DNA of 64,000 nucleotides from Schizochytrium sp. TIO01 (Eukaryota; Protista; Bigyra: Labyrinthulomycetes), in NCBI GenBank assembly GCA_004764695.1, contig SMSO01000035.1, positions 248,001-312,000 of the forward strand. Direction: 5' to 3'. Each line of letters starts with the position of its first letter. Within the stretch, counting starts at the first letter, position 1. Shown here piece after piece: positions 1-64,000 of the stretch. Under the pieces are notes generated by a model. That model had not been told where the DNA came from, did not search any database, and saw only the letters and a program-made list of their open reading frames with translations. The position numbers were made by a program, and so were the translations under genes.

Positions 1-1105
1 ATGATCGCTATCATCATTGGCTTTTATCGATGATTGTTCATTACCTTAAAAAAGAAACTCGAGGAAAGATGAATGATTTAAAACAACAGTAAGAACAGTG
101 TGATTTATTCATGAGTCAGAGTAAGAAAGTAAATGGCTCGGGGAAGTGAGCTCGTGAAAGGAAGGCGCGAAAAAGAGAAATTGGGAATTTGGAACCAGAC
201 TCCTAGGCAAATGGTTAGTGCCACGGCTACTGGGAGAAGAGTGATTCATTCATTTCTTCTTTCGCCAAGAAGTAATGAATGTTAGTTAGTTAGTTGATCT
301 GTTGTTTTTATCTTGGAAATGGAGACTTTTGATCGATTGAAACTAAAACTACTGAGCGCCGCCCGTGGAAGACTTCCATCTCGCGCAACTTCCTGCAAGC
401 GAGACAGCGTTCTGTATCGACGTTCTTCTTTGAGGCAATCAATCGACCTAACAAATAAAAATAAACAAATAAATTAACAAGGATAAGGACTTAAGAAAGA
501 AAGAAAGAAAAAGAGAAAGAAAGAGAAAGAGAAAGAAAGAAACAAACACATAATTGATTGACGAAGCGATCGATAAATTCATCGATCAACAGCATCTGAC
601 GAGAAATAGTCGCTTGACAGCAAACAGCAAACCCGCAACGCAGGACCCGACCTGAACTCAAGTCAAACCTCAAAGCCCAAGCCTTCTGCATTTAGTTGCA
701 TTCGCTCACGCAATAACATAGCACACACGTGTACTCAATCACTCACTCACTCAGCGAGAGCAGCAGACGTAGTAGAAGCAGAAGGAGACTTTACTTCTAG
801 CGTTTATTCACGCACTATTAGGCATTGACGCCAAGACGAGCCCAGAAATCCTTGACCTTTGTTGAGCCAAAGCATCATTGAATTGAAGCAAATTCAATCC
901 TGCATTACCACTAGACGAGCTCGACGCTTTGGTCTCATTCAGGAAACCACCACCACCACCACAACAACAACAACAACGGAAGGTATCGACAGCAGGCATA
1001 CCAACCTCAACAACCATTGCGTACAAATTTCTCAAGCTCAAGCATAAGCATAAGCACAAGTACAAGCCCGACTTCGAACAAGCACCTCTGGTCAAATAAA
1101 CAATC

Positions 1106-2266
1106 ATGGCAACGCCTGCGGCAACGATGCCGCACGCTCGGCGAGTAAAGCCCACGACCCCGCGGACAAGCAGCAGCGGCAGCGCCGTCTCCACCTCGGA
1201 GAGGTTAAAAACCCTTCTTACGGGAGAGCATGATGATGTCAACCATGTCATCATTGTTCACGTTCAGCACAAGCTAGATGATGGTTCGCTCGTGGATGAA
1301 ATCGTTCTTGGTGGCGGGTCTCCTGCCGCCAACAATGGTGGCGGCAGCACACAAACTCGCTCGGGCCCTGTGCGCCGTTTGAGCAGCCCTTACCGTGGTG
1401 TTTCGTTCCATTCCTGCACTCAACGCTGGCGTGGACGCATCAAGCACGGCACCAAAAGTGAGCATCTCGGATACTTCACATCTGACCTCGAGGCAGCAGC
1501 AGCGTACAACGTGGCTGCCCGTAAAATCCACGGTCAAGACGCCCAGGTCAACCGAAATGTTGAAGAGATCATGGCCCAGACTTTGGCATGCTCCAGCCGC
1601 GTCATTGAACGCAATGCAGTACCTTATGCCAACCGGGTGGCTTCAGGAGCCGCGCCTCAACCGCCTGCTCACAAGGCTGTTGTTCAACCAGCGCAGCCTC
1701 AACAACGCGAAACTGCACCAAGCTATGTAAAAATAGAACCTCACACTTCTCACGCTCCAATGGCGCCTCCACCTGTATATCCAATGAGCTCCATTAGTAG
1801 TGAGTCCCGTGAGTCCATGTATTCATACGAGGATTACAGCGACTGCTATCCCAGCCCGCACAGCGCTCAGCCGCAGCACGAGCAGGGCGAGTACTCCAGT
1901 AATTCTTCACATCACATCAACTCCTCCTTTCATGTGTCACCTAGCGTAGAAAAGGTCCACGAGAACAGCAGTGTCATGATCACCAATAACGATGACTTGC
2001 ACTACCACACGATCAAGGAGGAGCCTTCCGCACAAGCCACCACCTCCCTCTCTTGGGAGGATTATTTCGTGCAAATCTGGTTTGACGGGTCATCAACCGG
2101 ATGCCACGACACCCCAACACAAGTTGCGCCATCAAGCGCGTCTGAGAGTCTTCCTTTCGGGCCGTCGAGCTTGGACCTCGATGGTAACCGATGCTTCAAG
2201 CGTGCTGCTTATGACTACAGTCATCAGCCCGCTGTGGACTTTGACTGCAAGCGCATTCGCTGTTAG
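1106..2266 (+). CDS. AP2/ERF DNA-binding domain transcription factor (single AP2 domain, about 1391-1555)
   Basis: 386-aa ATG ORF with AP2 signature SPYRGVSFHSCTQRWRGRIK...HLGYFTSDLEAAAAYNVAARKIHGQDAQVN; the rest is S/P/Q/H-rich low complexity. Confidence 0.88.
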   Translation: MATPAATMPHARRVKPTTPRTSSSGSAVSTSERLKTLLTGEHDDVNHVIIVHVQHKLDDGSLVDEIVLGGGSPAANNGGGSTQTRSGPVRRLSSPYRGVSFHSCTQRWRGRIKHGTKSEHLGYFTSDLEAAAAYNVAARKIHGQDAQVNRNVEEIMAQTLACSSRVIERNAVPYANRVASGAAPQPPAHKAVVQPAQPQQRETAPSYVKIEPHTSHAPMAPPPVYPMSSISSESRESMYSYEDYSDCYPSPHSAQPQHEQGEYSSNSSHHINSSFHVSPSVEKVHENSSVMITNNDDLHYHTIKEEPSAQATTSLSWEDYFVQIWFDGSSTGCHDTPTQVAPSSASESLPFGPSSLDLDGNRCFKRAAYDYSHQPAVDFDCKRIRC

Positions 2267-3178
2267 ATATTTCAACATCTTACATATCTCCTTTTCTTCT
2301 TTGTATATACCACCGACCTATTCGCTCTTCAAGTGCTGCCCGTTTTTCATGTATAGAGGCTGGCATTGAGCAATGTGATATTTTCTTCACCCCCGCCATT
2401 ATACCTGTAATTCGTTCAAATCTCATTTTTTTCAGCTCTGTTTCACCCCACGTTTCATGTTTTTTTGTTTGATACTTTTTTGGGACTGCAACGCGTGAGC
2501 ACCAAAATTTGGTTCGTGTTATTTGCAACACCCATTTTCTTTCTCTTGAATTCATCTCTACAGAGAAGACCTCAAATCAGGTATTAACCAAAGCACTTTA
2601 ATTGCCGCAACATGGTTAAAACACTAGGTAGCTATTTGCTGGGTCTCTTTCTGTTATAGGCGCCATGATCTTCTTCGCTCATCCACACTAAGTTATCGTT
2701 TTTACTATTCGTCAGGAAAGTCTGAGGATGTTGTAGGTTTGTGGTCTACAAATTTCCCCCGAAATCATCTGCTTCTGACATCGCATCATTGAAGAGGCTT
2801 CGTTCTGTTGTTTTCTTTGTTGAGCACTTCATTCCTCGTTGAATTTTCGACCTTGGCTTCGCAAGTTGTGTCGTTGTTGTTTATATCCCAAATCTCAAAT
2901 AAAGCCACCGACGTCATCTACGAGCTGGAGATATACCGCTTGAGTTTGAGGAATGTTGAGTTGGTTTTCTCCAACCGCAGCGTGCATTTCTTGACAAAGT
3001 TTCATAATAAATTACTTCTAGCTAGTAGTATCCAAGGAGGTACTAGGGCAGTAGTAGTAGTATTGATTATGATGAAGATTTGAAAGGCCATCCGAGTCAT
3101 AATGAGTCTCATCACAGGGGTCATACATTAATTACTTGTGATCAGCGATCGAACTTTGCCAGAACTTGAACGCCGTTA

Positions 3179-5344
3179 ATGTTGGCTTGTGGTCGATCGT
3201 GGCGCGTAGTAGCAAACTCTGGAGTGAGGTCCAGAGCTATGAGTAACTCCACTTCGCCACTCTGGCGTGCCGCCTTTGTGCATAAGCTCAACGAGGACAA
3301 TGCCCCGGGAGGAGCCAAAGATGCTGGCAAGCTCTCACTAAGTCTCGAGAAACTCGAGGTTGGTGCTGACAAAGCCACCAAAGAGTGTAAGCTCATGCGA
3401 AGCCCGAAGGAAGACATTTCAAAAACTCTAGGCCGTCTTGCCAAAACTCTGAGCAAAGGTCGAGAGGAGCCTGTCAATACTTGTATGGTCGAGCTTCATG
3501 AGTCTGGCCAAATTGACCACGGTCTCACAGCACAGCGAGCTCTCATGGAGAAGGGTGCTGCTATCGTTATCAATGGCAAAGAACGCTTTACGCTCTGTGT
3601 TGACAACCCACGTGTTCATGATATCAAAATGCGAGGTCTCCCCATGGTCAACTGTCCAATTGCACCATGGCCAGAGACGGAAATGGTTGAAGATCAAAAC
3701 ATCTTGAGGTGGAAATGGACCTATGCAGATGAAGAGGACGTTAGCAAAGCAGAAGCATTATCTACATCTCGCATTTATTCCCCTAGGGAAGAGGACATTG
3801 GTCGGAAACTCAGGGTTACCTGTACTGTGGATAGTGAATTTCCGGATCCAGTCTCCGTGTCAATGGAAAACGCTGTGCTTGCAAGTCCTCCTGAAAAAGA
3901 AGTGCTTGGTCGCCTTCCGCGTCACTCTACAGATGCAAACCTAGGCTCAGAGTCATCAGGTTCATCAAAAGAGGCAAACCATGTCCGAGTTATGACTTAC
4001 AACACCCTGGCCGATGCCTACAGCCACACGTGGGATGAAATGTATGCTTATTGTGACCCAAAACATCGCGATATTGAATATCGTGCACCGCTTTTGGCGA
4101 GGGAAATTCGTCACTACGCAGCAGACATTCTCTGTCTCCAAGAAGTTGATACAAAGATGGAGGAGTTCTGGAAAGCTCAGCTCGAGGAAGATTTCATCTG
4201 CTTTTACACCCCCAAAGATGGAGCTGGCATGGAAGGCTGTCTAATGGCTGTGCGCAAATCAAGATTTAAGATCGAAAGCTTTGAGTCGATCAGTTTTCGG
4301 GATCTTGTTGAACGTCGCCGAAAAGACGCCACCTGGCTCAACCACCTTCTTACGAATGTGGAGTCACTAGAGCACTCCATTTCTCGAGTCACAAGTATTG
4401 CCCAATTTGCTGTACTGCGTCTGATCAACCCAGAAGAGGGCAACCGGGCGGAATCTACAGAGATAGGTAACAAAACCTCAGTTTCGTCTGAGTTCGGACG
4501 TGTGATTGTTACAAACACTCATTCCTTTTTTCACCCAGGCGCTGGAAACATTCGTTGTATTCAAGCAAAGCTTCTGGCAGATTTGGTGGAGGCCAAGCGT
4601 CAAGACGATGACGCAGTGATTATGTGCGGTGACTGGAATGCACAATCCTATGATCTTTCTCTGCAGTTTCTTCTTTACGGCAAGGTTGCAGCAGATCACC
4701 CCGAGTGGGCTACAAGCAGCATCTTCAAGTATGAGAGCAAAGCAAACTTGGCCCGAGATGTCATTTATGAAGATGCAGGCTCGGAATCGCAACGCTACAT
4801 GGATATTCTGACACAAACCTCTCCGAGTGGACGTGCACTTTCTGTAGAACAGCTTCGCAAGCAAGTAGAGGAGATTGACAAGTCTTATAGTCTTGTTGAT
4901 AAGCTCAATGTCGTTGCTGAGCTGAAACGTGGACTCAGCTGGCACGATGATCCTGTAGACCAAGTTGCTATTCGTGATATGATTTCACTTATGCAGAGCC
5001 ATTTGCAAGAGTCCAAAGCACAACTTGTGGCTACGCAGCGGGCCAAAACAGAAGCCATAGGTGATGCCTATCCCAATACTGGTGTTGGTTGTGGTGCGCA
5101 TCTTTCTCACGATCTTGACCTCTTTAGTGTTTATGGTGAGCCGAAATTCACCAATTACGTTGGTAATTGGTACGGCGATCTGGACTGGATTCTCTGCTCG
5201 CGTGACACAGTAGAGGTCCAATCCTTGGCACCTATCCCTGAAGAGTCTACGCTACAGCAGGATACGGCCTTGCCTTCGAAGGAGTTTCCTTCTGATCACG
5301 TTTCCCTTTGTGCTGACCTCAAACTCAGGAAGTCCAGAGTATGA
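3179..5344 (+). CDS. PDE12: 2',5'-phosphodiesterase 12 / CCR4-like EEP-family deadenylase, probably mitochondrial
   Basis: EEP motifs VMTYNTLAD, DILCLQEVD, TNTHSFFHP, IMCGDWN, FTNY..DLDWI and FPSDH; PDE12-type N-terminal extension (MRSPKEDISKTLGRL; YSPREEDIGRKLRVTC); Arg/Ser-rich N-terminus resembling a transit peptide. Confidence 0.85.
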   Translation: MLACGRSWRVVANSGVRSRAMSNSTSPLWRAAFVHKLNEDNAPGGAKDAGKLSLSLEKLEVGADKATKECKLMRSPKEDISKTLGRLAKTLSKGREEPVNTCMVELHESGQIDHGLTAQRALMEKGAAIVINGKERFTLCVDNPRVHDIKMRGLPMVNCPIAPWPETEMVEDQNILRWKWTYADEEDVSKAEALSTSRIYSPREEDIGRKLRVTCTVDSEFPDPVSVSMENAVLASPPEKEVLGRLPRHSTDANLGSESSGSSKEANHVRVMTYNTLADAYSHTWDEMYAYCDPKHRDIEYRAPLLAREIRHYAADILCLQEVDTKMEEFWKAQLEEDFICFYTPKDGAGMEGCLMAVRKSRFKIESFESISFRDLVERRRKDATWLNHLLTNVESLEHSISRVTSIAQFAVLRLINPEEGNRAESTEIGNKTSVSSEFGRVIVTNTHSFFHPGAGNIRCIQAKLLADLVEAKRQDDDAVIMCGDWNAQSYDLSLQFLLYGKVAADHPEWATSSIFKYESKANLARDVIYEDAGSESQRYMDILTQTSPSGRALSVEQLRKQVEEIDKSYSLVDKLNVVAELKRGLSWHDDPVDQVAIRDMISLMQSHLQESKAQLVATQRAKTEAIGDAYPNTGVGCGAHLSHDLDLFSVYGEPKFTNYVGNWYGDLDWILCSRDTVEVQSLAPIPEESTLQQDTALPSKEFPSDHVSLCADLKLRKSRV

Positions 5345-6052
5345 ATTTTATATTCCTCCTTTGTACATATTACATCCCTGTGTATTTCTTTCTCTCTTTC
5401 TTTTTTTGGTTTGTTTCTTTGTTTGTTACAATCTTCTCCCACTTGCAGTGATTGATTACGATTCCATCTTATCCTGAGACGCTTGTAAGCACCTCGTATG
5501 GCTTAAGATGATTTGCATAATAGCGAAACTTTCGAAGAGAAAGCTGCAACAATCTCTCGGATTTAACTATGCAGTAGTTTCTAAATCCAAGATTGTTGCT
5601 AAGTATCACTCATTCGCAAAGGTCATTATGACTGAATTTAGCCGCCGCAATAACACCAAGCGTTTTTTAAACCGCGGCAGCCCTAATGCAGTCCCAAAAA
5701 TTAGTAGAGTAAAATTACAAATACAATTTTGGTCAAGATAATGAATGTTGAGCATATAAGCACATTTAACAACATTATTTCGCTAGAATGATCATCGAAG
5801 AGTTAAACCGTCATAAGAAGCGTAGTACTATGCATTATTTGTTTTTTAGGGGGGGATTTGCTCAGTGATATTTCACGAAATTTAACCGAAGAAGTGGAAG
5901 AGCTATGGCAGTATTAAAAATCTGTTATCATCGAGGTGCTAAACGGAAGACTTTGTTTGTAACAAAGACAAAAGCCTAATCAATAGTTATAATAAGAACG
6001 GAAACTTCACAAAACAAGGAGAAAACTAATCTGTGTAGGTAGTACTTCTAAA

Positions 6053-7489
6053 TTAGATAATGCCAGGAATCATCAGGTAAGGGACAAGCTTCTTGTACTC
6101 CTCCCACTTTTCGCCATACTTGTCGGCACAGCGAGCATCATCGCGCCATGCGCGGTCAATCAGGAGAATGAAAAGGAAGGCGAAATACGGGTATGCAAGG
6201 GCACAGAATGGGTGCGCAACAATGCAAGACCAGGTGAAGCCAGCGCAGAGCTCGAAGAAGTAGTTGATCTTGCGAGCCTTGCCCCACCAACCAGAGTAAA
6301 GAAGAAGAGAAGAGTGCTTCTTGCCATCACCCGTCTGGTAGTCAGCAACGAGGTACTCGGCGTCCTTACCCCAGATTTTCATCTTGCCGTCCTTGGCACG
6401 GAACTCCTGGCGCTGACGATCAATGTCATAGTTGAGGTAGATACTCACAAGACAGAAAACAAACATGCCGACAGCTACCCAGGTTGGGAAGTTGTACGGG
6501 TGCAGCACCAGAAAGGCGGGGGGGCAGCAGTACACAGACGGGACCCAGACGAGACAGCCCCAGCAAATGTAGTGACCAGCGCGGTCGTGCATGATATCAA
6601 TGGTAAACATGTAGCCACGCTCCCAAATATGGAACTTGGCAAGGTAAATGACCTGAAGGACAGCAGAGATGAGCATGCTGTTGCTAATCTCACCAAAACG
6701 CTCGTACTGGGCGCAAGCAAAAGATACACAAAGCAAGGCCCAGCCAGTCATGCCATAGCGGCAGTTGGTATAGACCTTGACGTCCCAGCCAAAAATGCGT
6801 GGGTAAAGCTCGGTGCCCCAGTAGTAGTCGAAAGGAAAGTTGCCAGACAGACCAGAGTCAGTGCTAGAGGGAGCCACAGCACCCTTGACATAGAGGATGG
6901 AGCAGAGGATAATAGCAACAATATTCATCGTGGCGACCCACTCATGAAAGTGGTCAAAGACCACACCACCATTGTAAAGGCCAAAGTACATGCCAAGGCC
7001 GTAGAGAACAAACGACGCTACATAGCAGGCAAACGCGTTATCTTTGTAGATGGGAACGTTTCCCATGGGGCTCTTTGGGCCCTCGTATATCTCACCGGGC
7101 ATGAAGCGCATGAGCAAAAGCTGCACTAGGCAGTAAAGGCCAATCATCTTCCACACGTAAGGGTTCATGGCGTCGCGAGTATAAGTGGCAATTAGACCAG
7201 TGTCAATGATCTCCTGGATCACTTCCTGGCCCATACTGAGAAAACCAACATTAGGGTCGGTAGACGTGACGGCGCGACCAAGAATGATGCTAGTCAACGG
7301 TGTGGCCAGGACCAAAAATGCCGGGAGAAAGGCTGTGCGAATCCACAAAGGGCCAATGCCAACACTCTCCGAGGAGTTCTCACCTGACCACATACCGCCT
7401 GTGCTAGATGATGATTTGCTGCTAAGCTTCTTGGTTGGGGCAGTGCCTGACGCCCCCACAGCAGGCGCTGCCTTTGATTTGGGCGCCAT
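6053..7489 (-). CDS. DHCR7: 7-dehydrocholesterol (sterol delta-7) reductase, ERG4/ERG24 family
   Basis: Multi-TM protein with DYYWGTELYPRI, TIDIMHDRAGHYICWGCLVWVP, LLYSGWWGKARKINY and RDDARCADKYG..W..Y motifs typical of DHCR7/DWF5; strong C-ending codon bias. Confidence 0.92.
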   Translation of the reverse strand: MAPKSKAAPAVGASGTAPTKKLSSKSSSSTGGMWSGENSSESVGIGPLWIRTAFLPAFLVLATPLTSIILGRAVTSTDPNVGFLSMGQEVIQEIIDTGLIATYTRDAMNPYVWKMIGLYCLVQLLLMRFMPGEIYEGPKSPMGNVPIYKDNAFACYVASFVLYGLGMYFGLYNGGVVFDHFHEWVATMNIVAIILCSILYVKGAVAPSSTDSGLSGNFPFDYYWGTELYPRIFGWDVKVYTNCRYGMTGWALLCVSFACAQYERFGEISNSMLISAVLQVIYLAKFHIWERGYMFTIDIMHDRAGHYICWGCLVWVPSVYCCPPAFLVLHPYNFPTWVAVGMFVFCLVSIYLNYDIDRQRQEFRAKDGKMKIWGKDAEYLVADYQTGDGKKHSSLLLYSGWWGKARKINYFFELCAGFTWSCIVAHPFCALAYPYFAFLFILLIDRAWRDDARCADKYGEKWEEYKKLVPYLMIPGII

Positions 7490-7503
7490 TTCGGGTGAAA
7501 ATT

Positions 7504-7659
7504 CTATAATATCAAAATAAATTCACCCCATCGTGTACGCGTATAAAACGACAACAACCGTAGTATTCATTTTGCACCACAAGTCAGAGTTGTCAAGAAT
7601 TTATTTTATTTGCAGGTAAATTTTCATTTCTGTCAGTCATTTTGTTCAGGAATCCTTAC
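7504..7659 (-). other. Putative 5'-UTR intron of DHCR7
   Basis: Minus-strand AG|GTAAGG donor at 7659 and T-rich ...ATTATAG acceptor at 7504, about 15 nt before the ATG; no transcript evidence. Confidence 0.4.
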
Positions 7660-10100
7660 CTAACTCTGCAAAACACTCGCGCGCACACGCGCACACGCAC
7701 GCACACACGCGCGCCCCAACAACACTAAGGATAGCACCATATAAAATATACTCGAGAACAACGCTCCACTTGCCTGCACAGGAATCCTGCGTTAAAGGCC
7801 CACGCTCTAATGCCGTAGTCCTTGCTCTGTCCCATCTTTACACTCGTTGACATGGTCAAATCGCTTTCTCTTCCTCTCTGACGGACGCTAGATTCAGGTT
7901 GCCTTCTCTCCAAACGCACATGTTCAAGTATTGTCGCCTAGTGCAGATCATGAAACAACAATTTTGGCCCCTACCTACTCCTTGAGCAAAAGCAGCAATG
8001 ACATATCCTTGTGGCGGCAAAGTGCTTGAAATGCGCTACTCCAAGCACCCTCAAAGCTCAGCTGAAGCAAAAGAATAAATGCGACCGATATATTTATGGT
8101 TGCATATTTCTCTTTTTCCTTCAGCTATGGACTTGGCGACTGACTACGCCTGTGTCAGCGTTACCCGTCGCGCGACGGATGTTTCAAACTCTCCTTCTAA
8201 GATCCTCACGGCCTTGTTCTTGTCAAACTCTCTGCTATTTAACCCTTCCCATCGCGACGCCTGGGATCTTGCTTTTCCGCAAGCTTCTATCTCTCATGCG
8301 CCATCCATTGACGTTGTTCTCCATGTACAGTCGTCTTCAAGCAAGCAAGCAAGCAGGCAAGCAAGCTCTATCTTGCCATCTTGTTCCCAACGGTGACAGA
8401 CCGACCGGGTGCCTGACATCTGCTCCTCTCTCTCGCTCTGCCCTTCCAGCCCTTGCGTCTCCACGTCTCCTCCAACGTACCGTCTTCTGAGCACCTCGAA
8501 CCTGGCTCTTGCCGATGGACTCGAGTCAGGTTTGCATTCATCGTCGCATTTCTCTTTCTTCTTCGAATTCAATCCAAATCACCAAAAAACGAGAAATTCA
8601 AAGAAACCAAAATCGAAACGAAATTTTCTTTTTCTTCCTCTTTCCTCTCTTCCTCTGTGGGTACCCAGCCTAATCACTCCTACTCCTACCTACCCCCACA
8701 TCGACGACAGTGGCAGGCATTCACTACAGTAAGCGCTAGCTAAGCACTAGGCCATCAAAGTGACAGTGGTATCAAAAACAAAGCCAGACGAATCTGACAC
8801 CATGCTATTGGCCTCGTAAGGTATACCGTAGTACTGCCTTCGTCTGTTCTGTTTCTTTCTTTCTTTGTTATTGTTCTTTCACGTTTTTTTTTGTTTTTTT
8901 TGCATATCTGTTCATAATCGTTCGGTTGAATGCAATGAAATTCTCCCTTCGAATTCGACCAATAAGCCCTTGCCTTCTTTGCGAGGAGCTGGCGACGAGA
9001 GGAGGGGTCTCCAGCATCCTCTCAGGAGGCCGTCTGCGAGAGGAAATCGATCGAAGTGCTCCCATCAGCGAGGCAGAGGCAGCGAGTGGTTCACCTTTTT
9101 CTTCGCTTTCTTGGCCCCCTTGGTGCCCTGTAGTCTAGTTAAACTCGTATTTGCGGCACAGATGCACAAACTTTTTAGCATTCTCAATAACTAACTAAGT
9201 GCTCTTCGCAGTAGGACTCAAACAGCGGCAGTTAGCGCCGGCAAAGAGTGCATCGGAGCAAAAGAAAGTGATCGATCAGAGGCACGTGCGTATTACGGGA
9301 CCCAATAATATCTCATCTTTGACTTAACTAGGTTGACTCGGGGTCCTGTGACACGTGCGTGCGGGTTTGCGTACTTTAAGATTCCATGATTCTAGGCTGT
9401 TAGAGAAAAGAAAGTTGGAAACTCAGGAGGTGATTCAACATAAAGTCACGAACTCTGTTGCTTTCTCGCTTGTTCTTCTGCACGCACACACAGATGGATT
9501 CGAGATGCCTTTTCCCTTTGTCTTCACGATTACTGTAGGCATTCTGTTCTTCATGTCTTCTACATTTCTCCCTTTTTTCGTTTCTTTTCTTTTCTTATTC
9601 TATACCAATGACCAATCTAATTACTAAGTAAGTAGCAGTAACAACTAACTAACTACCTAACTGTCGAGGACAACGTGGCGCACATTGGGAATCAAATTCA
9701 TCGATCGAGAAATCGCCACTCAAACAGTGCACCTCTGTTCTATTCAGAACGGTCAGAACCCGCGGTTCCAGGCACCCTTGCAAGTCTTGAATCACACGCG
9801 CAAGGCATGAGTCGATCTACAGTTTCACGATGGCAGCCCATGCACAAGCCAAGCGAGAGCAAGAATCGAATACACTTCCACACTGTCACTCACTGCTCTT
9901 CATTGTCATCTTTTCTAAAGTGCCTTCTTCGAGTGGGTTCTTTTATCCCGACCTCCTGCCAACTTGTCGATCGGCCGCAATCTGAGCAAGCAAGCAAGCA
10001 AGCAAGCAGTCTGACTCTCTGCCAGTTGCCCTTCGTTTCCCTGAAAGGCCCTCGCTCAGATCCCGCTCCGTTTTGCAAGACGGTCTCAAGCTTTCCAGCG

Positions 10101-10159
10101 TTGCATTGCATTGTATTTCATTGCATTGCATTTCATTGCATTGCATTTCATTGCATTGC
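10101..10159. repeat. Compound pentanucleotide microsatellite (TTGCA/TTTCA)n
   Basis: Read directly; it produces the spurious HCIAF/HCISL repeats in the ORF track. Confidence 0.9.
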
Positions 10160-10464
10160 GTTTCGTGCAAAGTCCCCCAAATGAAAACAACACAAAACGC
10201 GCTAACCCTCTCCCGTGCCCTTCTAACCAAAACTGTAGGCTTCCCTGGCGCACCCGGCGCGCTCCTCTTTGTCCCTGAATGAAGGCGAGTCAAAGCTCAC
10301 GTTGGTCTTCAAGTTCGTCCGCGTGGAATAAACAATCGATCGATCGATTGATCGATCGATCGATAGATTCATGATCTATCTCAGTCAGGCTGCAGTGCAT
10401 GCGTGCCTTAGACTCGGGTTGGCGGGCGAGCGGTCGCCTTGGAGGCCTTTCTGCTGGAGGTCGC

Positions 10465-10495
<31 letters not shown>

Positions 10496-10574
10496 GCTGC
10501 CTGGCCTCTGTATGACGCCATCAGGCCATGATCGCGCAAATCTATCTATCCGTCACTCAAACAAAGCATCTTGA

Positions 10575-10655
10575 AGCAAGCAAAGCAAAGCAAAGCAAAG
10601 CAACGCAAAGCAAAGCAAAACAAAGCAACGCAAAGCAAAGCAAAACAAAGCAAGC
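10575..10655. repeat. (AAAGC)n-type microsatellite; a similar tract lies at about 26945-26990
   Basis: Read directly. Confidence 0.9.
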
Positions 10656-10760
10656 ATGAGCAGCGGTCGTACCTTCTTCCGCATTGCGCTCGCTCAAGTT
10701 CCACCCCGTTGAGAGGAGTGAAGAAGAAGTCTTGAAGAGAATCACGGCGGAGTCACTCAC

Positions 10761-10761
<1 letters not shown>

Positions 10762-10833
<72 letters not shown>
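10762..10833. repeat. (AATC)n microsatellite, about 18 units
   Basis: Read directly. Confidence 0.95.
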
Positions 10834-13800
10834 TCATTAATTTGATGTCATGGTCATGCCACGAATCATGAATCGTGGATGGCGATGATGGTGGCGATGA
10901 TGATGTCGTGCAGCGCAGCGCAGCCGATCTTGGGAAGGAACCAAGCGACCTTTGAGGCTTGAAAGTGCGGCGAGTGTAGGAACTGCCATGTGGTCGGAGT
11001 AGGGACTTTCTTTGGGCACGGCGCTGAATGGCGTCTCAACTTGAGCGTGCGATCACTTCGCTAACGCCACGTGGCACCTGCCGCTGCCTCGAATAAAAGT
11101 TGACACCCTCCTTCAAGATACACCACACCATTCATTCGTCCGTTCATGCCACTCCAAATATCCTGAGGCCTGGCGAGGAGCGAGCGAACTCGTTCTGTTG
11201 ACCTGCGTGTCTTCGACGTCAACTCCAGCTCCAATCCTGCAGCGCGTGACCCTGCGAAGTCAGAAATTGCGCGAGGACTCAGAATAAGTAAAATATCTCG
11301 AGCATCGCATGCATCATCTCGATGGTCGCATTGAAGAAATAAATCCGCTCCGCCTCAACGCAGCTGGCAGACAGCATTGCCAGCTCTTACCAACGTCGTG
11401 CAGGCACCGCTTCGCGAGCACAATGCCACGCCAGGTAGCCTTCAAGACTTTGAACGACGGCATCTCATCGTGCAATCTGTCAACAAAGGAGAACCCTCTG
11501 ACTTGAGCCAATTCCTTCAACAATCTCATCGAAGGTGGTACGTACTAGCAACTACTATTATCCATAGTATGCTTCGTGCTAGCAGGCCCTACTTACCAGT
11601 AACTGAAAGCTACCCCACAGTGGATGTACCAGTGGTGAAGGCGCAGGCGAAATGACTAGGGTTTAGGTTATGAGGGAGGTACTTCGGATAGTTTCCCCAC
11701 TACGAAGCAGGTGCCTGTGGACAGCCTGTGCAATAACAATTGGTTGTACTCGTACAATGTAGGACGGACTCCATCCATGCTTGCAATGTTCAGGTCTTCA
11801 GGGCAGGAGATGGAGCGTAATTTGTGACATTTTTGCATACGCAGTCTCTGGGAAGCAAGAGGAGCGAGACAATCTTGTGATGTAAGATCAATTGGAGTAG
11901 TCGGAGAAAATTTTTCCAGCGGAGATGGTTGTAGATTGGTTGTGGCTCGGTTTTCATGGTGGGCACACGCTCTTCTTTTAGAACCTGGCTCGAAAGTAGA
12001 AACTCAGGCAGCTCCCATAATACAGTGCTACGGCTTACGACCTGAGTCTCCCATGGTACTTGCATCGGAGCTGGTCATGATTATGGAAACGAACATACTA
12101 CGTTGAATATTTGGCAGCTTTCGCCGGTTGGAGGGCACTGTCTTGAGTCACGAAACTGCAGCAGTCGAAATTTATTCAAGGTTTCAAAGCCATCCATCCT
12201 GTATCCACTTCGTTGACTAGATCAGAAAGAAGTGGAAGTAGAAGAAGAATTTGTAGCAGTAGCGGCGATAGTCATAGAAGATGCTTGGCAACGCTACCGG
12301 GTACTTGATTTTGAGTGTTATGCAATAATGAGGAGCGAGGAGTGAGGATAAGCCCAGATTGAGGTTTCATCTATGACTCGAGCGAGACTCTGTCAAGACC
12401 CGAGGGAAACTTTTGGTGATTTTTCGCATAGCACAGTGAAAGTGTTGATGTAGTATATACGACATGTTGTCGTATATTACTTATTTCTTTATAGCCAATA
12501 CCAGCAAATTCCTCCCAGAAATTGGAATGATGATTAGATAATACGCATCAACATCTCAAGAAGACGATAGAGTTGGGTAGAACATTAGACTTGGCGTGAC
12601 AAAAGCTGTTCTCTACCTCTTTGCAACTCCATGACGCGGTGTTTGATTTTGACCTTTTTGTTAATGAAATTATGAACTATTGAAGTAATATCCAGCAATG
12701 TGCCCAACCTGGCTCTCCTGTTCGACACCTCCTGTCTATTGGACTGACACAGTACATTCATCCTGCCTGCATCCAGACCCGAAACCCGAGAATTGAAATA
12801 TGATCCTCTTTTTCTTTCTCCTGAGTTCGCCATCCTTGTCAGACTACCTCTACACGCTCCACAGCACAAGCTACTCTGCAATATGAACTAAAGCATCTTC
12901 GAGATGCAAAGGAGAACAACCACTGTAGGACAGGCACGCATATGGCTGCATTTTCTTTGAGTAAAAGTCAATACATCATGCGACCCTATCGAGCTATGGG
13001 TATTGTGCTCTTGCGGCCAAGCTCAAGGGCGGCTTAATAAAGATACACCTCTTCATAATATATAAGCCTTTCAAGATATTCTCCAGCTCCAGTTGATCTC
13101 CACAACGTCGCAAGCTCCCACTCCGTGCACGTAAGTCCCTCGGTCCATGCAAAGTTCTTGAGGTTTGGCAACACCTGTGCAAGCAAACCCAAACTTGCAT
13201 TACATTAATGCATTGCCTCGTTTGAATTCTGCAATGCTTTTACCAAGGCCAGCTGCGTACCTAACTTTAATATGAGGATGCCAATTCGCCTTGGTTGTGT
13301 CCACCGGACCTTTCTGTAAACAAAGTCTACTACTGCATATCGAGACCTGTGATCTGCTTGGATTCAGCAAAGCTCTCGTTCTATTGTCTAGCTTCCCACA
13401 AGTTTCGTGTACATGCCATGCGTTGTAGTGCAGTAGAATGACAAAAGGTTTTGATTTCTAGCTTTATTATCTGTATACAGAAACAACTTGAAGCGAACAA
13501 AGAACAGTCACTGACTTGAAGGGCGAGACTCTTGGAAAGCAGAGGCGTGTGATACAAAGGTTATGTTCTGAGTTTCCAGGAAAGAGCAGCAGTGACAGGG
13601 AATATGCCTTCTTGAGAGTTAGCACATGGCAACGCTTGATGGGAGATGAGTAAAATATAGACTAAGTACGGTAATAAATGGATGTCAGGAGCAGTGTTTT
13701 CAAGGATTAATTCAGGTTAAGATTAGGCCTCTTCTTCCACCCTGGAATGCTGCTTGCCTGTCACTAGCAACTCTCGCCATCGCCTTGTCCTCCGGCTTAA

Positions 13801-14574
13801 AGGTTTGATTATTGAGGTTCGGTGTTTGCATGCGAGCCGTGAGTAGATTGGGGTTTTACCACCTGCAGTCATATACCTTATGAGCATGACTTCGACAAAG
13901 AATCCAGAAGTACGTATTAGGCACCAGGCTTCTCTCTGCTACTCTGTCGTGCATTGGGGTTTTATCCCCCGCTGGCATCCACCTTAGGGAGGGCCCAAGT
14001 ATAAAGCCGCTTGTGTACTTTCACTTGTACATTACACCACAGAAGCTACAACAAAGGAAACTCAAAGCAAAGAACAAAGCTACTTTCTAGGTGCATTCTT
14101 TATTGATTTAAGCGGCAAATCCTGCTCGGTTTCCGACAAGTGAAATGCCGTACCTAGTCCCTCGATATCCAACAATACGCACACCATCAGACTGAGTAGA
14201 TATAATCTTGTTTCTATTGATTATAAACATATGAAGCTACTTCAATAATACATCTTCATGTGCGTATACATTCAGTAGGACTACCACAGATTGCAGGCAA
14301 CACTATATCAACGCTCGCTTGATCTGTGTTTCAAAGCCTTCATGTGCGTACTACTATTAGTAATATTAAAAAAAATTGTCTCCTGTGTGTGTTCACTGAG
14401 ATCTTATTTATCCCTGTGCTTTGGTCTTTATCAGAGTGTAACCATTTCTGATTCGCTCAGAATGCGCCGTTCATTAAACCATTGTAGGGAACCTGGAGCT
14501 ATTGAAAGATTGTTAAAAACTCAAGCTAAAATATCCAAGCTTAATATGGTTTAGGTGAGTGAATCAATGAATAA

Positions 14575-15045
14575 ATTGGAGCCTGCAAAGCCAGCTTGGA
14601 CTCCTGCCGTCGCTAGGGAGTATTCATCCATGAGCCGCTGCTTCGCTATTGTGCGTGCACCTTGTGCTTCTTTCTTCACTGCTTACTGCTTGCGATCTTG
14701 GAAGTGGCAGTTGGTTATTTCATTGGAGTAAACTGGAAGTGGAATTCGTAAGCGCTCGCTTCTTTGGAATTGGCTTCAGTTTTTGTCGCCTCGATGAAAC
14801 GAATCGACCCGTTAGCCAACCACTGGTAGGTCTGCAGGACCTTTTGGGGTGCTGACCATCGAGTGACGATCTGTTACATTGCTTGCTTGCACTCGAGGAG
14901 GTTCTCCATGCAGACGTTTTGTCATGAGTCGTGGCCATGATCGACTGGTCCCATTCGGAGCTAGCTAGGTCCACAATGTTCAAGGTGGTCTTGATGGACA
15001 ACCACCACAGAATCGAAGAGTCCGTTTTCTTGATCAGAGTCAATT
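14575..15045 (-). pseudogene. Decayed protein-coding relic of unknown family
   Basis: One minus frame reads protein-like across scattered stops (DSDQENGLFDSVVVVHQDHLEHCGPS*...QIVTRWSAPQKVLQTYQWLANGSIRFIEATKTEANSKEASAYEFHFQFTP); no microsatellites. Family not recognised. Confidence 0.3.
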
Positions 15046-16277
15046 AAAAACTAGAGTGGCTCGATAGTCTCGAAATGAGCTGCTTCCTAGCCATTCGCAG
15101 TTTGGGCCAGGGACGAGGGCCTCGCGATGGTCCGCCTACGAACGACTTATCGCCATCCACGCTCTATGTATGGCCGGCCACCCGACCATAAATCTTGATG
15201 ATGATGATGATGATGATCTTCGATATCCACGACATCACTCACCTCGCTACATGCATCGATTATGAATCATGAATGATCAATGACCAAGACGTATGTATCG
15301 GAAGCGATCAACGAGAAGATCCATCACCAAGTGAAAACCGAACACCGATCTTCGAGCGAGACCGCGCTGATCGTAGCTTCGCAAAGGCAGCATAAGCGGC
15401 AAGCAATTCATTCAAGATGATCAGGAACCTCGCCCGCCTCTTTGGGCTCCACGTGGCACCTTGTGCTTGGTACTTGAGTGAACCATAGCGAACCGAAGCT
15501 TCGCCTTCAAGCTGTTGGAATCGCTGTCCATTGCTCATTCAATCAACCCAGATCTTCCTCACGCCGCTCGCCCAGTTCCCCGTGGCCACATTGTAGCACA
15601 GCTTGCGCGATATGGAACATCATCCATCACCAAAGCTCCTCCATTTCGATTTGCTTTCCATTTCCACGACGTCGTCGTGGGAGGCTGCCTTACTGGTTAC
15701 ACTTGTAATTGTAATTTCCTCGTCCTCGTCCTCGTCCTCCTCCTCGTGAAGATCATTCACTCCAGACGCCTGTGCGATCTGCGTCAGACTTGGAGCAAAA
15801 GGCTCTCCGCTGCCGGCCTGAAGCGGCTTTGGACTCCAGGATTTCGCGAGGTCCTGATGAATTAATTTAGCTTTACATGGCGAAGATTCTCGCGCGTAGG
15901 ATATCTATCTTCTTTGGTTTGAGCAAGTATCTTTATCCACAAGTATATGGGTAGTTTCAAGTAATGTTAGAGCACTTCGAAGTACTTTGTAACATTTTAG
16001 AGTGCTGATTAAATTAAATTGAAGTAAAAATCAGAAATTAGAAATTAGAAGAAAGTACATTGACGAAGTCTTCGAGATCACTCCAAAGATACGATCGATG
16101 ATACATACTTGAATAACACCGCTGCGGCTCCTTCAAGTCAGCACTGCTAACGCTCCTGACACCCAGCCAGCTAGTATCTCCGTGGCAAGTAAGTAGGTCA
16201 GTAAGTCAGCAAGTCAGTCCAACTAGCTAGCTAACTAACCAGAAAAGTACCTTTCACCATATGTATGATATGTGGTC

Positions 16278-16335
<58 letters not shown>
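16278..16335. repeat. (GAAA)n microsatellite
   Basis: Read directly. Confidence 0.95.
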
Positions 16336-16336
<1 letters not shown>

Positions 16337-16606
16337 GAGAAAGTAAAATGGTATTCTATTGACGAACAAACAGCCTTGCGCAAAACCAATGCCAAAGCAG
16401 TTCCCTCTCTCGCAAAAGCTGGCTGCCTCTGCCTTTGGGTGGGTACCCGAGAGGACGCTTATCCTCTCTGCACAGGCGATGGCAGTCAGATTTCTACAGC
16501 CAATCAGGCCCCGGATCAGGTTTCCTGAGCGGGAGAATCATCACTCACCCTGAGACTCAGGCATATTTAGGGGCGGCCCATTCCGATTAAATTAAACTTT
16601 ATTTAA

Positions 16607-16655
16607 TAAAACAAACAAAACAAAACAAAACAAAACAAAACAAAACAAAACAAAA
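16607..16655. repeat. (AAAAC)n microsatellite
   Basis: Read directly. Confidence 0.9.
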
Positions 16656-19600
16656 AAGCTTTCATTGATGGTATTTTATTTTCTGTTTTTAAGAAGACAC
16701 TCTTGAAAGGAAACTTGACGCCCACAGGGGAATGCCCGGCAGGAGACAGAGCTGATGGGTCTCCCAACGGCTGGTTGAGGTTTTCGAATCTTTGTTCTTT
16801 TAAGGCTTGGAAAGGGAAGCTTCTTCGTCTATGGTAAAATGCTTCTTTCACTGGTGTATGCGTTGTTTTTGTCAGAGTTATCATTATAGTTTTAAAAGAT
16901 GTAATTTGAAAAAGATGCGAAAATGCTTACGTACGTACGTACCTACCGCATAAAGCAGTACCACCGCAATAATAATTATTCTTTTATTTTATTTTATTTT
17001 ATAAAAACTAAAATAAGTAGATAGATAAATAGATAGATATAATAAAAGAAAAGAGCAGCGTGAAAAAAGCGATGTCATCTCATACGTAATACGCAATGTA
17101 AAGTAAGCGGCAGAGCAGCACTGCGAATGGATTCCTTTCCCTTCGAAGCCTTCGCAGTGCTCTGAGCCTGTTTGGGCGTCCTCAGAGCCGTTCTTCGCGC
17201 CGCCACGAGAGGGAGAGAGGCTGCTTCTCCCTTGCTTTGCTTCTCTTCTTCGTGGCTGCTCGGCTCCAGAAAAGGGTTCCTTCTTTCTTTCTCGCATTCC
17301 TTGAGAGCTCCGGCGCGAGGAAAAGTCTTCTGCTATTGTTATTATGGCTTGAAGATTATAATAGAGAAAAGAACAGTGATGGAAGGGACTTTGAGCGCAG
17401 ACTGAGCATTTATTTTGTGGCTCTGCAGTCGAGTTTGATTATGGGTGGCGAGGAGTGCTCCACTCATTTATGTGTCCTGAGACCACGAAACCGTTGGGAG
17501 GGAGGGAGGGAGGCTATTTGTTTGTTTGCTTGTTTGTTTGTGTGTTGGTAAGTAATAGTCGATGAGTATTCAATTACTGATATTATTTTGACTTATCTTT
17601 ATACTTTTCGAGGCAAATTACATTCATGTAATCTATGGTTGAGCATTATGAGGTACTAAAAGCAAAACTCTTGGTTCTTTCTACTTTACCCAAAGTAAGT
17701 TCTTTTCGATTTAAAAAGAAAAGGGAAAAAAATGAAATCGTAAAATAAAAAGCGAAGTAAAAAGTAGCGAAAGAGCCCTTCCGTTCAAAGATGAAGAAAA
17801 CGAAAGAATCATCACGCAGCCATGCGCGCGCAAAAACAAAAACAAACCTCCTTTGAAAATTTTAATTTTTTAAGTTTATTTTTAAAGCTGATAGTGAGAA
17901 AGCTTAAGTTATTATAGCACTCGGAAGTTATTACTTTCCTGAAAGGGTTTGAGACCCGAAAGAGAAGAGAAGTTCTGCTTTCTGTGTGGCACTTGTTCCT
18001 GCTAGTCTGTAAGTACTTCAAAGCAGTCTTTACAACGCTCAATTCTCAGCTTCCGTAGCACCGACCCCATCCAAGGCCTGACTGCACCAACTAACGGACG
18101 GCTAAAGGCAGCCTCTTGAAGCTGTAGGTCTCCACGCTCGAGGGCTCCGGCAGAATATCGAAGAAAAGTTTAGGCTGATGAGATTGCGATGACCCAGAGT
18201 GTGTTTTAATCGCATCGATGGTCATGGGTGACTTATAAGCTGCGATCGATCGATCGATCTCTTCATTCTTCTCTTCGCTCGTAGGGACTGCACAATTGTG
18301 AATTTCATGTTCGAAATGTTAAGCTCACTCCGGCCATCGCCGCTCTGCGAATAGTAAAGTTATTTATCGCGGCAAGTTTGCCTCGTGCCTGGCGAGAGAG
18401 CATTTGCCTGAGTGTGTCATGATTACAGTGTGCAATCAATCGTCGGGTGCCTGGTGGGGAAGTGACGAGGAGCTTCGCCCCCTTTAATCGTGCAAAGAAA
18501 CGAAGCCTACTTTGTTGTTTATATTTTTGTTCTCGCGACTATAACTAGGCGCCTACTAGCGAGTACTAAACCCAGTTCGAGCAGAAACTTGAGACTTGTT
18601 GTCGATTCTGTGGCGACATGAAGGGATGCCAGGTTTTAGACCTAAGCACACGCAGGAGAGCAAGTGGTGGGCTTTTGGTGACGGTGAGGATCTGTGTTCA
18701 CGTAATCGGAATAAAAAAGGTTTTCAAAGAATGCCCAGCAATTGCTTGCGAACCGTCAGTCGGCTTCTTTGTAATAACTATATGTACATTATTTTGAGGA
18801 GGAGCTCAACCGTTTTGGCGGTCGTCGGACATCAGTGGTTTGGTCACAAGACCTTGGGCTGCTGAGGAAATCTCCTTGCAAACATCGGGGAAATGCGTAT
18901 TGTAGTACATATACTTGATTGCTTGTTTCTGTAAATGAACAGTAAAGTGATTTGTAGATCAGTTGAAGTTACTTATCCATCTCACAGGTCTCTCTGTGTC
19001 ACTATACTCATCAGTGAGGACTAGGGGGCTCTGATCCCAATGCCTGTGAAAGTCATACAACATTTCGCATACCCAACATTAACGCCGTCAGTTTCCACAA
19101 TATAGCGGCGCGAAGTAGCGATCTCTTACAAGACGAAGTATTCATCACAGAGCATAGCCGACCTGACCAGAGCAAATCGTTCACCGAGGAAACATAACTC
19201 AACAGAAGTCAGATACACTGTCTGACTGGCCGAGAAGTCCCACAGAAGATTGGGGTACGATCGTAGCAACCTTAAGAACACATAAAACCTGCCTGAAGTT
19301 CGGCCACCCCATTTTGTTAGCACCAATGGTTATTCAATTTTAATTTCAATTGACTCGTTTTTCTGAAAAGAAAATTTACTCATGTCATTTGCTTCACTGG
19401 CTGGCCTTCTGAAGATCGATATGGCGAAAACTTGATCGCTCCGTTGAGGATCGACGATCAATTTCGAGGGATGCAAATATATACATACATGCTGAGTTGG
19501 CAGAAAGAGCAGGTGCAATCATCGGCAGAACTCGGTCTGGAATCAGCGTGCGGAGCTTCGCGGGCCGATCCATCCATCCATCCACGAAGCGTCTCTTCCG

Positions 19601-20209
19601 TAAGGTGTTTGAAGAATTACAGCCGAGTGTGCCTTCCTCGGCAGAACTGGAAGTGGTAGGACAACTAACTAACTGCATGCCCACCTGGTAACATACTACC
19701 TTTTAAAATAAAAATTACTGGCTGGTTCCAAGGGTGCCGAAAGGGCTCATGGCGCACGCTTCCTCGCACAAATCTTGACTGGCCAGTCTTTCGTTAGTCG
19801 AAGCTTCCATTCTTGTTTCGCTCAAGTTACGTCCTCAACGATTAATCAGCACATCGTCACTGTTCGAAGTTCTTTTGGGTCTTCGCCCAAAGGCTTTGAG
19901 CTCAACAAAGGCCATTCATTGCCAAGTGCTTTTCTTCAAGGGACCTCCCTTTTACAGAGTCTCTTCTGCTGCTTTTTTGAGGCATTAGAATAAGTGTCTC
20001 GTGGACCTGCATCCCGTCAGTTGATTAAAGTTTGGCTGTTTGTTTTTACAGAATTGCGCTCTTAGGTGTCGCGACGCAGGACGGGTTTGGCATCTGTGCT
20101 ACCGAGAACAAGTTGGCAGTTGGTAATCAATCAGGAAGCACTTCCTATTTGTTTCTCCACTCGTAGTAGTACCTACTTCATCATAAATAATTAATTCATG
20201 ATGGTCTTG

Positions 20210-20212
<3 letters not shown>

Positions 20213-20250
<38 letters not shown>
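20213..20250. repeat. (CTG)n trinucleotide microsatellite, non-coding context
   Basis: Read directly. Confidence 0.95.
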
Positions 20251-20252
<2 letters not shown>

Positions 20253-23200
20253 ACAGCCAGTTCTTGCGCACCTTCCTGAATCTTTAGCCACCCAATGCCA
20301 ACTAACAGCCGTGCTAGCAGTGCCCTAGTAGGTTTCCTACTTCGAAGTGTCACTCAAGAACGTGAACAAGTCAAACAAAGCACAGCCAACTAAAAACTTC
20401 CCTAAGCGTGCTTAAAAACCCATTAGCTATCTATCTACAGAGGTGCTCTTAGGTACAACTTGCTTGCTTCAAAGAAATCTATACATCTATAAAATCGGTG
20501 CTGTGTCGATCGTCATTATCAGCTTCACGGAGACGGACACTCATCGATGTGTATTCTTTGCTGCAAGAGCACCAGCAAGAGCTTGTTGTCTTGCCGTCTT
20601 GGAGGCGGGCGTGGTGGCGATGTCCGCTCTTCTAACTTGGTCCGCACAGTTGTCATTTTTCTTATGCTCGTTCCAATGGGAATGAATGCCCTCTCTTCAC
20701 AGTTTATGTGCGCTCCTTCATCACAGCTGCACCAAATCAAAACACAGCAGGATTGCAGTTCCCAGAGTTTGTTTTCATGCATTCGTCCATCTCCTCCTCG
20801 TCTCCAGGTTCCCCGCCTACACCTTCCCGAGCCGCACGAAGAGCTCGAGCGAGCCCACGATGGCAATGATATGCTATGATATCACATGATATCATATGAT
20901 ATGATATGATATGATATAATCTTGAGACCCTTGGGCCTCGAAAACTGCACTTCGTAAGACACCAATCAATCGCAAATGAAAGCTCGCACGCGTACACAAA
21001 TATGCATTAAAAGCTCCGACGTCTCCACAAAACAAACCTTTGGCATCTTGAAGGCACACACACACACGCACGTACAAACTCCGCTTGCAATTCCAGCGAT
21101 TCTGGGCAAACTCTGAGAGCTGCTTGCGCCAAGGAAACGACTGGTGCACAAACAATGGCAGCGGCCAAAGAGGTCAAACGACGACAGAGCAAGGCCAATC
21201 GTCGCCACCGCCACCGAGCGAGCGAGCGAGTTAGCTTTCTTCGAGGCTTTCTTCGAGGCTTTCAACGCAGTTTTGAGCGCACGCACGTCTAACTCTGCGA
21301 AGAGTCCAGCTCAGCTCAGCTCTGCTCTGCTCTGCTCAGGCACAGCCACCGAATAATCGAAGAGTCTCGACGTACTGCCGAAAACGTCGTTACCATCACC
21401 GTCGCCGCCGTCATCGTCGCCGTCGTCCTCGGTGTCGAGCAAGAGAGAGAACTTTGCGGCAAGAGAGGACGCGCAGAACTCTTCGAGGTCGGCCGCGAGG
21501 TACCTCATGTCCTGTGGATCAGCGACTCACTCACTCACTCATTGATTGATTGACGCTTTCAGTAGATGGATAGATATTATTTTTATTTTCACTTTTCACT
21601 TTTAATTTGGCGGAAGAAGAAATGGGTTTCGCAGCATATCCATCCAATCAATCCGCTTTTGTCAAGAATTTGAAGCCTTGAGTGAGCAAAGTTTTAGTCT
21701 CAAGTACATACATTCATCTCTCTCTGCTGTCATTCCTTCAAAACCTTACGTAACCTTTCTCTAAAGTATAAGAGGAATGATAATTTATTATTAGTTTTAA
21801 TTAGTTTTAAATGTTATTTTAAAAAACAAATTTAAAAAACAAAAACAAAAAAAACTCCGATTGTTGTTATCATGGCACGATAAAAATTTAGCCTCGGTGC
21901 AGCAAGTGAAACTTCAATAACTTGGACCTGTGCGAAACTTAGGTTTGCGCATGGCGGCAGCCATGACCAAGTGCTCGGGCTATGACTGAGCAGAGGATGG
22001 CGGTTTCGCAGTATTTTCGAAAGGTTCTTTGCGGCCAACCAAACAAACAGCCCACCTCCTGTCAGCCAACCAACCAACCAAACAAGCAAACAAACAAACA
22101 AACAAACAACGACCGGCCCACCACTAAAAGAGGGGAAAGAAAAACAAAGAAAAACAAAGAGAAACAAAGAAAATCAAAAGAAAAACAAAAGAGAAACAAA
22201 AGAAAACAAGAAAAACAAAGAAAGAAGCAAATTACGTTGTTAAATAAGGGCAAAGCGGCCGCCAGGTCAGCGCGTGCGATGTGCCAGCGCAGACCTCTTC
22301 TGCATACATACATCTTGGTCTGGAACTTATGCCTAAGCGGATTCCTAAAATCAATTCGTGGACCTAGCTACAGAACCAGGTCTTCTTCTTCTTATTATTA
22401 TTATTATTATTATTATCGAGCACGTCCCATCTTCAGAACTTGAACCTCTCCGGGTCTTCTTCGAGTTCTTGAAAGCGATTTGAGTCAGCCTTTTGAGGTT
22501 CAGGTTTCTCGCTTTCGGCACCGCTCCCCGGCAGGAGTAAAGGATGGGTAACCTGTAGGAGCTCCTAGCCTCAAGATCCCGCCAGGGTACCACGCACTAA
22601 GATTCCTCTACCACTGCATAGTACCAATTTAATTTTAAGAATTGTTCTGCTTTTTTGGTTTTTAATTAATTAGAATACAAGAGTTAGTTAGTTTCTTTTA
22701 TTTTTTTATTTTTTTATTTTTTAAGTACATCTTCTCTTTAAAATTAAAAGTAGAGCTACCATTTTAAAAATGAACGAGCAAGTAAAAACACCTAACATTT
22801 TAGGTATTTTTTTAATTTAATTTTAAATGTTTTTTTATTGTTTTGTTTTTACAGTAATAGAAATCGCGAGAAGTGGAACAAAAGTAGGTAGTCAGTCGTA
22901 ATAAGCAGGTGAAAGATGAGTGGATATGAACTCAGAACAAGCAGAGGGGAAGAGCAGGGCCGGCTCTCCTTCGCCTATTTTTGATGCTCTCATATACCCT
23001 TTGTACGTATCTACCTATACAAGAAGAGCTCGTTTGTTGGAGTTTCGGTTCAACAACTCATGCCACATAAAAAAGTACTCACTCGGCAGCATTCTCTTTG
23101 GAGAATCGATCAGAGTGTAATTCGGATACTCCGTTATTATAGGAAAACCACTTTTAATTATTGTTTTCTGTAGCACGTACTAATTTAATTTAAAAAAAAT

Positions 23201-26200
23201 ACAAAATAAAAACAGAGACGAAGCCTCACTGCAATGAATTAAATAAAAACTATATTGCGTCAAACTGGGATTTCCGATGGTCGCACCGACAGAGGAAAAC
23301 CAACCTCAAGATTCGTGAACGATGAGCTTTCTGCAAGTGAAGTGGCACCTTAATTTGTCCAAGTTAAGAACCTCCGTCAGCTTTAAAGCCCTTCTTCATT
23401 TCAACTTTCCTGCAAACAAACAAACATACAACTCGAACCCGAGTTCGTTCTTTCAAAACTAAGAACGTGGAAAGAAAAGGGTGGACCTACGAGTTGGCAT
23501 ATTCACGTTGATATGGCGGCGCGTTGGGCTCGCGTTTGGCGGGCGTTCGTAAGCTCTTGACCTGAGTGAGCGATGGCTCTTCTGTGCCGTGAATTGTGCA
23601 ATGCTTCGAAGATTGTGCAAGCTTTGATGGAAAGGCCAAAGTTCTCTGCAATTGAAGCCTTTTCGTGCAAGTTTAGGTCCAGAGCCGTGGCTTTTCTGCG
23701 CTTATCTTGAGTCAAATGGCTGGCCATCCGGAAAAGTTCGACACAGCAGTCAGACCCCCCTTTTGAGTGCCAGTATGAGGGATCGACAGAGGGTCACCTC
23801 GGGGCCCTGCAGTGACACCCAAGGATTTCTTGCGTCTCGCCTCGATTCTGCATGTGCGTGTTCTGAGCGTCGGCGTGCGAAGAAGCGTTTGAGAAGGCTG
23901 TCGTGGCGTTCACAGAGGTTCCTTCCAATGAATTTGCTCGAAATCTGACCTATATCTAAGCTGCTTCACAGCATGAGCTCTAAAGTTGACGCAAAGAGAT
24001 GAAAGTGGCCAGGTCTTGCGTAACTATGTTTGGAGAATAGAGACGCACGCCTTGTAGATATACTACCTTTGGAAAAGAGCACTGCCGGTTCTACTTTTAA
24101 AGGCTCGCAATATTGGCTTGCGCGAACAGTGTACTTTCTGCGTAGGGGTGCAAGCAGGGGCACGGGAGAGCATTTTGCGATCGTGCCCTGATACAAGTTT
24201 ACTCTGTGTGCTGGCTTCCGCCAGTGAAAATGTCGCCGATCTCCAAGCAAGCAAAAGCGGTGGTTCCAGGTTATCAAAGCTGAAGAACCGAACAGATTCG
24301 ATCAGCCAACCCACCGGCATTTGCGGAAACCCCCGCCCCCCCTGCGCAAGCATTCGCTGGCCTCTTGATCGGCGGGCCGCAGTGAACCTTCAAGTTCTCC
24401 AGAGACTGCCCGTCTGGCCAACCAATTATCATAAATATATAACTATATACATAAATATCTGCTGTCATATTGGATTGTTTATGAATCTAAAAGGTAATGC
24501 AAAGTAGGCGCATAAGCATTGTTAGCACGTTGGAGATGAGAGAGAACTAATGTGGGACTGTCATATGATTGGTTTGTTGTTTAGTTCGATGGATGGCTTG
24601 GACGAGACAAAAATCTAAACCGTGAGCCGCTGCCAAACCAACCTTCCGCCAATGCAGCAGAAGAAAGAACTCGCGTGGAGATCGGAGACAGTCGCCGCGG
24701 TCCCTGAATTTATGGGAGGCAGTTTACAGCAACGGTACCTGCGACTTTGCAGACGAAAGACTTTTCCATCGAAGAAAAATCTTTCACAATGTCCGCTCTA
24801 TCTATAGATGCAAATAACAATGACTGGCAGAGCGTGCTCCTCCACTGAAGCTTCTTCTGCCAATACACCGCGTTTTGTAACACCAGATGCGATATACGTC
24901 ACTGAACTGGATATCTAGTATTGATGCATTGCCTTACCAGACCACGCGTAATTGTTAGAAGCCGTCTCGAAGCACTGTGGACACCGTGAGCTGCCATTTC
25001 TTCGATTGATTGTTGACGTTGCGTTTTTCGATTTGAGGTGGAGAAAAGCTTGGCCGTATTGGCTCCAACGTCTAAAGTGGGTTGGACAAACGAAGAGAAT
25101 TGGCGTCGAATGGTTGGCTGTCCTGAGTTATGAAGCGAGGCATGCCTCGGAGCCAACTCGTGTCTTCTTTCTTCGTAACATTGCTGGTCTCGAGTTTCTA
25201 TCGCTTATTCTGCACTTTGCATTACATTGTATTACATTGTATTACATTGTATTTATTGCATTGCATTGCATTATCTGCTGCCTCCAGTGGCAAAAGAAAA
25301 GAAAGCAGGGCTGACAGGCAAAGCTTTGCATAATTGAATGGCCGTAAAGGCCGCCGTTTTGCGGTCGTGAGACTTGAAGGGAATGCGAAGGTTTGGTCGA
25401 ACCACGTCGATTGATTCTAATTACACTGCGCGCATATGTCTTCTTCTTCCTGGATACAGAACCGAAGAAAATAATGCTTTCCGTTTCTTCATCCTCTTTT
25501 CAACTTTATTTTATTACTGCTTTGAGGGAGGAAAAAAGAACTTTTCACCTGCAAATGATAGTCGTCCAATCAAACTCTTTTTAGCTTTAAAAAGGAAACT
25601 GATTCCGGCTTAAAGCAAGGACCCTTATCATCATTACTATTTACCTAAATTATTATATTGTTTTACTAATTTAAAGTAGTACATACTGGAGCGAAGTGAA
25701 GGAGTTTTTGCTGAGGACGCTGTGAAGGCCAGTGCCGACGCTGCTCTGACGCGGCTTCTGACTCTAATGTCGCCTTCGCCGGTCCAATCGAATCAACTTT
25801 AAAACGCGATTCCACAGAGCGAAAAGAGAATCAGGCGCCCTCAGAGCCTAGAAAACCGCCTGCTGGCGCCGGGAAAACTATTTTCCCGACGCCACTAAAA
25901 AGAAGGAAAAGGGTAAACAGGAAAGGAAACGAAAGAGAATGAAGAAACAAACAATAAACAGATAAACAAATAAGTAGATAGATATAAGAATAGATGCAGT
26001 CAAGGAAAGGAAGGACATGAGCGAAAGAAAGAAAGCAAGCTGCGGAGTAAATGAATGAGGGAACTGCGAGTGGCGAACAAAGAGATAACCAACCATCGAA
26101 GCTTAATAAGTCATGGTGAACGCCGGATATTGGCAGCATGGTAGCAGTTTTGCATGTCTACAGTAAAGAGTTTTAATGATTGTGTGTCAGTTTACTCATT

Positions 26201-27172
26201 TAGAGAAAGAAGGTTTAGTACTTTTGGTAATTTAACTTAATTGAAAGCTTGTTTCGGCCTGTTCATCCTCGTGTATCTCTTCTTTTTCATATCTTTTTAA
26301 TTAAAAATATAATCGAAAAGGTGCCTTCACTTCCTCGCGCTTCATGCAAAGAAATATGCACACGTAGCACCTTTGATTCACATGTTGACAATCAGAAATG
26401 GCCCTTCATAACATTTGGCTTCGGACTCCCTCGTTTCCGAATAGCAATGGCTTAAAAGACGCGCTTCCTTTTCTTTGGTCGCGCTCAGATTATTTTTCAT
26501 CTCTTTTTCTTTTTACCATTGAAACTTTTTTCTTCTTTCTTTGGCAAATAAATAGATAAATAAATACATAAATAAATACATAAATATTACCTGCCTCTTT
26601 TGCGAACTGATATTGAAAATATTTTGTTCCGGTTTCCGCATTCAAATATCTCCTCTCACTTGGAATGATGGTCTTGTTAGCGAGAAGAGGATACTTTGGA
26701 GGAAGATAAGTACTCTTTCAATGACTAAACTTAAAAGAGCGAGCGAGCGAGCGAGTGAGCGAGCATATTTAGCATTTACTAACAAACTAACTAACTATCT
26801 TTTTATTAAATTATTTTCTCTCTTCTTCTTCTTCAAGTTCTTCTCTTTAATTTCTTTTTATTTTAAGTTAGAAAGAAAACTAAAAGACGTCCTCATCATC
26901 GCTGATCCTCATAAGTCTAACTACTGAGACTGGCAAGGTCAAAGAAAGCAAGAAAGCAAAGCAAAGCAAAGCAAAGCAAAGCGAAGCAAACCCCAAACGC
27001 AGCGGCTCCCACCCAGCCCTTCCAGTATTGATCGGTGCTGCTTCTGTTGAACAACCTGTATCCTTTGCTCTTGGACGACAACGTTGCCAAGACCAAGCAA
27101 GACAGAATCAGCACGTCATCAATTTAATTGATTAATTAGCGCAAGTAGCAGCAGCACCTTCAGAAAGCCATC

Positions 27173-28570
27173 ATGCAGCACAATGACATGACCGCCTCGG
27201 AGTCCAACGTGACATCCTCCATGGCCGCCATGAGCGTGTCCGAACACCGCTCCCCGCACGTGAACAAGGACTCCGCCATCGCCGTCGTCTGCCCTTTCTC
27301 CTCTGGCGAGCTCCTCGCCGAGCGTATCCGTGAGCTCGGCTACAAGCTCGTACTCGTGTTCCTGTGCAAGAAGGCCGAAGACGGTGTGCTCAGCTGCGTG
27401 GTTGAGGGTGACTACGAGGTCTTCTTCACTGGAGACTACTCGCAGACCGTTCAGCTCCTCCGTGAGCTGCCCTGCAAGGTTGAGCTCATCATCCCCGGTG
27501 CCGAGAACGGAGTCATTGTCGCAGACCACCTCGCCGCCACAATGGGCCTCGTCCACAACCCCACAGAATACAGCGTTGCTCGCCGCAGCAAGTACCTCAT
27601 GGGCGAGACCATCAGAGCCGCTGGAGTGCGTGCTGTAAAGCAGACAATTGCAACCGAATGGGAGCACATTGAGAGCTTCATCCTGGACTGGAACCCGAAT
27701 CCTTTCAAGGTCATCGTGAAGCCTAACGCCTCTGCTGGATCTGATGATGTGTTTCTCTGCAAGAACATTGACGAAGTCCGTGCTGCGTTTGACTGCATCA
27801 ACGGCGCCATTAACGAGTTTGGTGAGGTGAACGAGGGTGTGCTCGTACAGGAGTTCTTGGAGGGAACCGAGTTTGTTGTTGACTCAGTCAGCCGCAATGG
27901 AGAGCACAAGGTCATTGCCATCTGGCAGTACGACAAGCGTTCTTTGAACGGACAATTCAACAACTACTTCGGTATGCAGCTCCGTGCCGTTACCACGGAG
28001 CTTGAGGAGGCGCTTGTTGCTTACAACGCCGAGGTTCTCGACGCTCTTCACATTAACCACGGACCCTCCCACGCCGAGATCTTCGTCACTCGCGACGATA
28101 TCGTCCTTGTCGAAGTCGGTGCTCGTATCCACGGTGGCCACGGCACATGGAAGCCCCTGGCCCAAGCTGCTTACGGCTACAACCAGATCGACGAGACCGT
28201 CAACGCCTACATGCGTCCTGACCTCTTCGAAGCCCTCCCGCCATACCCCATGGAGCTCCGTGTCCATGCTCGCGAAGTCTTCCTCGTGAACCGCTTCGAT
28301 GGAATCCTCCGCAGCCTTGACGGCATGGAGCGTGTCCGCAGCCTCAACTCCTTCCTCAAGGAGGACCTTTCTGTGCGCCCTGGCTCGCGTATGACCAAGA
28401 CCATTGACCTCTTTACCATGCCCGGCCGTGTCCAGCTTCTGCACCACGATGCCGAGCAGGTCAAGCAAGACTACATTCGCATCCACGAGATGCTTCTCGA
28501 TGGCGATGTGTTCGAAATTGTCCACGATGACAAGTCCATCGAGGCCAATGCTGGTCCTGCCGAGGAGTAA
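27173..28570 (+). CDS. ATP-grasp ligase (L-amino-acid ligase / DdaF-NikS-like subgroup)
   Basis: ATP-grasp motifs ARRSKYLM, VIVKPNASAGSDDV, VLVQEFLEGTEFVVD and HAEIF...LVEVGARIHGG; N-terminal VVCPFSSG; extreme C/G third-position bias. Confidence 0.85.
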   Translation: MQHNDMTASESNVTSSMAAMSVSEHRSPHVNKDSAIAVVCPFSSGELLAERIRELGYKLVLVFLCKKAEDGVLSCVVEGDYEVFFTGDYSQTVQLLRELPCKVELIIPGAENGVIVADHLAATMGLVHNPTEYSVARRSKYLMGETIRAAGVRAVKQTIATEWEHIESFILDWNPNPFKVIVKPNASAGSDDVFLCKNIDEVRAAFDCINGAINEFGEVNEGVLVQEFLEGTEFVVDSVSRNGEHKVIAIWQYDKRSLNGQFNNYFGMQLRAVTTELEEALVAYNAEVLDALHINHGPSHAEIFVTRDDIVLVEVGARIHGGHGTWKPLAQAAYGYNQIDETVNAYMRPDLFEALPPYPMELRVHAREVFLVNRFDGILRSLDGMERVRSLNSFLKEDLSVRPGSRMTKTIDLFTMPGRVQLLHHDAEQVKQDYIRIHEMLLDGDVFEIVHDDKSIEANAGPAEE

Positions 28571-29152
28571 ACTCTCGCACGCTGTGTTTTGCCGTAATCC
28601 CTTATCATACTGTCCCGCCTACGCGCTCTGCTTCGCGATGAGTACTTTAGTTTCGACCCGTATCTGATACCAACCCATCTTGTGTGATTGTCTGTTTTCA
28701 TATGTTTGCTTTTCTTGCGGTGCAGTTCTTTGTACTCCTCACATTTCGTTGTTGATCTTGCCCTCGCCCGATGCATTAAATCTTGCAACAGCTCTTCCGA
28801 ATAACAAACTATTTTCCAAGGTATTTAAAATGCTCAATACATTCATTATTTTTATGTCTTCTCGTCCATAGGAAAGCTCATTTGATCAATCACTATGCTT
28901 GTGATGAAGAGTGAGTGCCCTTGCGTACATCATTGTTTGTGTTGCTCATTTGTGCTGCTTTGGCTCCCGTGTGGTCTATCTCTGACAACCGCAGCTACTG
29001 GGCTAAAATAAAATCATGTGGCTAGACAATCATTATTGTGCAACATCGATTTATTGAATCTAGATCTAACATGGCTCTGCTGAACCATAAAAGAGATCAC
29101 GCTTTCGTATTCTTCCTACACTTCAAGATGAGACCCCATTCTCCATTACAAT

Positions 29153-29195
29153 TACATTACCCTACTAGTGCCTACATTACCCTACTAGTGCCTAC
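29153..29195. repeat. 20-bp perfect tandem duplication (TACATTACCCTACTAGTGCC x2)
   Basis: Read directly. Confidence 0.9.
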
Positions 29196-29583
29196 TTATG
29201 AACCTGATCGTTGTAAAGAATAGCCAAGAATTTTCGTCGAGAGGAATTGAAGTTGGTATGTAAGGACTGGACCAAATTATACAACTTGCTCATGGACCAT
29301 TAGAAATAAAGTTGAATACTTGAAGCCAAAGACCTGCCTTTCCCGAAGTTCCCTGATGTGTCGTCACACTCGCGAACGTCAACGACCGTGGAAATAACTG
29401 ATGACGTTTTTTAATGAACAAAGTGTCACTCTGTTATAGGCGCAGTAGGAGTTGAACAAAATGATGATACTCTGATCTTCTACGTGTTAAGTAAGTGCGA
29501 TCAAGGAATGCAATAACAGCAAACCCGATTGCGAGGCAGGTTGGAGCAGAACCACAGAGGCTTTGGAGGTCATAGACGGGATC

Positions 29584-30009
29584 ATGGTTGCGACGATCAA
29601 GGTGCAGTACTGTGGAGGGTGAGGTAAGTATGGCTTGTTTGTTTTTAATTAGAGGCAACTTCGTGCGGAGTATTCTGGTGTTAAAAAAGTTGAGGCTAAC
29701 TTTCTTGATTCTTGGCGTCGCATGCAATCTCAATCTAATTGATCTGCTGCGTGCTTGCATGGTGGTGACGGTTAGGCTACGCTCGCCATTTCCTTCGGCT
29801 CAAGAATGAGCTTTATGAGGAATTTGGCGAGGACGTCAAGGTTGTGGGTGCGGAGGATCCCGGCACGACAGGAAACTTCGAGGTAACCCTCGTCGAGACC
29901 GGTGCGCTACTTCACTCCAAGACGAATCGTGGCCAAGGGAAAATGTCAGTCCCCTGCTGAAGTTCAGGCTATCGTGGACCAGATTCAGGATTACCTCGAT
30001 AGCAAATAG
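29584..30009 (+). CDS. SELENOW: Selenoprotein W-like (Rdx family), 2 exons: 29584-29623 and 29776-30009; Sec UGA at 29620-29622; 1-nt frameshift at A-run 29940-29943
   Basis: Spliced translation MVATIKVQYCGGUGYARHFLRLKNELYEEFGEDVKVVGAEDPGTTGNFEVTLVETGALLHSKTNRGQGK(+1)CQSPAEVQAIVDQIQDYLDSK, 90 aa. CxxU falls at residues 10-13 as in vertebrate SelW; G.FEV and LHSK motifs are present. The GTAAGT...TTAG intron (29624-29775) restores the GY after Sec. Confidence 0.88.
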
Positions 30010-30239
30010 ATATGGGGACATTCGTCTCGTGGTGAGGTGCGCTTTTATGCACCTCTTGCCCATTCGACAGCACTGCCACTGCAATAAGAGACCAAACACC
30101 AATGCTCTTCATTTTACCGAATTCCGCTTTATCTTTTTTCGCCATTGCAAAGTTCATCTCTTATGCTTCTTCTTTAAGAGAAGAGGGCGTCTTGTCACAA
30201 CATTGTTTTGCAAGCCTTTGGTTGATGTACTCTGAGACA

Positions 30240-30319
30240 AGCCCAATATGAAGAACCAAGGCTCAAAGTATACTACGGCTCTTCCACTGTAGGGGTCTTG
30301 CCTGTTCCGACTCTGGGTT
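30240..30319 (+). promoter_or_regulatory. SECIS element candidate (type II) in the SELENOW 3'-UTR
   Basis: Helix I AGCCCA/TGGGTT; core ATGA (30248-51) opposite GA (30309-10); helix II GAAC/GTTC plus CAAGGCTC/GGGTCTTG with a CCT bulge; unpaired AAA (30265-67); apical mini-helix CTACGG/CTGTAG. Folded by eye. Confidence 0.72.
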
Positions 30320-30944
30320 ATATTTTGCTCTGTTGTTTCAATGTTTCTATTAATCAACTTACAACATGTTGCCTTTTCATTCATCCTTGGTGCTTCTCCA
30401 CTCCTCCGTTTGATCGATTCGTTAGGTGCTTAAATTAAGCCAACGTATTAGTAGAGCACATTTAATTTTATTCTAGACACGGCAGAATTGTTGAATAGCC
30501 CCGGAATCACATCTGATTAACTAATATTTAGTTGTTTAATTTATCCGAGAGCAAGGGCAGATAAGCAATTGAACTTATCTTCAAATACATAATTGCAACG
30601 GCAACTAGCCAAGGCAACTTGCCTGACCAATACAAAGAAGTCTTGCCTTTTTTAACCAATTTAAAAGAAACAAAACTTTGGAAATTAAAATCCGTTCTCG
30701 TAAATATTCAAAATGATAGACAATAAGAACAGAGTCTTCAAATTATTTTATTTTCTAGATAGCCTTTTCTTCGCCTAGAGATGCACCCTTCGTGATGCCA
30801 ACCCAACTCAGCAGCTATATTAAAGGGGGGTTGAGTAAATATGCTTTCCCCCATCTCTGGCTGATATATATGCGCAAGGGACTTCCAAACTTTGTTAGTG
30901 ATGTTTTTTGAAGGGAAAATAACAAGGGCTAATAGCTAAACCCA

Positions 30945-30976
30945 GACTTGGTGATCATCGGACTTGGTGATCATCG
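30945..30976. repeat. 16-bp perfect tandem duplication (GACTTGGTGATCATCG x2)
   Basis: Read directly. Confidence 0.9.
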
Positions 30977-31385
30977 CCGCCCTGGACGAGTAATTAATCC
31001 TTAGCAACCATCGTTTCATCTGAAACCACAGAGGAGATCAAAGAGATGGCGAATGAGTGGATCCACCTGCCTGATTCTTAAGTACATTTAAAATGTATCA
31101 AAATCACAGCGTGTTCCGAACGTAAGGTGTAATAAAACCTCTCATAGGTGGTATCAACCATGCCAAGAACGAATCCATTTGTTTTCAATGCTGTTGCTAC
31201 TGCTGCTGTTATGGCTGTTGTCAAATGTTGGGACTGTAACGGAAGTTCCGCGACGGTCCCGCACAAAAATCGATTCAAACGAGTTGATCGTAAGCAAAAA
31301 CAAAGAAATGAGACTAGAAACAATACCAAGGATGTTGAAACTTCAAACGTCCAAGGTTTTAAAGTGTGTGTTAATCCCGTTCTGC

Positions 31386-33641
31386 TTAAGCCAAATATTT
31401 GTATTCGCTCTTGGGAGGAGGCGAGGACCGCTCAAGATATTCACGGTCAATGAGGCTGGCAATGCGTTGCTTGATGAGAGGTACAGTGGCTGGGAAGCGA
31501 AGCTGGCGGAAAAGTTCTTCAATTAACGCCTCGTGGCCAAGAGTCTTGCGCGCCTTCATAATACGAACGATAGCAGCATCAACTTGGTACTGACGATCCT
31601 GCTGGACACGTTCGTGAGTTTCTTTGTTTTCTGTGGATGTTTCTTTGATCTGAATAGAATTGATCTTAATGCGGATGCGATCCGACTTAAAGGCCGTGTT
31701 GATTGCGAAAGTGTCCGTCGGCTTGATCGGATCGCGAACACTAGCCTTCGGCTCACGAAGCAAAATACGGGCCTGCGGGCTGCCAAGAGAAAGCAAGGTA
31801 CGGTGAAGCTCGCCGTCCTCCATTCCGGTACGTTCCTTGAGTACAGCTGCAGTGAGCTCCTGAGCTCCAGGCATGTCATTGTACAGAACGAGCACGACGG
31901 CCTGGTAAATAGAAACCTCAAGCTCCTTACGGCCCAAGGGAAGGTCAGCACGCAGGATGCAATGACCAAGAGAGTGTTGCCATGTGAGACGACGGCCCTT
32001 GAACATGCCTTCGGCGCCTGAGTAGAACTTCTCAAAAGCTGCTTCGCACTGAACCATGCGCTCAGGAAGACGTAATGACTTCATCACAGGGTAGACGGGC
32101 CAGTTGCTTGTACTGAGAACGTTGACATGAATCTCAGTGTCAAAGCCGCGCTGAAGGTAAGCTGGACTCTTCTCGAATTGAGTCATGTTATCGCGTGAGA
32201 TATCCATATCCTTGAACATGCCCTCGAGACGATTTGTAAAACGTGATCCGCATTCTGTCTTGAGCTTGGTAATCATAGAGCGCTCCAAATCGGTGGAAGC
32301 AGAACGACCGAGCAACAAGCGCTTTGCGAGATCCTTCTTGTAAAAGGCTTCAAAAACATCCTTCGCACTGAGGAAACGAAAGAGTACCACGACCTTTTCT
32401 AGAAGAGCCTCGATGGCTTCATCTCCACCGGCACCCTTGACACCAGAGCGAAGTTGACGGTCGATGTATTTCGCGATGAGCTCGGCAGGGCGGTTTCCAC
32501 GCGAGTTAAGAAACGTCTCGAAGGCGTCCCGAATGGTGCGATCAAAGTCCTCGTTGCCCTGCATAGCAGTACGCTGAAGCTCCATAAGATCCTCCATGAG
32601 TTGCAAGAGTGCGGGGACCATTTCCTTTTCCTTTGCGGCATCTTGGTTCTGTACAATCTGCTCACCGCGACGCTTCACGTACTCCGATAGCGCTGCACGC
32701 ATCTTGACAAGAGCGTCTACACGCTTGAAGAGAACAAACATACGTCCAAGATCCTCTGTACGTTTTTCGCGCATGAGCGTGTCGAAGCCCTTCTCCAGAA
32801 GAACCGGCACATGCTCGTTTACGAGCTCCTGCTCGCAGACTCTGACAAGCGGAATGCGAGTCTGTGGGTCCAAGTACCTTGCCACGCGCTGCTTTTCCTC
32901 GTCGAGACGACGGTCCACGTGCCGAAGGTAGTCAGGCACCTGCGATTGCTCCAGCAGTGAGCTACTTTCGGCTCTGTAAAAGGTGCGACTTTCGTCGAGC
33001 AGAACCTTCTCAAACTTGGACTCGTACAGGTCCAAAGCCACCAGCATACGCACCACGCACGTGCCGGTGGACTGGTTAACGGACTCTCCAGAACGTTCGC
33101 GGGCAATGAGGTCCAGAAATCCTCGAATAACCTTTGACTCAACTTCGGGGGCATTTCCAAGGTCTTTGCGGAACATGCGCAAGCCAATATCCCAGAGCGA
33201 TCTGAGCGATGGCTCGCCGATAATGTAAGAACGATCGAGGTAGAGGAAAATGCTGCGGATAGAGTGCATCTGCTGACAGTAGTTCTGCCACATATCGGTA
33301 ACGAGCTCAAGGAAGGCGGCGTGATCAGGAGTTTGGCCTACAAGTGACCGCAAGGAGGCCTTGATGTGACGCTCGAGAACAGTTTCAAGACGTCTGCAAA
33401 GTTCTTCAGCTTGTTTATGCATGCAGAGACCCTCAACCATATGGTAGAGCTCCTCACGAGATTGCTCTACAGGACGGCGTTCTTGGATGGCGCGAACAGC
33501 AGCCTCGAGCGCATTCCAGCTGGATTCGAGGAAATCTGCAGGTAGAGAAGGCTTTGCCTTGCGAAGAGTAATCTTCAGACGTTTAGCAGGACCTCCAGGG
33601 CCTCCCCGAGCCCCACCAGCTCCACTGCGATGTCCAATCAT
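31386..33641 (-). CDS. CUL4: Cullin-4 (first ATG at 33641; the ORF track extends to a non-ATG start)
   Basis: CUL4-type N-terminus (KPSLPADF..SW..L..AV.AI, IRSIFLYLDRSY), cullin domain KDVFEAFYKKDLAKRLLLGRSAS and KLKTECG..FT..LEGMFKD, neddylation site DRQYQVDAAIVRIMKARK. Confidence 0.93.
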   Translation of the reverse strand: MIGHRSGAGGARGGPGGPAKRLKITLRKAKPSLPADFLESSWNALEAAVRAIQERRPVEQSREELYHMVEGLCMHKQAEELCRRLETVLERHIKASLRSLVGQTPDHAAFLELVTDMWQNYCQQMHSIRSIFLYLDRSYIIGEPSLRSLWDIGLRMFRKDLGNAPEVESKVIRGFLDLIARERSGESVNQSTGTCVVRMLVALDLYESKFEKVLLDESRTFYRAESSSLLEQSQVPDYLRHVDRRLDEEKQRVARYLDPQTRIPLVRVCEQELVNEHVPVLLEKGFDTLMREKRTEDLGRMFVLFKRVDALVKMRAALSEYVKRRGEQIVQNQDAAKEKEMVPALLQLMEDLMELQRTAMQGNEDFDRTIRDAFETFLNSRGNRPAELIAKYIDRQLRSGVKGAGGDEAIEALLEKVVVLFRFLSAKDVFEAFYKKDLAKRLLLGRSASTDLERSMITKLKTECGSRFTNRLEGMFKDMDISRDNMTQFEKSPAYLQRGFDTEIHVNVLSTSNWPVYPVMKSLRLPERMVQCEAAFEKFYSGAEGMFKGRRLTWQHSLGHCILRADLPLGRKELEVSIYQAVVLVLYNDMPGAQELTAAVLKERTGMEDGELHRTLLSLGSPQARILLREPKASVRDPIKPTDTFAINTAFKSDRIRIKINSIQIKETSTENKETHERVQQDRQYQVDAAIVRIMKARKTLGHEALIEELFRQLRFPATVPLIKQRIASLIDREYLERSSPPPKSEYKYLA

Positions 33642-35908
33642 TATGCCCGAATCAATAGAATATAACACAAAGATACTAAGCTCCGACGTCAAGTATCAAT
33701 CTGTCAAAATGTATGAGTACGAAGAAGATCAAAATAATGATCACGAAAAGCAATATAATGAATGCGAAAGATTAATCAAACGCCACGATATGACTCAAAA
33801 GATATCCAAGACGAACACAGCAGTGCACGAGAAGAGATCTACAAAGCTTGGCGAAACACCTGCAAAGACTATACAGAGACCGAGCGAGACGCGACGCAAG
33901 TAAGCAAAAGCGAAGCTTTGTCAAAGTAACGAATGAACGACCAGACAAAAGAATGGAATAATATGGTTGGGTCAGTGCCCAAAGGAAAGCAACTTTTCAC
34001 AGGACTAGCGAGGCTGCGGCGGTCGCTGCTCGCGCTAGGAGCTTATCTCTTGCGATGCTCGCTTCCGCCGCGGACGACGTAGCAGCCGCCTCGCTCGCCG
34101 CTACAGACGCGCTAGATAGGGTCTGGTGGCCTCCATGAGCGAAAGCAGTCTCCACTGAGAAATTCCAACGAAAATAGATTCAGATGAAATATTTAGACGA
34201 ATTTCTTCATACAAATCTGATAAGAAGCAAACGAAACTTTGAGCTTTTTTCTGTTAAGACCCAGCAATTGCCCCAAAGAAACTCCCAGATATGCCCCAGG
34301 TCTTCAGGTTAGGGACTAGAGCGAAGTACTGGAGCACCTGCAGGCAAGAACCTCAGTCGGTTAGATCCTTGCGAAAACTCGAAAGCTTGCAAGCGATTTC
34401 TTTTGCTGCTGTTAAGAACCAAAGTGAGGTGGTGGTTAGCTTTATTACGAAGATGGAAAAAAGATTCACCTTAATACATCTCACAACCGCAATATCAGAA
34501 TAAGGTGTATGAGCTGGAGTTCATCATTCACCATCGCAGGGAGCTTAGCTATATTTTCGACCGCCAAAGTGCAATGAGCAAGCTGATAAATCGCAAACAT
34601 TGAATGAGGATGCATACCTCTGCAAGCGTTGCTGGTTTTACATGCATTGCGCATTTTGACACCACAGTGATTGGAGCTGTGTAGCCAGCCACGTTCTACA
34701 TCATTCGCACGTTTGCATAAATTCATGCGTACTTGCGACAAGGTTTGGAGAAGGTTTGTCTATGCGTGCGAGCTCAGCAGCATACTTCTATTAGGTGGGA
34801 TGCATCATAATCGAATGTAAAGTCATCATCAAAACAACCTTGTTTGGTACCAGTTTGACAATAATACACTGGATTTTAGTGATCAGCATCAGCTTCTGAA
34901 GCTTTTGCTCAACTATTTCCACCGTTCTCGTAGACGATACAACGTACATGAGTCAGTGCCATACTATGGTAGCAATGCCTCACGGCATAATCCCTGCCTC
35001 CAATTTCTTTTGTCTTTGGTACTCCAGCTTCACATCACAGTCTTGCGACTCTTGCGGCGTCTAAAGCTCTTCAAACGGACCAACCGCACAGTGCTATCAT
35101 CGTGCGCAATTATGCCCAAGTTGGGTTGGAGATTATCATGAATTCCAGGATTCACAGCACCTTGCGAAAGCCTCCAAGAATAAGTGGCGCCGTCCTTTGA
35201 CCCTCCAAAAGCAAAGCCACTCAAATAAGAATATGCACCCATAGTTATCTATCCTGTAGCCAGCTTTGCGCAGACGCTTTGAACGCGTTACTTTGCACAC
35301 ATCGGCGCTATCGTGTTCACAATCTTCAAAGTCTTTACAGGTTCACGTCAGGCGCAAGAAACCCAACAAAAGCAGAAGGTGTACGAAGAGTATTAAAATG
35401 CATTGAATTCCTGGTGGCTGCGGCTATTGCATGTCTAAGATGTGCTATGAAGGAATAAGGAAGCTGGCTGCGAAGCCGTAGAAAGCAATGATCGTAGCGT
35501 TTGTTGACCAAACCAAATGATTTACTTGCACATTGGTTGCCTCATTGCTGAATTTGTTGATGAAACCTCACTTCACGTTCATTCATTCGTGTGTTTGTGA
35601 ATGAGTGAGAAGTCTTCGCTATTCGCTATTCAATCTCATTGGCCTATTACGAAATTTATTAGTTCATTAATTGAATTGCAAGTTCACTAATTTTCTGATA
35701 AAGAGTTTGATTGTCAGAAATCACCACCTTTGGCAGAGAGACAAGCAAACCAGTCTCGACACGCATCCCACCACCGGTAAAGCCTGGGGGGAATCCAGTC
35801 TTCGATAGCTTCTCAACCTGCAGCGTTGACCTCGCGTTACTCGAGCCCTCCTTGGCCACGTTTTCGTCGTGTGTAGTGCTAGATTGCTTTAACTCACTTT
35901 TCATCAAG

Positions 35909-36865
35909 ATGCAGGCCTTCTCGCGCCGCATGGCTTCCACTGCGCTGCTCCAGACCCGCCGCAGCTTGTCCACAGCAAGCAAGCCTTCCTCGGCGCCCTC
36001 CTTCGGATCTCGCTCTGTCGCAGGTCTTGTGAGTGGCGGTGCTTTTCTCGCCACATCTGCGGCTTATCTTGGCAACAGCACTGCTGCCAGAAGCCTCGCG
36101 ACCTCTGCGGTGCCCTCACTCGCAGCTGGCCTTGAGGAGCCTGTCAAGTTGTATCAGTACGACGTGTGCCCGTTTTGCAACAAAGTTCAGGCATTTTTGG
36201 AATATCATGGTGTGCCGTACGAAAAGGTCGAAGTGAACCCTTTGACAAAGGCTGAGATTAAGTTTTCCGACTACAAAATGGTGCCCTTTGCCAAGGTTGG
36301 CGACCGCCAGATCAACGGCTCCGCTGCCATTATCGAGAGCTTTCTCGGTGAGAGCAGCTCAAAGCTTTCTGAGGACGAGAAGAAGTGGTTTTCATGGGTC
36401 GATGACCACCTCGTTCACGTACTGCCGGTGAATATTTACCGTACTCCTGGTGAGGCACTTCAGTCGTTTGACTACATTACGAGCAACAGCAACTTCAGCG
36501 CATGGCAAAAGTTCTCCATCAGGGTCTCAGGAGCTGCAATCATGTTCCTGATTGCCAAGCGGTCTATGAAGAAGTACAACCTTGGAGATGATCCTCGCAA
36601 GGCGCTCTTTGATGCAGTCGAAAAGTGGGCAGATGAGGGCCTTGATGGCAAACTCTTTCACTCCGGGCAAGACACTCCCGATACTGCTGATCTTGCAGTA
36701 TACGGCGTCCTTCGCTCTATTGAGGGCAACTACGGTACCTGGAGCGACCTCACAGATGCTGACCTCCCGCACAAGGATGCTTTCTGGGCGTGGTACAAGG
36801 CAACCAAGTCGCTCGTGGACGCTAATCGCTCGAAGACCCAGGTCACATCCGCTGCGCAAGAGTAA
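35909..36865 (+). CDS. PTGES2: Prostaglandin E synthase 2-like (glutaredoxin-CPFC + GST C-terminal domain) with mitochondrial-type presequence
   Basis: LYQYDVCPFCNKVQAFL, VEVNPLTKAEIKFSDYKMVP, LVHVLPVNIYRTPGEALQSFDYI and PDTADLAVYGVLRSIEG; ATG at 35909 begins MQAFSRRMASTALLQTRRSLS. Confidence 0.88.
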   Translation: MQAFSRRMASTALLQTRRSLSTASKPSSAPSFGSRSVAGLVSGGAFLATSAAYLGNSTAARSLATSAVPSLAAGLEEPVKLYQYDVCPFCNKVQAFLEYHGVPYEKVEVNPLTKAEIKFSDYKMVPFAKVGDRQINGSAAIIESFLGESSSKLSEDEKKWFSWVDDHLVHVLPVNIYRTPGEALQSFDYITSNSNFSAWQKFSIRVSGAAIMFLIAKRSMKKYNLGDDPRKALFDAVEKWADEGLDGKLFHSGQDTPDTADLAVYGVLRSIEGNYGTWSDLTDADLPHKDAFWAWYKATKSLVDANRSKTQVTSAAQE

Positions 36866-38025
36866 AAAAATATCGCACGTCCCAATATCAATTAGTAAAA
36901 CACTAAAATTGATTCCTTTCCTCGCGCGAAAAGAAGCAGCGTCAAGGAAGCTTGTGACAGTTCCGCCGTGAATGCGTAGGATCACAAGAATTCCTTCCCA
37001 GGTTTGTTGATCGTACATGACTGAAATTACACATTGAGCAGCGTGGGTTAGATTGTAAAACTGCCATATTTCTACCACAAATGATATAATTCGTGGCAGT
37101 CTGTCCAGTTTTAACTCTAGCCGCTTCGTCGCAAACCAAGGCGCGAGACACTGTTTGCACAATCGGTACTTAGTCTGTTTATCCTCTGTAGGCAAAGAAA
37201 CCATTTATCAAAATATAAAGGCTAATGCGAGTGTTTTTTCTGCCAGTATGGAAGTCACTCCGACATATATGCTAACTACAATTTCCTAATTGAAGGTTTT
37301 CCCATCTTGCCCTCTCTTTTGTGCAGCATATTTTCTTTAAGGAAAGCTTCTATAAATAATGATCACTGTTTTTGATATAAGTTGGAGAGGCCAACTCATT
37401 TAAGAAAGATTAATTTCTTACACCTAACTAAAACTGCAACACGAAATACACATGGATCTTTTTAAAAAGTGATTACAATTACCACCACTCGACACTTATT
37501 TTATTAAAATAGTTTGTTAACATGTCCTCAGGCTGCTTGGACACACTTTGTTCAAGAGCTCTTGTCTCATATCAAAAGCAAAACGACATATGGCTACCTT
37601 CGTGGATAAATAGATAATCTGCCCTTTGTTAAACACAGGAGTCGAGAGGGAAAGTAAACTGAAACACAATTCTAACGATCTACAACAAACAACTTCTTGA
37701 TTTATTCTTTTTATTAAAACTATCCATGAATATACGATGTACGTACCCATGGTAACACGCATATAGTTGTCAAATGAATGAAATGAGGGAAGTATGTAAC
37801 GTAAGAACAAGTGACAAAATGAAACAAGAGAAAATGCGATGCTGTTGCTTGCTTACTTACAAGCACCATAGAACAGACAAAAGTTCTACACAAACGAATT
37901 GTGATCCTAGCATCGTTTGGCCCCGTCAAGAAAAATTATAAATGAAACGAGGAAATGAACAACAAATGAAAACACAAATAATAAGCAAAGGAAGACCTAC
38001 GCCAAAATCATCCACCAGTTTCCAG

Positions 38026-41000
38026 TTAGGGAACAGTCACCGGTGTACTTCCTTGACGCTCCATCTTCTTGATGTTACCCAGAACCTGGTTGTACTGTTT
38101 CACAAGCCAGCGCTCCTTGTTCCTTGCAGCAAAGACAAGGTAATCCTCAAAGCCAATTTTGCCATCGCGGTCTGCATCAACATACTCAAGACAGAGATCA
38201 GCTTCTGACCGAGGAACAGCATAGCCATCCTCCGCAGACCACTGAACAAGGTCCTCGCGAGTGATAAAACCCTTGTCGCTGTGATCAATTACCAAAAACA
38301 GGAGCTGCAAAGATACCAACTCGTTCGCCGAAAATGAAATGGAGTTTTCGTTGGCACTTTTCTTCTTGTTTTTTTGTCTGCGACTCTTCTTCGCAGGGGA
38401 CTTCTTACGAATAAGACTCTCATGACCATTACCTTCCTTCACACGAATTTGTTCGGGAAGATGTAAAGTGTCCGGGTCCAATTTAACTTGTGCCTGCTTC
38501 ATCTTATCTTGCACTACAAGAGGATTGAGCTCGTTAATTCCATCTTGCTGAGCGGCCTCTTCGAACTTTTTGTTCTTCTTCTTCTTCTTTTTGGGAGAAG
38601 GAGGAGGCTTGCTGTAAGGACCAGCAGCTTGCACGCCACCAGGATCGTCAAAACCAAGCAATGCTGCGGCCTTCCAGTTTTTACGAGGTGATGAGGGAGG
38701 CTTATTGTCTTCATTATCAGACTCTTGATGATCACTGACTTTACGGGGAGGGAGCGGCGGTGGCAAATCGGACATAGCTTTCTCCTTTCTAATTTCACGC
38801 GCATCCTTCAGCGAAGAGCGCATTGCTTCGCGATTAATACTACGCCTAGCCTCCTCTTCGCCAAATTCAATCGCACGCGTGATGAAGGCATGGAATGTGG
38901 TCGGCATATACGGGCAGGTTGTCTCAAGGCGCACAGTTTGTTTCTGCTGTTCGTTCTCTACGAAGCGAGGATCTGGGTGAGGCACTGCAGTGTATTGGAT
39001 GGGCTCGACCAATTGCATGGGACGAACATTTGACTTGCGACCAAAACGACGTCCGGGTACCTTGTGATGCATGCGCATGATTGCTGCCTTGTTACCATAA
39101 CGACCTGTGTAGTTGGGCGCAGAGAAGACAGTAATCACAGGAGGTGTAACCTGGCCTGGATTATTACTGTTCGCACCCTGGAGATCCACGTAGTGATAGA
39201 AGTAGCCTTCTTCCTGAACCTCGTGAGCACGGATGAGTCCTACTAGACCATTGACAGCTAGGAAAGACACAACTGCACGGAAACCATACCGGTACGAGCA
39301 TCCACGCTGCGGATTTGGCAGAAAGTCAATAGAAAGAAAGTCTGCCATGCTTGTGATAACACCATCCTCATGAGTATCCTTGACCGGATCAGCCCAAAGA
39401 ATGTCACACAGAAATCCGTTCATGGCAGGCTCGGCAAAACGATCAAATTCGATGAACTGATCGAGGGTCTGTACATTCGGAGATATACCGCCATGCAAGC
39501 ATAGCCATTTACCAGCAGGGGTCTCCACAGTAGCTGCGATGGGCAGAGCCTGGAACATTTCAGCAAAACGATTGAAGACAGCTAGACCATACTTACGCTC
39601 GCATTCTTCCTTGAAACCAAAGTAAGAAGAAACCGTACGGGCCTCGTGGTTACCACGAACGAGCCAAACGTGGGCTGGGAACTTAATTTTAAGTGCCAGC
39701 AAATACAGCATTACCTCGCAGCTCCAATCGCCACGATCGACAAAGTCTCCAAGGAAGAGAAACGTGGTTTTGCCCTTACCCTTACCAGGCTGACCTGCCA
39801 TCTTGAACATTTGTCTCATGTCATAATATTGGCCATGGATGTCACCGACAATGGTAATGCTTGTGGAAGTTGCTGTTGTAAGTTGGATCAGGTTCGGTTC
39901 CTCGCGTAGCATGTTGTCCGCACGCTTGATAATACTCAGTGCCTCTTCGGAGGAGAGAATCTCCTGCTCCTCGAATCGGCGGCCCAAATCTTCTGGGTCA
40001 AGCTTGTTTGGGTTGATTACAGCCTGCTTCGCCTTCCATTGCTCACGGAAGGCGCCAATGTTAGCCTTGGAAACCGTGAGACGGGTTTTCTCCTCGCGAT
40101 CCGTTTCCTCGAAGCGCTGCTTTGCATACAAATATCCCCTATCCAAGGAGCGACGACGTTGCATCTTCTTTGCCTCCCGAGCCCCATCTGCCACAGGATC
40201 GGGCTCAGAGTGCTCATCCGAGGTGGTCCGATTAAGTGCAGTGGGTAACATCATACTCCGAGGACGCGCGCGTACATCCCCAGCAACAGAGGCGGCAGAA
40301 GAACCGGCGCCATACTGGTGAGGAACATCACCCGAGGCTTGCAAGAATGCTTGCAATTTATTACGCGGGGGAGCTTCGGGCTTTTTCTTGTCCTCCTGCT
40401 TTTTAGCCGCATCACGCTTCGCTTTCTCCTGCGGGGCGAGGCCGCCGCTTTCCTCAGCATTGTCGGGAGGCAAATAGCTGTCATCTGTCTCGTAGCCGTC
40501 TTCCTCCTCTTCGCCAAGGTCGGGAACGGTGTTCATGTCAAATTCCTTTACACCCTTGAAGACAAGCTTTTTCTCAGCAAACAATGCTTGGCCTACTTCA
40601 ACTCGGTCGGGAGCGCCAGCTTCTTGCAATTCATGGTCCAGATCCATAAGCCATTCAATGGCATCATCCGCAGAAGGGCGCATGAGGCCGCATGGGTGAA
40701 ATACACTGAGCACACAGCTCAATAAGGGAGCCAGGAACATCAGTTCCTGCAGCGAAGAGAAGACCACGAACCTCAGCATCAACCCCATCTGCTAACTCAT
40801 CAAGCTTTTCATATCGGCCCTTTTCCTCAAGCTTCACAGCGGACTTGAGCTTTGGACAAGAGATCTGAGCGAATGTCTTTCCAAGAATGAGTTCCATAAT
40901 GACGATACCAAGGCCAAGAATGTCCAACTGTTCAAGTCCCTTGCGTTGATCGCTGCGAAATTCAGCCTTGTTCAAAGTGCGGATTGTCTTAATCACCTTA

Positions 41001-41971
41001 ACATGGACACCGAGGCGCTGACTCAGAAGGAAACTATCTGAGCGCACCGTGCCATGGATATAGCCACCTTGATGAAATTTACCGATACGTTTCGCCACTT
41101 CGAGCAGGATTTCAACACGGTTAGCGTATGCTATGTTAAGCTTTTGCTCCTGAACAATCAGGTCTGTCAAATTACAAAACGTCTTGATGGGCACACCGTT
41201 CTCGTCCTGGTTAGGGATCTCATAAAATCCTTTCAGTTTGCGGCGTTTTTGTGTCTCAATGAGCATTGACCTGCGATTCCAGAAGCTCGGAGCTGTACTG
41301 GGCGGGGACTTTTTGTTCAGCTGCTCTAAAACATAAAGCTTGCGAGCAATCTCTTCAGTAGTCCCGCCTTTGCTCAACACATCAAAAACAGCCTCCTTTT
41401 GAGCACTGGCGTCAGCCCATCCGCTCGGATTTGAAAACTCAAAGTCGCTCTCGTCCTCATCACCATTCTGAAAAACTTTACGTCCATACATGGTTTCGAA
41501 TGAGGTTTGGCTTAAACCAGTGAAATCTGAGTCTACAGAGTCTTCCTCATCAAGAAAGTCTTTTTCGTCATCATCGGATGAAGACGATGATGAAAAGACA
41601 GAACCTGGGTTGGTACCGCGGCCACTTTTAGTTGTGCTGCGCTTGTCACTTTTGCTTGATCTTGTTGAGCGAATGCTCAGTTTGGCTTTGAGAGATATAC
41701 GGCTTTTGCTCTTTGATTTTGACGTTGAGCGAGAGGTGGATTTGGCCGTAGACCTAGCTGAACCAGGACCCTTTTTAGAGCTTCGTCTAGCCAGGTCGTC
41801 CTCAAAGGCCTCCCAGCCAGCTTCGATGCTGTCATCCTCAGCATTTGACTGGCGCCCATTGAATAAGTCGTCATAACTGACAAAGGAACTTTGTGATTGA
41901 TCCTCGCCAATATTCACATCTGCGTAAGGATCTGCTTTTGTTGAGGTCCTCGACCGATTGAGACGTCTCAT
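38026..41971 (-). CDS. Pseudokinase + calcineurin-A-like (PPP) Ser/Thr phosphatase + C-terminal EF-hand pair; split into two ORFs by a +1 frameshift near 40694-40696
   Basis: PPP motifs GDIHGQ, GDFVDRG, RGNHE, HGG, DILWADP, RGCSY, IRAHE and FSAPNY; EF-hands DHSDKGFITREDL and DADRDGKIGFEDY. The upstream ORF has a kinase C-lobe (YIHGTVRSDSFLL; DILGLGIVIMELILG; PGSLIELCAQCISP) that continues as MRPSADDAIEWL in the other frame. Confidence 0.8.
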
Positions 41972-43737
41972 CGCTGCTTACTCAATTCCTAATCTCCGTG
42001 AAAGCCTCGAGTTTTGCATGCACTACTTCAAGACGGTACTTCTTAGTGCCGTAAGCACCTGATACAATGCACGGAAATCACTCTCCGAGCACTGCCAAGT
42101 TACGACCACGTCGCCCAAACCCAGAACTTGAAGAGGTTCTGCAGAGCACCAGGAAAGTACACGTGCGAGGGATCAATGTCGCTTTACCTCGAGAGCTGAT
42201 TTTCCAATTCAAGTTAACCTTTCAGGACTCAGCCACCCCGCCCGAAATAAGAGTTCCTCGCACAAAACCCCTGCAATCCAATGCCTCGAGGGAAGCTCTT
42301 CCCGGGCCGGAAACCGCGGCAATGGGTCCTTCGGCTACCTCTTGGCGCTTTGCAGTAGGTGCTGTGCACCGCCACGAAGAGCGACCGATCGATTACTTCT
42401 TTCGTAATATAAATTGTAACTTTTTATAAAATTCTCCTTTTAAAGTTGTGTAAGCGAGAAAGTGAACGTGCCAGCCTCAGCTTTTACTCCAATTCAAGCG
42501 GCTTCAGAACAGAAGAAACTGGCACAGGTTGCCAAGCCAAACAGCCTTGCAAGCGACCAGAGAAGCAAAAGCCAAAGAGAGTGTAAGAGCACGCCACCGC
42601 TACGTATTTGCCTACCTAGATTGTATTCCGAAAACCAAACAAACCACACACAATAAATTACGATTCCACTCTTTATGATGAAACTATCTACTAGTACTAT
42701 CTATATGATAGCTAGGTACCTACTACGCTATAATAATGATTGATTTTGTTTATCTATTAGGCTACCTACGCAATCCTCTAAGACTGCCTGTGTAGCGTAT
42801 AACGAGACGAGAAAAACCCTCTCCCGGTCAATCTGCACCCTCCTTCGCGGGTGTGGACAGAGGCAGAAGCAGCTGCTTAAGCCGCTAGAACCTGCCAAGA
42901 TACCTGCCACAGTTGATCACTACCCTGTCTCTGTCAATCGCCCCTGGCTGTACCTAATAGCCTGCTATCACTGCGCGGGCGTGAGCGCTGAGAATCGCTT
43001 GCAGCACGTAAATTGCAATTGATACTACCGCGCCGCAGACTCCTTTTATACCCCCCATGGCACGCTTAAACCCACTGTTGCCGTGCACGCGCGCATGGTA
43101 CCCCCCAAACCCCCTCTTTCCGCACACACGCACACTCTCTCATACAAACACTTGCTGCTGGATTTTCTCGAGACGGGCCGCCTCTGCTGCTCCATGGGAG
43201 GCGTGGCGACCGCGGAGACTGCCAGAGAGGCTTGCTCGATAGTGGCCGCTAGCCCGAATACGCCGAGGCCCAGCCCGCTGCCTGGAAGCTACCGGCAGCC
43301 GCCACACGCGAGGTCTTCTCAGCAGCGCGCGAAATTCAAGGTGCCTGAGAGGGCGCACGCGCGTGCACAAAGGCTGAGATCACTGAGGGGTCCCAAGGTT
43401 CCATGCTGCACAAGGTTAGGTCTCTTTATCTCTTTACTTTTATTTTCTTAAAGGTTCAACACACATCATAGAGAAAGCTGCGATTGAAGATTAAGTTTGG
43501 AAATTGGGAAGCTAGGCTAGGTGAGACAATATGGCATGACTTGAGTGCAAATGTTGACACTTCAAACTCGCATGCTCGATTCTTTTTAGCGATCATAAGT
43601 TTTACTAAATACTCCATAAGACGTGGTGCTCTATCCAATGAGAGCGAGCCTTGGCTGTACTTGAGTTTCGATCTGAATTAAAGCATTGCACATAGACTCT
43701 GGCTAGTGCAAGCGTCGGTCACTTATGAAGGGAAAGC

Positions 43738-45037
43738 TTAAATTTTGTCATCAATGTCCCGCACAGGTGAGACTACCACAAAGGAGTCCCCTGGTGGGAG
43801 GCGAGCGCTGGACCTGTCAAAGCTGTGCATCCGAGTCTGAAAATCATCAGCGCTACTGGAGTTCCCTTGGCTACTGTGGTCTTTGGTCATGTAAGCATTC
43901 CAAAAGTCAAGGGACATGCTTTGGTCTCCATCTGTAGGTCCCAGACACAATGAGCCAAAACCTACCAAGCAAAGGAAGATTGAAATTGACCCGGTGCTAA
44001 TCATAGCAATGGCTACTGGACGACACGAGGTAAGAATCCAAGCATACATCACAAACTGAAAGGCGCTGATTTTGCCTCCGCCACAGCCAAAGGTAGGTTC
44101 AGATGCGTCACCAACAATAGGGATCTTTGTTGTTGGCTCTGTTAGCTGTTCAATAGAAAAGCTCCCAATACTCAAGCCACTAATATCCACCACAGTAGAG
44201 TTAATTGTCCCACATATGAAGTCAGTGACCGCAAGATCGAACCATTGAACATGTCCGTAGCTACCGACACAAGTATCCAGCAGCTTTTCCATTGTTGAAA
44301 GCTTGTTATAATACGCAGCTGTATAAAATGTTTCGCAGGTTTCCAAGTTGTCCCAACTGAATTGTAAATCGTGCATGTAATAATCATTTAATCAAAGCCA
44401 GTTGCCAAAGTTAGTTTTCGAAATGCACAAGACATATATATTAACCAAACAGATACACAACATACCGTTCATCATCAATAGCAATGCCAAGTCTGGTTAT
44501 GGCTGCATCTGAGTGGACAAGACCAGCAACACGACAACATTGGTCGTACATGGCAACTGAAAAGTCTAGCAACTGGCGTGTTGTGCTATTTTCAAAGTCG
44601 CTAGTATCTGTGACAGTAGAGTCTAAGCCTGAGATCGTGGAAAGGATGATAGCGCCTCCCGCAACATTTGAAACTGCTCCAAGCAGCACAAGACCAAGAC
44701 AAAAGGTCATGAGACGCTTAATGTTGAAGACAGTTACTAGGTACAGGATCGTGCATAAAACAAAGCTCAAACACCCAGCTACATATGAAACCTCAACTAA
44801 TTTCTTGAATTGGTTTTCTTGAATATCCATTACGTGCACCACATAGCCTGCGAAGGTGCTGAAGTCATCCTCTTTCAGTTTATGCGCAAAGAATACAATC
44901 AATGCGTTGGCAGCTCCAATGGCTATACTGCTAAATAGCAAGAGAAGACTCAAGCGATGGGGCTGCGCATTCTCTAGGCTCTTGATCTCGCTACGTATGC
45001 TCCTCTGAATGCTATGAGGTCGAGTCTCCTCGCTCAT
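43738..45037 (-). CDS. Tetraspanin-like 4-TM protein, 2 exons (45037-44466, 44356-43738), 396 aa
   Basis: Three N-terminal TM helices, a Cys-rich large loop with YDQCC, and a fourth TM near the C-terminus. A GTATGT...TTCAG intron (44465-44357) joins the two ORFs in frame (CG|T, then WDN). Confidence 0.7.
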
Positions 45038-45796
45038 GGGTCTGTCAATTGAAGGACGATTGAATGAGTTCCCAGCTCTTGAGCGATCAGCACATTTAGA
45101 AGGTTCGGAACCTGCCAGGCCAAAGAAGAATGACAAAGCAAATAGGGCCTAGCTTAAGAAAAAAGGCTGTCCGAAAGAACGTTGTAGTGCAGCTGCAGCG
45201 TTCTCATCAGGTTTTGCAGTAGCACCGGACCTGAAAACTAAATCTACCAGTCCACGGATCGTCAACAGGGTTACAGATGATTACTTCTGTTTCTGTTTTA
45301 AAAGTTTAAAAGTTTTATTTTTTAAAGCAGGGGGTAAGTACAATGCAACAAGCTCGTTTCTGCATTTCTGTCTTCAATCCATTTGTTGTTTGCGACTCAA
45401 TTTCAAGACGTTTGTTTAAAGGTCGAAGTTTGGGTCTTGATAAAAGGTTTGTGTTCCGTGCAAAGTTGATTTTTACTTTTGTTTTAGCATAACTCCATGA
45501 GTATGCAGGATTAAGCCTAACGAAAAGGCAAAATTTATTTTGTCGCTTAGGGTTGCCCTTTCTCAATTCAAGTACCTACCTTCTTGCTAAAATAGGACAA
45601 GGCAGCTTCGGCACGTAGTGATTAAATGGCAGGTTCTTTAGCCAGCACGATGTTACCTTTGACTTGAATAGCACAGTATTTAGACTATAGAGTCACATCT
45701 AAATTATGACTTTAAAGTCTAAGTATACACTCACATTAGAGGATATTATCAACATTTTTGCTTTTGAGTTACTGGAGTATTTGTTGTCTTAAAGGT

Positions 45797-48700
45797 TCAA
45801 AGCCGATCAAGACCAAGGCCTACGTGAAGAACCTTTTCCCGTTGAGGGTCTGGGAAGGCGAACTTTCGTATGAGAGAATCGAGCACACCCCGGGCACGAT
45901 CACAGTGAAAGCGAACAACCTTGTCTGTATCTTGATCTCCAATATCATTAATAATGTGCATGGCCTCACGAAGCTCGTGCGGAATTTCATGAAGTCCACG
46001 AGCATCTTCCATAGACGCTGCGCCTTCAATCATCTTCAGTAAGACATAAGCTGCGGCACGACGTGCAGAAACCTGTTTATCAAACGTCAAAGTACCCTTC
46101 GCAAGCGCAACTACACTGCTTGCGTACTTGAACGCAGCCCATGGGGCCTGAGCACTGACATCAGCCAAATTTGACAGACAACTCGTACGAAACATGGTCA
46201 AAAGCTCCTCTGGGGGTTTGATTTTTGCACTGGCTTTACGCTGCGCTGGGGTTCGATAGCGTCCCTGTTCGTCCACCTTGACGTTGGCAATGTTGTCAGA
46301 ACGGCCAGAAGCCCCATTGCAAAATGCAAGAATAAGTTGAGGCGCAAAAACAGGTAGCAGCTGCCCGGCACGTCGTGCAGAACTGGCTAAAGCCTCGCCA
46401 ATTCGAATCCGCACATTGATTGGTACCGACTCATCAAGGAAAAGGTTGATAAGTCTAGGAAACATTTGTTGTGGAAAACGTTCGCAAGCAAAACTTAACG
46501 CCTTCACGCAAATCAAATATACATACGAATCTTCGTCTTGAAGTGTCGAGACCAAAATATCCACAATCTCAATAAAATGAGCATCAGTCGGTTGCAAGAT
46601 CCCAGACAGGACACCACGGAGTTTGTCTAAGCCCATTGCACGGATTGGCGGATCCTTGCTGCGTAAATCTTGCTCAGCATCCGAAATTTTGTCACCCAAC
46701 GGATCAAATATATCAATGTCCTTATTGCCCTCTGCGAGCTGTTGGCGCCTTTCTTCACGTGCGTGTAAGAGTGACCATCGGGAAGCATCATTGCTTTGGT
46801 TTTGCTGTTCTGGATTAGTCAGAATTGCAACTCGCACAGCCGAAGCAAGTTCAGCAATTTCACTTGCCATACCTTGAATGGCCCCCTTTGCCTTGTTAAG
46901 GTAAACCTCAGTTGCTTCGTTGGCAGCCAGTGCTTGAGAATCAATAATTTGAGCGATAACAGTTTCATCATCCATTCGGCTAAGTGCCGAAAGCGGCGTC
47001 AAGAGCCGTTCAAGGACTTTGTAACGCGAAGGACCGTCCTTAGCGGACCACAAGTCTGCATTTGCTTCGCTCGATGCCAGACTAGCAGCCATAGCCAAAG
47101 CAACAGGTGCGAGGTCTAAGGCAAAAGCCCCACGAGCGCTTGCCTTCCCGGTCACAGGCTGCTCTGCCTCGTGCCGCCATAACCCGAGTGCTTGTGCACA
47201 ACCACTGAGCAGCTCACTAATACCATTAACTACAGCCTCGACATCAATGTATTGCTTCGAGAGGGCAAAATTAGCTTGGTTCTCTAAGAGACCCTGAATG
47301 AGCACTACGTCCGCCGCAACTTGCGGGTCAAGCTGACTTGATTCCCTTTCGAGGATGTGAGCCACGCCACGCAGAGCCTGTGCAAAAAGATGGTTTTGTA
47401 GTAAACGGGAGTTTTGATGATTTCGGACAAGCTTGATCACATAAGAAGACCGGTCCTCGGGATTCAAGTCTAAATATGCACTTTCAGCATCCTTGTCAAG
47501 ATTAAGCATCGGATCTCTGCTCTCACTTTGCGCGCTTGGCTCTCCCAAACTCTCTAAAAGGGATGGCCCACCGTCTTCACTTTTCCGCAATTTTAAACGA
47601 ATGCCATTTGGTCGTGCCGTCCAGCCAGGAGGTCCTGTAAAGGACGCAAATTTGCGAAGCAATTTGACCCCCACATCTGGGTCTGTGTGATCAAGCCAAA
47701 GCCTCACCAAAGCTTGGGTTTCGCCTTCCCCTCGACAGCTTTTCATAGACGTAAACCACCACAACTCAAGAATTAGCGGGATTACATCCGCGATGATTTG
47801 AACAAACTTGGGATCAGGAGGAGCTGCAGCAAGAAGAATTCGTACAAATTCCACAGCCTGAAGAATTGCAGTTTCATTCGCAGGTTCGCTCAATGTCTTG
47901 ACAAAAGGTTGCAGCACATGCTCGCGAACGATGTTTTCGTCTTCAACTACCAAGGAATTTACAGTCATAACAGCTGAGCGTCGTACTAATGCTCCTCTTT
48001 GCGTGTCGGCGTCTCGAAGACTTTCTCGAATGAGATCCACTAGTTGGTCGGCAATAGCCTTACGTCCTTCTGGCTTTTGAATGAGCAATTTAGACACTTG
48101 CTGAAACGCTTGGATGTTGCCGTGAGGTACATTGGTAAGCATTGTGGTCATCACGGCGAGGACTCCGCCTCGACGAGTCACTAGCTCGGAGAGTCTGCGT
48201 CCGAGTTTCGAACGCACCTCCCTTTGACGAACTGTTGTCACACCGTGCGTCTTAAGTGCCTGAGCATAACGAGCCTGGAGCTGTAATGCCCGAAGCATGC
48301 CCGAAACATGGTCTCGCGTGCTTTTCATGTCTGGCAAAATAGTTTCGTTCAGGGCCTCTGATATGAGGCATCTGTCTCCGAGGTACCGATCTTGCAAGAA
48401 ATGAGCAAATGCTCTGCACGTGCACAGGCCCTCCAACACTGCATGAGCTCCTCGTGCGAGGCTTTCATCGCAGAGCTTGACTTGAAAACCTTGATTCTTT
48501 ATACTGTCCTCTAAGCGAAGAGATTTCGCAGAATCCCTTGCCATAGACCAATCCCGGCATTTGGGTTTAGCTCCGAAGATTTCTTGCCCAGATCCCAGGG
48601 CAAGGTAAGGGTATACTACCCAGCACAAGAGACATTCCAAGACTATTTGTACATTAAGTTGATGCGCAACGCTCACCATGGTGGCTGGGTCTGGGGGCCT

Positions 48701-48913
48701 TTCAGGCCCTGATTGGGCAACACGTTTTTCTGCGGTGTCGGAGTGCCCTTGTCCATCACCATTTTCACCATCTTTACTAGGCTCGGTCTCAAGCGAATTG
48801 CGAAGGTCGATTTCTTCCCGCAGTAGTTTAATGAACTCAGCACAGTGGCTATGAAGGTCTTCCAAAGAAGCGTAAGCCGCCTCTGTGCGCACGAAGGAGA
48901 TAGCAGACTCCAT
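45797..48913 (-). CDS. TANGO6: TANGO6 / Rtp1 homolog (HEAT-repeat RNA polymerase II assembly/import factor)
   Basis: 1038-aa helical protein with C-terminal DLRSKDPPIRAMGL, TLQDEDSYVYL..VKAL, RIRIGEAL, RTSCLSNL and RRAAA motifs of the RTP1_C region. Confidence 0.72.
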   Translation of the reverse strand: MESAISFVRTEAAYASLEDLHSHCAEFIKLLREEIDLRNSLETEPSKDGENGDGQGHSDTAEKRVAQSGPERPPDPATMVSVAHQLNVQIVLECLLCWVVYPYLALGSGQEIFGAKPKCRDWSMARDSAKSLRLEDSIKNQGFQVKLCDESLARGAHAVLEGLCTCRAFAHFLQDRYLGDRCLISEALNETILPDMKSTRDHVSGMLRALQLQARYAQALKTHGVTTVRQREVRSKLGRRLSELVTRRGGVLAVMTTMLTNVPHGNIQAFQQVSKLLIQKPEGRKAIADQLVDLIRESLRDADTQRGALVRRSAVMTVNSLVVEDENIVREHVLQPFVKTLSEPANETAILQAVEFVRILLAAAPPDPKFVQIIADVIPLILELWWFTSMKSCRGEGETQALVRLWLDHTDPDVGVKLLRKFASFTGPPGWTARPNGIRLKLRKSEDGGPSLLESLGEPSAQSESRDPMLNLDKDAESAYLDLNPEDRSSYVIKLVRNHQNSRLLQNHLFAQALRGVAHILERESSQLDPQVAADVVLIQGLLENQANFALSKQYIDVEAVVNGISELLSGCAQALGLWRHEAEQPVTGKASARGAFALDLAPVALAMAASLASSEANADLWSAKDGPSRYKVLERLLTPLSALSRMDDETVIAQIIDSQALAANEATEVYLNKAKGAIQGMASEIAELASAVRVAILTNPEQQNQSNDASRWSLLHAREERRQQLAEGNKDIDIFDPLGDKISDAEQDLRSKDPPIRAMGLDKLRGVLSGILQPTDAHFIEIVDILVSTLQDEDSYVYLICVKALSFACERFPQQMFPRLINLFLDESVPINVRIRIGEALASSARRAGQLLPVFAPQLILAFCNGASGRSDNIANVKVDEQGRYRTPAQRKASAKIKPPEELLTMFRTSCLSNLADVSAQAPWAAFKYASSVVALAKGTLTFDKQVSARRAAAYVLLKMIEGAASMEDARGLHEIPHELREAMHIINDIGDQDTDKVVRFHCDRARGVLDSLIRKFAFPDPQREKVLHVGLGLDRL

Positions 48914-49426
48914 CGCGAGTTTCGGGTCTGCTGTGCTCTATTCCCTTTTTTTTTTTTTCCTTTTTTTTTCTTTTCTTGTTAGTGGTTAGAAGGAGATGGA
49001 GATTCTCGAATATCGATATTCCTTGATAAAATCAGGAGCTTTGCTCATCTGCTAGAGCATGGAATAAATCAAAACGAGTTCATGACGGTACACAAGGATA
49101 CTTCGGATAAAGACTGGATTTCTGAGTTTGGGAGGAGATAGATATCATATAGATATAGCAAGGATAATTTTTACTCGGGAAGGGAAATAATTATTTTGTG
49201 TTAGTCCGGAACAAGGTTGGACGATGATCGGTATGCTTGAAGATGCATCTCCGAAAATCTATCTAACAAGCAGATTGAGGATTTGATGTTCGTCTCATTT
49301 GTCGCATGTATGAGATTAAAAGGATGCAAAGCCTAGATTACTAAACTTATTTTAAAAAAAAAAAGGATTCAGTGACACGAAGTTTGTAAATTTCATTCTT
49401 TGAGGACATGCATGGCACGGTTTACG

Positions 49427-50716
49427 CTATTTCTTTCGATCTGCACGCTTGCGTGCAAGACCATCATGAAGGCGCTGGGCAAGCTTTCCTTTGTGCGTTG
49501 ATTGGAAAGAAGTAGTGCCTATAATGTTTTCAACCTGTACTGTGTTCTGGCCGAAGAACTTGCGTGTTTCTTTAGGTGTATCAAAAACCTCGAAAGCTCG
49601 CCAGCTTGGGTGAGAATGTTGCACAAATGCAAATGTTTTGCGAGAGATGATGTGGTGGTCAGCCCGGAACTCTAATATAGATCGAGTTGCCATGTCGACA
49701 TGTAGAGTGCGTTGAGCTAAAGACTGTAAAAAGTAGCAGTAGTTGTTTTCATCAAGTTTGGAAACGAACATGTCCGCAAGAAGGAACAATGAAGCTGCAA
49801 GCTTAGCAAACTGCAATGTATCCTCACCTTGAGCATCAATCTCCCAGTCCCGTTCGGCAAGCTCGTAACCGTAGCCATCGTCAAAATGGCCCAGGACGGC
49901 AATCTGCAATTTCCGATTGAGAAGTAGATATCCGTCTCGCGTCAAAGTGTTATTGTCATCAATATCGGCAGCTAGCCAGAAGAGTGTCACCAAGGCGTTA
50001 AAACGGGGTGATGTGCGAATGGACTCCCGAGTCAAGATAGCCCGATCAGACGAGTAGGCTTTGCTAAGCGGAGCCCGTTTTTCTTTTAGCAGGTGCTCAT
50101 TCTCTTGAACAAAGTGTTGGATTACCTGCTGAACGACCCTGATACGAGGGCGGGAACCAAATAGAGCAAGAACATCACTATCGAACGTTTGGTCATGCTG
50201 TTTCAGATCCTCAAATGTAAGTTTCTTTTTGGGGGATTTTATAAAATCTGCGTTTAATGATGCTAGCCATTCTGGAGCTTCTCTACTTGGTGCGCTCCCA
50301 TTGGCATCCACATCAAGACGCAAGAGGTCTGCAAACTCAAGCCCTAATACGCTTCGTCGCGTTAGGAAGGGCTCCCACTCACTTTCTCCACTTTGCAGTC
50401 TTGGTAAAGTCGGTTTAAGCTCAAAGAGGCCACACAAGCTACCCTGGCGCAATTGCTTCTCCATTTGCTTGCGTCTAGCCTCGGCAGCACGCCTTGCGTT
50501 CTCCTCTTCCTGCTCCTTGGCAGCTTTGCTCGATGCCAAAACAGCAGCTTTTCGAGCTGTTGTTGTGCGCAGAAACAGAGCTGTCGGCCCGAGTTCCTCG
50601 TAAATCTCCTGCGGACTTTTGTCCATTCCTTTGGACTCCTCGTCACCGTCGAAACTATCCTCATGGCGGCTCATGTTGCGGAGGAGACCCCCACCAGACG
50701 CAAAAGCATCAGCCAT
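49427..50716 (-). CDS. Uncharacterised EF-hand-containing protein
   Basis: 429-aa ATG ORF; EF-loop DIDDNNTLTRDGY followed by degenerate DWEIDAQGEDTLQF and SLFLLAD. Confidence 0.65.
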   Translation of the reverse strand: MADAFASGGGLLRNMSRHEDSFDGDEESKGMDKSPQEIYEELGPTALFLRTTTARKAAVLASSKAAKEQEEENARRAAEARRKQMEKQLRQGSLCGLFELKPTLPRLQSGESEWEPFLTRRSVLGLEFADLLRLDVDANGSAPSREAPEWLASLNADFIKSPKKKLTFEDLKQHDQTFDSDVLALFGSRPRIRVVQQVIQHFVQENEHLLKEKRAPLSKAYSSDRAILTRESIRTSPRFNALVTLFWLAADIDDNNTLTRDGYLLLNRKLQIAVLGHFDDGYGYELAERDWEIDAQGEDTLQFAKLAASLFLLADMFVSKLDENNYCYFLQSLAQRTLHVDMATRSILEFRADHHIISRKTFAFVQHSHPSWRAFEVFDTPKETRKFFGQNTVQVENIIGTTSFQSTHKGKLAQRLHDGLARKRADRKK

Positions 50717-51483
50717 GATCGTGTTTTAAGATTCCCACAAGTACGAACCTCAGACACGTGGCTCTAACTTGCGTACCTTGAGCAAGCTACCAAGCAAGCA
50801 GTATCCCCCTTCTCCAAGCGTTTTTTACCGTGCAGCTCGCAGCACGTTTTCCAACTTCGTGCAAACCTTCTTGGCACTGACAGTGTCGTCCCTGCTAAGC
50901 TAACTCCACCTCAACAAGTCTGCCAATCTCAGCGAAAATATCGACCTCGATTATGTCAAGGTCCAGCTCTGCAGAACTCCGCGCAGCAAGAACTTAGCTC
51001 TGGAGTCCATATCCGTAAACCACCATCGTCCTCCGCGCGGTACACACTCTTATACTGGGGACTACATGAGGACTTGGTGAGGACTCTATGTCTAGGGAAC
51101 CCGCACCACCTTAATTATGTTTCGAGAGATTAAGGAGGGTTTTCTAGCCACCCAGACTCTGAGGTCTTCCTTCACGCCAGTCCTGTGTCAGAGCCGTGTT
51201 CGGAGCACGCGAGACTCAGCGCCTGGGTTTGCTTGGCGCTAGTCAAGCTGGTTTGGGGTTTGACTTGATCCTTTCTTGGCGATTCGTTTCGATTCGTCTC
51301 TCCGAAGCTCCCTGCATTTGTCTGGTTTGAGTTGTTCTGCGAATTGAACGCGTAGAGCACTTCGTTCGAGAGGCCATATACTACTGCGCCTCCACGCCTG
51401 AAGGCTTGAGACAAAACATCTTTTATTCTATTGGGGTGACTCGTGTAACTTGGTGAGGCAACTTTGAATTGATTACTTTCAAC

Positions 51484-52328
51484 ATGGGTCGTGTTAGTAG
51501 GTACAAACGTGAAAAGAAGACGTTCGATGTGGACAACCTCTTCTCAAACAACAGCTCTCGGGACGACCCTCTGAGCAAAAAATCAACGCGCCTTCGAGGC
51601 AAAGATGCCAAAGCTGCTCGTGGCAAGCTTCTTCGCAAGTTTGATGCGGATGGAAAGCAAATCGATCCCCCTAAGAAGCGTGAAAATGAGGCTTCAGGTG
51701 CAGCGACGTCCAAGAAACGCAAGAGCCCTAGCGATGCCAACGAAACGGCAAAGACGGAAAGACTGAGATGGATCGCGCAGGATTTAAGATTGATGGTCGT
51801 CGTGCTGGCGAATCTTACAAAGATTTTATCGGCCGCGTAAACAGAGAAACTCAAGAAGAGCTGACTCGGCAGCGCAAAAGCTCATCGAAGACGGCTGCTA
51901 AAGGCAAGGCTTATTTGCGTCGTCGTAAAGAGAAGGAACGCGAAAAGAAGGAGGCTAAGCGCCGTGAACGTGAAGGCGATATGGAGGATAAGGAACGTGA
52001 AATTTACAAGCAGGATGACCGTAACAAGCGTCGCAGAGTTAACGATGTTGCCGATGCCCCCCCTGAGTTTGAGGCTGCGCATGAACTTCGGAAGCGCAAG
52101 TCCAACCCTTCAACCAACCGTGATCGATTCGCTAAGCTCAGCTTTTCAGTGCCGTCAGCTTCTGGCTCAAGTAGTACTAGCAGTGGAGCTGGTGCTGGCA
52201 ACGGATCGAAGAGCGACCGCCAGAGATCTGACTATGAGAAGCTCCAATTGCAGCAGATGAGGGAGCAAGTGCAAGCACGGTACAGTGAGATTCGTCAGCG
52301 TCGCCGGGATGCCTCGAGCCTGAAATAA
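51484..52328 (+). CDS. CCDC137-like basic coiled-coil (nucleolar-type) protein; -1 frameshift near 51743-51745
   Basis: Two overlapping ORFs join if one A is added (GAAAC to GAAAAC). Motifs RRAGESYKDFIGRV, NDVADAPPEF and REQVQARY resemble CCDC137. Confidence 0.6.
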
Positions 52329-54109
52329 GGCACAGCTTTCTATTTCGTAGACGTTGCGTAGGACCTCACATTTCCTTCAATATCTGCATCATAGTCCTCT
52401 ACTCCAAAAACAATAGCGACGACACCTTTCTCTTACTTCCGCATAACAACCACAATCATAGGTTTAAAGACCTATAGGGGAGAATCAAGCATGCTTTTCA
52501 TTAATAACTTCGTTCCCTGCAATACCTATTTTAGGTTATTTGTCAGAATCCCGTTCTACGCATCTTTAGCTTTCCCCAAACAAGCGAGTTAATGCTTCAC
52601 ATGAGTAGCGCGATAATTACTTGTTCAGTCAAAAACAGCCAATTCCCCGTGTGCTTAATTATTGGTTTGCAGTATTTTATTGTCCCATGGGTACATGTGT
52701 TTGGTTATCAAGCTGGTTACATTGGTACGTGCAAGGTCTGCATCCTCTCCTAATATTCATGTATTTTCCAAATTCGTCTCACCAGCGATTCTTCTATCAT
52801 GCGTTGATTCGTCCCCCCATTAATCATTCAAGTTCATTTACAGCTTTTAGTTTGAATTGTTTGGTTTTGCTACTCATAAAAAAGTGATAAACAACTATTC
52901 TTCAAATCTTTTTGCAAGAGCCTTTAAAGGGTTGAATTCCCCTCCTGATAATGCACATGTGGCCTAATCTCGGTTGTGGCTCTTTACTCCCCGCAGAATT
53001 GCTATGCTCATTTGTAAAATAAATGGCACGTACTGCATACTGTGCACGAGCATGGCGTCGTGCATTGCGGCAACCCTCACGGCTTGGAATCAGTTAATCC
53101 TGTTGAATGACTCTAGTTTGGCGAAGCACAAGACAAGCTAAGTGCACTAGACCACGCGCCTTTTCAAGGTGGATTTGCATTCATGCAATATTAGCATCGC
53201 TTAAGCTAAGAAATACTCTCAAATGCTACAGACCCGTCACATCTAACGTGTCTTGCTGATTCTTCTCTCTGGGACTGAATTCCTGAGTACTTGAGTGCCT
53301 TTCCTCAGAAACCGATTGTCTGTCTCCATGGTTTGACACTATTTCCGCTGCGTCTGCAGCGACAATTTTTCCTATGCCACGGCAGGAGAATTGGAAACGT
53401 GTATTGCCCTGAGCTGCAGCGCTGCATCTCTCGCCAGGCATGCCTTCAGAATGCTAATTAGAAGATCTCTGTGCTTTCCTCTTACTATTTACTACCTACT
53501 GCTTCTTCCGCTTAGTCTCCATATTGCGTGCAACTTTCAACGACTTTGACAGACCGCATCTACGGCCCTCAGACCTGTGAATCTTGCCCAATAATGGGTC
53601 CTTTCCTGATATTTCAAAAGCATCATCTCGCAGACACTCTTTTCTCTGCATTTATCCCTTCTCCTTCAGCTTTGCGCGCTTACAAACCATTCTGGGCAGC
53701 TTCTTCGCGTGCATTCCACTCCGGCTTTTGCATCTTGGCCCTCCGCTTGAAACGCTCAGGCCATATTACCCGACCCGGGGTACGGTAAAATTAAGTATGC
53801 ATTCAATACAGAGGTATCGTACACGTGGTCTGGTGGGATAGGAATGCGAGGTCTATTTCTGGCCAGTGAGCAGAGACAAAAATGAAAAGCGATCATCCAA
53901 CAAGACACCAAAAGGCGATCAATCGCTCCAGCGACAGCGCCCACGATCGACCAGTCGCTGCCCGGGCTGGGGACCGCTCCGCTGGTCACCCAGGAACTCA
54001 AGGAGCCCAGGAGAACCCTCGGGGGCCCGCGCAGCGCTCTCCGCGGCCGCGACCGAGGCCAAGACGCAAGACCTGCGAGGCCGGGTCCGAGACCTTGCTT
54101 GGCCACCTT

Positions 54110-54135
54110 CATTTCTTTCATTTCTTTCATTTCAT

Positions 54136-54175
<40 letters not shown>

Positions 54176-54177
54176 TC
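54110..54177. repeat. (TTTC)n microsatellite followed by a (TA)n tract
   Basis: Read directly. Confidence 0.9.
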
Positions 54178-54403
54178 ACTTATATATATATAATATAAGG
54201 GAGGAAGGAGAAGTAGATAGACCTCATAGTAGAGTGTAATTGGCGGTCATTTGGGCTCCACTGGCCAGCGTCGTGTTGGGCTTTGTGGATCGCGTGGGCT
54301 TGCAAGAAGGTCGAGTTTTGTGGCGTGAGGATAAAACAGTTACTGTCGTTGGCGGCGTGGTGGTGGTGATTGCAGACATTTTGCACAAGGCTCTGGTGCC
54401 GAG

Positions 54404-56443
54404 ATGGAGGTGTCTGGAGAGCTCGAGTGCTCCAGGTGCGCTGTGTTGAGGCCCCGGAGCAGCTATTCGAAGACGCAGCTTAAGAAACGCGACGAAAGAA
54501 AATGCAGGCAGTGCGTGCAGACGACCGCTGTGGAAAACTTAGAGTCAAGCAAGCAGCTTTCTGTTGTTAAGCAGCAAAAACCTTTGGCGGAGTCCAACAA
54601 GAGCTCGGAGGCTAAGACGGAAAAATTGGAGGTCAAGAAAAATACCAAGAACAAAAAGGCGCAGGCAAACGCTGACGTCGAAGACTCCCCTGTGTCCACG
54701 AGCCAGACCCAAGACTTTGATTCGGACTCTTCACTTTCAGCTTCTGAAAACAAGCCCACGCTGATTGCGAAAGTTCACCTCGCCAAAACAACGCCGGCTG
54801 CAGCTGCTCATGGAGAAGAAGACCAAAGCGAGAAGATAAAGGTAAAGGCATCTTCTTCTACAGCCCCGACTTTGGGCAAAACTGGTTCTGTTACTAAACA
54901 AGGTGCAGCCAAGAACACTCTTTCGACCACTGCGAAAGAGACTGCAAGAGATGAGAAAGGTAGCTCTTCTGGGGCAGATGAACTTGCACTTCGCAAAAAA
55001 ATCTACCGAGGTATTATTGAGACACACGGGCCGAATTTGGATAAGTTAGCACGACTCAAATTAAAAAAGTTTGCAGCCACGCTCACCACGGAAAAACTGA
55101 TGCTGTTTGCTCGAAAATTGAACGCAAATTCCTTCGAAGACGCCGAAGATGGCGAAAATGAAAAGCCAATCTCAAAAAGTGATACCAGAACGTCAAGCAA
55201 GACCGGTGGAGAGAGGAAAATGGGTTCTAGCGGCAACAATTCCACTGAAGCGCCTACGATAAAAATGAAAAAAGACATGGAGAAGACAAGGACAACCCAA
55301 TCAAAGGAAGGCCAAGGAAAGAACCCTCCTGCAGACTCTGAGATCACAGAAGAGAGTAAGGATGCAAAGCCCACGCTCAGATCACAAGCCATCAAGCTAC
55401 TAAAGGAGAGCGGGTTTTCTAAAACAGAACGTCTAAGGCTTCTTACCAAATATAAAGGACAATCGCGAAAATTAATACGTAAGCTGCAAGCCGGAAAGAC
55501 CGGAAGTGGAGAGGAAGCACACAAGAAAGAAAACAAGAAGTCGTCTACAAAGCCTACCAAAAGCATGGAACCAGACCAAAGCGAGGAGGAGGAGGAATCT
55601 GAAGAAGAGATGGAGCTTTCCCGCAAACAGCTTAAGAAACTAAAACAAAAGCAAGCTGCGCTTGAAAAAGAAAAGTCAGCCAAGTCTCAGCCGTTGATTT
55701 GTGATAAATGTGATGGCAAACATGAAACCTCCTCATGCCCTCATTACAAGAAGCCCCGTGAGAAGCACCCCGATGCCCAACGCCGCAAGGCCATGGCTGG
55801 CCTAGGTGGAGCTGGTGGAAATATGTTTGTTTCACAAAAGGATGCACGAGTATATCCCCAGCCTGGCGATGGAAGTTGTCTCTACCATTCGATGTTTAGA
55901 GGCCTGCGCGGGAAAGGCCCCTCCTCCACGCATGCACTTCGACAAGCCTTGGCTCGCTGGGTACGCAATAACGCTCACGTCAAGATTGCTGATACTCCTG
56001 TAAACGAATGGGTTCGTTGGGATGCTCAATGCTCAGTGGAAGCCTATTGCCGACGAATGCAGAGTTTTGCTTGGGGCGGAGGTATTGAGATGGCTGCATT
56101 CTCTCGACTTTTTAATATCCAAGTAGATGTTTACGAGCGTACGCGCGGCGGCTACAAGCGCATTTCATGCTTTTTGGCACCAGGCAAACCTGAACGTTGC
56201 ATCAGCGTGCTTTACTGTGGAGGTATCCACTATGATGCGATCGAAATCACTGGTGCGAAACAAAAGCTACCTAGCTCCTCCTCAATGATGACCTCTACAA
56301 AGTCGTCCAGAATGGATATCGCACCTCGCCAATTGAAACACAAGCTGAAGAGCGATCAACATGATCGCTTCAAGAAGATGAAAACTTTTGGTGGTGCGAA
56401 CAAGAATCGCGGCAACATCCGTGGCCGCCGCTCGAAATGGTAA
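54404..56443 (+). CDS. OTU-family cysteine protease (deubiquitinase) with N-terminal Stc1-like C4 zinc finger and a CCHC zinc knuckle
   Basis: OTU boxes PGDGSCLYHS, WGGGIEMAA and GGIHYD; N-terminal CSRC..RSSYSKTQLKK...KCRQC; CDKCDGKHETSSC knuckle at about 55700-55738; K/E/S-rich linker. Confidence 0.82.
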   Translation: MEVSGELECSRCAVLRPRSSYSKTQLKKRDERKCRQCVQTTAVENLESSKQLSVVKQQKPLAESNKSSEAKTEKLEVKKNTKNKKAQANADVEDSPVSTSQTQDFDSDSSLSASENKPTLIAKVHLAKTTPAAAAHGEEDQSEKIKVKASSSTAPTLGKTGSVTKQGAAKNTLSTTAKETARDEKGSSSGADELALRKKIYRGIIETHGPNLDKLARLKLKKFAATLTTEKLMLFARKLNANSFEDAEDGENEKPISKSDTRTSSKTGGERKMGSSGNNSTEAPTIKMKKDMEKTRTTQSKEGQGKNPPADSEITEESKDAKPTLRSQAIKLLKESGFSKTERLRLLTKYKGQSRKLIRKLQAGKTGSGEEAHKKENKKSSTKPTKSMEPDQSEEEEESEEEMELSRKQLKKLKQKQAALEKEKSAKSQPLICDKCDGKHETSSCPHYKKPREKHPDAQRRKAMAGLGGAGGNMFVSQKDARVYPQPGDGSCLYHSMFRGLRGKGPSSTHALRQALARWVRNNAHVKIADTPVNEWVRWDAQCSVEAYCRRMQSFAWGGGIEMAAFSRLFNIQVDVYERTRGGYKRISCFLAPGKPERCISVLYCGGIHYDAIEITGAKQKLPSSSSMMTSTKSSRMDIAPRQLKHKLKSDQHDRFKKMKTFGGANKNRGNIRGRRSKW

Positions 56444-57104
56444 AAACCTGTCGTAATTGACAGTAAACCTGTGGCACCCTTTTTTAGGTTAGCTCTGATG
56501 AACTAGTTTTGCAACCCTTGCTTAACCATACTTGAGCGTCGACGAAATGTCAACGAACAAAAAACACAAAAAACTGAAGAATTGTCAGTCTTTCTAGTAT
56601 GTCTTCGACACAATAGTATGAATTGCATGCTTCCAAATGCGAGCAAGTCACCAACTTCTTGTTCTGTAAGCGAGAATAAATTGAGGATATAGCCAACCCA
56701 TGGTTTGTGTGCGAGTGGTGGCTTTTGTAAAAGGCATTCTTTTTCAACTCGAAAGAGAATACCAAAAGTTGTTGCATTTTACAACACTGACGGTCCTGCT
56801 AGAAAATGAAACTTATAAGTAAACTTGATAAAACACCGCGCTCGAACACTTGCTAGTGAAGTGAATGATGGTGCATTTAGACGATATTTTATTTCCCGTG
56901 CGAGTCTAGAACCTCGCTCGTCACGCTAGATTCTAAAAAGCAGGGCCACTACGGAGGATTATGTTCACTGTACCACAAGGCTGTTATTGTATTGTTCACT
57001 AGTCATGACGATTTATGTTCTACCCATTAAACTGTAAGGGCAAGCAATCACTTTCATACGAAAGTAAAATAATTTTTTTAGGAAAAATAGAAAGTGCTTG
57101 ATAA

Positions 57105-57108
<4 letters not shown>

Positions 57109-57136
<28 letters not shown>
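57109..57136. repeat. (AT)n microsatellite
   Basis: Read directly. Confidence 0.9.
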
Positions 57137-58956
57137 GACTACGAACTAAATCTGGTGTCACACATGGTGAGTGTAGCGCTACCTTGTATCATATCAATCA
57201 TGAAAGAGTGAAGTCAACGTCTAAACAGAATCATGACGATATTGAGATGATCCAGCTCGCTGGTCTCTTCAATGCCAAGATAAAAGATGAAGTTTGCGAG
57301 GTTGGTGATAATGCAGCTGTCAAGTGAGTTGGTGAAAAGAATAGTATTACCTTTTTAGCGTTGTGTTCTCTTTTACAGCTTCAAGTTCTTTCCTTTCCCG
57401 CGCGCACCTACATCAAACTTCTCTCTTTCTTTCCCGGTTTCTTCATTTTAAATGTATAGTCTATTTAGTTTAAAGTTAGTCTCGATTCCAAGGCTTATTT
57501 CGCTTTTTTTGTTCGACACATGACATCTTGCACATGCACTCCGCTCTGCAATTAACTTTTTATGGATTTATCATGAGCTCCTATTTCTTGCACACGGTCA
57601 TAGGGAAGCGGGGGCGACAAGAGAGCGCAGCACCTTAGAGACTGAAGAAATATTACAAGCCTAAATCGCGATTCGTCTTCAAGTTGTCTTGTGAGCAAGT
57701 CAAGTACCTTTTCGTCACTCTGTTTCAAGTTTGGACACATGACGAAAAAGCTGAATCATTTTTAATGAGTGTCTTGAATTCTCACTTTACTTTGATATTC
57801 AGCCCTCTGCTCTCTTTTGTCATACGCACGCTGATGGAGCGGTGGTACACTCTTCCGCTTGAGCTTTAGTAGATTTTAATTAGAAAGCGATAGTACTCAC
57901 TTCTTGTGGTGTTAAGATCCACGTATTTTCGAGCGCTCAGAATATTTCTTGCTATGTTGACGAACTCATTGAGCAGCTTTTAGTTGGCATCTCCGTCATT
58001 GAAGCCGACCCTCCTCCTTCTTACCTTGAATCTGCTTATCATCATGATACTTAAAAGGTCTGAATGTAGTGGTGTCAGTGGGCGAGAATTCGTTTTTATT
58101 CTCGATACTGAGTTGTGTTGTTGCTTCATGTTTAATTTCTTCTTTTAAGACAATCTTGCGAATGCTATGATAGGGGCAATTGCAATGTTCTCACGAAGAA
58201 TATAGTCCTAGTCATAGCCGTGACGGTTAATGACGCTACCTTCAACTCCTTCGCTCGCATTGGCTTTTGTTTGGACTTCGACGCCTATCCATACAATTTT
58301 CATATGCGTGGTTATGGGAGTTAGTGAATATGTCTATAGCCATTTTGATTATTTTTGGAGAGGTCAATGTCGCGGGCACCAATAACTCAGGTATAAACTG
58401 TTATGGATAGACTCTGCTCTAGCCTTGAAATACCCTGAAAAGCGATGGAAATAGAAAAGGCACGGAAATGAAATGAAATGAAATAGTAGGTACCAGGTAG
58501 TATCTAGGTAGGACGTTATTTATAACAAAGGACAAAATACAAATTCCGTTCGCACGGCCTGGAGCGCTTTCTTTTACAAACCGAGTTTATTGTATGCAAA
58601 CGCTATTTTAAGGATGCACTCCTCCCTGCAAGATGCTCGTGATAGGATTGAGTCCTCGTTTCTGCTGTATGTAGGTACCTAGTAGATTATGGCCGTGAAA
58701 GTGTAAATTTGGGTCACTTTATACCCACCTATCGAACTATCTGAAGTCAGTGGAGTTCTTGATTCGTTCGTTCGTTCAATCCCGATCTTTTATTTGTTTT
58801 GCGGTACAAAGCCATGGCAATGCGCAAATCATCAAGGTAGCAGCCAAGCTTTGAGGTTGCGCAATCCACACCTCGACCTGGCGTCGATATTTCGACTGGG
58901 CTGGGCGAAGGCCTACTTGTTTTGCGTTGTTTGGGAGGCGAGCAGCTTGATTCCTG

Positions 58957-61461
58957 ATGGCAAGGAACATGGGGCTTGCAGTACTTCTGCAGCTCGTGGT
59001 GTTGCTCATAGTAGCAACTGGTGGCTTCAGTGCTGTTGCGGAGCAGACTTCATCAATCTGTAGTGGACCTCGTTTTCCGAATGATATTGTTCGTGAGAAC
59101 TGTCTTCAAGGATCACCTTCCTCCGAATGGGATGTTAACGGTGCCGGTGATGTAGAAATCCAAGGTTTTGCTGTCCCGTTCGGCGTCTCTCCTGGTGGTA
59201 CAGTGTATTTCAAGGTCAAGAGTGTTTCCGACAAGTATAGAGTAGATATCTACAGACTTGGTTATTATAAAGGTCTCGGAGCTCGACTTGTGGGCAGCGT
59301 TCGACCGCATGTTAACCTTCCCCAAGAACAGCCGGAATGCTTCAGAGACAACAACACGCACATGTACGATTGTGGCACATGGCACGTCAGTGCCCGCTGG
59401 GACGTCCCAGCCAATGTCACATCTGGCATGTATGTGGGCCGCCTGACGCGGGAAGACGACTTGCCTCCAAACCCAGTTGGAGCAGGCTGGCGCACTGATT
59501 ACTCTCAGGAGGGCCTTGACATAATGTTTGCTCGCCCTCGTGCCGATCTGGAGCCTGATGATCCATCTGAGCTGAAGAGTAGTTATGGCCAGCAGAAACG
59601 TGCTCGAGGCGAGAAGAATCTTCACACGGCTCTACGCGAGCCTCGCGCAAGTCATATTTACTTTGTGGTAAGGAACTTGGACTCCAAAGCTGAGGTCTTG
59701 TTCCAAACCTCAGATACTACTTGGCAAGCTTACAATCGCTACGGTGGTACTTCGTTATACGGATCCTACAGGGAGGGGTTCCCAAAGCCACGCACCTATG
59801 TTGCAAGCTACAATAGACCATTTGAAAACCGCGCTTATCGCGCTGTTAACCTTGTCTTTGCCAATGAATATCCCGCAATTCGCTTCTTCGAAAGGAATGG
59901 TTTTGACCTGGCATACATGTCAGGTCTAGACGTTCACCGATTCGGAGAGAAAATCACGCAGCACAAAGTTTACCTTTCTGTTGGCCACGACGAGTATTGG
60001 TCTCTTCAGCAGCGGCGCCATGTTGAGGCCGCACGAGATGCTGGAGTGCATATGATGTTTCTAAGCGGCAATGAGGCATTTTGGGGAATCCGCTGGGAAA
60101 GCACTCCGACCTATACGTCAGGAAAAGCAAGCGTGGAATTGCGGAACGAAATGGACAATATTGCACTTGAGGAACCTAGGTCTATGGTGTGTTACAAGGA
60201 GACTCAGGATATTCAAAAGATTGATCCACATCCAACATTGTGGACGGGAACCTTCCGCGATTCTCGCCCAATTAATCCGCAAGGAAGTCTGCCAGAGAAT
60301 TCTTTGACTGGCCAGATATTTACAGTAAATGCTTGGCGGAATGATGTTCTTACAGTGCCTCGCCGATTTGCGCGTCTTCCAATTTGGTCTAACGCACACG
60401 CAGTGACAAAGCTCTTGGATGAACCACCTTTGCGCCTTGCTTCGGACTACACCTACCTAGGAACCCAACCTGTGATCGGTCGCGGATGGGTAGAGCCTTG
60501 GTCTATCCTTAAACAGGGTCTTTTAGGTCACGAGTGGGATGAAGATCTGGACAATGGCTATCGTCCTTCAGGAATGATTCGAATGAGTGAGACTCATGCG
60601 GACAATGTTCAGTATATTCAGGATTCAGGCGCAACTTATGACACTGGTTCTGCAACACATCGGCTTACATTTTATCGAGCAGGGTTCTCACAGCAGCGAG
60701 AGCAACAGCCGTCGAACGGAAAAGAAAACGAGTGTGATTCAATTAGCGGTTCTGAGTTCAATAACTCTTCTGCCATTGTTTTCGGTGCTGGAACGGTACA
60801 ATGGACTTGGGGTTTAGACCCAATGCGTGATGATGAGAGCGCGCTAATCTCGCAGGTTCAGAACTCCTATGACACTCGAGTAGGGCTCGATCTTGCTGGT
60901 CCTGACCGGGCAGTTCAACAAGCAACCATTAATATTTTCAGCCTCATGGGTGTTCAACCAGCTACGATGGAAAATGGCTTAATGCCAGGGCCAGCCCAGC
61001 CGAAACTTACGGACGAGTGGCTCACTGGCGTGAGTTGCGAGGTCACCGAATTTGCACCAAGTAGTCCAACCACAAGAGGAATTGTGGAAACACCTGGTCA
61101 AGGCCGGGTCGTACGAGTTCGTGTGAATGCGCCGATGGGGATCCTCATTGCAGGAGTTGAAGTTCGAGGTTTTGAAGATGATGATTCAAGCTACGGAAGT
61201 GAGGAGAGCAATTTATCCAGTCCAGAAGACGATGTATCGTGGTGGCGGGCCGGAAGTCATGACTTGGCCTATTTTGCACAGTTAATGTCGACTGCGGACT
61301 TATCAACGATGATAGCGTTCGATTTGGACCCATCTTGGGGTCGCCGCTGGACCGTCGCATGGTTGGCCAAATCATCGCCCCGAAAATTTGCTTGCCGCGT
61401 AACTAACGAGCACCTGCAAACTTCGCCCGCCTTTTACACGTCTTTACCATCCCTGAGTTAA
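58957..61461 (+). CDS. Secreted N,N-dimethylformamidase beta-subunit-like (DUF6605-type) protein
   Basis: Signal peptide; IVRENCLQG..WDVNGAGD.EIQGF, YRVDIYRLGYY.G.GAR, FQTSDTTWQAYNRYGG.SLY, SYNRPF, LSVGHDEYWS, FLSGNE.FW and VFGAGTVQWTWGLD motifs of the bacterial family; intronless. Confidence 0.8.
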   Translation: MARNMGLAVLLQLVVLLIVATGGFSAVAEQTSSICSGPRFPNDIVRENCLQGSPSSEWDVNGAGDVEIQGFAVPFGVSPGGTVYFKVKSVSDKYRVDIYRLGYYKGLGARLVGSVRPHVNLPQEQPECFRDNNTHMYDCGTWHVSARWDVPANVTSGMYVGRLTREDDLPPNPVGAGWRTDYSQEGLDIMFARPRADLEPDDPSELKSSYGQQKRARGEKNLHTALREPRASHIYFVVRNLDSKAEVLFQTSDTTWQAYNRYGGTSLYGSYREGFPKPRTYVASYNRPFENRAYRAVNLVFANEYPAIRFFERNGFDLAYMSGLDVHRFGEKITQHKVYLSVGHDEYWSLQQRRHVEAARDAGVHMMFLSGNEAFWGIRWESTPTYTSGKASVELRNEMDNIALEEPRSMVCYKETQDIQKIDPHPTLWTGTFRDSRPINPQGSLPENSLTGQIFTVNAWRNDVLTVPRRFARLPIWSNAHAVTKLLDEPPLRLASDYTYLGTQPVIGRGWVEPWSILKQGLLGHEWDEDLDNGYRPSGMIRMSETHADNVQYIQDSGATYDTGSATHRLTFYRAGFSQQREQQPSNGKENECDSISGSEFNNSSAIVFGAGTVQWTWGLDPMRDDESALISQVQNSYDTRVGLDLAGPDRAVQQATINIFSLMGVQPATMENGLMPGPAQPKLTDEWLTGVSCEVTEFAPSSPTTRGIVETPGQGRVVRVRVNAPMGILIAGVEVRGFEDDDSSYGSEESNLSSPEDDVSWWRAGSHDLAYFAQLMSTADLSTMIAFDLDPSWGRRWTVAWLAKSSPRKFACRVTNEHLQTSPAFYTSLPSLS

Positions 61462-63199
61462 TAGCAGGGCGCCTGAGTGTTACAACTTTTGCACTTAGAA
61501 GTACCCTTCCAAGTTTTCTTTAAATCATTCAAATCACAGCAGCGGATGATAAAATCTGTAACCAACCTGTTTAGGCGCCATTTGAAAAAGGATCTTATTT
61601 GGTGGTCCACAGTAGGTCTATGATTAAAGGGGAACAGGAATAATAAAAATTAAAAAATAAAGTACAGCATTTGCTTGAAGAACTGAAAACAACACAAGAA
61701 ACAGGAAGAAGAGGTTATTGCTGGCGAATTTCTTCGTTGCTGCAGTATATATGGTCTTGTCGGAAAAGGCATACGATTGCAAAGTTTTGTTGAGACTATA
61801 ATAGTCAAGGGCGAAAGTTCACCACCCCGTGTGGTACTGGGAGTTGGTTTTGATAGAAACAGGACAAAGGTTAAAGAGAAACACTGAGATAATAAGTGAT
61901 TCCCCTAGCCTGGAAGAGAGGTAGATAGAAGACGTCTTGGTACTCTGGTCTAGAGCGAATCCTCTGAGAAAGTAGGACTCCATGGCAAGATGGAAAGTAC
62001 GAAATTACATGATTTATAATCTCTCTCGTCGTTAGATTTTCTTTGAAACCTTCGCTACCCAGATTTGGAGTTGCCGGGGCGCTCGGAAAGCTTAACTAGG
62101 CTGGTGTGTGGATGATGAGCATTGTTGAGACTCGAGAAACAGCAATTTCCTTTGAAACCTCTCGGGGTTCAAAGGCAATGTCCCGTAGGTGAACTTCGCA
62201 GCCTGTTACATTGCTCGCTACCTTTACAAGTAGACAATCACCATTTGTCATCTATAGAAAGAGAAATCGGGAAAGGGACTTCATTTTATTTTTTTTCCTA
62301 AAACATTAGTTTGCGCCAAGGGCAGACATTTTCAAGCACTTTCCAGATATCCAGGCTTGCTGTATGCTTGACAATCTCGGCAGACAATGATGAAATCTAA
62401 CTCGTTGAATTTGACGAATCTTACTTTTCCTAATACACACTTGAAAGACAAGTAAAACGAGCATCATTATATGGAATGAAATTGCAGCAAGACGAGAAAG
62501 AAAGAAAGAAAGAAAGAAAAATGGTACCTAGTACCTAATACGTAAGGAGAAAGAAAGAAAGACATTTTAAAAAAAGAAACGAAAAGAGTGAGAGGTAAGA
62601 GTTGACCAGACTGTCCGCCTTGCGTAGGTGCGACAACATTTGCGTGCCGTCATTGCATTAAAAACTATGAACTTAGGCTAATTGGAAGGTATAACAGTAG
62701 ATGAGCAAAATATGTGTTGGGCAACATTTGTGCGTTAAATCGGACCCAATATCTACTAACCTCTCATCATGAAAGGGATGTGCAATTGGACATAATTCGC
62801 ATGATGCGGAGTGATCTCGAATGCAAACCACTTTCTTTGTGAGCTCCGAGAAGGTTTGGTTGTTTGCGGGAATCCTGCATTGCAGACTCTACCTTGAGGG
62901 TCGCGCACGAACAGCACTACATACTAAACAACGTTGCGTGGAATATTGCGTACTACGGCTATATGTTTTAAAGAACGGGGTATCAAGGATAAGAACTACG
63001 TTACAGTATCTTGCTATCGCAGACACACAGTCTGCGTAAACTTCAAGCTGCAAACAAGCAAACCATATACAAAATTAGCCTGGAAATAAACTAAGGAAGG
63101 CAGCTTGTTCGGATCTGCAGCGCAGCATTTCACATTGTCCTCTCTCTACACATAAACTCTTTTCGATCGCATCATCAAGAATTGCAAGGATATCTGCCC

Positions 63200-64000
63200 A
63201 TGGCCCGAGGAGCACATAATGGTATTGCGGTGGCGACAGTGTTGTTATTGACCTTGCTTTCAAGGCCCGTCAGAGGTTCCTACATACTAGACGAACACGG
63301 CAATCAAACTTTGGCCTCATTTGAATCGCCAAGGTTTCAATTTAGCCCTGATGCAGAGGGACAGTTGGGGGTCTTAGTAGGATTTAATACTTCTTGGTGT
63401 GAAGATGACTGCACAAATTTGCCAGAAAACTTCACAATGCCATCTGAGCCAGCAATCATGCTCCTCAACAGTTTTAGCTCTACCTGCTTCTTTTGCGGAT
63501 ATGCTAAACTTGCACTTATGGCACAAGAACTTGGTGCCATCGGCCTTTTACGCATAAGCGATCGTGTTCCAGGTCACGAATCTCGTGTCATCCAAAACCA
63601 CGAATCATGGGACGAAGCTCGAGAGGCAGAAGCTTTAGCTATGGAATTTTCACGTGAAAAAAAGGAATTGCTTAAAGTGGGTTCCTATGTGGAGCTTTGG
63701 AGTACAACAAACCCGTGGGTTGAAATGTATAACTCAGGATGGATCGCTGTGCAAGTACTCACAGGAGGAGCTAACCTGTTTGTTTCTTGTTGGGGAATAA
63801 TGAGACTTTTATCATTAAAGACAGCGACTCGTTTTCACAATGCAATCCTTTGCATTGCCCTGGAGGTAGTTGCTTCCTTGCTTCGAACCTTTTATTGCGC
63901 AACTGACCCAACTTGGAGTCGTGGAATTTTGACTTACTCTCAAGGGCGCTTCTTCATGACAATCAGTATTCCAGTGAGCTGGCTAGGCTCTACTGTTCTC
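63200..64000 (+). CDS. Signal-peptide + extracellular domain + multi-TM membrane protein, 3'-truncated by the window end (not in ORF track)
   Basis: Open frame of 267 codons from ATG 63200: MARGAHNGIAVATVLLLTLLSRPVRG, a PA-domain-like segment (CFFCGYAKLALMAQELGAIGLL), NPW, then hydrophobic helices (WIAVQVLTGGANLFVSCWGI; AILCIALEVVASLLRTFYC; FFMTISIPVSWLG). Confidence 0.72.
   Translation, partial: MARGAHNGIAVATVLLLTLLSRPVRGSYILDEHGNQTLASFESPRFQFSPDAEGQLGVLVGFNTSWCEDDCTNLPENFTMPSEPAIMLLNSFSSTCFFCGYAKLALMAQELGAIGLLRISDRVPGHESRVIQNHESWDEAREAEALAMEFSREKKELLKVGSYVELWSTTNPWVEMYNSGWIAVQVLTGGANLFVSCWGIMRLLSLKTATRFHNAILCIALEVVASLLRTFYCATDPTWSRGILTYSQGRFFMTISIPVSWLGSTVL

Follow-up and report, generated by a model that had tools for sequence, protein, structure and literature searches.

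Selenoprotein W (SelW) and its protist relatives are already well known, and the gene described here is an ordinary member of that family which ORF finders miss. The redox motif of mouse SelW is CGAU, and links of the mammalian protein to 14-3-3 proteins and to glutathione are known. The present gene comes from a close relative of Hondaea among the thraustochytrids, a group of labyrinthulomycete stramenopiles that are industrial producers of DHA. The literature found on selenoproteins of Aurantiochytrium or thraustochytrids consisted only of nutrition and feed papers, and labyrinthulomycetes are not mentioned in a survey of algal selenoproteomes (PMC7539508).

The window analysed in this work is the whole 64,000-nucleotide stretch of DNA, and positions given below without a contig refer to it. 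Our main reading, to which we assign a probability of roughly 0.88, is that the window carries an expressed two-exon nuclear SelW gene for a CGGU protein of about 90 residues, that selenocysteine (Sec) is inserted at its UGA codon by means of a 3′ SECIS element, and that a break in its reading frame is artefactual.

Structure, expression and reading frame of the gene

All features of the SelW-type gene lie on the plus strand. The coding part of exon 1 (29584–29623), as defined by translation, comprises MVATIKVQYCGG, the Sec codon and the first base of Gly14; read from the ATG at 29584, these residues are followed by TGA G and then by GTAAGT. The product of exon 1 matches the N-termini of orthologs, for example ...VQYCGG*GY. 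The contigs of two public sequencing runs, X17 and X19, both start at 29536, giving a 5′ UTR of at least 29536–29583, and no further ATG is present in that segment upstream of 29584. The Sec TGA (29620–29622) is in frame and corresponds to residue 13 in the C-G-G-U motif, as placed by the ortholog TGA and by the register of mouse SelW. One base past this codon begins a phase 1 intron of 152 nt (29624–29775, GTAAGT...TTAG), the limits of which are given by contig junctions. Exon 2 opens with GC TAC at 29776, and its frame from 29778 reads YARHFLRLKNELYEEFGEDVKVVGAEDPGTTGNFEVTLVETGALLHSKTNRGQGK. Its coding part (29776–30009, up to the TAG at 30007–30009) contains the Rdx domain, the GNFEV and LLHSK motifs and a C-terminal helix, with one spurious base inside. 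The motif spanning the splice is C10-G-G-U13-G14-Y15. With the spurious base omitted, 40 and 233 coding bases make 90 codons plus a stop, and the product is predicted to be a small protein with a single domain and about 90 residues, within the SelW-type range of about 85–95. There is no in-frame ATG in exon 2 ahead of the conserved domain, so the mRNA would encode just 12 residues without recoding. The first-pass annotation, made from the letters of the window, had placed the exons, the intron, the GNFEV and LLHSK motifs and the C-G-G-TGA-G donor context correctly.

It had also described the gene as invisible to ORF tracks and as probably missed or truncated by automated annotation, and both descriptions are accurate. 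The six-frame list holds no ORF that covers the gene, only fragments of 38 and 35 residues, and the protein database has just a 54-residue fragment started at GTG and an 85-residue artefact in which an intronic TGA is read as Trp. The gene is present as a single copy in the genome, where a search with the database fragment P0002 recovers the locus in two frames.

Contigs assembled from four public runs of four studies (X1, X7, X17 and X19) were compared with the window over 28600–31400. At the junction 29623|29776, contigs of X7, X17 and X19 (three runs, three studies) lack a segment of exactly 152 nt bounded by GT..AG, which is the splice proposed from the letters, the RNA status of these runs being guessed; the DNA run X1 retains the 152-nt intron, with two SNPs within it. 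The X17 contigs cover 28600–29115, then 29536–30383 minus the intron, and then 30784 onward, leaving the flanking intergenic DNA between them uncovered. This is the pattern of RNA, the RNA status of X17 being itself a guess. The mRNA spans at least 29536–30383 with the intron removed, and includes both the UGA and the candidate SECIS element, beyond which it continues for 64 bases. The 3′ UTR covers at least 30010–30383, the X17 contig being unbroken as far as that position and that of X19 reaching 30306; as they are taken from assembled contigs, all these extents are minimum values. Polyadenylation before 30240, which the first-pass annotation had named as a possible objection, is not what the transcript-like contig displays, since it runs on past the hairpin. 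In X7, also guessed to be RNA, one 5.5-kb contig covers both intergenic regions yet lacks the 152-nt intron; this contig may reflect a mixture of RNA and DNA, read-through transcription or an intron-less allele.

The region around the gene is gene-dense, with few introns. A single-exon gene for an ATP-grasp ligase-like protein (27173–28570, plus strand) lies on one side and a single-exon gene for cullin-4 (31386–33692, minus strand) on the other. Compared with Cullin-4 of Hondaea fermentalgiana, the cullin shows 84% identity, and compared with that of Mucochytrium quahogii, 61%.

In the letters of the window, the frame of exon 2 is not open as far as the TAG at 30007–30009. It ends with ...RGQGKMSVPC at a TGA stop (29958–29960), and the conserved C-terminus KCQSPAEVQAIVDQIQDYLDSK*, ending at that TAG, sits in the +1 frame; this break had been overlooked when exon 2 was first read as uninterrupted. 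Taken as they stand, the window's own letters would mean that the species has a real SelW-type gene, of which the assembled strain carries a frameshifted allele or pseudogene with a product ending in ...GQGKMSVPC and lacking the C-terminal helix. The public runs speak against this. The window has AAGGG at 29935–29939 where the runs have AGGG or AAGG, and the surplus base is absent in four of four runs from four studies, including X1, the best DNA run (word share 0.92). The base is missing at 29935 in X1, X7 and X17, which gives GGC CAG GGA AAA TGT, and at 29937 in X19, which gives GGC CAA GGA AAA TGT; either form of the deletion restores RGQGKCQS. The runs hold two 10-nt alleles, CCAGGGAAAA and CCAAGGAAAA, the difference between which is a synonymous A/G change, and the 11-nt form of the window, CCAAGGGAAAA (CCAAGGG, 29933–29939), looks like a consensus in which both alleles were merged. 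Furthermore, the homologues all read on through GQGKC(Q/E/T)S..E...I, the database fragment P0002 agrees residue for residue with the C-terminus once the frame is corrected, and the C-terminus of a second database protein, P0005, is also intact. Because four of four runs lack the base, we take it as an artefact of the assembly at a synonymous A/G polymorphism, which is most likely, by about nine to one over a true frameshift. That the assembled strain has a frameshifted allele or a pseudogene is therefore, in our judgement, quite improbable, and the assembly consensus is flagged here as erroneous at 29935–29939.

Family membership and the conserved TGA

The two exons were searched separately. 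Exon 2 alone reaches 25.7 bits with the Pfam family Rdx (PF10262), for which the cut-off is 22.6 (E = 1.3e-5, over profile positions 14–60 of 74). Among solved structures, mouse selenoprotein W (2NPB, E = 0.0024) is the sole significant relative. Both results agree with the Rdx/SelW assignment that had been made from the motifs. The alignment with 2NPB starts at SelW residue 16, onto which exon-2 residue 2 falls; this puts C10-G-G-U13-G14-Y15 in the register of the mammalian motif. Among named proteins, the nearest is a dinoflagellate entry, 'Selenoprotein W, partial' of Durusdinium trenchii (CAK9062863.1), at 73% identity. Within the Rdx family, the SelW type is indicated by the length of the product, by the register of its motif and by its best solved relative, and by its match to 2NPB the product would adopt a thioredoxin-like β-α-β-β-β-α fold.

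A genome-wide search with Pfam Rdx did not list the SelW-type locus, an omission explained by the intron and the frame break that divide the gene. The strongest Rdx-family match of the genome is another locus (L052, G000:C31:1932242–1932469, minus strand), with 83.8 bits, no internal stop and a frame of 177 residues. This member of the Rdx family may contain Cys or differ in some other way.

Scanning metagenome contigs yielded 43 ortholog loci (L009–L051), with relatives of 42–67% identity. In 21 of the 43 the motif (Y/F/W)C-x-x-TGA-G-(Y/F) is in frame with an unbroken upstream frame, and 10 further loci have the same C-x-x-TGA-G motif in an upstream exon. Orthologs with neither Cys nor Sec at this site had been considered as evidence that could tell against the gene. 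What was found is a TGA at the homologous site in at least 31 of the 43 loci, several of the others being too short upstream to judge, so Sec rather than Cys is the usual residue there.

The position of the intron can be compared in the same set. In L038, L042 and L047 a single base separates the TGA from the donor GT, just as in the window. A post-Sec-codon intron, phase 1 in Gly14, is also seen in L010, L012 and L026, as judged by an in-frame start at G-Y, and an intron one base past the Sec codon is absent at that place in many other orthologs.

Candidate SECIS element and selenocysteine machinery

The candidate SECIS element of the gene is a hairpin at 30240–30319, 238 nt past the stop, recognised by its fold and by a scan for pattern and energy. 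Helix I is formed by 30240–30245 with 30314–30319 (6 bp). In the fold, the core has AUGA (30248–30251) opposite GA (30309–30310). Helix II pairs 30253–30264 with 30293–30307 (12 bp, with a 3-nt bulge) and leads to an unpaired AAA (30265–30267). An apical mini-stem of 30273–30278 with 30287–30292 makes the candidate type 2. The ATGA/AAA/GA hairpin with both helices paired, as reported in the first-pass annotation, is present in the window; the reported distance of about 240 nt from the stop holds only once one base of CCAAGGG is removed.

The scan used an ad hoc pattern plus energy and was not SECISearch3. The pattern consisted of (A/G)UGA, 9–14 nt, an unpaired AA, a GA and pairing beside the core, and the energies of helix II and helix I were calculated with ViennaRNA. 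Over 29950–30700 this AA-type scan gave one candidate, the hairpin at 30240–30319. On both strands of the window (128 kb), there is no second candidate at an energy of -23.7 or below with at least 10 helix II positions paired. In twenty dinucleotide shuffles, hits of equal quality arose at a rate of 0.25 per 128 kb, or about 0.0014 per 700-nt 3′ region. When the entire 3′ UTR is folded, the minimum-energy structure still contains the helix of the candidate. An AA-type hit on the minus strand at 16541 has a better total energy, with helix II unformed beside the core and no coding sequence upstream, and was set aside as a chance hit. A looser scan, in which the AA was not required, is unspecific, with about ten equal or better matches in the window.

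The same scan was applied to the sequence downstream of three further genes in the genome, for a SelT-like protein (L053, G000:C24:4359288–4359707), a GPx (L056, G000:C35:2196164–2196475) and a SelK-like protein (L058). L053 and L056 each have one in-frame TGA, and the L058 match is without a stop. Elements of the same build lie 300–470 nt downstream, with AUGA(C), a helix strand of 12–13 nt, AAA, a mini-stem and (C/U)GA(C/A); the SECIS-like hairpins of L053 and L056 are strong or fair. When the window hairpin and these three candidates were aligned by MAFFT and folded by RNAalifold, the cores fell out of register and no structure resulted. Two further weak SelK-like matches, L059 (G000:C6:2009639–2009833) and L060 (G000:C30:3276741–3276914), have one in-frame TGA each. 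Where an ortholog locus extends far enough in the 3′ direction, an ATGA...GA hairpin is present past the stop in most cases. In the GC-rich orthologs L017–L022 (e.g. L019:665–705), an ATGAC...CGAC hairpin lies 53 nt past the stop, and its C-rich apical loop may be a C-type apical motif.

It might be argued that the gene does encode Sec, that the hairpin at 30240–30319 arose by chance, and that the working SECIS is another, non-canonical element of the 3′ UTR. In isolation, the hairpin folds no more stably than shuffled sequence does (z = -0.09), and most ortholog elements lie only 50–110 nt past the stop. With respect to the published core consensus UGAN/KGAW, the 5′ core of the window, UGAA, fits UGAN, and the 3′ core, CGAC, is off KGAW (PMC3753652). 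CGAC recurs in the SelT-like candidate of the same genome and in many orthologs, and we read it as a probable lineage trait, not a defect. An Rfam scan of 29300–30800 likewise gave no SECIS match, a blank that carries little weight because the same models were also blank on 19 of 19 TGA-bearing ortholog loci tested; the Rfam SECIS models fail on protist SECIS elements, and their silence is not to be taken as absence. Against a chance hairpin stand the expectation of about 0.0014 given above, the absence of any other candidate in 29950–30700 from both the AA-type scan and the looser one, and the build shared with the candidates of the same genome, which are likewise distant from their genes. 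We infer that the hairpin is a functional SECIS, and consider a chance hairpin with the true element elsewhere in the 3′ UTR to be highly improbable.

The genome (64 Mb in 37 contigs) was searched for the Sec machinery, which the first-pass annotation expected to find, and every component sought was matched. The tRNA-Sec gene (L001, G000:C36:4224424–4224509) scores 70.4 bits and is called tRNA-SeC(tca) by ARAGORN. SepSecS is matched with 279 bits, SelD (L006:640–2559, at about G000:C36:4254886–4256805) with 278 bits, domain III of eEFSec with 104 bits, and a PSTK-like protein with E = 8e-21, which is under the equivalog cut-off. The putative SBP2 homologue (L068, G000:C30:8774362–8774667, minus strand) is a divergent L7Ae domain in an open frame of 1187 residues. 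The sole PDB match of this domain is SBP2 (7ZJW chain B, E = 3e-26), and L068 is likely the SBP2 of this protist. The SelD and tRNA-Sec genes share a contig, on which only about 31 kb separates them. The selenophosphate synthetase carries, fused to its N-terminus, a pyridine-nucleotide-disulphide oxidoreductase domain; as the Pfam match begins at profile position 127, an upstream SelD exon is likely. As TGA terminates 3 of the 12 long ORFs in the window, the code is standard and TGA is not reassigned genome-wide.

Codon 13, the UGA, almost certainly encodes Sec. By analogy with established eukaryotic Sec decoding, SBP2 would bind the kink-turn of the SECIS and bring eEFSec and its Sec-tRNA(Sec) to the UGA, which would then be decoded as selenocysteine in place of termination. 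From what is known of the Rdx family, the product would be a small thiol/selenol oxidoreductase, cycling between a selenolate/thiol form and a Cys10–Sec13 selenenylsulfide. That the UGA terminates instead, leaving a non-coding transcript or a 12-residue peptide with exon 2 as a relic, is scarcely credible: TGA is indeed an ordinary stop in this genome, but the exon 2 protein is strongly conserved over dozens of lineages and scores above the Pfam threshold, the C-x-x-TGA-G-Y context is conserved, the genome has the full Sec machinery, and the transcript is assembled in several runs.

Significance and comparison with known Rdx-family selenoproteins

The main value of the finding is the correction of annotation, since this and other selenoprotein genes of the genome are absent or truncated in predicted proteomes. 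The known picture of selenoprotein W and of Sec decoding is unchanged. Selenium supply may matter in the cultivation of thraustochytrids. A wider picture, unlikely as we hold it to be, is that thraustochytrids possess a complete and wholly unannotated selenoproteome, that their SECIS elements with a CGAC-type 3′ core are missed by standard models, and that the post-Sec intron, common to at least three distant orthologs, is possibly linked to recoding. Such a link could consist, for example, in keeping the UGA too near the junction to trigger nonsense-mediated decay.

Close relatives of the window gene are the SelW proteins of protists and algae (Durusdinium trenchii CAK9062863.1 and L009–L051). 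They share 42–73% identity with it, the TGA at the same codon, the motifs YCGG-U-GY, TGNFEVT and HSK...GQGKC, and an ATGA...GA hairpin after the stop. The greater distance of its SECIS candidate from the stop, 238 nt, sets the window gene apart from most of these orthologs. Whereas the hairpin of L017–L022 is short and without AA in the loop, the candidate of the window is type 2 with AAA.

Like mouse SelW (2NPB), the window product is a small single-domain Rdx protein with C-x-x-U at residues 10–13 followed by G-Y; the sequence similarity between them is weak, and the window motif is CGGU. The (T)G-F-E-V and (L)-HSK motifs are common to it and mammalian SELENOW, and Sec in SELENOW is specified through a 3′-UTR SECIS, as it would be in the window by the candidate element. 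The window gene differs from the mammalian one in an extra conserved Cys in GQGKC and in the CGAC 3′ core of its SECIS, which is not KGAW. SelT, SelH and Rdx12 share with it the Pfam family PF10262, the CxxU motif and the thioredoxin-like fold predicted here, and SelT and SelH differ from it in being longer and in having other motifs.
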